NCBI RefSeq assembly: GCF_018977255.1
Contig: NW_024704742.1
Span: forward strand, 116,438,001 to 116,502,000
Length of the DNA: 64,000 nucleotides
Direction: 5' to 3'
DNA from: Callorhinchus milii
Lineage: Eukaryota
Part shown: positions 1 through 64,000 of the stretch, in pieces
Position numbering within the stretch: position 1 is the stretch's first letter
Layout of the letters: the number at the start of each line of letters is the position of its first letter
The notes under the pieces: model-generated
What the model was told of the DNA's origin: nothing
What the model saw: only the letters and a program-made list of their open reading frames with translations
Databases searched by the model: none
Program-made: the position numbers and the translations under genes

Positions 1-71
1 ACAGGGCCTTGAAGGTTGAGGTGGGAGGACAAGCGGTGGAGAAGGATAGCGTGGTCGACCGTATCGAATGC
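1..71 (-). mobile_element. Inverted 5' segment of L2 LINE (RT domain), runs off the window start
   Basis: Reverse complement translates AFDTVDHAILLHRLSSHLNLQGP, an L2/CR1 RT motif; matches ILLHRLSSHLNL in the L2 copy at 40231-41380. Confidence 0.85.
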
Positions 72-1119
72 TCCCCCTTGGTGACATGGGGTTAACTTCC
101 ACATGGGGTTAACTTCCACATATATGCGGATGACGCCCAACTCAACCTTACCTCCTCTACCCTCAACTCCACGACCACCCATCAGTCTGCCTGTCTGACA
201 TCGAGTCCTGGACGAGAGACAACTTTCTTCAGCTCAACGTGCGCAAAACTGAGGCCCTCCTGATTGGCTCACCTCAGCGCCTCCGCACCTCAGGCGCTGA
301 CAGCATCAGCATCCAAGGCTGCACTCTCCACCTCTCAAAGCCAGTCAGGAACCTCGGGGTTCTGTTCGACCCTGAGCTGTCCTTTCTTCCTCATATCCGC
401 GCCACAACTGGCACCGCCTTCCATCACCTCCGGAACATCGCCAGACTATGGCACTACCTCACCTCTCACGCTGCTGAAACACTGGTCCACGCCTTTATCA
501 CCTCAAGGCTGGACTATGGGAACTCTCTCCTCGCCGGCCTTCCCGGCACCTCCCTCCACAAGCTGCAGGTCATTCAGAACTCTGCAGCTCGTGTACTGTC
601 CCGCACCAGGCTTCGGGACCACATCACTCCCACCCTCGCTCGCCTCCACTGGCTCCCCATCCCCCAGAGGATCGAATTCAAGATCTTCATCCTCACCTAC
701 AAGGCCATTCACGGCCTCGCTCCCTCCTACCTCTCCGACCTACTATCCCCCTACTTACCTGCCCGTACCCTCCGTTCCTCTGGCTCCAGTCTGCTCCACA
801 TCCCCCGCCCCAACCACCTTACCATCGGTGGCCGGGCCTTCAGCCTCTCAGTCCCTCGGCTCTGGAACGCCATCCCCCAGTGCCTTCACCTTGCCTCCTC
901 CCTTTCCTCCTCCAAGGCCGGTCTCAAGACCTTTCTTTTCAACCGTGCCTTCAGCTCCACTCTCAACTGTCTACCCCCTCCTCGCTCCCTCCCTTCCCTC
1001 CCCTCACCCTGACTATTTCCCCCCTGCTCGGGTCCTAACCCAACTGTCCAGCGCCTTGGGACGTCCTCCCTACGTAAAAGGCGCTCTATAAATGGAATCT
1101 TGTTGTCGTTGTTGTTGTT
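72..1119 (+). mobile_element. L2-clade LINE, 5'-truncated (RT YADD region, ORF2 C-terminus, 3' tail)
   Basis: LPLGD..GVNFHIYADDAQL, then ORF 239..1012 with VRNLGVLFD, LVHAFITSRLDYGNSLL, LHWLPIPQRIEFKI; 3' stem-loop and (TTG)n tail. Confidence 0.95.
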
Positions 1120-1124
1120 AAAGC

Positions 1125-1461
1125 ATATCGCAGGATTCACTGTAAACTCTGTATTTTTGTAGAAGAATGCGGCAGCCAATTTGTACCATAAACAACCATG
1201 AAGTGAATGACCAATTTTATCTCTGGTGAATTGTAAACCAGGACCCCAGGCAAGGCCTTTCTCCTTTCAAATAGTGTCACAAAATCTGTAGCATCCACCT
1301 AACATCCATGAACTGGCAGACTGGACCTTGGTTTAACATCTCATCTGAAGGATGGCACCTCCAACAACACATTGCATCCAGGCAATGTATCAGACTGAGT
1401 TCAAACATGGAATTTGTTTTTGACTCAGAGGCAAAAGTGCCACCATCAGAGCCAGGCTGAT
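1125..1461 (-). mobile_element. Old tRNA-derived DeuSINE (SacSINE1/LmeSINE-like)
   Basis: Reverse complement gives head tcagcctggctc..., body ggaggtgccatccttcagatgagatgttaaacc and Deu core aaattggctgccgc. Confidence 0.8.
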
Positions 1462-2204
1462 AGTGGTGTGCTGCTACTGCACGGTTAACTTTCAAAAAGT
1501 TATTAAAGGAGAGGTGTCGCTGTTTATGAAGGGAGGGTGAAGTTAGCCAGAAAAAATAATAAGCTTACACACAAGCAAATTAATGATACTGCATTTCCAC
1601 AATACAATGATTTTTCTCAACACAACTTCCATTACTGATTATCGAATTATGTGTTTGCAAATACAGAGGAAAGCTTTGCCAACCTCAGTAAAACTCCAAT
1701 GTTGCTTTATCTTAGTGCCAGTCAGACAGTTTGCTCTGAGTTAAAATCTCTTAAGCTGCATGCATTTACTACAATATAAATACAAGAACATGTATGCTTT
1801 ATTGAATAATAGATTTTACAAACACCATATGTTATGTCCCAAGAGATTTTGCAGTGGCTTTAGTTTTTGTGTATGATTAATAGAGCTCACTGGCAGATTG
1901 ACTGTGTTAGGTAATTCAGATTAGTAACATATTGTAGGTTTGATGAGAAAATAGGTGTTGAAAATTATTTGGAGAGATGCCAAAATAGTGACATTGACTA
2001 GAGGATTGAAAGAGCATATTACATTAATGTTCAAACCATTAAAGATATGTGTTCCACAATATAGAAAAAAACATCCTGTCACATCCGCTTGCATTCAAGT
2101 AATTCTGGTTCTAACACTTTCAGGGGCGACTAAGCAGCACACATTTCCACTAACCTGTTGTACCTGGTATTAAATGTAACCCAGACCTAAGGGATAACAT
2201 TTTC

Positions 2205-2460
2205 ATTGATATAATACCATTGATCTAACGCTTCTTACATTGAAATGTCTCAAAGCTCTTCACAAATAATTTCTGTCATACAAACAGCCATGGGATGAAT
2301 GATCAAGACCACCAGAAGAGACTTTTCTTTTTGAATAGTGCCATGGGATCTTTAACTTCCAATTGATGGGCAGACAGAACCTAACTTTAACATTTTATCT
2401 GAAAGACAGCAGGACTGCTTCAGTACTGCATTGGAGTATCAGGCTGGACCATGAGCTCAA
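2205..2460 (-). mobile_element. Old DeuSINE fragment
   Basis: ttgaatagtgccatgggatctttaac motif shared with the other copies. Confidence 0.7.
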
Positions 2461-2559
2461 AGACCCAACACTCTAATATAAAATGACATTAGCAAGTCCG
2501 TTCAAGTTATCAATTCTTTAGTCATATATTTGCAATATAAAACAACATTTTATTCACAC

Positions 2560-2772
2560 TAAAGAGGCTATCTCATCAGAGGTGCCACAGGATGCATGCA
2601 GCTGGGAGTGCTTTTCTGAGATTGGGGCTGAGGCATAGTATTTCAGACAGAGACAAGGAAACATTGCTCTGCTTCAAAGCACATCATGGGAGCACTTGAT
2701 ACTGACCATGAAAAGTTTTCCATTCAACTTCACTAACATTGCCTAATTTAATGAGTACAAAATTCAACAAAA
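2560..2772 (+). mobile_element. LF-SINE-like 3' half, degraded
   Basis: ggggctgaggcata ... tttaatgagtacaaaattcaac plus A-rich end resembles the recalled LF-SINE 3' region. Confidence 0.45.
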
Positions 2773-2787
2773 AGGAAAAGAAAGCAG

Positions 2788-3038
2788 CAAACCAATAGGT
2801 CACAGGTTCAGGGTTGCAAAAGGCAATTTCAAATAGACACCAGAAAGCATTTCTTTACACAAAAGACAATTAATAACTGGAATGGGTTACCAGGAAGGAT
2901 AGGTTAAGGGCAGGACAATGAAATCATTCAAGAATCATTTTAACACTGCAATGGGAGGGCAGTAGTGTGGGTAATCTGGAAGGAAGAGATCAAATGGGCT
3001 GAAGGGCCTTCTTCAACCAAACCCCCTTTGTGATCTTT
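2788..3038 (+). mobile_element. CR1 LINE 3' fragment
   Basis: Translates to GHRFRV..RKHFFTQ..NWNGLP; 3' UTR atgggctgaagggccttc. Confidence 0.75.
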
Positions 3039-4519
3039 TGAGAAACAAAGCCTGAGATACTGACTTTCAACTATCAAGTTATTAATTTTTACTTTTATTT
3101 ATTGTGTGGATGACTGCAGAATATATCAAAGGTGAAAGTCTTGCCAATAAGAGGAGTAACTTTGACAATGTGCAAATTTAATGGAAAAATTATCAAGTCA
3201 CTGCACTTTCCATCAAGAGGAATTCCTCACCCCTAGGATCTCCAGAGAATTACAAATGAGAGGTCTCAAAATTCAACCCAGTAAGATCACTTGTGTTAAA
3301 ATTTCAGTAAAATTCTTAAATTTAGTCTTAATTTGGAAGATGGTTTTCTCCACCATTTGTAGAAAACCAGCATCCAAATATTGACTGAATTTGAGAACTT
3401 TCCACAATTCAGTTTGATGTTCAATTTTAAGAGCAAAATGGTCTTAGCAGCTGAGAGCGCATGAATTTTGGGTTGAAATATTGTTTCAGTTTGATTGTGA
3501 TTTTTATTGGGAAGCACTAGTCCATTTGTAGGCAAGGTTTTCTCTATATCTACTCTGTACATAATGAGCCATTGCTTACATTAGGAAGTGTTTAGATAGG
3601 GACAAAGCCAGAAAAGCTGTTTATGTTTTCCTTGCGGACATTCATGAGCAGCACAATGGTGCATTTTGATTATTTTTNCATTGTGCCTAGTGTTAGCATC
3701 AATCCAAAAGAGATTTGCTAAACAGTTTTTCATGAAGACCATCCCCTTTAAAAAGAGAAACAGGAAGGCCACAGGGAATAAAGGACCATGGCTCCGATTG
3801 TGTTTCTTCCAAAAGAAACAGACTGCTTTTCTCTTGTCAGCCAAACAGAGCTATAATAAGCCATCAATGGGCATTGTAGAACACTCTGCTTTTTGCACTG
3901 CAAGGTCAATTGCTTTTGTTTCTTTTTGAAGTGTATGTAGCATACACATTTGTCTATTAACGCAGGTGCACAAGTGTAGAGGCATCATCTTTCTAAGGGA
4001 ATAACTAAATGGTCATGAAATGGCTTTGGACTAGGTCAGGGCCACAAGTATCTTCTAATCATCTTGAATATTTTAAGCACTCTGAGACGCTGTCACATGT
4101 GAATGGCGCTATATAAATGAAAGTTGTTGTTGCACATGACATCTCCCATCTTTGCCAATGTGCAATCAGTACTGGTCTGTCCAAAATCTACTCAGATGCA
4201 TGTTCCTGGATCTCTATCTTTCCACTGCCAGGGACTATGCAATGCAGTAAAGTGATAATGTATCTTTACGGATCTTTAAAGTCATTCTTTAACTGAATTC
4301 CACCACAAATGCAGTGCCTCGTTTTTGTGATGAAAGTCAATGCAGAATATATCAAAGTGAAAGTCTTGCCAATAACGGCAGCCAAATGATGAATTTTATC
4401 TGGTGGTTGTTGGGCAAAACAAGAGAGAAGCTCCCTTATCTTTCCAAACAGTGGTATTGGATCTTTAACATCCAGCTGTTAAAAAAAATTAAATCTGCCC
4501 TTATGTACTACAGCCATTG

Positions 4520-4930
4520 CAGTCTAGCTGATATATTCAGAAACCCATCAACATGCATAAGTGTATCCAACCCACATGAGAGTTCCACATATGTATGTCA
4601 CCTGTACATGACAATTTCCCTGTGTCCGAAAGGGAAAGCACATTCTCTCTCCGTTTACCTATTCCAAAAATTATTAGGTCCAGATTGGCAAGAGCATCAG
4701 GACACAAGTGTGTACCTTAAGGTACTGTTGGGATGTAACCAGCTAAAACCGCAGACCCATTGTGAGCACTGTCCGGCAAGCTTCTTGCTGCTTATCCAGC
4801 TAGGAATACCCTACTCTTTAGGAATTTAGCTTGCAGGGTTAACGTGAGCTTAGTGGGAAGAATCTCTGCTCCCAGTGACCGGCTTGCCCCTCCAAGTCCT
4901 AACGATAACCCAGGCTGGCTGGTCTGCCAC
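4520..4930 (-). repeat. Unclassified A-tailed interspersed repeat (family X)
   Basis: Reverse complement shares ttggatac.ctt..gc.tg.tgatgggtttc and aagcagcaagaagcttgcc with copies at 8720, 18497, 46118. Confidence 0.7.
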
Positions 4931-4996
4931 CAATATCTTGCTTTGCAAAATACAGGGATCTTTTTAAGAATGATATTACAACTTGAATTGTGTCAA

Positions 4997-5210
4997 ATAA
5001 TAACAATAATAATCCTTGCATTTGATATAACGGTTTTCACATCTTCTAGACGTCTCAAAGCGCTTCACAGAATATACTGTAAATTGAATTGACTGTATAT
5101 TTGTGGGCGAAACACGGAGGCCAATTGCATACAGCAGTGTCCCACAAACAGTTGTGGATTGAAGTGACCAAAAAAATGTAATATTTTTTCTTGAGAGATT
5201 ATTATCAGGC
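4997..5210 (-). mobile_element. Young SINE, headless 3' portion
   Basis: Deu core plus tail tgtgaagcgctttgagacgtctagaagatgtgaaaaccgttatatcaaatgcaaggattatt on the minus strand. Confidence 0.9.
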
Positions 5211-5456
5211 ATAACAATGACAGTAGAGTTAGCCAATTAATCATACCTATTGTCAGTGACCCAGCTGTCACTTGTCTGTCAACTTGCAAAGTTAAGGAAC
5301 ACATTATAATTATACCTGAGTTTTGCCTTTAGCATACTACTGGAATTAACAATAAATCATTCCAGTGATGACTTGCTAAAATAATTTCTTAGATACTAAT
5401 GTTCCAAAGCAAACTCTGTAATGACTCAGAGAATGTTTCCTTTGAACTTATATTCA

Positions 5457-5551
5457 TAATAATCCTTGCTTTTCATATAGCGCCTTATCACGTTGTTGAG
5501 AAGTCTCAAAGCGCTTCACAAACTATACTGTATTGTATATTTTGTGGGCAA
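5457..5551 (-). mobile_element. SINE 3' tail fragment
   Basis: ataataatccttgc..atagcgccttatcacg...tctcaaagcgcttcaca. Confidence 0.8.
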
Positions 5552-5989
5552 AACCTACCATATATAATATATATGCCACAAAGGTTTTTTGTGAAAACGA
5601 TTATATACAAGATGTGACAGAACTTCATTAATTAAATCTATTTAATGATATATCCCAAGGCAAAGTACTAAGGTAGAACTGGATCCACCTTGAAACAGTA
5701 TGTAAAATAGTGTGTCCTATGTCATTAGCAACAAGCAACAAACCTTTTGCCAATACACATTTCTGTCTTAAAGATACACACACACATCACTGCCACTAAG
5801 TGCCATGCCCCATCTACAGTACCAACACTTATAGAATTCTTTACTTCATAATTCTTTACATTTACTCTTTTTTAAACCAATATTTTGAAAAACCAATAAA
5901 GGAGTGTAGCACTAACCAGTTTCTTATAATTCCTAACTCACCTTCCTGTAGCCTGTGTTCATCCAAATGCTTTGTGGCCCTAAACAATG

Positions 5990-6164
5990 CAGACTGAGTG
6001 AGTCCATGCTGAGTAGTTGGTCTCAGCTGGTGCGTGGGTTGGGCAGATATCGCTGACCTCCCTTAGCTAGAGAGGGAAAACTCAGCCAAGGTTTCCAATC
6101 TGATTCCTGTTCAGTAGTTCCTGCTGAAAAGTGTGTGAAAGTGGACTGGCTTGGGTTTTGCTGT
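5990..6164 (+). mobile_element. Ancient tRNA-derived SINE (AmnSINE2-like), partial
   Basis: tgctgagtagttggtctcagc...gggaaaactcagccaaggtt; related to copies at 57320 and 60040. Confidence 0.5.
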
Positions 6165-6838
6165 GGTGACATCATCTGCAGACATGGGGTCAACTTCCAC
6201 ATGTATGCAGAAGACACCCAACTGTACCTCTCTGCTTCCACCCTTGACTCCAGGATCACTGCTGTCCTAACAGAATGTCTGTCAGACATCAAGTCCTGGA
6301 TGAGAGCAAACTTTCTACAGTTGAACGTCAACAAGATTGAGGCTCTCCTGATTGGTTTCTGTCAGCGCCTCCTCACCTCATGCACTGACATCATCACCAT
6401 CCATGGTGCACACTCCACATTGCTAAACCAGTCTGGAACCTTGGAGTCTTGTTTGACTCTCAACTATCCTTTCTACCCCACACCTGTGCCATGACCCACT
6501 CTGCTTCCCCCACCTCCGCAATATCGCCCGGCCTGCTTCACGTCCCCACCTCGCTCATCCCACTATTGGCAGGCGGGCCTTCTGCCACTCTGCCTCCACC
6601 CTCTGAAACTCCATCCCACAATGATTTAATCTTGCCCCCTCCCTTGCCTCCTTCAAGACCCATCTCAAGACCCTCCTCTTTGACCATGCTTTTGATCACC
6701 CTGCTTCCCCCCCTGCCCTCCGCTGTCCCCAATTCCCACCCCCAGCTCGAGTCCGAAACTCTGTCTGTCCAGCACCTTGGGATGTCCTCCTAATGTGAAA
6801 GGAACTATACAAATGTAATTTTGTTGTTGTTGGTGGTG
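6165..6838 (+). mobile_element. L2 LINE fragment with ~340-bp internal deletion
   Basis: GDIICRHGVNFHMYAEDTQLY..CLSDIKSWMRANFLQLN; jumps near 6532 relative to the 72-1119 copy; (TTG)n tail. Confidence 0.9.
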
Positions 6839-7089
6839 ATAGTGTTGCTCCCATGATTAAATAGCTTGTCACATAGATGAATTACTGAAGGCCTTCTGGC
6901 TCTCATCACACCACACGTCAGTATAAGATCCTATCTCGAGGAGGGGAGGCGGAGAAAGGGCCAAAAGATGGGGAAAGCACCTGACCAAGTATTTTGTGTC
7001 TGTTACATCTTATAACCCAAAGATGATGAACATTAAATATTTACAAATCCCTTATATTATCATCGTGAATAATGGCATTAAACATATAG

Positions 7090-7517
7090 AGTAATAATAG
7101 TCTTTTTATGTGCTGAAGCACTCTCACATCAGAGGGGGCGTCTCAAAGCGCTTCATTGGATTTACAGTCAAGTGTAGTGATTTTATTTTGTAGGCAAACC
7201 CAGCAGCCAATTTGAACACAGCAATGTCCACAGACAGCCATGAAGTGAATGATACTTTTTATCTGGGGGATTGCTGACCAGGACCCTGGGAGAAATTTCT
7301 TTTTTCTATTTGAATAGTGTTAAGGAATCTTTAACATCCACCTAAACAGGCAGATGGGATCTCATTTTTGCAATTCACTGGAATCTGCAAAATGCAACGC
7401 TTCTTCACAATGTATTGAAGTGTCAGCCTTGGCTCTGAGTTCAAAATCCTGACATGGGGCTTGCACCCACAACCTTCTGACTCAATGATGAGAGTACTAG
7501 TAATTGAGCCAGGTTGA
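7090..7517 (-). mobile_element. Old DeuSINE, near full length
   Basis: Head aacctggctcaatt..tgagtcagaaggttgtggg, Deu core and tail, all on the minus strand. Confidence 0.8.
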
Positions 7518-7919
7518 TATACTGTAGGATTTATCCAAAGACCTAGATTGTAAAGTGGAGGTTTGATGGGACAGCTGGCAGTGATCAAAAAGTACAGAGA
7601 CTTGGCACAATTTCATTTTGCATTCAGCCCATATGCAGGTTATAATGTTCTGCCTTGGGTTTACAATGTTGTTGCAGGTAGCCAATCTGAAATAGCAGCC
7701 TTCCAGCTCCAGTCGTGGGGCCCTTTTAACCTTTCCCAATTTTATGCTGTTTTGTTTTCCTGCGTGTTTGTTACACCTTCTCTGTACGTTCATATTTTCT
7801 GCATAATTCTACATCTCTTGATGTTGTGGACATCAGAAATAATAAAGCGTATTGAGGGCAAATCTGCTTGGCGCAAAATCAGAACAAATTGTAATTTCTA
7901 TCCACTAAAGCGAATATTC

Positions 7920-8113
7920 AAAGTCTTAATTGTTTGAGTATTTAAAAAGCAAATGGCTAAGTACTGGAGGAGAAATTATATTAATGGGTATGGGGAAGGA
8001 GCAGATGTTTTGGAATAATATACAGTAAATAGCTCCAGCGGGAGAGCTAGCATGAGCGCATAAATTGGCAGAACAGCCTTCTTCTGTGCTGTAAACCTTC
8101 TAAGATCCTAAGA
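7920..8113 (+). mobile_element. CR1 3' end fragment
   Basis: gggtatggggaaggagcag...gccttcttctgtgctgtaaaccttctaagatcctaaga, with degenerate 8-mer tail. Confidence 0.6.
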
Positions 8114-8719
8114 CATGTAAATAGTGGCACGTTTGTGCATAGTGAGTCTCCAATGAAGTAAAAGTTAAGGGTGAACTAAATTTTTTTCAAAGCACCCCAT
8201 GATGCTCTCCGAGAGCTGTTTTGGTTCCAAACATTACATTAAAAATAGAAAATGCAAATGGAACCTGTTTCTAGGCAAAGCTTCAAGCCTTGGGGAATGT
8301 TGGGCGGCATCCCATTTTTGAGCATGTTAATCACCTCCTACTCCAGTGTTGAAATGTTTCTGATCTGTGCCGTTTGGCACTGAATCAGTTGATTTTGGCA
8401 CAGGGTTCATTTGTGAAAGCAAAATGCCGCAAAATTGTTGACATTGCAAATTCCCTGCAAGTGGCTCAAAATAAAATATTGCGACTGTTGCTGATAGATT
8501 AGGTAGTAAATTGTCAGAGTAGGGCTAACAGCTACGCACCAGAAGCTTTCACCACCAGACTAACAGACAGCAACCAATGACAACTAAATCAGCTTCCTCT
8601 TTGCTGAGATTCAGCTTTTTCCCCCCTAAAATACCCCACAGTAGATTATAGTGAATTGTTCCCCAACAATTTCTCTCCATCAATCAGCTTGGCTCAGTTG
8701 TCCCCAAGGAACATTCTTG

Positions 8720-9210
8720 GGAGGGGTTGGGGAGATAAGTGAGGTCTCCTTGGTGTTGAGCAGGCTCCAAGATGACATGCTTGGCGACAGATTGTCGGAA
8801 TTGAGTCAATCTTCTGTGGTGGTCTCAATTGTTCAGTATCTGAGCCAGAAAGGTCTTTAGTATTCCAGGGCACTGCTGATGATACACCAACCAGCCTGGC
8901 GCAACAGCCAGACTTGGAGGGGCAGAATAGGCGCAGGGATTCTTCCCTCTCGGCTCCTCTAAACCCCATGAGCTAAAACTCCAATGAGTTGGGTGGTGTC
9001 AGGTGGACAAGCAGTGGAACATTTGCCAGACTAAATTTACACCTAATATTTTCCAGAATTAGGCAAACAGGGTGCATCCCACTCCAGAAAGAGTGTGCAT
9101 TCTTTTCCAGACACAGAAATGTCCATGTCTAGGTGACATACATGTGTGGAATTGTCACTCTGATTTGGATAATTTTAAACACAGTCATGGGTTTCCACAT
9201 ACTGTATGTC
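8720..9210 (+). repeat. Family X copy
   Basis: ttggcgacagattgtcggaattgagtcaatcttctgtggtggtc aligns with 18518-18562. Confidence 0.7.
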
Positions 9211-9244
9211 AAACAATTTTTTTTTCCCCCCAAAAAAATTGACC

Positions 9245-9603
9245 CTAACTCAGAGTGTTCAAACCCCACATTAAGACGTTAAATTCATAATCGAGGCTGA
9301 TAGTCCCATAAAGTGCTGGGGAAACTGACTTGTTACAACTTTGTTCCTTCATAAGAGAGGTTAAGTTCCCATCTGTCTGCTCTGGTAAATGTTCAAGATT
9401 CCATGGCACTATTCGAAAAGAGAAGGGAGTTCCTCCAGGTGTCCTCGCCAACAATTCCCCAAATAAAAACAAATGGTCATTCACTTCCTGTCTGGTTATG
9501 GGACATTGCTATGCTCAAATTGCCTATGTGTACACAGGCACCACACTTTAAGAAATCTTTGAGACGTTTCAAAGTAATAATCAAATGCAAGGATTATTAT
9601 TAA
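9245..9603 (+). mobile_element. Old DeuSINE
   Basis: ccatggcactattcgaaaagagaagggagtt, Deu core, tail atcaaatgcaaggattattatt. Confidence 0.8.
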
Positions 9604-9949
9604 TACCACTGTCGCCAAGTAATGAAGGAGAAAGAGAAGACTCCAATTCTCCAGTTCAGCACACAAAGCTACACAGGCATTCAATGGGTCTATTAGATAT
9701 GGAGGATGGTAGTGGGTGGGGGTGGGGTGGTGGCTGGAGAGAGGAACTCATCTCAATCTATTTGCAATTTCCTCTTGGAAATGGGACAAATATTTGGAGG
9801 ATCTCCAACCTCCCAGAAAATTGCATCCAAGTATTGGCTGGGTTATTTTTTTTCAACCCACAGGCAGCATCCCAAACTTCTTTAACAGGACGTCAGTTTA
9901 GGATTCCTCCTGCAGGTCTCAAAATCACAGTACTCCCAGATAAAACTAG

Positions 9950-10112
9950 TCCTGGCCGTTTGTGGGACATTGCTGTGGGCACATTGATTGCCTCGTTCAC
10001 CCATAAAGTGCACAGTCATTACATTTCACAGTAAGATCATGTGAAGCACTTGGAGACATCTTGACAATGTGATAAGATGCTATATCAAATGCAAGGATTA
10101 TTATTATTATTA
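9950..10112 (+). mobile_element. DeuSINE 3' fragment
   Basis: tgtgggacattgctgtg ... tatatcaaatgcaagga(tta)n. Confidence 0.8.
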
Positions 10113-10169
10113 CCCCTGCTCACAGAGATCAGTTTAGGAACTCATCGTTGCAAATCAACTTAGTTCATA

Positions 10170-10740
10170 TCTCTCCCCCCAATCTCTACTCGAACCCCTC
10201 CAGTCCAGGTTCTGCCCTACCCATAGCACAGGGACAATGCTTGTCAAAGTAACAAATTACGTCCCCTCTCTGTGACCAGAGCTCCCTCTGCCTCCTCGTT
10301 CTTCTGGAACTCTCTGTCACATTTGACAGTCGATTACGCCATTCTCCTCCACCACCTCTCCTTCCTCATCCACCTTAGTGAGACCGCCCTCGTATGGTGC
10401 GAATCCTTTTTAACAAACCGGCAACATCTCAGCAAATGTTTTTTCCTCACGCCACCACCCGGTCATCTGAGGGGTACACTAAGGCTTCATCCTTGACCCC
10501 CTTCTTTTCCTTTTCCACATACTCCCTCTCAATGATGTTATCCGCAGACATGGGGTCAACTTCCACATGAATGTGGATGACACCCAAATCTACTTGTCCT
10601 CCTCCAGCTGCGAGTCCCAGTCTGCTAATGTCCTGTCAGCTCTTGTTTATCTGCTTCCTTCAAATGTCTCCAGGGTCTTGCCTCACCTTATCTCCGCAAT
10701 GTCTTACAATTCTGCTCCCCATCCACTCTCTGGCATGCTT
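10170..10740 (+). mobile_element. Degenerate L2 RT fragment
   Basis: LEPLQSxFxPxHST..LVKVTN, FDSxDYAILLHHL-like and RHGVNFHMNVDDTQIY motifs. Confidence 0.8.
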
Positions 10741-10743
10741 AAT

Positions 10744-11040
10744 GTCCTGTAGCTCAGTGGTTAGAGCACTCGCCTTGCAAGCGAGACACCTGGACAATCT
10801 TGGACAAGTTTTCTTACTCCACACGCCTAATAATAATCCCTCCAACACAAAACAATAATAAATTGGTCATTTTCAATCCACGACTGTTTGTGAGACACTG
10901 CTGTGCGCGATTGGCTGCTGCGTTTTGCCCACAAATATACAGTCAATTAACTTTACAGCATATTCTGTGAAGCACTTTGAGATGTCTAGAAGACGTGAAA
11001 AGTGCTATATCAAATGCAAGGATTATTATTATTATTATTA
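10744..11040 (+). mobile_element. Young tRNA-Ala-headed SINE, B-box deleted
   Basis: gtcctgtagctcagtggttagagcactcgcc head lacking ggttcgattcc; Deu core; (TTA)n tail. Confidence 0.9.
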
Positions 11041-11049
11041 ATGTTGCTC

Positions 11050-11265
11050 ACCAACTCTACTGTCCAGCTTTCTGGTCTCAGCTACATTTCCTGATAACCT
11101 GTTCCAGTCATTACTTACCCTCAGGATAAAGAAATATTTCCTGGTGTCTGTCCCGAAAATGCCTTCTGCAAACTTAAACCTATTTTGGATGCTGTCTCAG
11201 TGCATCCCAAACTATTGTTCTGAGTTTACTTTTTCAATTCTATTTAAGATCTTGTATACCTCTCT
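11050..11265 (-). mobile_element. CR1 fragment, degraded
   Basis: Reverse complement ggtttaagtttgcagaaggcattttcgggacagacaccaggaaatatttcttt resembles the CR1 ORF2 end. Confidence 0.55.
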
Positions 11266-12004
11266 AACAATAATCCTTACATTTTATACAGTGTAGCACC
11301 TTTCACATTGTGAATACGTCTACACAGAATATATTGTAAAGTGGAGCGAACGCTGCAGCCAACTTGCACACAGCATTATCCCACAAGCAACCATGCCCAA
11401 GTATATTTGAGTGATTGTTAAGGTCCGGTCTAAGGCATCTGCTTATATTAACAATGTTCCCCTGATTCTACTGACATCTTCAAACAACTACTCATCAAAA
11501 TAATTAAACAAATCTACAGGAATCTCCCTCCTTTAGAAAAGTTAAATTATGTTGTAATTATCAAATGTGATCGGTCTGAATTCTACCTATTGCATCCCTT
11601 GCAATTTTTTCTGTTAACTTCCTAGGACTCGTGTTTGTCTAACCGATGTTTAGTAGACAATGCTTCCCACTAATTTTCCTCTTTTCCTCAATGAAAATCA
11701 GAAACTTTTCTCTTTTATCTTTTCGATATTTCCACTTCTAATGAACTGTAAAAAAAATCTCTACCCGGGCTCCTCTTGTTTCTTCTTTTTAATATTCTTG
11801 GATAACTTCCATCAGAATCTGGAATTATGTCTTCTTTCTAAATCTCCAGTCTCCCAATAACTATTTCCTTGCTAATCTTTATTTTTGTAAAATACTGTAC
11901 TCTGTTGGCAACCTGAGAACTTGATTACGGGCTATGAAATATTCCTATGTTTTTCCTTATCAATGATGAAAAGACATGAATTGAGAGGTCAGCCTGACTG
12001 AAGT

Positions 12005-12250
12005 GGAATCCTGTAGCTCAGTGGTTAGAGCACTTGCCTCGCAAGCGAGAGACCTGGGTTCGATTCCCAGCAGGGCAAAACGTTGGGCAAGTTTCCTTAT
12101 TCCACACGCCTGTTTATCTAGCAATAAGTAGGAATCCGGTTGTTAGTCGATTGGTGGATGGCTTTCCAGAGGGAATAATTCCTTCAACAACAACAAAAAA
12201 TAAATTGGTCACTCAATCCACAATTGATTGTGGGACACTGCTGTATGCAG
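12005..12250 (+). mobile_element. Young SINE, long (CORE-like) variant, 3'-truncated
   Basis: A-box tagctcagtgg, B-box ggttcgattcc, extra segment tgtttatctagcaataagtaggaatccggttgttagtcgattgg. Confidence 0.9.
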
Positions 12251-12269
12251 GTAAGAAGGAGCTGCAGAA

Positions 12270-12480
12270 GCAGGTAAGCTGCAGAAGGCCTTGAAAGCGA
12301 GGAAGAGGATTTTGAACTCTATCCTCTGGGGGATGGGGAGCGGTGAGACCGGGCGAGGGTGCCATCATAAAGTCACGGAGCAGATGTGGGAGAGGATATG
12401 AGCTCCAGAGTTCTGGACGATCTACAGCTTGTGCATAGAAGAGTTGGGAAAGCCAACAAGCAGGGAGTCTGCGTAGTCAA
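12270..12480 (-). mobile_element. L2 ORF2 C-terminal fragment
   Basis: Reverse complement encodes KLxIVQNSGA..PIPQRIEFKILFLAFKA. Confidence 0.8.
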
Positions 12481-12814
12481 ATTAAATTCAGTTTTAATTT
12501 GGAAAGCTGTTTTGCGCAGCCTTCAAATTAAGAGTGAATTTTGCAATTTCCCACAGTTCAATGTAATCTTCTATTTGAAGGTGATACTAACAATCCTTGT
12601 ATTCATTTTAAAGTGCTTCACAGGATAAACTGTAAAGTAGTGGGATTTTGTGTGTTTTCTGGCCAATCGCGGCAGCCAACCTGCGCACAGCAATGTTCCA
12701 CAAACAGTCATTGATTGAGTGAATGACTAATTTATTTGGAGGGGTCTCAGAGGACATTGGGAGAAATTTGCTTCACTTGTCAAATAGTGCCAAGTTTGAA
12801 GATACAGCTATCAA

Positions 12815-13155
12815 CAATGATTGGACAGATTTCAGATTTTCTTGTGGATATGAGATAATTGAGAGGACCTGATAGAGGTATTTTATGTTAGGAAAGGAAT
12901 TAATACATTGAACATGAATAGATAGTTTCCATTTATTGATAAGCCCAAAACAAGGGTCAGGTCTAACAGGGAGTTGAGGAGGAACATCTTTATGGAGAGA
13001 GATGTTGAGAATGTGAAATGGAAGTTGTGGTTGAAGCAAAAAGTATCAATGCATTGAAGAGGAAACTTGATGCATACACGAGGGAAAAGAGAATAAAGCT
13101 ATATAAGAGAGGAGACTAGGAAGCATGAAGGCTCATGTGGAGTATAGGCTCACCA
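12815..13155 (+). mobile_element. CR1 3' fragment, degraded
   Basis: agaggacctgatagaggta...gagttgaggaggaacatctt...gagggaaaagagaataaagc. Confidence 0.6.
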
Positions 13156-13157
13156 CA

Positions 13158-13466
13158 GGAGTTCTGTAGCTCAGTGGTTAGAGCACTCACCTCGCAAGTG
13201 AGTGACCTGGGTTTGATTCCCAGCAGGGTGAAACCTTGGGGAAGTTTCCTTACTCCACACCCCTGATAATAATCCCTCAAGAAAAAAATAAAGAAATTGG
13301 TCACTTCAATCCATGCCTATTTGTGGGACACTGCTGTGTGCAATTAGCTGCCGCGTTTTGCCCACAAAATATACAGTCAATTCACTTTACAGTATATTCT
13401 GTGAAACCCTTTGAGACATCATGAAGATGTGATAAAGTCCATATCAAATGCAAGGATTATTATTAT
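13158..13466 (+). mobile_element. Young tRNA-Ala-headed SINE, full length (short variant)
   Basis: tRNA-like head, ccttggggaagtttccttactcc, Deu core, L2-type tail with (TTA)n. Confidence 0.95.
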
Positions 13467-13929
13467 AAGTGAAGATTGTCATTCCTTAACACCCTTTTGA
13501 GTGTGAATGCAGTATAATAAAAACAAGAATTGTCTTTACAAATGTAAATTTTTAATCAAATTCTCAAACACCCCATCCTGTTTACTTTCAGTTGATCATA
13601 TGTTATTTCCCCTATTTCTTGGTTACAGCTTTTCCATAAGCTTTTATGTCTCCATCTGACCTCCTAGTTACAGGTCCAAAAAAAGTTGCTCTGGTCTCTA
13701 ACAGACTCAGTTTCTCTCTGTTAAATATGAGCAACAAAGCTATTTGAAATGGTCTGAATTGAACTGAACTTTAGTCTAATTTAGAGTAAAAAATTACCCT
13801 CCTTGGGGTTGGTAAGTGGTGTCTCTTTGGATCTGAGCTGACTTCAACATGATGCTCTTGGCAATGGAATGTTGGAATCAAGTCAATCCTCCCCAATCCT
13901 GGGGGATCAGCTGGGTTTCTAACACAAAC

Positions 13930-14224
13930 TGTCCTGCTTCACATCACCCCCACTGCTAGTTCATCATCAGCACTTGGGCCTTTAGCCTTGAAGCTCCATC
14001 CCAGAGTCCCTTCATCTCACCCATTCCCCTGTCTCCTTCAAGGTCCATCTCAAGACCTTTCTCTTTGACCATGCCTTCAGTTATCTTCCCACCTTGTCCC
14101 CTTGACACCCCACTCTCTCAAATCCAACCCCCAGCTCAGGTGCAAACCCTCAACTGTCCAGCAACTTGGGACATCCTTCCGACATGCAAAGAGCTATATA
14201 AATGTAATTTATTGTTGTTGTTGC
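13930..14224 (+). mobile_element. L2 3' fragment
   Basis: ccttcaaggtccatctcaagacc..., ttgggacatcc, (TTG)n tail. Confidence 0.85.
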
Positions 14225-14599
14225 TTTGCGATGGCCTCTTGATGTGAAAGTTGCTGTACCAAATAGAATGATTATTATTATTAATGTGTGTTTGTGTGTG
14301 GCGGGGGGGTGGTGGGGGGTGGAATTTGTCAGGCACTGATTTCCAGTTTTAAGCATTTAAGGGAAAGATTTCTAGTTTTATTGAGCAGCTTGTGATAAAC
14401 CTCATCAAGAACTTGGTTGATAAAAACACAACTATAAAAAGATAATGACAAGAACATGAGTACCAACAGGGCATGTAAAACAATTAATGCTTGTGAAGTA
14501 TGTCACATGATCCATGGGAACGATACTCTGATGCAATCTATGTCTACATACTATTGCAAAGCATGTACAGAAATCAAAATGAAATGCTTAATATAATTA

Positions 14600-16204
14600 A
14601 TATAAATTAAAAAATGGTAATGGAGAATATAATGAGATTCAAGATAGACAAATCTCCAGGACCTGATAGTTTCCACCCCAAGGTGTTAAAGGAAACAGGA
14701 GAGGAAATTGCAGATGCATTCGTCATAAATTTCTAAAGCTCACTAGATTCGAGAATTATGCCTTTAGACTGGAAAATTGCAAATGTCATTCCATTATTTA
14801 AAAAAGGAGGGAGAAACCGGGAAACTACAGACTTGTCAGCTTCACATCAGTTGTAGGGAAAATACTGGAATCCATCATCAGGGACAGAGTGACTGAACAT
14901 TTGGACAGGTATGAGCTAGTCAGAGAGTCAGCGTGAGTTTGTGAAGGGTAGGTCGTGTCTGACTAATCGAGTTGAATTTTTTGAGGAGGTCACTAAAATG
15001 GTTGATGAGGGAGTGTCTACGGATGTTGTTTATATGGACTTTCAGAAGGCATTTGATAAGGTTCCACCCAAAAGATTATTAGCAAAAATGGAAGCGCATG
15101 GAATCGGAGGTAACCTTGTGACGGGGCTTGGTAATTGATTGGGAGGCAGGAAACAGAGTAGTAGGGATAAAGGGAACATTTTCTGATTGTCTGGAAGTGA
15201 CACATGGTGTCCTCCAGGGGTCTGTACTGGGACCTCAGCTTTTCGCCATATATATAAATGACTTGGATAAAGGAATAGAAAATTTTGTATCCAAGTTTGC
15301 AGATGACACTAATCTAGGAGGCTCAGTAAATTGTGTAGATGGGAGTAGGAAGTTACAAAGGAATTTAGACAGATTAAGTGAGTGATAAAGCTGTGGCAGA
15401 TGGAGTTTAATGAAGTGAACTGCAAGGTCATTCACTATGGATCGAAAAAAGATAAAGCAAAATATTTTCTATTACTTAATGGGGAAAACCTAACAACTAT
15501 GGAGAAGCAAAGAGATTTGGGTGTCCATATTCACAAATCACTAAAATCTAATTCCCAGGTGGAAAAAGTAATCAAAAAGGTAAATGGGATGTTGGCCTTT
15601 ATCTCAAGGGGCCTGGAATACAGAGAAAGAAATGATGCTTCAGCTGTATAGAGCGTTAGTCAGACCCCATCTGGAGTACTGCGTTCAGTTTTGGGCACAA
15701 GACTTCAGGAAAGATATATTGGCCCTGAAAGGGGGTGCAGCGCAGGTTCACCAGAATGTTACCAGGCCTAAAGGGGTTAAGTTACGAGGAAAGGCTGCGT
15801 AAACTTGGATTGTATTCCCTTGAGTTTAGAAGGTTGAGGGGTAATTTGATTGATGTGTTTAAGATGATAAAGGGATTCGACAGGGTAGATACAGAGAAGC
15901 TATTTCTTAGTCATAGAAGACTTAGGGCATAGTCTTCAAATTAGAACCAGGCCATTTAAGAGTGAAATCAGGAAGTATTTTTTCACTCAAAGAGTGATAG
16001 ATATCTGGAACTCTCTCCCCCAAAAGGCTTTAAGAGTGAGGTTGATAGATTTTTTGTAGGTCAGGGTATCAAGGGATATGGGGAAAAAGCGGGAAATTGG
16101 AATTGACAGGATTAGTTGAGGCACAGATCAGCCATGATCTAATTGAATGGCGGAACAGGCTCAAAAGGCTGAATGGCCCTACTCCTGTTCCTATGTTCCT
16201 ATGT
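14600..16204 (+). mobile_element. CR1 LINE, 5'-truncated ORF2 (RT) with frameshifts and stops, intact 3' tail
   Basis: DKSPGPD, DWKIANV.PLFKKG, GRSCLTN, YMDFQKAFDKVP, QGSVLGP, KFADDT, LVRPHLEYCVQFW, LGLYSLEFRRLRG; ends in CCTATGTT repeats. Confidence 0.95.
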
Positions 16205-16658
16205 GTCTATGGCCACCTACCTCCTATCCTCTCCCATCTTTTTTAATTGATGTCCAGCACTGAACCTGTAAAGTGCTTTGACTTTAACTGATGATATGAA
16301 AGGCTCTACACAAATGCAAGTTAAAGTGCAAGTTATTGTTATAGCTTACAGCATTCATTGTCTAGACTACCATCTGTATGTATGGTCACTTGGGTGAGGT
16401 AGCAGATGTTGATCAGTGCCTGCAGAACCATCATGAGTGATACCATAACAATCTCTAACAATCTCCCCAGTTACTGTGAATACCAGTGGGGAGTTAGTGT
16501 CTTCAGGAGGGGAGAGCGGGATCAAAGATCGGGAGATGAAAATGTGGCATTCGCTGTCTGGATTCACTAAATAATGATTCCTAACGGTAACCAAAAGTAA
16601 GTAACCTGGTCGTGGGAAATCTGCTTTATCACAAGCATCTTCTGGAGCAGATTTCATC

Positions 16659-16795
16659 TGCTGTGCGCAATTGGCTGCTGCGTTTCGCCCACAAATATAC
16701 AGTCAATTCACTTTACAGTATATTCTGTGAAGCGCTTTGAGACAGACATGAAAAGCGCTATATCAAATGCAAGGATTATTATATTTATTATTATT
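16659..16795 (+). mobile_element. Young SINE 3' fragment
   Basis: ctgctgtgcgcaattggctgctgcgtttcgcccac through (TTA)n tail. Confidence 0.9.
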
Positions 16796-17389
16796 TCCCA
16801 GGGGTCATGTGATGCACTTTTAATTACATTCAGGAGTTGCTGTTTGTGATTGAGAGATGCTGTTTAAGAAATGTAGGCAGTGGATACCTCTTTTTCAATC
16901 CAATATTCAGTTTCCTATAAATGCCTATAAAAGGAATGGAAATAGTTATGTGAAAATGGTGCAGGCTGTATGTTACAGTATGTTGTTCGGTCATTAGAAA
17001 ACTATTGTAATGAGCATCATTCAGTGAGTGATGATCCATCTTGTGTGATACATGCACTGCTGTTTTCACACTCAATCAAAAACAAAGTCTCATAAGAAAC
17101 AACACTGGTGTGACTTGCATTCCTTCAGGGGATCAACCACTGCAAACTTCAAGTGGTTGCATGTCATTAACAATGTCCCCAGGTGATGTGATCATCAATG
17201 AGGACAGGAATTATAACACTATAGATTTCCAATTTCACTCCCATCCCATCAGCAGACAGACATCTCAGCTCAGCAGGCAGATAATCATTGATACAGAGGG
17301 GAACTAATTTGTTGTTTTTCTTAATCGGATTCTTTGTATGACTCAGATTATTTACTAAGGAACAAATAATAAGCATACAGATAATGATC

Positions 17390-17765
17390 AATGCCTTTGG
17401 GATAACACCTGAAATGTGAAAGCACCTCAAAGTGCTTCACTGGTAATTGTGATCAAGTGTAGTGATGGTATTTGTAGAAAAACGCAGCAGCCAGTGTAAT
17501 GTCGCACAAACAGCCATGAATTGAATGATCAATTTATCTAGAGGATTGTTGGACAGGATACCAGGAGAAACTGCCTTCTCATTTTCAATAACACCCTGAG
17601 ATCTTTAACGTCCAAAGAACAGGCAGACAGGGTCTCAGTTTAACATTGCATCCGAAGGATGACACTTTCAACAGTGCAGCACCCCCAGCACTGCATTGGA
17701 GAATACGCTTGGACCATATGAGCACATGGGGGGCTGACATGGTGCTTGACCTTACAATCTTCTAT
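17390..17765 (-). mobile_element. Old DeuSINE
   Basis: aacaggcagacagggtctcagtttaacattgcatccgaaggatgacac motif. Confidence 0.75.
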
Positions 17766-18232
17766 TCCATGTGGGGGAGGGATTCAACATTGTTTAGCAT
17801 CATTACAGCAAAGACATTAAGTCATTAGTAAATGGAAAACAGATTGTTAAAGGGAAATTGCAGGAGACAATTTAGATAGAAATCTATGGCAGCAGGCATA
17901 GGAACGAGTAACTATTCCTATATAAGTAAAGTGGTCAGTGCGATAAGCATGATTTTTCTATGTGATTATCCTGATAAGAAGTGGAAACAAATGTGGACAC
18001 ATTTTCAAAAATAAAAACTCTGCTTTCTTTGAAGAAACCTTTTGGGGAAGAGTGTGAGAAATCTGAGAGTTGCAAATTTTGATTTTGCAAAAAATTGCAT
18101 TGAACTAAAGATTTGATAACCAATTCTAGAAAGGATAGGAAGTAACCTGGCTGTGGAGATCAGACAGTGGAACCCATTGTCACTATTATAACACTTCTTG
18201 GTAAAACTCTCTCAGCCTGCGACACAATGGAG

Positions 18233-18470
18233 TGTCAGCCTGGCTCAGTTGGTAGCACTCGCCTCAGAGTTAAAAGGTTGTGGGTTCAAGCCCCACATTG
18301 GGGCTTTGAGCTCATCCAGTCGATTGACATTCCAATGCAGTGCTGGGTGCTGCATTTTTGGAAGTGCCATCCTCTGTATTACATGTTAAACTGAGGCCCA
18401 TTTGCCTGATCAAATCGAAAGTAAATATACCACGGCACTATTCAAAAAGAGCAGGTAGTTTCTCTAAGAT
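18233..18470 (+). mobile_element. Old DeuSINE 5' half with tRNA-like head
   Basis: gtcagcctggctcagttggtagcactc..ggttgtgggttcaagcccc (A- and B-box). Confidence 0.8.
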
Positions 18471-18496
18471 GTTATCCTACTTGAAAGGCACTTAAA

Positions 18497-18968
18497 CTGA
18501 CTCCTAGGTGACCTGCCTGGCAACAGAATGTCGGAATCAAGTCAGTACTCTGTGGTGGTCCCGGTTCCTGAGCCAGGTGGTATTCTAGGGGACTAACAGC
18601 ACAGCCAGCCTGCTAACCCTGCAAGCCAAAGCCCTAACAGGTAGGGTAGTCCTAGTTGGACAAGCAGCAGGAAAGCTTGTCAGACAGGAATATCAATGTG
18701 GTTTTAGCTGGTTAGTCTCCAGCAGTACCCCAAAGCACACACTGAGGTCCCCAAGCCTTGGCTCTTGCCAACCTGTGCCTAATACTTTCCGGAATTAGCT
18801 GAGCAGGATGTGTCATTCCAGGGAGCAAGTGCGCATTCCATTCCAACAATCTATCTGTGGGACTTCCATGCGTAGGTGGGATCCATGGAAATCTCAGCTT
18901 GGTTTGGATACTCTTGAGCTTGGTGATGGGTTTCCACAGGTGCAGACATCCAGATGACCAAAAAAAAA
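18497..18968 (+). repeat. Family X copy with A-run end
   Basis: Aligns with 46118-46420 (aagccttggctcttgccaacctg; tggtttggatactctt); ends gacc plus an A run. Confidence 0.75.
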
Positions 18969-21212
18969 GGAAAGGCACTATATAAATGCAAGTACTATTG
19001 TTTTAATATTTACTATTCAACAAGGTTGGTGTGTAAAAACGATAATGTTTTCACTTTTCCAAGAAAAGAAGCTGTAAATATTCTCTCTCCAGTCCCCACC
19101 AAATTAACGCACACACATTTTTGTAATGGGTAAGCCATGTGTCTGAGACACATAGAGATACGTGATGCACCCTGTTCAACTAATCCTAGAAAGTATCAGG
19201 AACAGGTTGGCAGGAGTCAAGGCTTGAGAACCACCATTGGAGTATATGTTTAAATCTGAATACATTCACACACACACGCATGACCACAAAATCTGAAAGG
19301 GAAAAGGAAGTCAGTAACCACAAGAATGTTGCGCTGATGTGAAACTCTAGTGAACTTTTCCTTGCATGTTTATAATGGAAAATCCTGTCTTGACCAATAT
19401 ATCAATTAGTGCATGATGGATCCCAGGAACAATGAAAGAAAGAGGATCAAGGGAGGAAAAAATCAATTTATAGATGCTTATTTCAGCATGCTTTCCAGGT
19501 CCTCAATAAAAAAAATCCTGACTGGGTTGAAAAGTTAGTGCATTATACCATAAAACAAAGCAATTGAAAGGCATCTGCTTTGAAACAGCTCTGGGCCACT
19601 GTGGCTGAGAGAGAAACTGTCTGGAAGAGGCCAGCATTTAGACAGGTGCAGGCAAAGAATTGATGTCAGCCAAGGTCCTTAAGCACTCCATCGGGCAATG
19701 GAAGATCCGAGACATGGCAGAGAATCGTCTCCATTACATGGCTAATAATTCATTTCAGGACAATAGAAATCCCTTTTTCACTCCCATTCAAAAATAAATC
19801 AAGCTTTTCGTATTGCTGGGTTTTACTTCGCTGTGGGCTTAACAAACATTCTTTGCTTTGTTTCTTTTCATTAACTTTCTTCTTAGGGTCAACATTACTT
19901 TCATTGCCAATAGGATACCTTTGTATAATCTACCATCTTACAAAGTGTGCTGAGAATGGTGTGTGTCCAAGTACATTAATTTTATATATAATATAAATTA
20001 TTTAATGTGAATTAATATAGATAATACACTATTTACATTAATACATTGACCAGAAGGTTGCACAAGTAGACAATAGGGATGCTTATAAGGGAGCTTAATG
20101 GATATTGTAAATAGATGCTTGAGAAGTAAGGGTTTTAAACGGAAAGAGGGAAATATGATTGAAGGTTCTGCCATTGGAACAGCCATAAATGTTTAATGGC
20201 CTCTCATTATTTTTATGTTCCAAAGGAGAGGGAAATAAGTAAAAGATTTCTCTATATTGTGAGAATGGTGACAGTTAAGGGTGTTTCCTAAATGTAACAT
20301 ATGCCCTGGTGTTTTAATGTGTGGGTTGGGTTAACAACTCATTTGCAAATTTGCAGGTAGGGTTAACCACGTGCAAATGATAAAAATAAGTCTTGCGTTT
20401 GATATAACACCTTTCATATTCCTGACCTCCAAGGCAATTGAGCCCAAACTCCAGTCTATTCATCCCTCCTTCCTCACATCTCATATTTATATTCGGTTGC
20501 CCCTTCCCCAGCTCCAACAGCACAGAAATAGCAGGAAGATCGACCAATTCTGGCAGGTAGTAGCACTCAGCTCTTAATGACAAGAATCCATCAACAACTT
20601 AAAGTCATACTGGCGGAAATATGTAATACTGCAAACGCGAACATTCTGTGTTATTTCCACATAAGGATTTATTCCTTCTGAAAGGAGCAGGCTGTCTGCT
20701 CTTTGAAACACTTAAGGAAGGGAAATGAAGTCTAAGCAGGAAAGAAAAGAAATGTCCTATCATCTGTAGCTTATGCAGTCACTTTAGATGAGTCTCAGTT
20801 CATTTTTATTCTCTCTAAGGTAAACTGGTCCATTCACACTGATTTTAAAGGCATTTTGCCTGATACCCGTGTGACAGGAAAGCGCAGGGGGTTTACTTTT
20901 TCCTGCAGGCTTGATTCTGGACCATGCTGGGCAGGTGCATACCATGCAGCCACATGGGAAGCCTGTGGCTAAAGTGAAGCCCTCCTGCAGCTTGATCCAA
21001 AATGAATACTGATTTAATTTTCAGGATGAAAGATTAGCATAAACTGAATAGATTCAATACATTGAACACAGGGGTCTGGGAAAGCAGGGGCTGAAAATGG
21101 TCTGTGTTTTACCTAATGTTGTAGAATATGAAAGTAGACATGTTGCAGAAAGGAAAAGTAAAGAGTAAATGAATTTATTCACACGTGGGAAACAAAGTGA
21201 TACTTAATATAA

Positions 21213-21292
21213 GGCAAAACCTTAGGCAAGTTTCTTTACTCCACACCCCTGTTTACCTAGCAATAAGTAGGAACCCGGTTGTTAGTCGATTA
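21213..21292 (+). mobile_element. Young SINE internal (CORE-like) fragment
   Basis: aaaccttaggcaagtttctttactccacacccctgtttacctagcaataagtaggaacccggttgttagtcgatt. Confidence 0.8.
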
Positions 21293-21869
21293 TTACAAAC
21301 TGTTGGCTTGGAATTTTATTTAATCTTAACTTATGACATCTTACAATTTAGCATGGTGCAGAACTGTGAATAATTCTTAAATCAATCTTAATTTGGCTTC
21401 CTTTTTTAAGAACTGCAGGAAACTGGATTCTAAATAAATGCTTTCAAAAACTCTGCGATATGTCAAACATTAAAATTCAAAATGGTCTTAAAGGCTAAGA
21501 GTAGGTGGAATTTCGGGCCTAATTGTATTTCAAATCTCCCGATGAGATACAGAGAATAATAGTTGGTAATATCTATTGTCATTTGAACCAAAGACATGTT
21601 AAGCTTTGGTCACACTCCAAGCCCATGTTTGCTGTTTATAGTAAATATTGCTTCATAATTTTTAACTTAGTAGTTTCTCAATGGAGTCTTAGAATCAGGG
21701 GCCATCCCTGTTACCATTATGGCTGCTTCCTGACACCATTTCTGACAGCAATAATATTTTGTAACTTCATTGCTGTCAGGAATAAATCTGTGTCAACCAA
21801 CAGGAAAGAGGTTTTACTGAAAAACAATGCACTAGTGAGCCCCAAGTTGGGACTTTGACCTCACACAGT

Positions 21870-22075
21870 TTTGCCTGACACTCCAATCCCGTGTTGAGGG
21901 TTTGCTGTATTGTTAGAGGTGCCATCCTTTGGATGAAATATTAAAACTGAGGTCCTGCCTGTTCAGGTGAATGTTAAATGTCTCCTGCCATTATTTGGGA
22001 AGAGAATGGAGTTTCTCCTGGTGTCATGGCTAACAATCCCCGCCAAATAAAATTGGTCATTCACTTCATGATCAT
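21870..22075 (+). mobile_element. Old DeuSINE fragment
   Basis: gaggtgccatcctttggatgaaatatt..cctgcctgttcaggtgaatgttaaa. Confidence 0.75.
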
Positions 22076-22104
22076 GAAACAACCTCCAAATTGATTTCAT
22101 CTTA

Positions 22105-22270
22105 GTCTAGGTTTATTCTATTTTCTCAGCATTTCAGAGGATCCAGAATTTTGCAAAATCTTAAATCCAGCTTTTAATTTTGAAGCCAGATTTATGTAAT
22201 TTCTTTTGAAACATACAAAAGATGGCATCGTAGTTAAGACTAAATTCAACATTTTGCAAAATTCTGGATA
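22105..22270. mobile_element. Palindromic MITE-like repeat
   Basis: Perfect 19-bp inverted repeat 22141-22159 / 22251-22269; homologous to 54657-54863. Confidence 0.65.
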
Positions 22271-22329
22271 CTTTGAAATGCAAGTGTTCCACGTAAAAGA
22301 CACCATATAAGTGCAAGTTGTTGTTGTTA

Positions 22330-22500
22330 ATAAAAATAATCCTTGCAATTGATATAGTCCCTTATCACTTCGTTGAGACCTTACAAAGCACTTCACAACA
22401 TAAACTATTAAGTGGATTGACCATGTATTTTGTTGCCGAAACGCGACAGACAATTGTACACCACAATGTCCCACAAATTATTTCGGGGGAGGGATTATAA
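22330..22500 (-). mobile_element. DeuSINE 3' portion, tail-to-tail with an L2 tail at 22288-22329
   Basis: (GTT)n of the L2 tail abuts aataaaaataatccttgc. Confidence 0.75.
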
Positions 22501-22974
22501 CAAAACAGAGTAAATCTAGTTGCTAATACTTTGTTTTGTTATTTTTGGCATTCACGCACAATATCCTGCAATGCTGCATTGATCCAACTGCACTGTACAT
22601 GCAAATATGATCAATACTGTGATATATATTTCCGTTTTTCACTGAACACCTTAGCCTCATGAAGTCCGCTTGCTTGTCGTGAATGAATGAAGAGGAAAGA
22701 AAATCCAGTTTGCAAAAGCTGCAATTTTAGCTAGTGGTATTTTGATGGGAAATTAAACGTTTGTGATTTTGTGTTCCGATGCATAAATACTGTGAAATGT
22801 ACGTTGAACAGAAAAGTATTCAACTTAAAAAATACATTGTTGAGCCTATAGTTTATTTGTTTTATCAACTAAAGTTATGGGTTGAGGCTGAAACCAGGCC
22901 AGACGGATGGGATAGATGTCTCTTCTCTCTGCCAGCTGTAACATGCTTGGACAGTCTCAACCTAATTTGAAATG

Positions 22975-23135
22975 GGCTCGAGTCCACAGAGCTGCCCACA
23001 GTTGACTACTAACTGGCATTAAATTGGCAGTTTGACTCAGAAAGAGTACAAGCATGCCAAGTAGGTGAAATGGTGTGAAGAGTGATCCTTAGTATTTGGG
23101 GTGAAGGCACATTGTGTTGGCAGAGAGCTTTTCTT
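22975..23135 (+). mobile_element. LF-SINE-like fragment
   Basis: taactggcattaaattggcagt...ggggtgaaggcacattgtgttggcag; related sequence at 23300-23480. Confidence 0.4.
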
Positions 23136-25828
23136 GGAATACGCTGCTTCTGTTCTCCAACAATGATATTCTTCACCCTGAGAGCACAAAATTTCACCAA
23201 ATCTCTTTTGCAAACTGTCTTTTTATCTTTGCAACTGTATCCAGTTAAGGGGTAAAGGTCTCCCTCTCAGGTAGAAGTAAAATCGGCCCAGTCAGTGAGG
23301 CTCCCCAGTCAGGAGCATGTAGGTATGAATCCATAGTCTGCCATTAAATTGGCATTAAATTACCAGTCTCTGAAAGGCCTCTCAGACAGGCAATGTGCTT
23401 GTAACATTAGTAGAGTAGAAATGTTCATCTGACACTGGGATAGAGACAACTTTACACTTTAGCTGCCACAGTGCTTGATAATGTACTGACGCTGAATTCA
23501 AGAACTAGAGGTCTGCACCCAACAACAAATTACATTTGGATAAGGTCTTTCTCCTCACTGCTGTTTATAGGATGTTGCTGTGCACAAATTGGCCAACGCA
23601 TTCACTTGAAAAAAACATAATCACTACACTTTACAGTGAATCCTTTCAAGCTCTTTAAGACCTGACGTGAATGGCGCCTTAAAAAAATGCAAAGATTATT
23701 AGCATTTTACTAACTCTTTTGCTCCATGAACAAATATTCACTATGAAAGGTTATTTTTTAAAAAATTATATTAGATATTGCCCAATGCTTTTCTTCTCTG
23801 TTTGAATACTTCAGCCAGAAATTTCGCAGCACCCTATTTCACCTCAATCTCTGATGTAAACTTTTTTGGGAATCCAGGTTGGCAGCATTGACCCAGCGCA
23901 AAGGGAAGGGGCCAGAGTCACACCTGCAAAACCTATCAGTACACCTCGTTTCACTGTCAAACAGTTACATATTCTAATACCACAGGCAATGGCACTGAAC
24001 CATTATTTGCATCTGTGCTGGTGTAAGGATCGAGTATCATGGCCACAGGAGGGAAATTGGACCCAATTGAATCTAAATATTAGAGCAGGCCTGAATGAAC
24101 TGGGGCAACGATATTGACTAAATATCTTGTCAGTTGGACAGCTGTGTGCGTTGTTTTTGTGAACTTTTTGACCATCTGTTTCGTATTATCCCACAAGATG
24201 GTCTTTTAATCCTAAATCTCGCCTGCATCTCCCTACATCATATCTTATTCAAATTAGGATAAGCTCGGATTGTGCAGTCGGGTAATTTATCAATTATTTG
24301 CCCGAATTATCGTTGCCCGTTATTAACTCAGATTGATTTAATGTTTTTGTTCCATTAAACACGTTTTACTTGGCGCCTCACAATAAGCACAAAGAAAAGT
24401 GTTGCATAATATGGCTTTATTATCAGTTACAGAAAATTGCAATTTGCATAATATTATGAAAGATCCCTCAGGCAACCAGACCTGCCAGGGCTCCAATTAC
24501 AACAGACATCTGTATGACAATGGTAACTGCAGCAAATGGAAATTCAGGGCTGATAAACCCTATTCAGTAGTGGAATTAGATGGATAAAGTTCATTTTGTG
24601 ATGCACTTCATAACAATATAGAGGATACAGGCTATTTTTTTCCCCGGATGACTACTATCAATTCATAATGAGGGGTTTACTGCATTACACACTGGATTAA
24701 CTACATGCGTGGAGAGCCTTTATTATTTCAACACCATTCTTATTAAAATGAGCAAATTATTTAGGATTAGATTCTGGTGAATTGACATGCCTTTGTCATG
24801 TAAATTAATCTCTTTTCACAGAGACACCCAAGCTGCCAGCACCACTTTGCTTCAACATAGGCAGCACTTAAAGCCGGTGAGGAAAGGTACCACTTAAACA
24901 CTTCACCCAGCCTGAACAGTAAGCTTTCTTTCCAGTGTAGACAGAAAGGCCACAGGAAGTCATGAGCAGCATCTTAGATACGGGATAGTTGGAAGCCTTG
25001 TCCCTGAATGTGCCTAATCGCACGGCTCTATCGCGTTCATTTTCCAAAGAATTGCTGTCACCTTTCAAAGGCTATTTCTATGAATGAGAAAGTGTCCACT
25101 TGCCTTTCCTTCAGATCAGGATTGTGTCCGCGTTACTGAAGCTTAAGTCCAAGGAACTGAGTCATGCAGTCAACGCACACAGCAGGGATGGCAGCTGGAT
25201 GATGGCGTGGCCCCATTTCAATGATGTGACATTAATAGACTGGCATCAAGCAATCTTAAGATTTCCATTAGAAGACATATGGCAATGGATCAGCTATCTC
25301 TCTGCATCCTTAATGTAGATGTGGGACAGCTTGTCCCATGGTGTGAGCACATGCCTCCCCCACAAGACTTCCTGTACAGAACTTGGTGTTATTACAGTCT
25401 GTATAAAATTCTTCTTTGTCAGAATATAAATGTTTTCTCCAGCTTTTGGATCAGTATTTACCCAGTATTGTGTGCCCAGATTCATTAATTGTGATGCTCT
25501 ACTCTCACGAAGAGAATAAATCTGTTACTCAGATTTAAGCAGTGTCTATACCACACATTCCTCTGAATTAACAAACAACCAACTGAGCCAAAATGACACC
25601 TAAACTGACTGGATTACATTATAGATCACACATAACCATAACTTAGTCGAGGAACCACTTATCTGGTATGTGAATCAGTACCTATAGCAAAACTAAAGAG
25701 AAAGGAATAAGATAGTTTGTCCAGAGGAGGGAAGTGAGAATCTCACACCCACAGATAACGATGACTGGATATTAGGGCCTTGAGGCGCCCTCCCAAGTGA
25801 AAGGCACTATATAAATGTAAATTTAACT

Positions 25829-26140
25829 GGAGTCCTGTAGCTCAGTGGTTAGAGAACTCACCTCGGAAGCGAGAGACCTGGATTCGATTCCAGGCAGGGC
25901 AAAACCTTGGGCATGTTTCCTTACTCCACACGCCTGATAATAATCCTTCAAGAAAAAAATAATAAAATTGGTTACTTCAATCCACGACTGTTTGTGGGAC
26001 ACTGTTGTACACAATTGGCTGCCGCATTTCGCCCACAAATATGCAGTCAGTTCCCTTTACAGTATATTCTGTGAAGCGCTTTGAGACGTCTAGAAGATGT
26101 GAAAAATGCTATATCAAATGCAAGGATTATTATTATTATT
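25829..26140 (+). mobile_element. Young tRNA-Ala-headed SINE, full length
   Basis: Complete head, Deu core and (TTA)n tail. Confidence 0.95.
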
Positions 26141-26659
26141 TAATATAAATTGTGGTTGGAGTTGTTATTGGATATATTGGATACAGTGGCTGTGTAACTT
26201 TTACACGCTGGTTGAATGCTCTCCACTACCTCGCTCCCTCCCTCACCTTGTGCAAGGTCTATCTGAAGAAGCACTGCTTTGGCTGCACTTTCCCTCCCTC
26301 CCCCTTGGGTCCCACCTCTAGCTTGTGTGCTAAGCCAGCAGTGCCGCATCTCCCTCTGTGTCAAGGTAAATTTGTATTATATTTTGCTTACAGTATTAGT
26401 ACACCAGATAAATGTTAATGTTGCCTAGTGACTTCAGCTGATAGCATCTTCAACTGACAGCCAAATCCTAATACACAGTATTAACTTCTTTCCTTACACC
26501 TATAACTGGATGGAAATAAAAGGTGCTGAATATTTGGAATTTGAACAGTGCTAACAATGCATAATGTTCCATTTCATTCCAGTTACCATCACCTGTTCCT
26601 TTGGGGAGGACAAAAAGTGCAACGGAAATAAAATATATTAAACACTGCTGATAATAATT

Positions 26660-26868
26660 AAGTTTCCTTACTCCACATGCCTCTGTTTGCCTAGCATTAA
26701 GTAGGAACCCAGTTGTTAGTCAATCTGACTGTTTGTGGGACACTACTATGTTTAGCCCATTTCGCCCACAAAACATACAGTCAATTCACTTTACAGTATA
26801 TTATGTGAAGCGCTTTGAGACGTCTAGAAGTAGTGATGAGGCGCTATACCAAATCCAAGGATTATTAT
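26660..26868 (+). mobile_element. Young SINE long variant, headless, internally deleted
   Basis: agtttccttactccacatgcctctgtttgcctagcattaagtaggaaccc plus tail. Confidence 0.85.
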
Positions 26869-27439
26869 GATATAACACAAATATTATTTAGGGCCATCTG
26901 TTGCAATCCTTCCTGCTTAGGCTTTGTAAAGTATAAAGTTTGAGACACTCTCTTACCATTTTGACTATGTCATTGTTAATAATAGTTTTGGTTGGATCAA
27001 AAATATTAATTATTACTACTTCTGAAAAGAGATCGACAAAACCAGTACCCTTTATTATAATGAAATAAAATAGACTGATTGGCTGGAGTAATAATGACAG
27101 CTTTGTCGTTGGAGCCAGTGTGATACATGGATGATGTTTGATTGTGATAATATTAAAGCCCTCGTAATATGACAGACAATGCAGAACTGTTAGTTAACCT
27201 GGCAGGAAGAGTCCTTAAAATAGATGTCAGGATAGGTTGTGAACCAGCTACTTTACTATTAGACTACCCAAGAGGAAAATAGAAAGGAATAATCAAGGAG
27301 TTGAAAAGCAGACCCAGTAAATCACCATGCTGCTGATCATTACTGCTTGTCCCAAGCAGTCCCATCAACAATTTATTTCTGAATGTTGCTTTTTAAAAAA
27401 AGATTAGTTATTTGAAAGTATCCCAAGCACCAGCAGAGT

Positions 27440-27680
27440 CAGTTGTGCATGGAGTTAACATCAGACTGATAGCCAGAGCAGCGGCAGAGGAGCTGAGTTA
27501 CAGGTAGAAGAACATAGCTAGAAGAGATTGCAAATGTAGGGAGGTATAAGTTCATAGAGAGGTCAGATCAAGGATCTTGAAGTCAATCCACTGGGGTATT
27601 GGGCAACATTGGAGGTAATTGGTAAACAGAGCCTGATGTGGGTGCGATCACTGGTGGGAGAGTTTTGGATGAGAAGAAAC
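27440..27680 (-). mobile_element. Old L2 fragment
   Basis: aggatcttgaagtcaatcc reverse-translates to RIDFKIL-like; gagagttttggatgag to LIQNS. Confidence 0.55.
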
Positions 27681-29789
27681 AGCTGTTTTAATGTTGCATC
27701 CAAAGGATGACACCTCCAATAATCCAGCACACCCTCAGCACTGTATTGGAAAATCATCTTAGTTTGTATGAATTCCAAGTCCCAATCTGATGACTTGGAT
27801 ACAACACTGTAATCCTGTATTTCCAACCCACGCTTTGTGAAAGATGTAGGAAGAAGGTGTGCCGAGCTGTGTATGAGTTAGGAACTCGTAGCTGGGGGCA
27901 TCACTGTACATTTAAACAGTTTTGACTGGTATCTTCATGATTCACTGCAAACACAATGTGTACATTAATACTGAAATGTACTGCAATTGCTGCTGCTGTT
28001 GCAGAAAATTAATGTTTTGTATTGTAGACTTTCAAACTGTCCTGTCTGCCTGCTCCTGCTCAAGTGTGACATGATTGTGAGTCACTCTTTCTTATCTTCA
28101 GGCGGGGAGAATTTTAACTGTTGAACCAATTAACAGACCCATCAGGCGTTTCCAATGAGCAATTAAGTGATTTGACAACCTCAATACTATTTTTCAAACC
28201 CATTAAAAAAAGACATGTGGAAAACTGCCTTCCAAATTCAGGCCCATTTTAGCAATAAAATGCAAAATTCCGCATGATTTAACACGACAATGATGTTGTC
28301 ATTAGAACCAAGCAGGATTTTGCTGTTCTGCTTCTCAAAAGGAAGCCAGTCAAGAACCTAAGAAAGCCCATCACTCCCACCTTATTGAATAGAATTATGG
28401 CTACAAAATCATGAAAGTACGAATAACAAAGAGAAACCTAGCTTTAGTGGAATGCCTTCATTTTGTAATAGTAAATCTGTACTCCTATTATTTCTGGGAT
28501 TTAAATTTGCATTGTTTGACCAATTGAATATTTTGTATAGTATAATTCTTTCTATAGAAGGAATACACAATCCTATAACAGCAGACTATTTTATTCTATA
28601 TATAATAAATGTTAGTTTGACTGAAAGAATGACAGCAGGAATTTAAGTTTAACTACAGTATGTGAAGGGTTTGAGATGAGTCAGCTCAAGAGTATGCAAG
28701 TTCCATCTAACATTCTGAGGGGCACAGAAACCAGCATCCCTTTCTCGCTTTCTGAGTGAGTGCACAGTAGTGTAACACTACCCATTAAAACAACATCAAA
28801 GAAGTTACGCAAATAGCTCGCACAATGGTGGGAGCATGCTCTGAGAACCTTGCTTTGGGTGTTTACGTTCTGCAGAAGAAGGATATGTGACTGTGTTTAT
28901 GCAAGAATCTATTCACCGGCTCACAAAAACACAATCAGTTTGTTAATACAATGAAAGCCGACCTAATGAATAACCAACTGCACAAATACCTTTTACAATG
29001 GCCTCTGTTTGGACACATGAAAATTCTCTTCTCCAGCTGCTTATTAGGCCTAACGACAGACGAAGCCTGTCATTCATTGCATTGTTATACTGATCATTGT
29101 TTGTTGGAAAATCTTTTCTTTTTGATCAAAACTCTTGATTTTTCCTTTGGAAAGCGCTCAAGGAGGGGGTTAAAACCATAACAAATGGACAGACAGATTC
29201 TGCCAGCAGGAGGTTAACAAGCAGATGACAACTTCTCTCACTAAGCTCTGCAGAGTGAGAGGCAATCACTTGCGGCAGTTCAGGCCTTGTGTCAAGCTCT
29301 TTGCCCCCACTGAATTGCTGCACAATGGGATGGGATGTCTGCTTTCGATAGAGAAGAATCTAGTCAAGAGAATTATCACACAAAAGAACAAAAATAAATC
29401 ACTTAGTAATCACTGGCTGATAATATTCATGTGCACACTATCCAGTCACATGTTAAACACTGTTACTTGTGAAATTAAGCAAGGTAAATATTTAAGCTAT
29501 GATTTATAAATATTTGTCCATATTCTACAATACAGTTATCTTCAGAGGAATATTCATTTATATAATAAAGATAATTCTTCAATTTAATACAGCACCTCAT
29601 CACATCATCAAAACATTTCAAAGTGCTTCATAAGATTTTATGGTAAAGTACATTTGAAAGCAAAAAGTTTTAAATATACAATAGCTACTTATCCGATAGT
29701 GTATGTATCAGCGGTTTTCTCTGGTTGCATATATTATGTAATAACATAATGAAACCCATGTTATCGCAATGTTGGATAAAGTCCACTGC

Positions 29790-30100
29790 TATATAATAAT
29801 AACAATAATAATCCTTACATGAGATATAGCATCTTATCACATCATCAAAATGTCTCAAAGTGCTCCCCAGGATAAATTGTAATGGTGTAGTGATTTGTAC
29901 AGTATTTGGTAAGAGAATATGGCAGCCAATTTGCACACAGCAATATCCCATAAACAACCATGAAGTGAATGATAATTTGTTTCCAGGGAATTGTTGACCA
30001 GGAAGCCAGGAGAACTCCCTTAATTTTTCAAATATTACCATAGAATCCTTATAGGCAATTGGGACCCCAGTTTAACATTTCATCTAAAGGGTGGCATGTA
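29790..30100 (-). mobile_element. Old DeuSINE, headless
   Basis: Tail, Deu core ggcagccaatttgcacacagc, body. Confidence 0.8.
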
Positions 30101-30119
30101 AAAGATCCCATAAAAGTAC

Positions 30120-30440
30120 TGATGGATGCTGCATTGTCAGAGGTGCCATCCTTCAGATGAGACATCAAATCAAGAATACATCTACTTGAAGAAGTGAATT
30201 TTAAAAATCCTGTGGCTATATTTTGAAGAGGAACAACAAATATTCATTATTTTCATCCAAGAAGTTCATCAAAAACAGATGAATTGGCAACTCATTTTTC
30301 ATTATTATTTGCAAGCTATTGTGGGGCTGTTTAGCTGCTATATTTGCCCACAGAACAGAAGCTACTACAGCTCAAAGTAACTCATCGTGTGAAGCACATT
30401 GAGATGTTTCCAGATGATAAGGCACGACACCAAATGCAAT
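30120..30440 (+). mobile_element. Old DeuSINE, headless
   Basis: gctgcattgtcagaggtgccatccttcagatgagac through degenerate tail. Confidence 0.7.
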
Positions 30441-31069
30441 TTCTTAAACTTGATGATAGTGTTATTTGAGCTGAAACGGTGAATTGAATTTCAGTGGCTT
30501 TATGTTACAGAGAACAAGAGAGCAGAATTTGTTATCCGCCACAAAGTAAAATTGTACTTTTATGTTCCAGAAAGTAAGAACAATGAGAATCCTGCCTCGG
30601 TTTATGTTTTGCTGGTTTCCTAGCGTTCTCTGTAAAATCTAATCCTATGAAGTATGTCCTACCTGCATATTATCGCATTAGTTTCCAAGCAAAGTCTCTT
30701 AGCTGATCCTTCTTCAAAATGAAAACAAGAAAGTACTAAATTTCCCATTAAATACTTTAGCCACTAAATGTCTCAGTCTTGAAAGGCATTCTAAAGCTTC
30801 ACAAAATATCGAGTGAGATAAAGGATTGGATCACATTCACCATGCGCATACTTTACAACTGAAAGTAAAACATTCATTAGCGTTCTCAAATATATCCCAC
30901 CAAACAAAGTGTGCAGTATATCCCGCAACCATATTTCAAACCAATTCATAAAATAAACACAGTAAACATGACTTGCAATGGAGGACAAAATATACTTTAA
31001 GAAAAATGCACATTTGAACAGCTAAAATGTATATCTTCAATAAAGTATGTTTAATAATACACTGCAAAA

Positions 31070-31265
31070 ACAACAGCAACGACTTGCATTTATACAGCAA
31101 ACTTCATGCGGTAGTGTCTCGGAGAGTTTAACAGTGGTGGAGGTTAAACCTAAGGGAGAGATGGGAGGTGACTGTGGGTACGATCGAAAAGAAAAGTCTT
31201 CAGGGGTCATCTGAAGATGGGCAAGGAGGGGGCAAAACAGAGGGATTGAGTCAAAAGAGTTCCTG
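31070..31265 (-). mobile_element. L2 3' fragment
   Basis: caacagcaacgacttgcatttata..., gaaaagtcttcaggggtcatctgaag. Confidence 0.6.
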
Positions 31266-31394
31266 AGTCAAAAAGTCTTTGTACCCATTCTGTCACTCTA
31301 GAATTTATCAGATGCATGCTTTGACTAATTCTTTATTTTATTTACGGATCACTACACATTTCATATCCCAGCTATCCCATTTGAAGTTAGAATA

Positions 31395-31630
31395 GTAATA
31401 TAATAATTCTTGAATTTGATATAGCAGCTTACCACTGCTGTAGGACATCTCAAAACACTTCACAAGAGCAACAGTGAAGCTTCACAAAGACTGTAGATTT
31501 GTAGATGAATAAAGCAGCCAATTTATGCACAGCAATGTTCCACAACAGCCATGGACTATTTCTATCACCAATGCTTATCTGGAGGATTGTTGGGCAGGCT
31601 ACTGGGGAAAAAGTCTTTTCTGTTTTTCAA
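31395..31630 (-). mobile_element. DeuSINE 3' portion
   Basis: taataattcttgaatttgatatagc tail plus gcagccaattt. Confidence 0.7.
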
Positions 31631-33039
31631 AGTTGTATTTCTGTATATGAGATGAAAGGCAAACTTTAGATTTAAAAATTAAGAATGGATCGCAATTACT
31701 CAGCATTTTGGTAAGATTCTGGATGTACTTGTGAACAAGCCAAGAATGGCCATGCTTATTTATTTAAACTATGTATTCAGGGTTTCTGGTTGGGATTAAA
31801 GATCTTCATGTTGATAGGGAGGGCCTACCAATTACAAGAGGATTTACTCTTTGATTTCTAATAGTTACTCAATGTGACCTATGCAGAACTATGGAAGGAA
31901 TGCATGTCTGGTTAATCTGGATTAATAGGATTTGAATTGATTTAAAACCTATTTCACGGTGCTCCCTAATTTGAACCATTTCCTTGGACTGTACTGAATT
32001 CCTTTAGATCCATTAGGGTGTGTGAATGATACAGCACAATGGGTGACATCACCTGCACACAAGTCACATTGCAACACAAAGGCCATTAAGCCATTTTCAG
32101 TGGTTCTTTTGACAAGCTGGTTCTCTAAAGTGAAGCTATTGTTAGTGAGCCGTACAGGGGAAGGGGAGAAAATCAGAGGGCAAGCGGCTCAAAACAGCAC
32201 AATGCTGAGAAGTGAGGGAAGAGGAAGCCATCTATTCACTCAATGTGCTTCGGGAAACAAAAGCTGTTGATATTGCTCTACTGATTAAAGAAATGGCCGT
32301 TCACTCTGTCCCGGAATTGCCGGCCAGAACTGGGATTACGGTGCGACTGGTGACCTGACATTCGCCTACCCAAAGAATGTTATAAAGAATTAATGGCTTC
32401 CTCATATGGTGCAATATGCCTCTAGCCACCTTCCAAATAATGCAATTTCCTCAGAAATACATTCTTCACAGATTAATCAGCTGCAAAAAATTGCATTCAT
32501 ACAGTGTTATTCAGCTAGGGTAATGTCTCAGAGTGCTGTACAGACAGTGTTGGACACCGAGCAGCAGAGGGTGATTTGATTATAGGCGTGGTCAAAGAGG
32601 GAGGTAGGTTTTTAAGTCTGATTTAAGGAGGTTTAATTTTCATTTATTTTATAAAATTTATAAAGCTTTATTATCAGTAAATCTCAATTTATAAATAAGG
32701 GATTAGCAAAAAATCCAGATTTTGCACTTATCTTTCAATGGAGTCAACACACGGGCCACCATATACTTAGCAGATGCTTTTTGAAAATATCAGTGGATCT
32801 AAAAATAATAGTTAACATGACTATCACAACTGTAGTTTAGGCAATTTATCAAATATTGAATAAAACAAGTTGCTTTCCTGCAAACAAGATCACAAGTCTT
32901 CACTAATGCTATTTGTGCAAATCAGAAATCAGCATGAGCATAAAAGCTCCACTGACAGCAACAGTGCTTAAAAAGAAATGGGAGATCCAATTTTTGCTTG
33001 TTCGTTTATCTTCCTAGTTTTTATTGTGGACTGACAATC

Positions 33040-33560
33040 CAGAGCTGAGGGTGCAACTCCTTTTGGTGTCCTGCACAACAACTGCCCAAATAAAATTGCT
33101 CAATCATTTCATGGTTGTTTGTGGAATATCGCTGTGTGCATTTGCCAACAAATACCCAGTCACTACACTTGACAGTAAAATCCTTTGATGCACTTTGAGA
33201 CGTCTCGATGACATATTAAGAACCTATATCAGATACAAGGATTATTATGGTTTTGTCCTTCTGATGAGATGTTAAACTGGGGTCTCGTCTGTCTGTTAAG
33301 GTGGACGCTGAAGATCCCATGGCACTATTCGAAAAGAGAACGGAGTTTCTCCTGGCGTCCTGGACAACAAACCCCCAAATAAAATTAGTCACTCACTTCA
33401 CGGCTATTTGTGGGACATTGCTGTACACAACTGGCTGTTGTGTTTCAGCCACAAAATACACAGTCAATCCGCTTAACAGTATATATTGTGAAGCACTTTG
33501 AGCCGCCTTGATGATGTGTATAGGCGCTATATCAAATGCAAGGATTATAACTATTATTGT
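33040..33560 (+). mobile_element. Two tandem DeuSINE fragments (33040-33250, 33255-33560)
   Basis: Two Deu cores, each followed by a caaggatta tail. Confidence 0.8.
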
Positions 33561-33714
33561 TGCTTCACACTGTACACAAATAAATGCACTTTTTCTTTCA
33601 ACAATATTGTTCACTGATATGCATTTAGTGAAAGAATGTAAAAGACTCCAAGAGCTTAATAAAGGATAATGTGGCCCTTAAACAAAAAGTGGGAGGAATT
33701 TAGTGCAAGAAATT

Positions 33715-34152
33715 AAAGTGTTGTGACTGTGTATTTTGTAGGCTGAAGTCAATTTGCACACAGCAATGTTCCACAAACATCCAATGCAGTGTATGACCAA
33801 TTCTTTTAATTTGGAGATTGTTGGCCAGGAAATCAGGAGAAAATCTCTTCTCTTTTTGAGCGTCGCAGGATCTTTAACATCCACCTAATTAGGCAGATGG
33901 GACTTTGGTTTGTAATGTCTCATCCGAAGAATGGCACCATTATCAATGTAGGTCTCCCCCACCACTTCAGCAGAATCGTAAAGTCATAGAAATTTACAAC
34001 ACAGAAGGATTCAACCCATGGAATTGGCACCATCTCTCAGAGCAACTTGCTCTCAAAGAGACTAGACTGTGAGCTCAAAGTCCTGGCGTGGGGCCTGAAC
34101 CACCAACCTTCTGACTCAGAGGTGAGAGTCCTGCCAACTGAGCCAGATTGAC
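33715..34152 (-). mobile_element. Old DeuSINE interrupted by a CR1 3' tail (~33983-34060)
   Basis: Head aaccttctgactcagaggtgagagtcctgccaactgagcc; insert tcatagaaatttacaacacagaagg. Confidence 0.75.
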
Positions 34153-34605
34153 ACATAATTTTATGTAATAATTGTGGAAAATATTTAAATTCAGATTTTG
34201 TTTGGAAGCCGGTTATTTTTAAGAACTGCACGATCTTGAATTCTTTTAAATGGTGTTCCATGCTAAGGCTAGGTGGAATTCTAGGCCTCTGGTGAGGATA
34301 ATGAGCTAGAGAATATTCCTACATTGGTGAAGCGTTCAAACAAAGAGCTGGTATGTAGAACTGAATTATAATATTTCAGGATTTCTAGTTAATGCTCCAG
34401 TTTGACAAATCTTCTAAATAAAAGATCAAGCCTCTTTAAGCATGTCAATTTTGGCAGCGTCTTGAAGAAATCCCCAATGTGATTCCACTGCTGGAAATGC
34501 CTTGTTGTGTTGACAATGAAATCTAATGTAAATTGTGTACAGGATATTTCAGAACAATCTATTTCAATTTGCTCGATAAACCTCTGTATACAACAACATT
34601 TTAGG

Positions 34606-35140
34606 CGTCAGCCTGGCTCAGTTTGAAGCCCTGTTCAGAAGGTTGTGGGTTCAAGCCCATGTCAGGATTTTGCTATTCCAGTGCAATGGTAGGGGAGTAC
34701 TGCACCATTTCTATAGGGTGCCATATGGTAACAGTGCTCCCAAAATCCTGGGATTGGAAACCCTAGCTGCACAGTTAGAGTTCCTTGGGACGTCCTCCCG
34801 ACGTGAAAGGCCTCTATAAATGGAATCTTGTTGTTGTTGTTATTGTCCATCAGATGAAGCATTAAGTGAAGTCCGAGCTGCCTGTTCAGGTAGATGGTAA
34901 AGATCCTATTTGAAAGGAGAGGGAGTTTCTCTGGTGTCCTGGCCAACAATCCTCAGGGTAAATTGGTCATTCACTTCATGTAGGCTTTTTGTGGGACATT
35001 GCTGTGCACAAATTAGATGTAACACTTGCCTACAAGTATGCAGTCACCACATTCTACAGTAAATCTTGTGAAGTGCTTTTAGACTTTTCAATGGTGTGAG
35101 CGTTGAGGAGCTATATCAAACACAAGGTCTATTATTATTT
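34606..35140 (+). mobile_element. Old DeuSINE with a nested insert (~34724-34846) ending in an L2 3' end
   Basis: Head gtcagcctggctcag; insert ends aaggcctctataaatggaatc(ttg)n; the SINE resumes at ccatcagatga. Confidence 0.8.
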
Positions 35141-35972
35141 TAGTAAACAGCGTGCAAATGGATTTACAGCTTGTAGAAACTGACTGTGCATTGTACTGTT
35201 CCTAGTGTGGCATCAAGCCCAGGTAACACTATAGCCAAAATATTTTTTGCCAATAGGGGGATGTTATCATGACCAGAACAATTCATTCACTATCTACTGT
35301 ATCCTAAATAATCTTTGTTTCATGTACGGAATCATGAGAGAAAGAAACGTTCCCACACAAATATTCATGTAGGAATATTGGCGAATATCAGAAAAGACTT
35401 TGCTTATGAAGTAATGATAATGTATAAGAAACAAGCAAACAACAAACACGATGTATTCTCTATTAATGAAATGTTTCAGGCTAGGAGCCAGAAACTGAAT
35501 AAACAGATGGCTTGACAATTGTAGGGTGTTTCCTGGATGCAAATTCCTTAAACGAAAAAAACAAAGCATGGATACCAACCTCCTGCTTTTATCTTAACAC
35601 AATAAACATGGTTGAGCCAAATTGTGGGTTCTTTTGTGATCCCAATTCACTGCTAGCAAAGTTTTCTGGAACATGACAGGGTTGTGCGTGGATAGACCAC
35701 ACATCAAATCTAATCAAAAGATTATTTCTTTACAAGTGACTACTCTGGAGTTAATTATTGCTCACTTTAATAATTTTCCACTACAGATACCATTTAACAT
35801 CAGTCGGTGGAATCCTGTGCCAAAGATGCAATAGCTTGGATGCAGGCATATTTTTGAGTAAGATCAAAAGCGGCCTCTTTGAAGAGACTTCAATAATTTC
35901 AGACCCACACATTGATCAATTCAAATATGAAATAAAGGGAAGAAATTGATCTGAAAAGCTATCTAACAAGAT

Positions 35973-36598
35973 ATTTGCCCTTATTTTGTATTGAAACATC
36001 TATTCTATCCTGTGATGTGACCTGATTGTTTTGATGCCTCCATCAGGGTTGTATTTTTTACCTTTGAGTTGGGAGCCAAAGGACTGAATCAGTCTAAATT
36101 CATGGGATTGTGCAACGTACGCAAATTGGGGTGACGGCTGTGCTCTTATTCAACACCATTAGGATCTCACGGGCAATTTTTTGCTATCGGTTTATGCGTG
36201 CTCTGTGTTGTTATGTAAATGGAGTGGAGGAGACTAATGCACTGCTTTCTGCATTTACTGTTCGTAGAATATAAATGAAACATCAATGGGGTTTTATACT
36301 CTCAAATCGTAGAGAGAAATACTGGGTTTAGCCTACAATACCAGCAATAGGGCTACTGGCAGCATCGCTGTTCAGTGCTGTACAGTATTGGGTGGTATAC
36401 CATCAATGCGCATTGCAGTGGATTTTCCTGTCACGGTCACCCTAATTTGCATACATTGCACAATCCCATGAAATTGGACTGATTCAGTCCTTTGGCTCCC
36501 AACTCAAAAGTAAAAAATACAACCCTGGTGGAGGCATCAAAACAATCAAGTCACATCACAGGATGGAATAAATGTTTCAATACAAAATAAGGGCAAAT
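35973..36598. repeat. Long inverted repeat: 163-bp arms (35973-36135, 36436-36598), 300-bp spacer
   Basis: Manual alignment: 10 mismatches in 163 bp, no indels. Confidence 0.95.
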
Positions 36599-36789
36599 TG
36601 AATACAGGGAGTTAAATGAGGGCCAGTGCTAAAGGTGGCATGGGCTGAGGTTGTCAGCAACAAGTTGCATTTATATAGCGTCCTTCACGTAGAATCACGT
36701 CTCAGAGGTTTACAATGGCAGATTAGACACCGAGCAGGGGGACATAGCATTGATATTGTTTGCTTCAACAACACCTCCCTGCATTAACC

Positions 36790-36985
36790 ACCATCCAGAA
36801 TAAGATAGTGTTAACATGGGAACACCAGCACCTCCAAGTTCTCCTCCAAGACACTCACTGACCTGACTTGCACCTGTATTACCATTTCTTTATCATCTCT
36901 GGGTCAAAATCCTGGAATTCTCTTCTCTAAATCATCACCACAAACTCTGCGTTTGTTTAAAGAAAGGGCCCCACAATCTGTCTGA
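36790..36985 (+). mobile_element. Degraded 3' end of another CR1-group LINE family
   Basis: gggaacaccagcacctccaagttctcctccaag..ctgggtcaaaatcctggaattc resembles a common shark LINE 3' region (recalled). Confidence 0.5.
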
Positions 36986-37018
36986 GAGACAGTCAGACAG
37001 ACAGACAGACAGACAGAT
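36985..37018 (+). repeat. (CAGA)n microsatellite
   Basis: cagacagacagacagacagacaga. Confidence 0.9.
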
Positions 37019-37749
37019 CGTCAGAATTATAGACAAACAGAGGGAAAGAGGTAATGATAAGAGAGAAACAGAGACAGATAGAACATGAAGTGAATCACCA
37101 ATCTTGTCTGGAATATTATTGACTGAGACACCAGGAGAAATTCCCTTTACTTTTCGAGTGATATCTTTAATGTCCTCCTGAACAGGCAGATATGAAGGTT
37201 TAACGCTTCATCCACAGCTGTGTGTTCTGTGCTATGAGTATACATACAGTAGTTACTTTGTTAAAATGACCTCTGCTAAGTTGACAATATTTCCAATTGA
37301 TTTATTGTCCCTGAGGCTTGAAACAGCTGCAATCAATACATGTTAAAACTCTTGGGATTGATCTTTTGGATGGCGAGTCAGACAGCCCTGGCACATTTGA
37401 CAGTAATGCTAAACTCTTGAAGGTGTCCCTAATTTAATAGTTCATAGTGTTCTGGATTGGCATTGGGACAAGAAATAAATAGATGTGTAGAGGATTGCTG
37501 GCAGTGATTGAAGTTTGCTCGTGCTGTCAGATTTAAATTCTAATCGTGGTTCCGTTAGAGCACAACAGACAGTGCAGTCCTTTCAAAGCTTCAGTGCAAG
37601 AATTTTGCTGATTATATTTGAAAGAACACTCAATCTTCAGTCATGATGGATAAAACAGAGTTACTTTCAAAAGATCTTCTTCACTGCCTTTAACCGACCT
37701 TCTATATCTTTAATTTTTTTAAAGTATCATTTTTACTTAATAGTACAGA

Positions 37750-37860
37750 ATAATAATAATCCTTGCATTTGATATAACGTTTTTCAAGTCTTCTAGACGT
37801 CTCAAAGTGCTTCACAGCATGTACTGTAATGTGAATTGACTGTATATTTGTGGGCAAAAT
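37750..37860 (-). mobile_element. Young SINE 3' fragment
   Basis: aataataataatccttgcatttgatata..tctagacgtctcaaagtgcttcacag. Confidence 0.9.
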
Positions 37861-38189
37861 GCCATAATATAATAAATATAATATAATAAAGGGTAAAAGA
37901 CTGGTCACCAATAGTCAGCAGTTACTGGTATTTAGCCCTACTTGTCACCCAACAGCTCTGTGTCTCTGGCCCTATGCCTCTAAAAGCTGCTTTGTTCTTT
38001 AGATTAAGGAGTACATTTCTCTGGAGAAGCAGTAGCAACTTACATTTTCTTATCAGCAATAAATCAATCATTGTCAAATCCAATAGTTTCTACTGATACA
38101 TAATTAGAAATATACAACAATGAACAGGATTTCAATTTTACATCAAACAAATCACTGAAAACTGAGGAACACAATTCTATGTCAATTAA

Positions 38190-38650
38190 TAATACTTGAA
38201 TCTCCATTTGATACAGCGGTTTTCACATCGGGCAGACGTAACAAAGCACTTCAGATGATTTACTATAAAGTGTGGTGACTGTGATTTTGTAGGCACACAC
38301 AACAGCAAATGTGTGCACAGTAATTCTCACAAACAGCCATGAAGTGAATGACTAACTTTATGTGGAAGGTTGTTGGCCAGGAGAAACTCCCTCTTTTTTT
38401 TGAGTTGCATCATAGGAGCTTTCACATCCACCAGACCAGGCAGACGGGACGTTAATTTCACATCTCATCGGAAAAATGGTACACTTTATAGTATATTCTG
38501 TGAAGTTCTTTGACACGTCTCAATGACGTGATATATTAAATGCAAGGACAATTATTATTATTATTACCTCTAATCCAGCATTCCCTCGGCCTTGACTATG
38601 ACTTAAAAATCCCGATGTATGATTTAAAACCGCAAGCTTCTGACTCAGAG
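38190..38650 (-). mobile_element. Old DeuSINE with a young-SINE tail inserted antisense (38482-38567)
   Basis: Minus-strand body interrupted by plus-strand cactttatagtatattctgtgaag...(tta)n. Confidence 0.75.
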
Positions 38651-39157
38651 GCTACAAACTGAATTTGCTTGTGTGGTTGACAGATTCTTTAAAACTCATA
38701 CCCAGTATTTCTAAACGGAAATGTTCTGTGTTACACAGAGCTAAAGTTCTGCCTCATTGGGTTCAGGTCTCTAGGACAGTCTGCATTTAGTTAACTGCTC
38801 AGTCTAAAGGCAGGGAATCTTTCAGTGGTGCTATAGTTAAGACCAGCATTGATACCATTTTAGCTTGACAACAAACCTCCCTTTGTCTCCCCATTATTAA
38901 TAATATTCAGCAAATCTGGAAACAGTAAGAGGTAATAGCAAATTGTATTGTTGTCTAATCCATGGCTGCTGTCAAAAATGGTGCCAAATGAAAAAATATA
39001 CACCCAGGTCCTTTCAATTGAGTGTTCGCCTCCCAATCCTCTCTCCGGAGAGTTCTCTCATAGGCATCATTTCTCCAATCTAAGCATTTTTCTGGCTATC
39101 TAGACACTGGTATCTGGATCTCCCTCTCATCCCTGTTGCAATTGAGATCCTACTAGT

Positions 39158-39775
39158 GGAGTCCTGTAGCTCAGTGGTTAGAGCACTGGCCTTGCAAGCG
39201 AGAGACCTGGGTTCGATTCCCGGCAGGGCAAAACCTTGGGCAAGTTTCCTTACTCCACACTCCTGATAATAATCCCTCAAGAAAAAAACAATAATAATTT
39301 GGAACTCAATCCACGACTGTATGTGGGACACTGCTGTGCACAATTGGCTGCCACGTCTCGCCCACAAAATATAGTCAATTCACTTTACAGTGTATTCTAT
39401 GAAGCACTTTGAGATGTCTCGAAGACGTGGAGTCCTGTAGCTCAGTGGTTAGAGCACTCACCTCGGAAGTGAGAGACCTGGGTTCGATTCCCAGCAGGGC
39501 GAAACCTTGGGCAAGTTTCCTTACTCCACATGCCTGATAATGATCCCTCAAGAAAAAAAAATTTGGTCTCTTCAATCCACAACTGTTTGTGGGACACTGC
39601 TGTGTGAGATTGGCTGCTGTGTTTCACCCACAAATATACAGTCAATTCACTTTACAGTATATTCTGTGAAGCGCTTTGAGAAGTCTAGAAGACTTGATAA
39701 GCGCTATATCAAATGCAAAGATTATAATTATTATTATTATTAAGGCACTATATCAAATGCAAGGATTATTATTAT
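39158..39775 (+). mobile_element. Young SINE (39158-39428 plus 39742-39775) with a second full copy nested at 39429-39741
   Basis: Two heads in series followed by two tails in series. Confidence 0.9.
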
Positions 39776-40230
39776 AACCTCTGCAGACTACTCCCTGTTC
39801 AAATCGCTTACACCTGGTCCCTGATCTTATTTATGCCATTGTTACATAGAAAGGAAAGAGCAGAAAAAGACCCAGAGAACTATTGGGTTAATTTCTGGGA
39901 TAATTCCACCATTTCACCTCTAATTCCACTCTACGCCTTCCCTTGTGTTATCTTCTCCCTGTATTACCCCCACCCCTTCAGAAAGAAAATATGTTTTACT
40001 TCTGAACAGAATCTCTCGATCCACATTCTTCACTGTAGGTAGGACTTTTTCCATCTTTTGGCTTCTTTCAGTGCTGTGAGAAGCTACCATGTGTGAAGGC
40101 TGCTATATAATTGCAAGTTGGTACTGTTGTTGTTCTATTGCAGACAGTAACAAAGATAGCTCCGCAGAGAAATAACTGCAGAAAAACTCAATTAACTAAC
40201 AAGAGGCCAGTCTTTCACTGTAGCATTGAT

Positions 40231-41380
40231 ACAACAACAATAACAAAATTACATTTGCATAGCACCTTTCACATCAGGAGGACGTCCCCGAGCTAAGGGT
40301 TGAGATTGGGGAGGGTGGAGAGCAGGGAGATCGAAAGCACGGTCGAAGAGGAGGGTTTTGAGATGAGTCTTGAAGGAGGCAAGGGAGGGGGCGAGATGGA
40401 GGGACTGCGGGATGGAGTTCCAGAGGGTGGGGGCAGCGTGGCAAAAGGCTTGCCCGATAATGGTGAGCCTGCTGGGGAGCCGGAGCCTGCTGAGCGGAGA
40501 GAGCAGCCAGGAAGGTAGGGGGTTAGGAGGTCGCAGAGGGAGGGTGGAGCAAGACCATGGAGGGCTTTGAAGGTGAGGACCAAGATCTTGAACTGTATCC
40601 TCTGAGTGATGGGAAGCCAGTGGAGTTAGGCAAGGATGGAGGTGATAGGGTCACAGAGCCTGGTGTGGAAGAGGACACATGCTGCAGAGTTCTGGATGAT
40701 CTCCAGCCTATGGAGGGAGGAGTTGGGGAGGCCGTCAAGTAAGGAGTTTGCATAGTCAAGCCTTGATGTAATGAATGGGTGTATGAGGGTTTCAGTGGCC
40801 TGCAGTGTGAAACAGTGGTGGAGCTGGGCGAGGTGGGGGAAGGCAGAGCTCATGGCACGGACGTGGGGTAGAAAGGATAGTTGAGAGTCAAACAAGGTGC
40901 CAAGGTTCCGAACTGGCTTAGCAAGGTGGAGTGTGCATCTTTGGATGGTGGTGCTGTCAGCGCCTGAGGTGAGGAGGCGCTGACAAGAGCCAATCAGGAG
41001 AGTCTCAGTCTTGTTGACATTCAACTGAAGAACGTTAGCTCTCATCCAGGACTTGATGTCTGACAGACATTCTGTCAGGACAGCAGTGGTCCTGGAGTCA
41101 AGGATGGAGGCAGAGAGGTACAATTGGGTGTTATCCGTATACATATGGAAGTTGACCTCATGTCTGTGATTGATGTCACCAAGAGGGAGCCTATAGATGT
41201 TGAAGAGAAGGGGACCAAGGACAGAGCCCTGAGGATCGCCGCACAAGACGGTGCGGGGGCTAGAGGAGAAACTGTTTGTGGAGATAAAGAGGAGGCGGTT
41301 TGAGAGGTATGATCTGAACCGTTCAAGGACAGAATTGTGAAGGTTGAGGTGCGAGGAGAGACGATGGAGGAGAATAGAGA
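40231..41380 (-). mobile_element. L2 LINE, 5'-truncated (RT plus C-terminus)
   Basis: ORF 40626..41405: RFRSYLSNR, PQGSVLGPLLFNIY, HMYTDNTQLY, FITSRLDYANSLL; tail appears as (CAA)n at 40231. Confidence 0.95.
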
Positions 41381-41406
41381 TATTTCCTGGGCAGTGCTCT
41401 GCCATT

Positions 41407-41468
41407 CAACAACAACAAACTACATTTGTACAGCGCCTTTCATGTCGGGAGGACATCCCACGGCGCTG
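41407..41468 (-). mobile_element. Isolated L2 3' tail
   Basis: caacaacaacaaactacatttgtacagcgcctttcatgtcgggaggacatccc. Confidence 0.8.
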
Positions 41469-42409
41469 AATAATTATTAAAAGTTAATTAATCTGTTAAA
41501 AATAATACAGAAACTTAAAAGACTAATTTGCCATGAGAATGGAAATCACGAGCTCGATTCACACATTTAAAAAAACGGGGGAAAAAGTGTGGAGGTGAAA
41601 CCTGAAGATAATTGCCAAAGGGAACATATTACAAATGCTGCAGATTTCACTCTGGGGTGTTTCCCAGAGCAGCCTGGTAAGCTTTGGTGTAGTTAAAGCA
41701 TCAATCATTTTAAAGTCATCCTGCAGCATCGAATAGCCTTTCAATGAGCAATCAACAAACTCAATAGTAGTAGAGAGGGGACTGAAAGAGCATTGCAAGT
41801 GGATCATTCTTAATGCTTTAAAGCGTCAAACTCTACTCAGCCCAACGTTCGTCCCGCTCTGTTCCTTTAGGGTTGATGGGAGCTGTTAAAGACAATATAT
41901 TCACAAGAAATGCTTCAATAGGGAAATAATACTGTTTACTCATAATGGTCAGTTGGAAAGCTATCACTATTGCTGGCTGACTACTCAATTCAGTTTACCG
42001 CACATCTAGCCTCCATTTTCCTTCTATATATTCCTCCGTCTCTCATGGACAACCTCATCAATTGGTAAAATACGTTAAGGAGGATTATTATCATTAAAAG
42101 AGTTTTATTTGGAACCACATGTTATATTGCACTATGGACTCACAAATGTTAATTATTGTGAGAACAGTAAGGGTTCCACTTGGGTCTAGATTTACTTCAT
42201 TTTCTTTGCTGTTCAGAACATCCATAATTTGTCAAATTGTTAAATGCAGCCTTAATTTTCAAGCAGGGTTTCTGCAAGTTCTTGTAAGTTCTCTGTTCTG
42301 CAACAAATAAACCAGATAACAATGGAAGAGAGGTATTGATCATTTATACCATGACACTATTGAAATTTGTTATCTAGGTTTGCTATTGTTAATATAAACG
42401 GTGTCAAAT

Positions 42410-42690
42410 CCAGGCTGGATCTCCAATGCAGTGCTTGGGGGAGTCCTGCATTATGGAGGTGTTCATTCCCATCTGTCTGTTCAGATGAATGTTAAAGATC
42501 CCAAGGCACAATTGAAAAGAGAACAGCATTTATCCCAGTGGCCTGGCCACCAAATCTCCAGGTCAAATTGATCATTCACTTCATAGCTGTTTGTGGGATA
42601 TTGCTGTGTGCAAATTTGCTGCAGTATTCGCCTACCAAATGCACAGTCCCCGCACTTCACTATAAAGCCTATGAAGTGCTTTGAGATACT
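42410..42690 (+). mobile_element. Old DeuSINE
   Basis: atgttaaagatcccaaggcac..tgtgggatattgctgtgtgcaaatt. Confidence 0.75.
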
Positions 42691-44939
42691 CCCCCCCACT
42701 CCCACCCCCCACTCGATACTCCTCATTAAATCAGTGTTCTCATAGGCTACACTCTTGATTCCAGTCCTACATGGACATTTACATTAAGTTAGTCACAAAT
42801 TATAGAGTGACATGATTAACTCAAGGCAGTGAATTCTCAGCACACTCTACCCACACGCCTTTACCTTAATGGCAATTCTAACCCAGGATTGACAACTTAT
42901 ATAAGGCCCTTTATCTCAAAGCTTTTCAAAACCCCGTATGTTCAGCAACAGGGAAATTGCATCTTCTGCAGTTTAATTACTAGCAAAGCACTGTTTATAT
43001 GCTGCTACTGACAGTGTGTGGGTGGGGGCTAATCTCGTACCACCGCAAATAGCATTGAGCCCTTCCTCCTCATTTTCCTGAAGAAACATAATTTCCCCAG
43101 TGTCAGCAATTGTATAGTAATTTTCTTGATGGGGGATGGGTGGGTGGAATTCCTGTCTAATGCTTCTCTTATTCACATAATGAACTGAATCTCCAGACAG
43201 AGCTCATTGAGTGACAAAAAAAATTGCTTTGCAATAACCCAGTTGTTGTTTGTTGCTTGTGGGTCCAAATGTCAGGCTGTTTGAAGTCCCTTTTTTGGTA
43301 AGTTTTCTTTCATTCATTTTGATGCGCAAGTTACAGAGCACGTTAGAGTTTATAACTCTGACTGAGCAGCAAAGAATGGGAGGGGGACAATAGATAACTA
43401 GAACTAGGTGAATCCAGGTGTCAGAAAGAAAATGGAGTGTAAAACAAGGTTTTTCTTTATATAGAATCAACACCACTGAAATAGAACTTCGAAGCAACTG
43501 GTCCATGCTGGGGTTTATACTACACATGAGCCCTCATCCATCCTAGGCACCTCCTCCCCCCATAACTCTATTCCCTTCTCTTTCATTTATTCTTATGAAC
43601 AAGAATGTCAGCATTGTTGCTAAGACAATCTGAGGCAGCATTCACCAACTGTAAAGTACAGCCTTGATGTAGTGCCATTTAATGGATCAACCTTAGGTGC
43701 CAAATAGGATTATTGGTCACTTCAAGCAATTCAGGAGGAACATTGTTCAATGGAGCAATTGTTGGCAGAACGTTCCAGGAGACAGCAGCATCCTCTTGGA
43801 TATCCAGTCTTGATGTAGTGCCAACTATCAGATTAACCTCAGATGGGCAGTAAAGTGTACAGAACGAGGTGAGAAGTTGATGGCTGGGAAGCAACAGAAG
43901 TACATCAATCAAAACCACAGCCACCTAGCCCAAGTCCTATGCCAGTGTTAGTGTATGTTACCAGGCTGCATATTTCCTACCTCCTCCCTGCTAAATTGAA
44001 ATTTTGTTCAGGAAAAATGAACTGACAGGTTTTCTGTTCCATTTATTTACAGGGATGTTTTCATGTATAAATGGCATACATATGTGAATTTCAGCCTGGT
44101 TTCATCAGGAATCAGCCTTCCATTGTTCAGAGGCAGCAGCTAATGGTTAACTGGAATATAAACATGGACACAGCTCAGTTGGACCAAATGATCTGCTTTG
44201 ATAATGTAAAGTTGTATATATAATTGCATGTAATTCTGTATGATTCGTGATCATGTGCTTGTGTTCTTCTGCTCATTTTAGTAGAATTGTGAAGAGTGTC
44301 CGGCATTGGTGGTTATCTCATCCATGACAAGGACCTTTGAGTTTCAAAAGCACATCTGCCTTTAAGAGTCTGCCACTATGGTTGTGGCTGCTCTCCTCAT
44401 GAATTACATGTTGAGAGAGGATGTGCATGTCTGGTGAGGATAAAATCACGCTCAGCTGTGATTGTCCCATGGTTGCATAGCCTGCAATTACTCACTGTCT
44501 AGGCTCAGACATGAAAACAGAGGTACTAAAGGGTATCCAGCACCCACAGAACTATATCAGCACATGTCAGTTTATTCAGTAAAGTGCACATCCTCATGAT
44601 TATACTTTGCTTAAGCAGAATGTAGACTCACCAGTAAAATGCTTGGAACCAACTTGCACCATAACTGAGGCATACATTTAGCTCAAAATATTTTTCAGAT
44701 GGAATTTAAAAGTAGTCAGTCTTCAACTAACAATCAAAAGCTGAAAATGGATTTAAGCTCAGAAAAGGGAAGGTAAATGGGGAATTCAGATTTAACAGAT
44801 TTAAACAAAGAGAGGTGACTATGGGGATAATACCAAACAAGTGGTGGAGGGAGATTGTCAGCAATGTTCAATAAGGAATTAGATATCTATTTGGCAAATT
44901 AAATCAATTGAAGGCTAAGAAAGATAGAGAAATGCCAGG

Positions 44940-45440
44940 TGTTAGCCTGGCTCGTTTGGTGGCACTCTCATATCTGAATCAACAGATTGTGCGTTCAAAT
45001 GCTACGCCAGGACTTTGAGATCATAGTCTAAGATGACACGCCAGTATCATGCTGGGGGAGTTCTGCATTTTCATTAGTGTCATCCTTTGCATGAGATGTT
45101 AAACTAACATCTCACTGCCTGTCCAGGTGAACATTAAAGATCCTTTGAGAGAGCAGCCACAATCACAGTGTGCATGCATGATGGCAGGCTTTTAAAGCAA
45201 GATGTGTTTCTGAAACTCAATGTTCCATGTCATGGATGAGTTAACCATCTCTGCTGGAAATACATAACTACTCAAAAAGAGAAGGGAATGCTCCCAGATA
45301 AAATTGTTCATTCATTTCATCACTGTTTATGGGACATTTCTGTGCACATTGTCTGCTATACAGTAAATTCTGTGAAGCGTTGTGAGACATTTTGACAATG
45401 TAATAAAGTGTTTTACCAAATTATTCTTTTTTATTATTAT
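44940..45440 (+). mobile_element. Old DeuSINE containing a non-SINE insert (~45147-45270)
   Basis: Head gttagcctggctcgtttggtggcactctc; body broken after aaagatcc. Confidence 0.75.
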
Positions 45441-46117
45441 TTGTATTACTTAGGATTTGTCAAAAGGCCACAGCAGTGGCCTTTTTCAGTGCTGTTTGTT
45501 CCTATGTTTCTATGTAAAATTCCACGATTGAAGTATCATTGGGCTCTATTTACTAACCACACTTTATTCAGTAGTCACTTGGATGAGTACAGGGGATAAG
45601 AATGAACCTGAAGACAGACGGAAGAATTAAACAAAGACTTTGCCCAGGGTAATCATTAATCCTTTTGTCTCAGACATGACAGGATGTTTTGACCTAACGT
45701 AAAGAAATAACGTGGGAAAGGTGGCCCATACAAGGACAGCAATAAACTCAGTAATTGTGGATTTAAGTCAATGGATGTAAAAAAACCTCTCACAAATTGA
45801 TCCTTTAGGAGTCATAAAAACATATTAACTCTAAGGAGTCTGTGGACTTTTTCCTGCACTGACACAGAAAGAGAAGTGTGCCAGTTCACAATTTCATCTT
45901 CAAAGAACACTATTAAACAAGTAAATACTGTGCTTTAGATTTATTTTCCCTCATTCACATTTTCTCTACATAATTAAAAGAACTTTACAAAGTGCAGGAA
46001 CCTAATTCTGCGCAAAAAAAATTCTCACTTTTCTATGTCACTATCCATGTCCCTATAGAATTGTATGGGCACAGAGGCAAATAGTGGGGGAAGGTTTTCT
46101 TCCCAATCAACTCCTGG

Positions 46118-46420
46118 TAAAGCTTTAATAGGTAGAGTGGTCCTAACTCAGCAAGCAGCAGGGGAAGCTTGCCAGACAGGGGGGTTAGCTGGTTAGATTA
46201 CAGCAGTACCCCAAAGAAGACTTTGAGATCCCAAAGCCTTGGCTCTTGCCAACCTGCATCTAATACTCACCGAGTGTTTCCCTCCGGGGAGAGAGTGCAC
46301 ATATTCCCTTCCAGACGGAGGGAAGTTTTCATGCGTAAGTGGCATATATGGACCTCTGTCTGGTTTGGATACTCTTAAGCATGGTGATGTGTTTCTGCAT
46401 GACCCAGCTGATCCAAAAAA
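46118..46420 (+). repeat. Family X copy (3' part)
   Basis: Aligns with 18630-18968; ends gatccaaaaaa. Confidence 0.75.
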
Positions 46421-47359
46421 CATAGAACCGTACCTGAGTAGAAGGGAAAATATCAAATTGCCTCCAGGGGGGTGGCGCAGGGGGAATTGGAGGTGAAAGC
46501 TTGACAGAAAATGTGGTACAGCTGACCATCCGGGAGCGTTGTAAATCGTAGAATTTAAAAAGCTGCTTTGGATTTGCTGTTTTTTTGGTACAGGCAGACT
46601 GCATATTTGAGACTAAATTGTTCATTGTGGTCTATTCCCCCCTGAGGCTCTTTTTAATGGCAATTGTTTCACTTGTTTTTTGAACCATAACTTAGTTATA
46701 CAGAAATACAAGAATTTAAAAGAGAACAAAATAAATTCAGTTTGATACCTGCATTACCAGTATTCTATATATATAGATGATATTCTATACTGTGTAGATA
46801 GACATTTGTTCACAACATTATGTGTAAAACAGCCTCTTTCATCATAAAGCCCAAATGAAACAAGCTGGAATGGAAATGGAGTCATGAAAGCATTGATTCA
46901 TAGTGAAATGGATGCTCAGGATGAACCCATCTACTGGCAGAACATTCACTCTTCACAGAGAGGAAAAGAGTCATTTATTTCCAACTGTATCTAATTGTGT
47001 CTGGCCTGAGGCTTAAATTAATTAGCTGAGAACCCTGCTGATACCAAGCCTTACTTCCTAATCCTATTGGATTGCACAGAAGCATGGTCTGGTATCCGTT
47101 AGCTGTCCTTTTAAATCTTGGGTTTACCAACTCAGTTTACCGATTCAACCCTTAGGTATTAAGGGTTCGCCTACAAATAGACGCCAGTAAATCTTGTAAA
47201 GCGCTTTGAGATGTCTCGATGGTATGATAAGGTGCATTATCAACTGCAAAGATTATTACTTGAAAACTCGTAAGGAAACATCTAAACTGGGACTTATCTG
47301 ATCAGTGCTGTGACATGTACTTCACAGAAATACAGTATTCTTTCATGTAATGAATATTG

Positions 47360-47630
47360 CCTGCTTTACGTCTCCTGCCCTATCTGCCCCATCATTGATG
47401 GGCGAGCTTCCAGCCATTCTGCTCCCACTATGAAACTCTATCCGAAGTCCCTCCGCCTCCCCCTGCGCCCCATATTTAAAGCCTGCCTCAAAACTTACCT
47501 CTTTGACCATGCTTTCAGTCACTTTTTCCCCACCCTCTTCAGTTCCCACCCCTGGCTTGGGTGTCAGTGGTCTGAATTGCTTTGTGACATCCTCCTAACG
47601 TGAAAGATGCTGTATAAATGTAAGCTGTAT
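47360..47630 (+). mobile_element. L2 3' fragment
   Basis: IIDGRASSHSAP..FKACLKTYLFDHAF. Confidence 0.8.
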
Positions 47631-47769
47631 TAACTTCCACATCTCAAGTTTTATATAATGCGGTAGTTCAGGGTTAGTGCTTGTAGTAGTATCTGTGGTA
47701 CAAATGCTACAGCTAAAGAAAATGTCTTCACTATCTGGAAGTTCTGAATTCACACTAGGCTGGCAACAC

Positions 47770-47972
47770 TATAACAACAACAATTTGCATTTATATAGAA
47801 TCCTTCACATGGGGTAGTGTCTCTTAACAGTGGCAGAGCCTGACCCTGAGCCTGGGGGAGATGATCGTAGGCATGGTTGAAGAGGAAGGTCTTAAGACGT
47901 GATCTGAAAATGGGGAAGGAAGGGGCAAGGTGGAGGGATTGAGGGAGAGAGTTCCAGGGCATAGCGGCTGAA
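47770..47972 (-). mobile_element. L2 3' fragment
   Basis: PWNSLPQSLHLAPSFPIFRSRLKTFLFNHAY plus tail. Confidence 0.85.
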
Positions 47973-48683
47973 AGCACTATATAAAATATTCAAAAATAAA
48001 GTGAGCCTTTCAAAGATCAGTGTAGAATAACCATTTTATTCAGTGAAATTAAATTCCAACGTCTCTTTTTTAAGGCTGATTTTCCAACTTTTGCTAATCA
48101 TTTTCCGATTTAACCCATTCTGCATATCAAAGTCTTTGGAGTTCACTTATAAGGAGGCTCCAGTCATACTGGAATCACACGTCAGCTTTCAGAGATTAGA
48201 TACCGCTTGTTGTGTGGTCATATCTCTTACTACAGTAGTTGCAGATAGTGGGGAAAATAATCATGTAGTCTTACAAGTAACAAAGAGAAAAACAGAAACG
48301 GAGAAAAAGCACATTCAATATTCCACAAATGAAGAACATTACAGACAGTTTTCACTATTAAAGATGGAATAGTAATAAATATTTTACAAATTTGTCCTGC
48401 CCACCCCCACCTCCCACAGTACAATATATAGTGGTTTAAAGCATTGCTGCCTGCAGAATAAGTGATCTCAAGAATAAGTCATCTCTCTGCATCAGCACAG
48501 AGATTGAGAATCTCGGTTATTTCCAGAAATCAGGTTATCTCGGTATCTTGAGCCTTGAGGTAGACATGAACAAGACAGACTCCTGTTGGATATAATCTAA
48601 CTATTGTAATCTAGGCACCACTTGTATACCATACATTTCTGGGGGTTTTAATGGGCAGATCATACTGTATGTTTAAATTACAT

Positions 48684-48997
48684 GGAGTCCTGTAGCTCAG
48701 TGGTTAGAGTACTCGCCTCACAAGCGAAAGACCTGGGTTCGATTCCTGGCAGGATGAAACCTTGGGTAAGTTTCCTTAGTCCACATGCCTGATAATAATC
48801 CCTCAAGAAAAAAAACAATAATAAAATTGGTCACTTCAATCCACAACTGTTTGTGGGACACTGCTGTGCACAATTGGCTGCCACGTTTTGCCCACAAATG
48901 TACAGTCAATTCACTTTACAGTATATTCTATGAAGCGCTTTGAGACGTCCAGAAGATGTTAAAAGCACTATATCAAATTCAAGGATTATTACTATTA
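48684..48997 (+). mobile_element. Young tRNA-headed SINE, full length
   Basis: Complete head (A- and B-box), Deu core, tail. Confidence 0.95.
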
Positions 48998-50534
48998 GTG
49001 TCTGTTTCAATGTGCTGTCCTTCATTTCTCCATTGATCTCATCAATTGATTTGAAACAATGGCTTAAACTACTGGAAACGGTTTGTGCCATTGAATCCTT
49101 CATACTGCAGCATTGTGTTGTGATATTTAATCACAATAAAACACTCAAGCATAAAGCATCTGCCATTATTATGAATATTTTAGTTTTAACTGTGGAAAGA
49201 ATTAAAACATTTCATTAAAGAGCAGCCTCCATTTATTATTTAACCATGGTCTTTCATTTTGATTCTTTCCCCTCCACTTGCAGCCTCAAACATTCTGTGT
49301 TGTAAAACATTTTTGAGCAGGACACAGCTCCAGAGATTGAAGTGTTGGTGTACAGAGACTCAAAGTGGATATGCATGAGCCAGTCTCCATCAGTTTTCTT
49401 TCCCCAAGCAGACAAGCAGAGAACAAAGGAAGCTCAGTACACACAAGGGAGGCTGGTCAAAGTATTATCTTCAAAGAGAGATGAGGGAACATATCACCAT
49501 GGAAATATTAGATTAAGTATTTCTCTTCCACTTGACCATTATGGTTTCCTGAATTCTCATTACATCTTACATTTCCTGCATCTTGAGAATAAAATTAGGA
49601 ATCAATAAAATACTTGCATTCAACATACGGTTTTGATGGTCACTGACTCATTTTAGGCTTGCTAAAATAGTGCTGTTTGCTTTTGCTTTTGGTTTTCATT
49701 AAAGTAAATGCCCTCATGGGATTCAGCAGGAAATACAGTAAAATACTGCTATTTACAGCAAAACTGCATGCAGTAATGTTTGAAGCAGTAATGGCCCACT
49801 AATGCCCTTTAAAGCAACACACCAAATCTCAACAGCTGCTGATCCCTAAGGGAAGCAATTTCTAGTTCAGCAGACAGATTGAAGTAAATGCTGATGTGAA
49901 ATTAAGGAGAGCTGTGTGAATGGAGTACAGCAATTTGATTCAAACCATCCAAATTAAATGCTTATTAAGGATTGTATTCTCATATCAGGCCAGTCTATCA
50001 GATGATTTCTGTAAGTGAAACCAAGGCAGCAATTAAAGAAAGAATCTCTGAGTCTGTGAAAGTCTGGACATGCTATTATTGTGTAAAACTCCAGGATAAG
50101 TATAGTAAAAGACTCCACTTTCATGCTGCACTAGTTATATTTAAACTATTCACTCAGTTGTAAGCCATTTGACTGTGTAATTGATTACAATTAACTTCCT
50201 GGCCGTTTGTGGGACATTACTGTGTGAAAATTGAACTTCTGCATTTCCAAAAGCACACAGTCACTGCATTTCATAGTAAAATCCTTTGAAGCGCTTTGAG
50301 ATATCTTGACAACGTGAGTGATAAAGATTATTATTATTGAAGCTTCAACAATCTGCTGCTTTTCAATAGTAAAAGATCCTGTATTTTGGTAATATTGAAT
50401 TTTGCCCCTGTGTTGATGGAATTGTTGCTCTCAACCCAAATAAATCTACACCTGTATTTCTGCATCAAAAATAAAATGTACAATTATACAGGAGCAGGAC
50501 TACAAAATCTTTTAGACTGAAAGGTTACCTGATT

Positions 50535-50732
50535 CTGCCTCAATCTCTTTGCCACAACCCCTCCTTGCCCATCTTCAGATCTCACTTGAAGACCTTCTTC
50601 TCCAACTAATCATAGTCATCTCCCTCCCATTCCCTGGATTAGCATTAACCTGCACCATTATTAAGAGCTTTGAGATGTCTCCCCCCCACATGAAAGGCGC
50701 TATATAAATGCAAGTTGTTGGTGGTGGTGGTG
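50535..50732 (+). mobile_element. L2 3' fragment
   Basis: cacttgaagaccttcttctc...aaaggcgctatataaatgcaagttgttgg. Confidence 0.75.
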
Positions 50733-51029
50733 ATGATTGAATCATTGTTTGGGCTGATGCAAGAGTTGCAGTACATAATTGGTTTCAGTGTCTTGGTTTA
50801 GGAAGGATGAATTCAGCCAGGGTTCCTGATCCATATCCCCGCTAGAAGGAACATATGTGTTGATGTAAGGTGACAATGGGATCGGGATCTCCTTTTCTCC
50901 TTTTGTTGCTTGCAAGCAAAATACGGCAAGAGAAATCTAATCACAAGCAGGGCTTCCCCCAATATCCTTAAACAAGCAAAGAAGGCTTATTAAAATGATC
51001 TGTTCTTTACAGTCAAAACTGTTCAAGCA

Positions 51030-51230
51030 ATCAACAACTATTTGCATTTATATAGCACCCCTCTCGCAGGGTGGCGTCCCAGAATGCTTGACAGTTGTGG
51101 AGCACAATGTTGAACTAGGGGGAGGTGACCATAGGCACAGTCAAAGAGGAAGGTCTTCAGGCGAGTCCTGAAGATGGGGAAGGAAGTGGAAAGGCGGCAG
51201 ATAGAGGAAGTGTTCCAGAGTTTCAGGGCA
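51030..51230 (-). mobile_element. L2 3' fragment
   Basis: LKLWNT..FRTRLKTFLFDCAY. Confidence 0.8.
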
Positions 51231-51309
51231 TATGTACATTTATATAGGAACAATCACCTCCATTCAGCAACCACCCCTTGTTAATAACTACACTGGAAGA
51301 GCATGGACA

Positions 51310-51725
51310 GCCCGGTTCCCCATCCCCCTGGGGATTGAATACAACATCCTTATCCACCCTTTTAAAGCCCTCCACAGTCTTGCTCCACCATATCTCTGTT
51401 ACCTTCTAAAACTTTACCAACTCGCTGTTTTCCTCTGCTCAGCAGACATTAGTTCTCGCCCTTCCCATCCCACCAACGGTGATCTGTCCTTTAACCTTTC
51501 TGCCCTACCCGCTGGAACCCAATCCAAGAGTCCCTTCACTTTGCTCCGTCCCTTGCCTCCTTCAAGGTCCATCTCAAGACTCTCTTCTTTCACTGCGCCT
51601 TGGTCCTCACCCCTATTGAATTGAAAGTGGCTCAGGTGCAAACCCTCAATTGTTCAGTGCCTTGGGATGTCCTCATGTTGTGAAAGGCACTATATAAATG
51701 TAAATTTGTTGTTGGTGGTGGTGGT
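51310..51725 (+). mobile_element. L2 3' fragment
   Basis: FPIPLGIEYNILIHPFKALHSLAPPYL plus tail. Confidence 0.85.
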
Positions 51726-52284
51726 TCATACACCAACAAATCCTTACTCAGAGGTCACCCTTATATAAAGGCCACTTTGGCCCAGTCCCTTGAGTGGTTG
51801 TTGAAGACAAGTTTGACTCTAGTTTTTTTCTCATTCTGTTGGGAAGTGCACAACCTCCACATAGCAGCAGTCCAGTATAGTATAATTAAAAGCAGAATCT
51901 CTCTGTGTGGGGAATCAGGTGCAGATCTGTGTCCCATTACTCCATGGTACAGTGTGCCGGCTGTAACATTCCTGAGAGCAGCCCCCCAGCAAGACATTGA
52001 TTAGGACTGTGGCCATCAACAAAGGTAAGGAAGCACATTGAGCCAGAGCTAGGAGCCACCTGGACACAGCAGGTCGGAGGGTCTCACTGAGCCACAAAGA
52101 GGTTTTGAAAACATTGGGGGAATCACAGAGACTGGGAGACCAAGGCGAGACTGAAAATGGCCAGACTTACAAGATCGAAAGGAGACTGGGAATTCTGGGC
52201 AGATCAACAGGAGATGCGAAATCTTGGCAGGGAAACTGGGGAGCAAGGTGGCTTCCCATCACACAAACATCATAGAGATATAAC

Positions 52285-52515
52285 ACAATACAAAATTACA
52301 TTTGTATAGTGCCTTTCACATCAGGAGGACATCCCAAGACATCAAAGAGGAGCCGGACAAAAAAAAGAAAAAAAAAGGAGCAAAGATGAAGGAAGGCAGA
52401 GCAGGACATGACCTGGATGTGGGATAGAAAGAAGAGTTGAGGGTCAAGCAAGATGCCAAGGTTCCAGACTGGTTTGGTAAGGTGGAGTGTGCATCTCTGA
52501 ATGGTGATGCTGTAA
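52285..52515 (-). mobile_element. L2 fragments (tail plus internal piece)
   Basis: tgcctttcacatcaggaggacatcccaag; gccaaggttccagactggtttgg. Confidence 0.7.
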
Positions 52516-52774
52516 AGATCTAAGTAAGGAATTTTTAATCCTTAAAATGCTAGCAGGTCCAAGCATTTCCAAGGTTCCCTGGGCTAGACATTTATTAATG
52601 TGAACTTGAAGCTTTAATATTACTATATTGAACCCACTCAAATGTCAAGAGCAGCTTTATTGTTGAAATATTAACTACAGAGTACAAAACAAAAGTTTAG
52701 CAATCTTAACTGAAAGTATTAATAAAGTCTTAAAGGAACTTGTAGAAAATTGCCCTCAAAGTTAAGGCTGTACT

Positions 52775-52930
52775 TAAGAAATTTCATTCAAAGGACAGCA
52801 CCTCCAGCAATGCACTGCTGAATTAATCCTCACATCAGCCTACACTATGAATTCAAAGTCAGGACATGGTGCTTGAACCCACTGCCTTCTGACCATGAGA
52901 CAAGTGTGCAACAACCACGCTAAGCTGACT
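52775..52930 (-). mobile_element. Old DeuSINE 5' fragment
   Basis: aaggacagcacctccagcaatgcac...gcttgaacccac. Confidence 0.6.
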
Positions 52931-53299
52931 TTATACCTTCTAGTATAATAATTAAATGTACCATATTTGGGAAGGCTCAAAGGTGCAGAAAATCATAGAT
53001 GCCCCAGCCCAATTGGTTTACAGAATCAATTGAATGCTTCACACTGGGTTTATACTGTATCTCTCCTGCTCTAAAAGTGGGTCTTAAATGGCAGTACTGA
53101 CACTTGAGCACTGCTGATAATGCAGATCAGAATTTATATAAAGTAATTCATTTGATCTGACACGATGGCTTGAATCTATTTGGAGAGGCTGCCATAAAGT
53201 CTGAAATCAACAAGCTCCTGTGATTCAAAGAAATTCAGCATCACATTTCTAATTTGGTGGAACCCAAACATTACTCTTTGCTTGGCTAACCCAGGCTTG

Positions 53300-53565
53300 C
53301 TGAATATACCCTGTTTGTTCCATACCATCATCGATGGCCAAGCTTTCAGATTCTATGCCCCTAACCTCTGAAACTCCCTCCCTCTACCCCTCCATCTCAC
53401 CCTTTCTCTATTGGTCTTCAAATCCTGCCTTAAAACCTAACTCTTCAACTGTGATATGGTCACCTCCCCCACTCCCCTGCTGGGTGTCCTGCCTCCATCA
53501 TTGTAAAGCGCTTCCAAGATGTTATCTTTCATGAAGGGAGCTATATAATTGCCAGTTCTTGTTGT
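53300..53565 (+). mobile_element. L2 3' fragment
   Basis: accatcatcgatggccaagctttcag..cttaaaacctaactcttc..agctatataattgc. Confidence 0.7.
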
Positions 53566-54656
53566 ACCCTCTGTAAAGTCACAATGGAAACATTCAGACA
53601 GAATTATTGTTTATTCAAGTATGCAGGCTAGAAACCAACATTAAACAAGGAGTACAAATGTTCTCTGTTCTAAATATGATAATTATTGTAATATCCTGTA
53701 CATTGCAGTCTGGTTTTCTCGCTGTTTACTGGTGCAGTTGGAACAGCAGTGACACTGCACGCGCGACCAAAGATTTTTTTAACTTGTACTTTATAAATCC
53801 ATTTAGTAGTCGACAGAGGCTTCTTGTGCAGATAATATTTTAACTACAGAATATTTTTCATATAGTCAACACAGTGGTTTCTTTTCTTAAGTTTATGATT
53901 ACGCTTTTCAATGTGTTAATAATGCTCTCAATGTTTTAATTCATCCAGAAATTGCACTGTAATATGAAGGAAATAACTTTAGTCTAACACTGGGCACAGT
54001 AAGTGTTCTCTTTGTTATATTATAACACTGAACACAGGTCTGGAGTCAGGGACTAAAGGCCACCAATAAATTCTGCTAAGATGTAATCGGATCTTGACCT
54101 TTGAAAGCAGGAGATGCTTGTTTCCAGTAGAAAGACTTCAGAGAAATTTGGACCTCCTGTGTTCTCACTGGGAAGACACTGAATAGAAACCTTGTTAGGG
54201 GATGGATTAGACTCCTTGCAGGCTGTCCACTCACAGCATCGTAAGGGTTTTCAACTACCTTCTTCTAAACCCACAGGTGGTCTCAGCGACCCTTTCAATC
54301 TAACCAGAACACACAGGCAGTTTGGAATTCCCAGCAGGTACTGAGAGACCGTACAACAGAAACAACTGCTTTGAACCATCTGTCTATGGCTTCAGCCCAA
54401 TTACTTAACTCTCCTATTTTATTCCCAGGATTCAAATACCTTTCATCAGGAGCAGTTACCTCTCTGTAATCTGACTGCAGCATTCTTCAGTAATGCACTA
54501 GTACCAGACCCATTTTATGTTGTTTTGTGTCAATACGTCACAACTCTGAAGGTGAAGATTCTGGAAATCTCCATTTGATTTTAACACACCTTTGTCCCCA
54601 TTCCCAAATCTCTTTCTCTGAACTCAGAAGAAACACGTGGGGTAAAATTACACCAG

Positions 54657-54863
54657 TGTCTAGATTTGTGTTTGCTATTTGTGTAGCATTTCAGAATGTC
54701 CAGAATTTGGCAGATTGTTGAATTCAGTCTTAACTTTGAAGACAATTTTCTGCAGTTCTAAAACAAATTTCAGCTGAAACACGGCTTCAAAATTATACTG
54801 CATTTAAAAATTTGACAAACTCTGAATGCTCTAAAATGCTACATTAATAGAGTAAATCCAGAC
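54657..54863. mobile_element. Palindromic MITE-like element
   Basis: gtctagattt...tagcatttcagaatgtccagaatt pairs imperfectly with actctgaatgctctaaaatgcta...aaatccagac. Confidence 0.65.
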
Positions 54864-55169
54864 ATGGATGGAATTTCTATCCCACTTTTTCCCTGCAGTA
54901 TTTTTCTGGAGCTGACATAGGAACACAAGAACGTACAAGACCAGAAAAGACCACTGCAGTACATCTGGTTGGTCTCAAAGTCAATTTTGTTTTTAATAAA
55001 AATAAATAATCCTACACTCTATCGTTCATACCTTTCAGTTGAGGGTATGAATTCTTCGGCAAATAGCTATAATTCCCTATTGAATTTGCTGGCGTTTGAA
55101 TGTATTCTAATTACTAATAGCAATTTTGCAGAAGAATCCACCCAGCTGAAGGATCTTCAAGAGCTGTCA

Positions 55170-55580
55170 TTCAGAACAGGAAATGGTGCCCTGCCATGAT
55201 AAAGGCAGGCACCGCAAAGTCCAGTGTAAAATGTTTTCTCGCACACCATTTAGTGCTTGAGGGCACAGAACGTGTTGCTCTCTGTCCCTCCTGTATAAAC
55301 TCCTGAGCATTGAAGCTCTGTTCAGGGTACAATGTTGATTTACCCCTGATCATCATGTTTTTCTTCATACTCTGCTTCAGTTCATTACTCTTTATTCAAG
55401 ATTCTACAAAGAACGTTCTCTTTTTGCTTGAACTTGCCTGGTTGACTTTTTGACAAATTGGCCAAATTCAGTGTGCTACCTTCCCAGGAGATGCTGATGA
55501 AAGAACACCCAAATAGCAAGTCTTTGTCTGGGAACCCCAGAAACATCCAACTCATGCCATTATATTTCTGCTTCATTTTT
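55170..55580 (-). mobile_element. Ancient CR1-group ORF2 relic
   Basis: Minus-strand peptides DKDLLFG..ISWE and QEGQRATRSVPS weakly resemble EKDLGV..LSW and VQRRATRLVP. Confidence 0.35.
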
Positions 55581-55853
55581 CTGAAAGAAACTGAAGCTGT
55601 TTAATGGTTTCCGCAAATTAGGTTCCTCTTCATGTTTTAAGTATCTGATGAATACCTTCTACAATGAAACAGTCAGTAAAGCCACGCACAGTGAAATCAG
55701 CCATACACATCCAGAAGATACCAGGGTCAATACCCATGAGTTTTTAGATGATACAATTGACCTCATGACCATAGTGAAGGAAATCAGATAGTTTTCCAGT
55801 CCTCAGTACTATTCAATGAGCCCATTTTTGACTTCAACTGAGAATTATATTGA

Positions 55854-55983
55854 CAAAATGCAAAATACTGTAGATGCTGGAAATCTGAAACAAAAACAGA
55901 AGTCATTGGGAACACTCAGCAGGTCAGGCAGCATCTATGGAGAAAGGAAAGTGAGTCAACATTAATTAGTTAAGTGAGTCAAC
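55854..55983 (+). mobile_element. Short insert of a common chondrichthyan repeat, with 14-bp TSD
   Basis: aaatactgtagatgctggaaatctgaaacaaaaacaga..actcagcaggtcaggcagcatc flanked by gagaattatattga at 55840-55853 and 55984-55997. Confidence 0.75.
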
Positions 55984-56287
55984 GAGAATTATATTGAGTT
56001 TGTCTATCATGCTCTCGTGGTCAGAGAAACCTTCCATCATTGCAGACCCACAATGTCTACTCGTTCATGTAAATGGTAAAGATTGCATGACATTAATCAA
56101 ATTTCTCCTGGTGCCTTAGTCAATAATCCCCAGAATAATTGTTCATTCACTTAATGACTCTCAATGGCTCCTTGTCATGCGCAAATTGCAAAACAATAAA
56201 CCTTGCTGTATCATATGCAAGGATTATTGTTAGGATTATTTGCAATGAGATTTTCCTGGCCATTTCCAGCATTAAATCTTTCTGAAT

Positions 56288-56680
56288 GACAGCCTGGCTC
56301 TTGCTTCTGAGTCAAAAGCATATGGGTTCAAGACCCACGTTAGCACTTTGATATAGTCTAGTCTGACACTCTAATGTCAGATGGGGATGTGCTGCATTGT
56401 TGGAGGTGCCGTTCTTCAGATGAGATATTAAACCGAGGTCTTGTCTACCTGTTCAGGTGAAAGCTAACAATCCTAAGGCACTATTCAAAAAAAAAGGAAG
56501 TTTCTCCCAGTGTCCTGGTCAACAATCCCCCAAATAAAATTTGTTACTTATTTCATGGCTATTTGTGGGATGTTGTTGAATGGAATTTATCTGCTACATT
56601 TGCCTACAAAAACACATAGTCACTGTTCTGTGAAGCAGATGTCCTCCTGATGTGAAAGGTGCAACATCAACTACATATAA
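56288..56680 (+). mobile_element. Old DeuSINE
   Basis: acagcctggctc..tgagtcaaaag..ggaggtgccgttcttcagatgagatattaaaccgagg. Confidence 0.8.
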
Positions 56681-57319
56681 TGATTTGTTTCATCATTCAC
56701 AGAAGAGTCAGGGCCTCCACTTGTAAGAGGTTGTCTGTGTTGCAAGTGCAATGTTGTAAAGGAAGAGTTCCTATATGTACCACATTCTGTATTAGTGATT
56801 GATTTCCCTTAAATACAAAAACTTAAAATCAGAAACAGAAGAGATTCACACCTCAATCTATATAAGCTGGCAATGATCCTGTGTTATGCTTGTATTACCA
56901 CTTATACCTTAGTGCAGATTTAAGTTAAACTAGATACATGTATAAGTTTCTTAGTCATTGATGCAGTGATGAATAGTTAATCACTTACAGGGACTGGTCG
57001 ATAATTTCCTGTAAGACTTTTCGCTTACATATTGTCCTGTATTGGATTTCGCTAAGACTTTGATTCATGCATCATTCTGTTTCTTGTACCTCTTGTTCTG
57101 AAGATACTGGTGCGGTTCTGTGCTTACTGGCAGCATTTCAGTTCCTCACTGCAACGTGTTTGGGTTAATAGCCCATGGGCTAGTTCTGTAATCCTTTTCA
57201 TTGGTTAGTTACCAATTTAAAATGCAACCCAACCTGCATTTTGTATCACAACGACAAAAAGTAATTTGATCACTGAGAGCATTGCAGCTAACCTCAATCT
57301 TCGTCTGAATTGGCCTTCA

Positions 57320-57525
57320 TACGTGTACTTTCTAGCAGGGGTCTACAGTTAGTAATCAGGGGACTCAAGATGATATTTCCCAAGAACACTGAAGCCATTT
57401 GCAGCACCTCCCCCAGCTACCCTGGCTGAGATCAGCTGGCTCAGCACAAATCCAGTGTAGAATCTGAAACCTTTCTGTTCTGTATGACTCATTGCCCCAC
57501 CACATGGTGCATTTACCAGCCTAGC
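57320..57525 (-). mobile_element. Ancient tRNA-derived SINE (AmnSINE2-like)
   Basis: ggctgagatcagctggctcagcaca..catggtgcatttacc. Confidence 0.55.
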
Positions 57526-58772
57526 TTTCTTAAAACAAAATAAACTTGCAAACAAATAACTAAGGCTGTTCCAAAACAAAACATTACTGTGCAGCAGAAA
57601 GTCTTTTCTGTAGATGCTACTCCGCATGGGTCCTTTCTTAACTGTTGGTTACCTCAATACACAATACTCCGTTCTGACTTGTAACCTAATTGATTTTCAT
57701 GGGAGCTTCCACTCCATTCTATGTTTCATATACATATGGCCTTTGGGAAACTTCGAAATTGCTGAACAGAATTGATTCCTACCGAACAGTGCAAATCATT
57801 CGTTCTGTTCCCATGGCAATACATTAGATGTGAGTGGAATTTGAGCTGCATTATAGATGAAGCAAATGGCATTGAAATTAATAGAACGGTTATTTTAACT
57901 TTTAATTGTTTGTACAGAAATTCTGATTTGTCAGCCTTCCTATTATTGTAATCATGATTTTAATATGAACCTGTACCTGAAGAATGAATGTTAAATTACC
58001 AAAGATTACATGAATAAACCCAAAGAAGCTGCTCAATGAAGCTTCTTTAAACATTCAATGAAGTGCAGCATGATTGTGGGATTCAGTAATCACTTAATCC
58101 TTGTCCCTGGATATAGCAACATCTGGTTTACTAGAATTTCTTACAAAAATATTTAAAATATCCTATTTCAGTACCCTATTGGTTTTATATAGGTCTTCTG
58201 AAAAAAACATACATCTCGTGAATGTTGCAAAGGCAATTGAGTGTCATAACTTAATAATGGAGGGATTGCAGGTATGGACAGAAGAAGACACGTGGGTGTG
58301 AGAGATCTTTATTTGAGGCTAGTTCAGCAGAGAAACAGGGCATAATATTAACAGCCTTTTCACATTAATCCTGTTTGCATCACTGCACTATATTTGGATT
58401 TTTTTTTGTTGGTTTAGTGACAAAACTGGTGTAAACATGACTTGAATCCCTGCTGCCCTACTTTTCACATGTTATTTGATACACTCTGACCCAGTATAAA
58501 TACTGGCAAGACTGCATTCAGTTCAGATCAATACAATCTGACTTACATTTGTACTGTGAGTGGAAATGAGGAATAAGGCATATGAGGATGGATTCAATGT
58601 GTTACATCAGAAAGTTGTGAAGGAGCCAGTTAACCTAATGCTGGATGAGAAAGTTATAGGTTTGATTGATTGACAGTTGTAGGTTTGAATAGGTGTGGTC
58701 CAACCTAATATTGTGATTCTCCTGTTTGAATTTGTAGAGTCAATGAGCTTTAAAAAGATGCATAATCCAACA

Positions 58773-59096
58773 TAATAATAATAACAATAATAATTCTTGC
58801 ATTTGATGTAGCGCCTTATCACGTTTTCTAGATGTTTCAAAGTGCTTCACAGAATACACTGCAAAGTAAATTGATTATATTTTGTGGGCAAAACGGGCAG
58901 CCAATCTCGCACATCAGTGTCCCACAAACAATTGTGGATTGAGTGAAAACATTTTTTTTAAGGGATTATTACTCCGAGAAAAGCAATCCACCAATCAACT
59001 AATAACCATGTTCCTACTTACTGCTAGGTAAACAGAGGCGTTTGGAGTAAGGAAACTTGTGAGGTGAGTACCCTAACCACTAAGCTACAGTACTCC
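58773..59096 (-). mobile_element. Young SINE long variant, B-box deleted
   Basis: Reverse complement: ggagtactgtagcttagtggttagggtactcacctcacaag joined directly to tttccttactcc; CORE-like segment; tail. Confidence 0.9.
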
Positions 59097-59204
59097 ATCC
59101 CTTATACCCTTCATGTAAAGAATTAACATAATGCTGTTGAAGAGGATCACTGTAAAGGCTGAACTGTATGTTTTAGAGTTAATAAACAATACTTGGACAG
59201 TACT

Positions 59205-59630
59205 GTGTCAGTTTGGTTCAGGCTGGGGCACTCTTTCCTCCATCTCAAAAGGTTGTGGGTTCAAGCCCCACATTAGGATTTTGAGCTCACCCTTTTTGCT
59301 GACATTCCAGTCTGTTGTTGCATTGTTGAGGCTCAATCCTTCAGATGAGATGTTAGACCAAGATCCTTCCTGCCTGTTCTGATTACAAATTATTCACAGA
59401 AGATCACAAGATTACGCCTGCAAATCTTCCTCTCCTGCCTGAAAACCTTCCTCTTCGACCGTGCTTGCAGTTAGAAAATTGGTTATTTATCTTATAGCTT
59501 TTTGTGGGACTTTACTGTATGCAATTTTACTGCTGTCTGTCTATGAATACAGTTAATATAGTTGACAGCAATAACCTCTTGAGACATTTTGACGTTATAA
59601 GCACTGTATCAAATGCCAGGATTATTATTA
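59205..59630 (+). mobile_element. Old DeuSINE (with a short L2-like piece inside)
   Basis: aaggttgtgggttcaagcccc head; tail atcaaatgccaggattattatt. Confidence 0.7.
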
Positions 59631-59744
59631 TACTAGGTAAGGTTCAGTTAACTTTAACAATTTGAATTGTTTCGTTTTTGAACGATTGTCTAGAAAATTC
59701 CCTTGTTAGTCCTCTCACCAACATTTCTTCTCCTGTCTCTTCTC

Positions 59745-59955
59745 TCATAGAATCATAGAATAACAGAATCCTAAACACAGAAGGAGGCTATTCAGCCCAT
59801 CGTGCCTAGGCTGACTCTTTGAAGGAGCTACCCAACTAGTCTCACTCCCCCGATCTTTCTCCAAAGCCTTGCAATTGTTTTCTTTTCAATTAAATATCTA
59901 ATGCTCTTTTAAAAGTTATTGTTGAAATCTGCTTCCAAAACCCTTTCAGGCCTTT
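59745..59955 (-). mobile_element. CR1 3' end
   Basis: tcatagaatcatagaa tail repeats; acagaaggaggctattcagcccatc. Confidence 0.75.
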
Positions 59956-60039
59956 TAAACTCTACCCTTCCTTTTTTTCCCTTCTTTTGGGTTATGACTG
60001 TCCAGGTGCTCTCTTACACCTCACCCAAGTAACTGTAAT

Positions 60040-60265
60040 TTATTTGTGAGGCTGGACAGTAAATGTTGGTGGGCTTATCAACTGAAAAGACATCACAGCC
60101 AAGTTTGACCCATACAAACACCTGTCATGTGTCTCTGGGTAGCAGTCAGGAACAGGAACTCTTTCTGATTTTTCCCTTCCTAATCCTGGACCTTGAGAGG
60201 ACAACTGCTGCCCTAGCTAACAGCACAGGCTGGGACCCAAACATGTAACTTTCAGGTTTATATGG
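60040..60265 (-). mobile_element. Ancient SINE (same family as 57320)
   Basis: tgtgaggctggacagtaaatgttgg..catcacagcc..tcaggaacaggaac. Confidence 0.5.
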
Positions 60266-60479
60266 ACTATAGATGTCCTGCGTGGAACTTTGTCTGGAAA
60301 ATACTGTAAACTACGCATCAAAAGGCAATGTTTTTCCTCCAAAAATTGAAATTTGTTTTAGTATTCTAGTTTTGAGGTTATCTGTGATCTTGACCCATTT
60401 CTGAATCAAACCATCAAAGGAAAGCCTCCTGAAAGGAATTCTGCCAAAGTCTAGTTTTGCCAACCTTAAAAAAATAAAT

Positions 60480-60712
60480 ACTTGTGAGTCTTATCACACT
60501 GAAAGAATGCTTCACACAATCAGTTGCTTTGAAGTGCAGTGCCTGTATATACATGTGTCTGCCAGTCTGCATCAGCAACGTCCCACTAACCATAATCAGA
60601 TGAATGACTAAGTGGGTTTCTTTATTAGTGAATTTGCATGATGGAGGAATATCGGCCAAGATACTAGGCAAATTTCATGTTCATCTTCAAAATAATACCA
60701 TGGGATCTTTAA
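60480..60712 (-). mobile_element. Old DeuSINE fragment
   Basis: tcttcaaaataataccatgggatcttta. Confidence 0.6.
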
Positions 60713-61859
60713 GGCTGAAAGGCTCTGGTCAGATATGCAATAGAAACAAGTCTACTCTTGTCTGAGCACAGCACAGATAAGATAGTATTAGTGTGTGCAC
60801 CTGCAGTTTTGGCCTTAATGAGACATAAATATATGAATATGTTGAAAGAGATGTTCTTCACCTAAAGGAACATGTTTCCCATTGTAAGTTCATTCACCCC
60901 TGACATGTTTGGTCCATCTAAGATACACTTCCATAATGTTAGCAACAAACATAACAATTGTAAAAGTATGGTAATCTTAATAATAATAATCCTTGCATTT
61001 GGTATACTGCCTTTCACGACAGGAGGACGTCTTATGTTATCAAAGTCTCAAGTTGCTGAACTCTTAAATGTCTGTTATCAATTTCTCTGACGTCAGAATT
61101 TGGGCCATAGGTAAGCACAGCAACAATCTCAGCTACAATGCCCCCAAAGGTTCAGTGGCCTACTATCACTGTTTGGTTTCACACACAAAAAACGGCCAAA
61201 GCCAACAGAGTGACCAACACCTGTGGAGCCAATCCTCAGCAAGAGTCAGAGTCACCCAATCTACAGTAGAGAAAATTGGATGTAAAATAAGAGGATGATC
61301 TGAAATTTCAGAATAGCAGTCTTTATTGAACAGTGTCCAAAAGGTGGAATGATAACAAGAGCACAAGAGCAGCAACATGTGTCACTGCAGCAGTGATGTG
61401 CTTTCAATCCCTTGAGGATTTGACAATCTCAATTGATGTGGGCAATAACTCCCGTGGGCATGGATAGTCAGAGAGAAAGTCGCAGCCTATCTGCTATCTA
61501 TGGCAGAACCATTTCACCTGCTTGCTCTTTCACCTGCAGCATTTAAGATTTAGAAAGGATGGAATGAGCGACAGCTCTTCAGCCCACTTCTTCTACAGGG
61601 TAATTAATGCAAACAACAATAGATTCATAGATTCTGGGGTCAACATTTTAGTAGCTATATGGTACTTGAGTAAAGGAGTCCAGAGTGTTTTGTCGTGTTT
61701 ACTTTTACACTGAAAATGTAATGCTTGAAAATTGTACTTTTTCAATGTTAGGCTCTGAGAGAGTCAATATGTCCCAATGTGATTGTAGTCAATTTGAAGA
61801 CGTTTTCTGAATGGGGCTCTGCATCCTGTTCAACAAGCACAGAGTCATGCCACTGTGTA

Positions 61860-62690
61860 TGTACTCCAGTATTAATGGGAAGTGGACATGCAAAGATGAA
61901 CTCCAGAGAAGGTGTGGAGTGGCAGTGGAGGAAGCTGAGCTCTTACTATTCCTGGTGTCATTGGTCGTGAATTTCCATCAGAGTCTTTTTGGGGCCACTG
62001 GCAATATTGGCTGGCACAAGCAAAAGAGCAATGTGTGGTCGGAAATAAGGCACCAGGTCAATGTTGTTAATGTGTCCAGTGTATCCAGTATGGCATTAAA
62101 TGAACTGAAGGGAAAGGTAAGATGAACAGAACAGAATAATTTACATTGACGTGTTTCTAAGCACTTTGGAGACAGAATCACCTTCACAGTGGGCACATTT
62201 ACTTGTCAAGGGCCCTCACATGAGGACCTGGATTAAGCAGCTGGCCTTTAGTAAGCTTGGCATTAGACTTGGAACTCAAGAACATCAAGCTGTCCTTTAA
62301 AGGTCCTCCTACTATGCTGAAGGCAAATGTCCGCTATATAGTTGATGAGCGAAATCTGAGACTTCGGGCGACAGCTCCTGGACGTGTTACCTGGAGTCCA
62401 AGTTGATGAACACGCGTTCATACATTCAGCACCTGAAATCCACCTTGATTGGCTTGCATAGAGGTAAGCAGCTGTTCCACCAACTGGTGGAAACATCGCT
62501 CAAAGGGAAAGGATATGTGCCCGAACTGTGGACAGGAAGATGGCGGCGATGCTCTCACACTTTTCATGCTGAGCTGTGTTGTCCACCAGGAAGCTTGCAG
62601 GGAATTCCTGGTACCTAACATCCACCTAGTGAGGATTCAAACCTGTGATTATCAGATGTCAAATGGCCAACCGGTGACTATCCTCCTTGG
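61860..62690 (+). mobile_element. Possible Tx1/L1-clade ORF2 C-terminal relic
   Basis: Frameshifted peptides DVLPGVQV..HSAPEI..WLAxR and CPNCGQE...LSC echo the Tx1 SPEL..LAW..R..CP..CG.E..H..C zinc-knuckle region. Confidence 0.35.
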
Positions 62691-62714
62691 AGTGGGGGGA
62701 GGTAAATGGGGTCT

Positions 62715-62840
62715 CTTTGGAGCTGAACTACCCATAAAATATACAGTCAATCCACATCATAGTATATCCTTTGAAGCATTTTGAGACATCTCAATGATGT
62801 GATTAGGCGCTATATCAAATGCAAAGATTATTATTATTAA
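62715..62840 (+). mobile_element. SINE 3' fragment
   Basis: aatatacagtcaat...ggcgctatatcaaatgcaaaga(tta)n. Confidence 0.85.
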
Positions 62841-64000
62841 TAATAATCCCCCCTATTTCATGCAAACCTAAAACCTTTTAAGTGGTTTGGATGGGACAAC
62901 TGTATGTTCAAAAACAGATGCTAAAAACTCACCGGAATTTTGGTTGTGCATAATGGTTGTTTTATCCTTACCATCCCAAATTATATGTCATCTTAGTTTA
63001 CAAGATTAATGCCTCTCATAGAATTTCATTCCCTCTATTTCCTGGAATGCTCTTCCTAAATATTTTCTGATACATCCCCAGAGGTAGTCAAATAAAAAAA
63101 GTCAGAATGTTTGTCCATTCCCACATTTCTACTGTTCTACACTAGACTCCTTTCATCCACAAGCAACATTCCTTCCCCTTTCTCTGAATCCTCTGCCCCA
63201 TCCTCACCACCCCCACCACCCCACCTCTCCCCATCTCAGTAACACAGAAACCATTGTATCCTGTGGAGTATTTATTCATCTCAGTCTGTAACCATTCCTA
63301 TATCTAAAATACTATTTCAAACAGATATTTAGCCCATTATTTTTTTGAAACAGTGAATCATCACGGCATCAGTTAATTTTGCTTTTGTTGTGAATCTGCT
63401 CCATATACCTGACTTCGGAAGTCTGGAGGGGAATTTGGGAAAAGATAAATGCCTCCATAAAGAAATTGAGGCAGTGGTTAGCTAAGCCTATAGACTGAAT
63501 TTGATGCAAATCTGTTGAAGATATCTCAAGTTATTAAAATGACTCTTGAGGGCCAACATGTCAAAAGCAGCCATCTTAAATGTCATTGAAGCACCACTGT
63601 TCTAAGGGATTTATTTAATGGTTAGGCATGCCTGTTCCATATGCTCTTCTTAAAAAAAATTACAACCAAAACTTTCTCTCAATTCAATTCCTCATTGTCA
63701 GGACCACTGCCCCTCTTTATTAAATGCTTCCATAGGGGCAAAGTGCTCTGAAGCCACTTGTTTAAAACCTGTCCCAGCAGAGCACGAAAATCCAACGTTG
63801 ACAGACGCCTGAGTGGGAAAATGAAAGGAACCAAGACCAGTGCTAATGCAGTGAGATGGCACATCAGCTTCTTCTCACCTTTCAAGAATACTCTGTTAAT
63901 ACATTCTGCAGCTTCTGTTGTATTGGTTGTGGTCATTCCTATGTAGTTGCCGATGAAGGCTGCAGGACAAAAGGGTTTAGGGTCACCTTTGATCAGTGGA

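What the first reader, a model, noticed from the sequence alone, without database searches (positions are those of the whole stretch)
1..1119. L2 LINE with a 5' inversion in twin-priming geometry
Seen: 1-71 encodes RT residues AFDTVDHAILLHRLSSHLNLQGP on the minus strand and joins 5' end to 5' end with the plus-strand L2, which starts at LPLGD, further downstream in the same RT (compare the colinear copy at 40626-41405). Known: this is the layout produced by twin priming, best documented for mammalian L1 and not, to my knowledge, a typical L2 feature. Inferred: ATGC at 68-71 is a junction microhomology, and this is one insertion event, which would suggest twin priming by a fish L2.
Basis: partly seen in the sequence, partly recalled or inferred. 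Interest (0 to 1): 0.72.

Follow-up and report, generated by a model that had tools for sequence, protein, structure and literature searches.

The report
L2 retrotransposon with flipped front piece
A dead copy of an L2-type jumping gene has an upstream piece of itself attached backwards at its front end, a layout typical of mammalian LINE-1 and not seen in cell tests of a fish L2, but the DNA needed to prove that it is one insertion lies outside the window.

Summary
The layout is real in the assembly. Window 1-72 is minus-strand reverse-transcriptase sequence joined 5' end to 5' end with a 5'-truncated, tailed L2-type LINE (68-1119). About 133-136 nt of the element separate position 1 from the plus piece's start. 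The overlap is 5 nt (68-72), not 4. New here: the flank just behind the tail (1122-1128) is the reverse complement of the element's sequence at the plus piece's start, as twin priming predicts for the second primer. Chance is 0.04-1.3% for the 7-mer, 1.4-19% for its 5-nt core, and I found it post hoc. Snap-back copying and nesting of the plus copy in a minus copy are excluded. A younger minus copy nested in the plus copy is not; an unchecked scan note reports such nesting elsewhere in this genome. No genome was held, and no listed contig spanned the junction or showed the upstream flank, so the 5' end, the target-site duplication, read support and the family-wide rate are untested. Best reading: one insertion with a twin-primed 5' inversion (0.6). 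One unconfirmed locus, in a cartilaginous fish according to scan notes.

The parts
1..72 (-). Inverted piece: RT sequence from just before AFDTVDH, running off the window's left end
   Evidence: family contig agrees up to 72 and then leaves (table 7)
68..72 (.). 5-nt overlap shared by both pieces (junction microhomology); position 69 may be a variable letter in the family
   Evidence: loose ends at 72 and 101; chance of 5 nt or more at random head-to-head joins 0.44%
68..1119 (+). 5'-truncated L2-type LINE: end of the RT domain, C-terminal region, 3' UTR and tail; dead (stop and frameshifts near its 5' end)
84..117 (+). Exact 17-nt tandem duplication; 88-100 (13 nt) stands where the family has 9 other letters
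   Evidence: D5; loose end at 101
182..183 (+). 7-nt deletion against the family
   Evidence: table 4
1050..1085 (+). 3' stem-loop (1050-1057 pairs with 1078-1085)
   Evidence: z -3.15, 1 of 200 shuffles as stable
1100..1119 (+). GTT-repeat tail, no poly(A)
1120..1128 (+). Candidate 3' target-site duplication (7-9 nt); 1122-1128 is complementary to the element at the plus piece's start. Inferred; its 5' partner was not seen

Best explanation
One retrotransposition event with a twin-primed 5' inversion. First-strand cDNA was primed at the GTT tail and copied about 1050 nt of RNA, to the codon at 68. The other DNA end of the cut target (a 7-9 nt overhang whose copy is 1120-1128) paired inside the same RNA at that codon and primed a second cDNA that ran about 207 nt towards the RNA's 5' end. 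The two cDNA ends annealed through the 5 nt at 68-72. The 17-nt duplication and 9-nt loss at 84-117 would be slips made while the join was finished. Shown: orientation, order, gap size, overlap, flank match. Inferred: single event, target-site duplication, second priming, timing of the slips. Prediction: 133-136 nt more minus-strand RT upstream of position 1, then a copy of 1120-1126/1128, then unrelated flank.
For: The inverted piece comes from upstream of the plus piece, 204-207 nt before it, so it needs the RNA or a longer cDNA as template. 5-nt junction overlap, 0.44% by chance. Flank 1122-1128 is complementary to the element at the plus start: 0.04% of window positions carry this 7-mer within 15 nt, 1.3% if any site within 10 nt of the start is allowed; for the 5-nt core 1.4% and 19%. 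In L1, the second priming site lay 1-10 nt from the first strand's end in the 32 cases counted (PMC11702581, passages). Both pieces look alike in age: 5 CpG in 72 nt against 2-5 per 72 nt in the plus piece; identity to the old copies 74.5% and 75.4% against 68-87%. No upstream RT sequence follows the tail (score 26.5, random median 24).
Against: The upstream flank, the inverted piece's far end and the 5' duplication were not seen; no junction-spanning contig was listed (one search showed 32 pieces and hid 169,539). The flank match was found after looking, and 2 of its 7 letters rest on another copy and a contig consensus; that consensus (4 contigs) has C where the window has T at 69, which would put a mismatch in the primer. 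The age comparison has little power at 72 nt. ZfL2-1 gave no 5' inversion in human or chicken cells, and its 5-nt overhang was judged too short (PMC4245944, passages). L2-like fragments cover about 10% of this window (6,564 of 64,000 nt in my list), so nesting is common a priori. A rough odds model with assumed inputs gave 0.11-0.95 for this reading against nesting.
Confidence: 0.6

Rival explanations
1. Two insertions: a younger minus-strand L2, 5'-truncated at 72, landed inside the plus-strand copy and joined it by the 5-nt microhomology, as ordinary L2 5' ends do. It would be at least 1.25 kb long with its own tail upstream, and the rest of the plus copy would lie beyond it.
For: L2 5' ends join by microhomology or extra nucleotides (PMC4245944, passages). 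The family is very abundant (about 55,000-65,000 contigs laid per run in X15 and X16, L2 and SINE parts together). An unchecked scan note (e1-7812854) explains another head-to-head L2 pair in this genome by nesting.
Against: It leaves the flank match at 1122-1128 to chance (0.04-19% by tolerance). No age gap between the pieces is visible (weak). The reverse nesting, plus inside minus, is excluded unless a deletion went with it.
Confidence: 0.22
2. One colinear insertion, flipped later or during repair: the 207-nt piece lies between two 5-nt inverted repeats of the element (before AFDT and at the codon at 68) and was inverted by template switching between them.
For: The two 5-mers are inverted repeats in the colinear element. 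If the colinear copy's 5' end had joined the target at the first 5-mer, the flank's 5-nt core is explained without twin priming and the product is almost the same. Nearby slips at 84-117 and 182 show local template switching.
Against: Needs two rare steps. It leaves the two further matching letters (1127-1128) to chance, about 1 in 16.
Confidence: 0.13
3. Assembly artefact: two repeat copies joined wrongly.
For: The junction lies in a high-copy repeat and no read or contig support was listed.
Against: The junction is base-precise with a 5-nt overlap, and the flank match concerns DNA 1 kb away. The unique flank is real: contigs of 925 nt cover 1342-2266 with 7-8 other letters in X15 and X16.
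Confidence: 0.05

Closest known systems
5'-inverted LINE-1 insertions made by twin priming (model of Ostertag and Kazazian 2001, not read; described in PMC2912911, PMC2837659, PMC11702581 and 10.1101/2024.08.27.596794, passages seen)
   Same: Head-to-head join, inverted piece from upstream of the plus piece, junction microhomology, candidate primer match with a short duplication at the inner breakpoints, forward piece longer than the predicted inverted piece.
   Different: The element is not L1 (GTT tail, 3' stem-loop, weak RT-only match to L1 ORF2p). The candidate duplication is 7-9 nt against 10-20 nt in L1. About 31% of L1 copies are inverted (639 of 2068); the L2 rate here is unknown.
Zebrafish ZfL2-1 and Nimb-2_DR insertions in cultured cells (PMC4245944, passages and section 8)
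   Same: Non-L1 vertebrate LINEs with 5' truncation, short target-site duplications (up to 9 bp for ZfL2-1 in HeLa-RC) and microhomology joins.
   Different: ZfL2-1 gave no 5' inversion (30 inserts in HeLa-RC; the DT40 number was not seen); Nimb-2_DR gave one, so a non-L1 inversion is already on record.
cDNA snap-back junctions of R2 protein insertions (PMC11371274, passages)
   Same: Antisense element sequence at the 5' junction of a non-L1 element.
   Different: Snap-back recopies cDNA already made; here the inverted piece has no counterpart within 68-1119.

Membership tests
Twin-primed 5' inversion | Inverted piece joined 5' end to 5' end, derived from upstream of the forward piece | tested here: met
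Twin-primed 5' inversion | Microhomology at the inversion junction | tested here: met
   68-72. Also expected under nesting and later flipping
Twin-primed 5' inversion | Target end complementary to the RNA near the forward piece's start | tested here: inconclusive
   1122-1128 fits, but post hoc and the duplication is inferred from its 3' copy alone
Twin-primed 5' inversion | Whole insert bounded by one target-site duplication; inverted piece ends near the forward piece's start | not testable with these tools
   upstream DNA not obtained
Twin-primed 5' inversion | Both pieces of one subfamily and age | tested here: inconclusive
   CpG and identity alike, low power; one search showed no letter rows for 1-72 and hid 195 rows
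Non-LTR retrotransposon (endonuclease-RT LINE) | RT domain and homologs with endonuclease plus RT | tested here: met
   RVT_1 E 2e-10 on the colinear copy; all 120 listed homologs carry PF00078, many also PF03372/PF14529
LINE-1 clade | Poly(A) tail and close match to L1 ORF2p | tested here: not met
   GTT tail; homolog P0007 matches L1 ORF2p at about 39 bits, RT only
L2 clade | 3' stem-loop followed by a short-repeat tail (feature recalled, not from a call) | tested here: met
   shared with CR1-group elements, and no Rfam family reached its threshold
L2 clade | RT tree placement with named L2 and apart from CR1 and Rex-Babar | not tested
cDNA snap-back | Inverted piece duplicates sequence inside the forward piece | tested here: not met

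The most novel reading that the evidence does not exclude
This L2 family leaves target overhangs long enough (7-9 nt) to prime a second reverse transcription, so twin-primed 5' inversions recur among its many copies and twin priming is a property of overhang length and host, not of L1.
Probability: 0.2. Interest if true: 0.6.

Novelty: new variant of a known kind. Interest (0 to 1): 0.33.

Why it matters
5' inversion is treated as nearly specific to mammalian L1, and the explanation offered is that L2's overhang of about 5 nt is too short to prime (PMC4245944). A natural L2 case with a 7-9 nt duplication and a matching primer site would test that explanation directly, and a genome with very many young L2 copies allows a count of inversions against duplication length. 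As a single dead copy it has no sign of function, and a lone case would show only that the event is possible.

Tried and rejected
Upstream flank: no genome held; contigs of 4 runs laid on 1-2400 listed no junction-spanning piece and no letters beyond position 1; a protein search with the minus-strand frame across the junction found 1 candidate and 0 hits; an exact junction pattern found 0 matches in metagenome contigs; no scan note near the window or alike in sequence. None of these blanks is evidence against the junction. Base rate: 4 metagenome loci were all single-orientation fragments, too few and too distant to use; no second join of this kind showed among the window's other L2 fragments, most of them short 3' ends. 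Ortholog: run X5 holds 1495-1976 at about 90% but the listed contig does not reach the insertion site. Snap-back rejected. Plus copy nested in a minus copy rejected. Searches translated 1-69 in the wrong frame; those blanks were discarded and redone. Pfam finds nothing on the short or C-terminal pieces; the Atlas gave unnamed eukaryotic clusters and an RVT_1 lead at 0.89. Duplication search at 10 other tailed elements gave one clear 7-nt case and nine doubtful 5-8 nt matches.

Full report
Observation. The minus strand of 3-71 reads AFDTVDHAILLHRLSSHLNLQGP. It aligns to the RT domain of full-length endonuclease-RT proteins (55% identity, E 3e-7) and, as DNA, to two colinear copies in the window; 0 of 2000 shuffles reached either score. 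The plus piece starts at 68-70 and runs to a stem-loop and a GTT tail ending at 1119. Of 120 homologs, 115 passed the alignment cut, and in these AFDT lies 78 or 79 residues before HGVNF. So the inverted piece starts 204-207 nt upstream of the plus piece in element coordinates, and 133-136 nt are missing between position 1 and the plus start.

Junction anatomy. Contigs of four runs were laid on 1-2400. One family contig in X1 follows the inverted piece to 72 and then leaves with upstream RT sequence; four others give the family letters before 101. The overlap is therefore 68-72. Random head-to-head joins in this element share 5 nt or more in 0.44% of 50,000 trials. The four-contig consensus has C at the place of 69, so the plus side may match in 4 of 5 letters, although 77 of the 110 motif matches listed read YMLPLG, as the window's ATG does. 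Next to the junction lies an exact 17-nt duplication (84-117), with 13 nt in place of 9 family letters, and a 7-nt deletion at 182. The copy is dead. At 24 of the 35 places listed for 68-1119, 90% or more of X15's depth reads another letter, so it differs from its family by at least 2.3%; 195 rows were hidden and none was shown for 1-72.

In twin priming the target's second end pairs inside the RNA near the point where the first strand stops; in L1 the inner breakpoints were 1-10 nt apart in the 32 cases counted (PMC11702581, passages), and an inner duplication arises when the first strand passes the primer site (10.1101/2024.08.27.596794, passages). The 3' copy of that target end should follow the tail. 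Here 1122-1126 is the reverse complement of 68-72, and 1122-1128 extends this by two letters read from the copy at 40228-41380. Of all window positions from 1200 on, 0.04% carry that 7-mer within 15 nt, and 1.3% carry any 7-mer from within 10 nt of the plus start; for the 5-mer the figures are 1.4% and 19%. I found the match after looking, and the duplication is inferred from one side only. A 7-9 nt duplication is plausible: one SINE in the window has a clear 7-nt one, of 10 elements inspected, and ZfL2-1 made up to 9 bp in HeLa-RC (PMC4245944, passages).

Rivals. Snap-back copying, described for R2 (PMC11371274, passages), would duplicate sequence within 68-1119; there is none beyond a 14-nt match. 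A plus copy nested in a minus copy would leave upstream RT behind the tail; there is none (score 26.5, random median 24, 300 windows). A younger minus copy nested in the plus copy remains open: L2 5' ends join by microhomology anyway, L2-like fragments fill about 10% of the window, and an unchecked scan note reads another head-to-head pair in this genome that way. CpG content and identity to old copies show no age gap, but 72 nt give little power. A later flip between the two 5-nt inverted repeats would give nearly the same product and could explain the 5-nt core of the flank match. A rough model with assumed inputs put the one-event reading at 0.11-0.95 against nesting over 12 settings; it shows the range and is no measurement.

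What could not be done. No genome was held. One search listed 32 contig pieces and hid 169,539; none of those listed spans the junction, and no letters upstream of position 1 were given. A protein search across the junction and a DNA pattern scan were blank. The decisive 140 nt, read support and the family-wide count are untested.

Comparison with what is known. About 31% of human and chimpanzee L1 copies are 5'-inverted, against 1 of 5554 Alu and 4 of 477 SVA (PMC2912911, passages and section 8). In cultured cells ZfL2-1 gave none and Nimb-2_DR one, and the authors blamed L2's short overhang (PMC4245944, passages and section 8; supplements not read, so the DT40 count is unseen). PMC2837659 (passages) gave the defining features. 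PMC13174262 and PMC4350176 (passages) added nothing on L2 inversions; PMC5389967 and PMC6007223 hold the terms in their reference lists only. Nine searches listed no report of a natural L2 5' inversion; most listed papers were seen only as listings, and the library lacks most subscription papers, among them a genomic junction survey, so this is weak evidence of absence. The element is not L1. The label L2, against CR1 or Rex-Babar, was not tested by a tree. The host is named as elephant shark in an earlier scan note, which I did not test.

Verdict. The layout is real in the assembly. One twin-primed insertion 0.60, nesting 0.22, later flip 0.13, artefact 0.05. A new variant of a known kind if it holds; interest 0.33 for one unconfirmed dead copy, about 0.6 if the family does this often (probability 0.2).

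Noticed in passing
window 12-25 and 136-149: A 14-nt inverted match (13 of 14) between the inverted piece and the plus piece; 144 differs from the family in the direction that improves it. Possibly a template switch; may be chance.
   Followed up: partly
window 35973-36135 and 36436-36598: Inverted repeat of 163 nt, 94% alike, arms about 300 nt apart; could be a small fold-back DNA element.
   Followed up: no
window 1342-2266: Runs X15 and X16 differ from the window by 8 and 7 letters in 925, and the five listed places are the same in both; a diverged population or haplotype.
   Followed up: no
window 1495-1976: Run X5 (organism B) holds this unique stretch at about 90% and also a related L2 subfamily; a usable relative for the empty site.
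   Followed up: partly
window 10744-11045, 13155-13471, 25820-26150, 39425-39745, 48675-49005: A family of about 300-nt SINE-like repeats, 80-88% alike, with TTA tails; the first has a 7-nt target-site duplication.
   Followed up: partly
window 6165-6841: Another truncated L2 copy starts at GD, about 12 nt from the plus piece's start, and has an internal deletion.
   Followed up: no
window 3678: A single N.
   Followed up: no

What the first reader, a model, noticed from the sequence alone, without database searches (positions are those of the whole stretch)
35973..36598. 163-bp, ~94% identical inverted repeat around a 300-bp spacer
Seen: arms align without gaps with 10 mismatches, 9 of them transitions. 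Each arm holds an inner palindrome (ggactga-x-tcagtc). There is no clean TSD (TA on the left, TT on the right) and no other copy in the window. Inferred: either a long-TIR non-autonomous DNA transposon or a local inverted duplication kept similar by arm-to-arm conversion. If transcribed it would form long dsRNA (endo-siRNA or ADAR substrate); several mismatches become G-U pairs, most on the minus strand.
Basis: partly seen in the sequence, partly recalled or inferred. Interest (0 to 1): 0.7.

Follow-up and report, generated by a model that had tools for sequence, protein, structure and literature searches.

The report
Single-copy inverted duplication exchanging arm bases
A 163-base piece of otherwise unique non-coding DNA sits twice, back to back, in a fish genome; it is not a multi-copy jumping element, and its two copies seem to swap bases with each other, a known by-product of DNA copying and repair with no sign of a function.

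Summary
The inverted repeat is real: arms 35973-36135 and 36436-36598, 10 mismatches, 300-bp spacer. Contigs of three sequencing samples cover the left arm, the spacer and the inner 68 bp of the right arm, so it is not an assembly artefact. It is not a MITE family: there is no target-site duplication, and one contig per place covers arm and spacer while about 1,900-2,100 contigs per run pile on the neighbouring SINE tail. In 3 of 3 samples the left arm carries the right arm's base at 36043 and 36062, and the contig ends imply that a third, adjacent mismatch is also levelled. No difference shared by all three lies in 1,114 bp of spacer and flank (Fisher p 0.03 for the two listed sites, 0.005 for three; post hoc). 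Best reading: a local inverted duplication of unique DNA whose arms still exchange sequence, by conversion or by spacer flipping; these data cannot tell which. The inner palindrome, transition excess and G-U strand bias are at chance level. Transcription and editing are not shown. Known kind of feature; low interest.

The parts
35973..36135 (+). Left arm, 163 bp, unique non-coding sequence
   Evidence: covered by contigs in X1, X3, X4
36136..36435 (.). Spacer, 300 bp, unique; orientation relative to the flanks in other individuals unknown
   Evidence: inside one unbroken 436-bp contig in 3 of 3 samples
36436..36598 (-). Right arm, 163 bp, reverse complement of the left arm at 93.9%
   Evidence: inner part 36436-36503 covered by contigs
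36023..36097 (+). Widest bounds of the exchanged tract (arm offsets 50-124). Left-arm sites 36043 and 36062 carry the right-arm base in 3 of 3 samples; the pair 36095/36476 is inferred to be equal in both arms
   Evidence: table 3 (two sites); contig ends 36097 and 36068-36503 reproduced only when offset 122 is equal in both arms
36081..36095 (.). Inner quasi-palindrome (6-bp arms left; 7-bp arms in the right-arm copy at 36476-36490); chance level
36655..36716 (-). Tail fragment of a high-copy SINE/L2-type repeat, 56 bp outside the right arm; not part of the element; served as positive control for repeat detection

Best explanation
A one-off local inverted duplication of unique non-coding DNA whose arms still exchange sequence. 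Step 1 (inferred): during replication or break repair the nascent strand switched to the opposite strand nearby, copied 163 bases backwards and returned, giving arm-spacer-arm (four-point template-switch types 3-2-1-4 or 3-1-2-4, or the longer-range FoSTeS/MMBIR equivalent). Step 2 (shown): it stayed at one locus, with no TSD and no dispersed copies seen. Step 3 (partly shown): the arms, 300 bp apart and 94-96% alike, pair with each other in the germ line, and a tract over offsets 70-122 differs between the window and three other samples exactly as if bases had moved between arms. The simplest event is one right-to-left conversion tract of 53-75 bp; a crossover in offsets 50-69 that flips the spacer, plus one levelled site, fits as well. 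No function is needed.
For: Single locus: summed depth in arm and spacer bins is accounted for by one contig per place plus one 30-nt piece (X1 5.9-10.1, X3 10.4-18.4, X4 7.3-12.6 per bin), against 44,000-74,000 in the two SINE-tail bins; the left contig runs unbroken across the outer arm boundary. No TSD. No Pfam family in the ORFs over the locus and 0 hits for the 37-aa frame open in both arms among 1.84 billion proteins. Exchange: 36043 T>C and 36062 C>T, both the right-arm base, in 3 of 3 samples; the window haplotype would give a 442-bp loop contig, the observed 436 bp needs equal bases at offset 122. Differences shared by all three samples: 3 in 231 covered arm bases, 0 in 1,114 non-arm bases (Fisher p 0.005; 0.029 with the two listed sites only). 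Independent mutations in the samples' lineage landing on mismatch sites with the other arm's base: about 8e-5. The three sites are consecutive among the ten (chance 0.067). Mechanisms in print: PMC5453318 and PMC8604942 (passages), PMC1803023 (passages).
Against: A new mutation in one arm of the window's own haplotype would also look like 'samples carry the other arm's base', so coincidence with mismatch sites is no evidence by itself; only the clustering is, and it was tested after seeing the data. Counting all variant sites (3 arm, 4 non-arm) gives p 0.10. The third site is inferred from contig ends and its direction is ambiguous: the tool's count of 2 other letters in the left contig favours 36476 G>A, whereas a single tract predicts 3. 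The three samples come from one study. No outgroup was available, so the origin step and the ancestral state are untested. Events in PMC5453318 are described as short-range; a 163-bp copy at 300 bp is larger than the few tens of bases discussed in the passages I read. No clear microhomology at the junctions.
Confidence: 0.65

Rival explanations
1. Same local duplication, but no ongoing exchange: the three differences are private point mutations or consensus errors of the window's haplotype, and the arms are simply 95.7% alike in most individuals.
For: Explains the coincidence with mismatch sites trivially; all-variant test p 0.10; raw reads of the assembled individual were not examined.
Against: Three private changes all inside 231 of 1,345 covered bases has chance about 0.005; they are consecutive mismatch sites (0.067) and all are transitions.
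Confidence: 0.14
2. A solitary or very old non-autonomous long-TIR DNA transposon (foldback, MULE or MITE relic) whose sister copies have decayed below 80% likeness while its own arms were kept alike by conversion and its TSD eroded.
For: Size 626 bp and TIR-spacer-TIR layout fit MITE dimensions (PMC4726161 passages); exchange between arms would make them look younger than the element; a few short pieces of other contigs lie on the left flank and arm.
Against: No TSD; no long piece from another locus on arm or spacer at 80% likeness in 3 of 3 runs although about 1,900-2,100 contigs per run were laid; about 2.6 chance 30-nt matches per Mb laid are expected; the ends resemble no TIR superfamily end that I recall (recalled, not tested).
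Confidence: 0.11
3. A selected RNA structure: the locus is transcribed through both arms and the 163-bp duplex serves as an ADAR substrate or endo-siRNA source.
For: Either strand folds into a near-perfect long duplex (-353.7 plus, -333.4 minus kcal/mol).
Against: No strand preference in G-U pairs (5 vs 4) or duplex energy; no compensatory pair can be shown; no Rfam family at the locus; no host exon identified by Pfam in the window, though short exons would be missed.
Confidence: 0.06
4. Assembly artefact, in whole or in the outer part of the right arm.
For: No long reads were examined.
Against: Three samples hold a 436-bp contig with both inner arms and the spacer, differing from the window by 1-2 letters, and the right-arm bases at two outer sites exist in real reads; the arms differ at 10 sites, which a fold-back chimera would not produce.
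Confidence: 0.04

Closest known systems
Template-switch mutations, four-point model (Loytynoja and Goldman 2017, PMC5453318; passages read)
   Same: Types 3-2-1-4 and 3-1-2-4 create a new inverted repeat from nearby unique sequence, the second with an inverted spacer; no pre-existing repeat is needed.
   Different: Described as short-range events; here the arm is 163 bp and the span 626 bp, and the pre-event state could not be seen.
Arm homogenisation and spacer inversion between inverted-repeat arms in yeast (PMC8604942; passages read)
   Same: One arm templates the other, with or without spacer inversion, polymorphic among strains.
   Different: Arms of 7-16 bp and spacers up to 70 bp in coding DNA; here ten times larger and non-coding.
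Intergenic inverted repeats kept alike in Caenorhabditis (PMC1803023; passages read)
   Same: Near-identical scale (160-bp arms, 126-bp spacer, 95.7%; 124-bp arms, 414-bp spacer), with gene conversion proposed.
   Different: Those lie between duplicated gene pairs and are shown to be conserved as structures across species; here no gene pair was found and no orthologue could be examined.
Human inversions mediated by inverted repeats (PMC3961182; passages read) and sex-chromosome palindromes (search listing only)
   Same: Exchange between arms with recurrent flipping of the inner segment.
   Different: Those are kilobase-scale; flipping is not shown here.
MITEs (definition in PMC4726161; passages read)
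   Same: TIR-spacer-TIR, 50-800 bp, non-coding.
   Different: No TSD and no family of copies.

Membership tests
MITE / non-autonomous TIR transposon | Terminal inverted repeats of at least 10 nt, total 50-800 nt, no coding capacity | tested here: met
   163-bp arms, 626 bp; no Pfam or protein hit; definition
MITE / non-autonomous TIR transposon | Target-site duplication of 2-10 nt | tested here: not met
   None at the boundaries; best shifted match 3 nt, at chance level
MITE / non-autonomous TIR transposon | Three or more copies with different flanks | tested here: not met
   One contig per place over arm and spacer, unbroken across the left outer boundary, in 3 of 3 runs at 80% likeness. Copies under 80%, or paths dropped by the assembler, would be missed; tables 7 and 8 were cut
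MITE / non-autonomous TIR transposon | Empty orthologous or allelic site; autonomous partner with the same ends | not testable with these tools
   No genome held; no joint skipping exactly 35973-36598 was listed
Template-switch inverted duplication | Reverse-complement copy of nearby unique sequence, no other source locus | tested here: met
Template-switch inverted duplication | Ancestral state without the repeat in a relative, explained by two switches | not testable with these tools
   No look-alike stretch in other genomes of the scan; no eukaryote genome search available
Template-switch inverted duplication | Microhomology at switch points | tested here: inconclusive
   Four possible pre-event joins inspected; only a short GTCAC tandem at the right inner junction
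Arm-to-arm gene conversion (concerted evolution) | Arm-distinguishing sites polymorphic with the other arm's base, in tracts | tested here: met
   Two sites seen and one inferred, consecutive, 3 of 3 samples; direction and ancestral state unknown
Arm-to-arm gene conversion (concerted evolution) | Arms within a species more alike than orthologous arms between species | not testable with these tools
   No orthologue available
Inverted-repeat-mediated inversion polymorphism | Both spacer orientations present in the species | tested here: inconclusive
   Contigs break at the shared 30-mer; conversion and inversion models give the same contigs
ADAR substrate / endo-siRNA hairpin | Long stable intramolecular duplex if transcribed | tested here: met
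ADAR substrate / endo-siRNA hairpin | Transcription through both arms, A-to-I clusters or 21-22-nt reads | tested here: inconclusive
   Only contigs of one run guessed to be RNA were laid; see Tried and rejected

The most novel reading that the evidence does not exclude
The repeat is ancient and shared with related cartilaginous fishes, its structure rather than its sequence is preserved by recurrent arm exchange, the spacer flips as a standing polymorphism, and a transcript through it forms a 163-bp duplex used by ADAR or Dicer. With the several similar single-copy inverted duplications that earlier unchecked notes list for this genome, this would be a class of gene-free mini-palindromes evolving in concert in a vertebrate.
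Probability: 0.08. Interest if true: 0.6.

Novelty: new member of a known kind. Interest (0 to 1): 0.25.

Why it matters
Modestly. It removes a candidate transposon and a candidate RNA device. What remains is a small natural test case: a 163-bp, gene-free inverted repeat in a vertebrate in which exchange between arms seems to be caught as a polymorphism. With phased reads and one outgroup it would give the tract length and direction of conversion, or show spacer flipping, at a scale between short template switches (tens of bases) and kilobase palindromes.

Tried and rejected
No whole genome is held for this window, so no genome-wide BLAST. Run search: no RNA holder listed; 24 runs listed, 5 hold half or more of the words; 4 of the 24 were laid (X1, X3, X4, X9). 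X9 (RNA is a guess) gave one locus-specific contig, 36076-36240, depth 2.6, with 4 other letters that the tool did not list: it shows neither transcription, strand nor editing. Part without cover: 36504-36653 has no locus contig in 3 of 3 runs; the tool warns that a hole proves nothing. Simulation shows the left contig can reach 36097 only if that path is not in the graph, and the shares of words held (X1-X3 0.87-0.89, X4 0.83) fit 0.875 predicted with the hole better than 0.954 without. I read this as removal of a short path beside a high-copy SINE by the assembler's simplification (Logan contigs are simplified k=31 graphs, bioRxiv 10.1101/2024.07.30.605881, passages; the specific low-coverage-connection rule is recalled, not read), but a shorter right arm in these samples gives the same two contigs once its own path is dropped. 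Joint 36065 to 36661 in X1 and X3 (sides 30 and 27): rejected as probably chance or another locus, since about 2.6 such 30-nt matches per Mb laid are expected, although none was found in 62 kb of the window itself, and a true deletion allele would break the left contig. Exon in arm or spacer: 362 ORFs (359 of 584 stop-to-stop frames of at least 45 aa that were under 40% repeat and free of N, plus 3 others) gave 4 Pfam hits, none at the locus and all transposon-type; the 37-aa frame open in both arms had 0 hits; a crude splice-motif scan found no acceptor-donor pair inside the spacer. SINE-carried inverted host copy: rejected, the tail fragment starts 56 bp outside the arm and is only 70-88% like its window relatives. 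Dating: JC distance 0.044-0.064 would be 3-5e7 generations at the epaulette-shark rate of 7e-10 (PMC10587355 passage); other species, wide interval and arm exchange make this unusable except to say the repeat is probably not recent. Paper searches listed nothing on this locus or on small single-copy inverted repeats in chimaeras; listings only, subscription papers and supplements not seen, so this is no claim of absence from print.

Full report
Observation. The repeat is as described: arms 35973-36135 and 36436-36598, ungapped, 10 mismatches at arm offsets 27, 33, 49, 70, 89, 122, 125, 143, 147 and 155, nine of them transitions, with a 300-bp spacer. Similarity stops sharply at both ends. Neither arm nor spacer recurs in the window. 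Of 20 inverted pairs less than 2 kb apart in the window it is the most alike (93.9%; the other 19 are 69-90%).

Setting. The window is about 40% GC and about 29% self-repeated, with tRNA-headed SINEs (7 Rfam tRNA hits) and reverse-transcriptase fragments. Of 362 ORFs scanned, 4 hit Pfam, all transposon-type and none at the locus; exons in frames shorter than 45 codons would be missed, so the locus may be intronic or intergenic. Earlier AI notes call the genome elephant shark or chimaera and list several other local inverted duplications in it; I did not verify the species, and these notes are leads only.

Is it real, and how many copies? Four runs hold 83-89% of the sampled words of 35200-37000. 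I laid three of them and one possible RNA run on 35400-36900 at 80% likeness. Each of the three gave one contig over 35400-36097 and one of 436 bp over 36068-36503, that is both inner arms and the spacer, with mirror-symmetric ends. The tool warns that summed depth is no copy number, so I rely on the contrast and on contiguity: arm and spacer bins are accounted for by one contig per place (plus one 30-nt piece in two runs), the SINE tail next door draws depths of 44,000-74,000 from the 1,885-2,073 contigs laid per run, and the left contig crosses the outer arm boundary unbroken. A family of 94%-identical elements would have been laid and would have broken that contig. With no TSD, two defining MITE features (PMC4726161 passages) are not met. 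Limits: copies under 80%, paths dropped by the assembler, and rows cut from tables 7 and 8 are not seen; the outer right arm is not confirmed by these contigs.

Exchange between arms. In 3 of 3 samples the arm attached to the left flank has C at 36043 and T at 36062, the right arm's bases, but keeps left-arm bases at offsets 27, 33 and 49. A k=31 graph simulation of the window haplotype gives a loop contig of 442 bp (36065-36506); the observed 436 bp appears only when both arms have the same base at offset 122. Three models fit the contig ends: left arm changed at 70 and 89 plus 36476 G>A; a crossover in offsets 50-69 that flips the spacer plus the same change; or one right-to-left tract over 70, 89 and 122. 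The last is the simplest event but predicts 3 other letters in the left contig where the tool counts 2; the third would lie 3 bases from the contig end, and I do not know how the tool treats that. Outside the arms the samples differ from the window at 0 (X1), 1 (X3) and 3 (X4) places in 1,114 covered bases, none shared. Shared differences are thus 3 in 231 arm bases against 0 in 1,114 (p 0.005; 0.029 for the two listed sites; 0.10 if all variant sites are counted). If the samples are the derived state, independent mutation is excluded (about 8e-5); if the window is derived, three private changes must cluster in the arms (about 0.005). These tests are post hoc, the samples are from one study, and contigs hide heterozygous alleles.

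Mechanism. Shown: a real, single-locus, TSD-less inverted repeat with arm-type bases that differ between haplotypes. Inferred: origin by a template switch or break repair that copied 163 bases backwards; four-point types 3-2-1-4 and 3-1-2-4 give this layout (PMC5453318 passages), though that paper treats short-range events. Inferred: later arm-templated repair, as in yeast arm homogenisation and spacer inversion (PMC8604942 passages) and nematode intergenic repeats of almost this size (PMC1803023 passages). Not shown: which arm is the original, the ancestral spacer orientation, flipping, any function. The four candidate pre-event joins show no clear microhomology.

RNA reading. Either strand would fold into a long duplex, with no energetic preference between strands at the arm level and no Rfam match. 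Transcription and editing remain open; what the RNA-run attempt gave is told under Tried and rejected.

Verdict. A new example of a known kind: local inverted duplication with probable arm-to-arm exchange (0.65). Rivals: no exchange (0.14), eroded solitary TIR element (0.11), selected dsRNA (0.06), artefact (0.04). Interest 0.25. Supplements of the papers were not read; they might bear on the upper size of template-switch events.

Noticed in passing
window 61811-62122 +: Open frame with a weak Myb/SANT-like domain hit (PF13873, E 3.6e-4, 20.9 bits, under the 21.7 cut-off). Probably a Harbinger-type transposon remnant (association recalled).
   Followed up: partly
window 14920-15382 +, 40629-41405 -, 134-1009 +: LINE remnants: RVT_1 hits for the first two; the third is a 292-aa frame alike in sequence to the second region without a Pfam hit.
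   Followed up: partly
window 10743, 12010, 13160, 25831, 39160, 39431, 48686 (+): Seven tRNA-like SINE heads pass the Rfam tRNA threshold, up to 66 bits; two sit in tandem 271 bp apart at 39160 and 39431.
   Followed up: no
window 36136-36435: Spacer has 8 CpG, observed/expected 0.60 against 0.28 for the window (P 0.04, one of several things tested).
   Followed up: partly
window 36424-36445 and 36599-36601: The right inner junction holds a short GTCAC tandem, and joining the spacer end directly to the right flank would make an 8-bp palindrome; may be a junction scar or chance.
   Followed up: partly
window 36476: The window's right-arm base here extends the inner palindrome from 6 to 7 bp; it is one of the three sites levelled in the samples, so a quasi-palindrome template switch is a possible source.
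   Followed up: partly
window 35706-35807, 35859-35909, 36036-36065: Short pieces from other contigs are laid here in several runs, one with an apparent joint to 36661; chance level or traces of an old low-copy repeat.
   Followed up: partly
window 36726-36900: About double depth in three runs and weak matches elsewhere in the window: likely an old LINE 3' fragment. A (GACA)n run follows near 36990-37020.
   Followed up: no
window 3678: A single N, the only one in the window.
   Followed up: no
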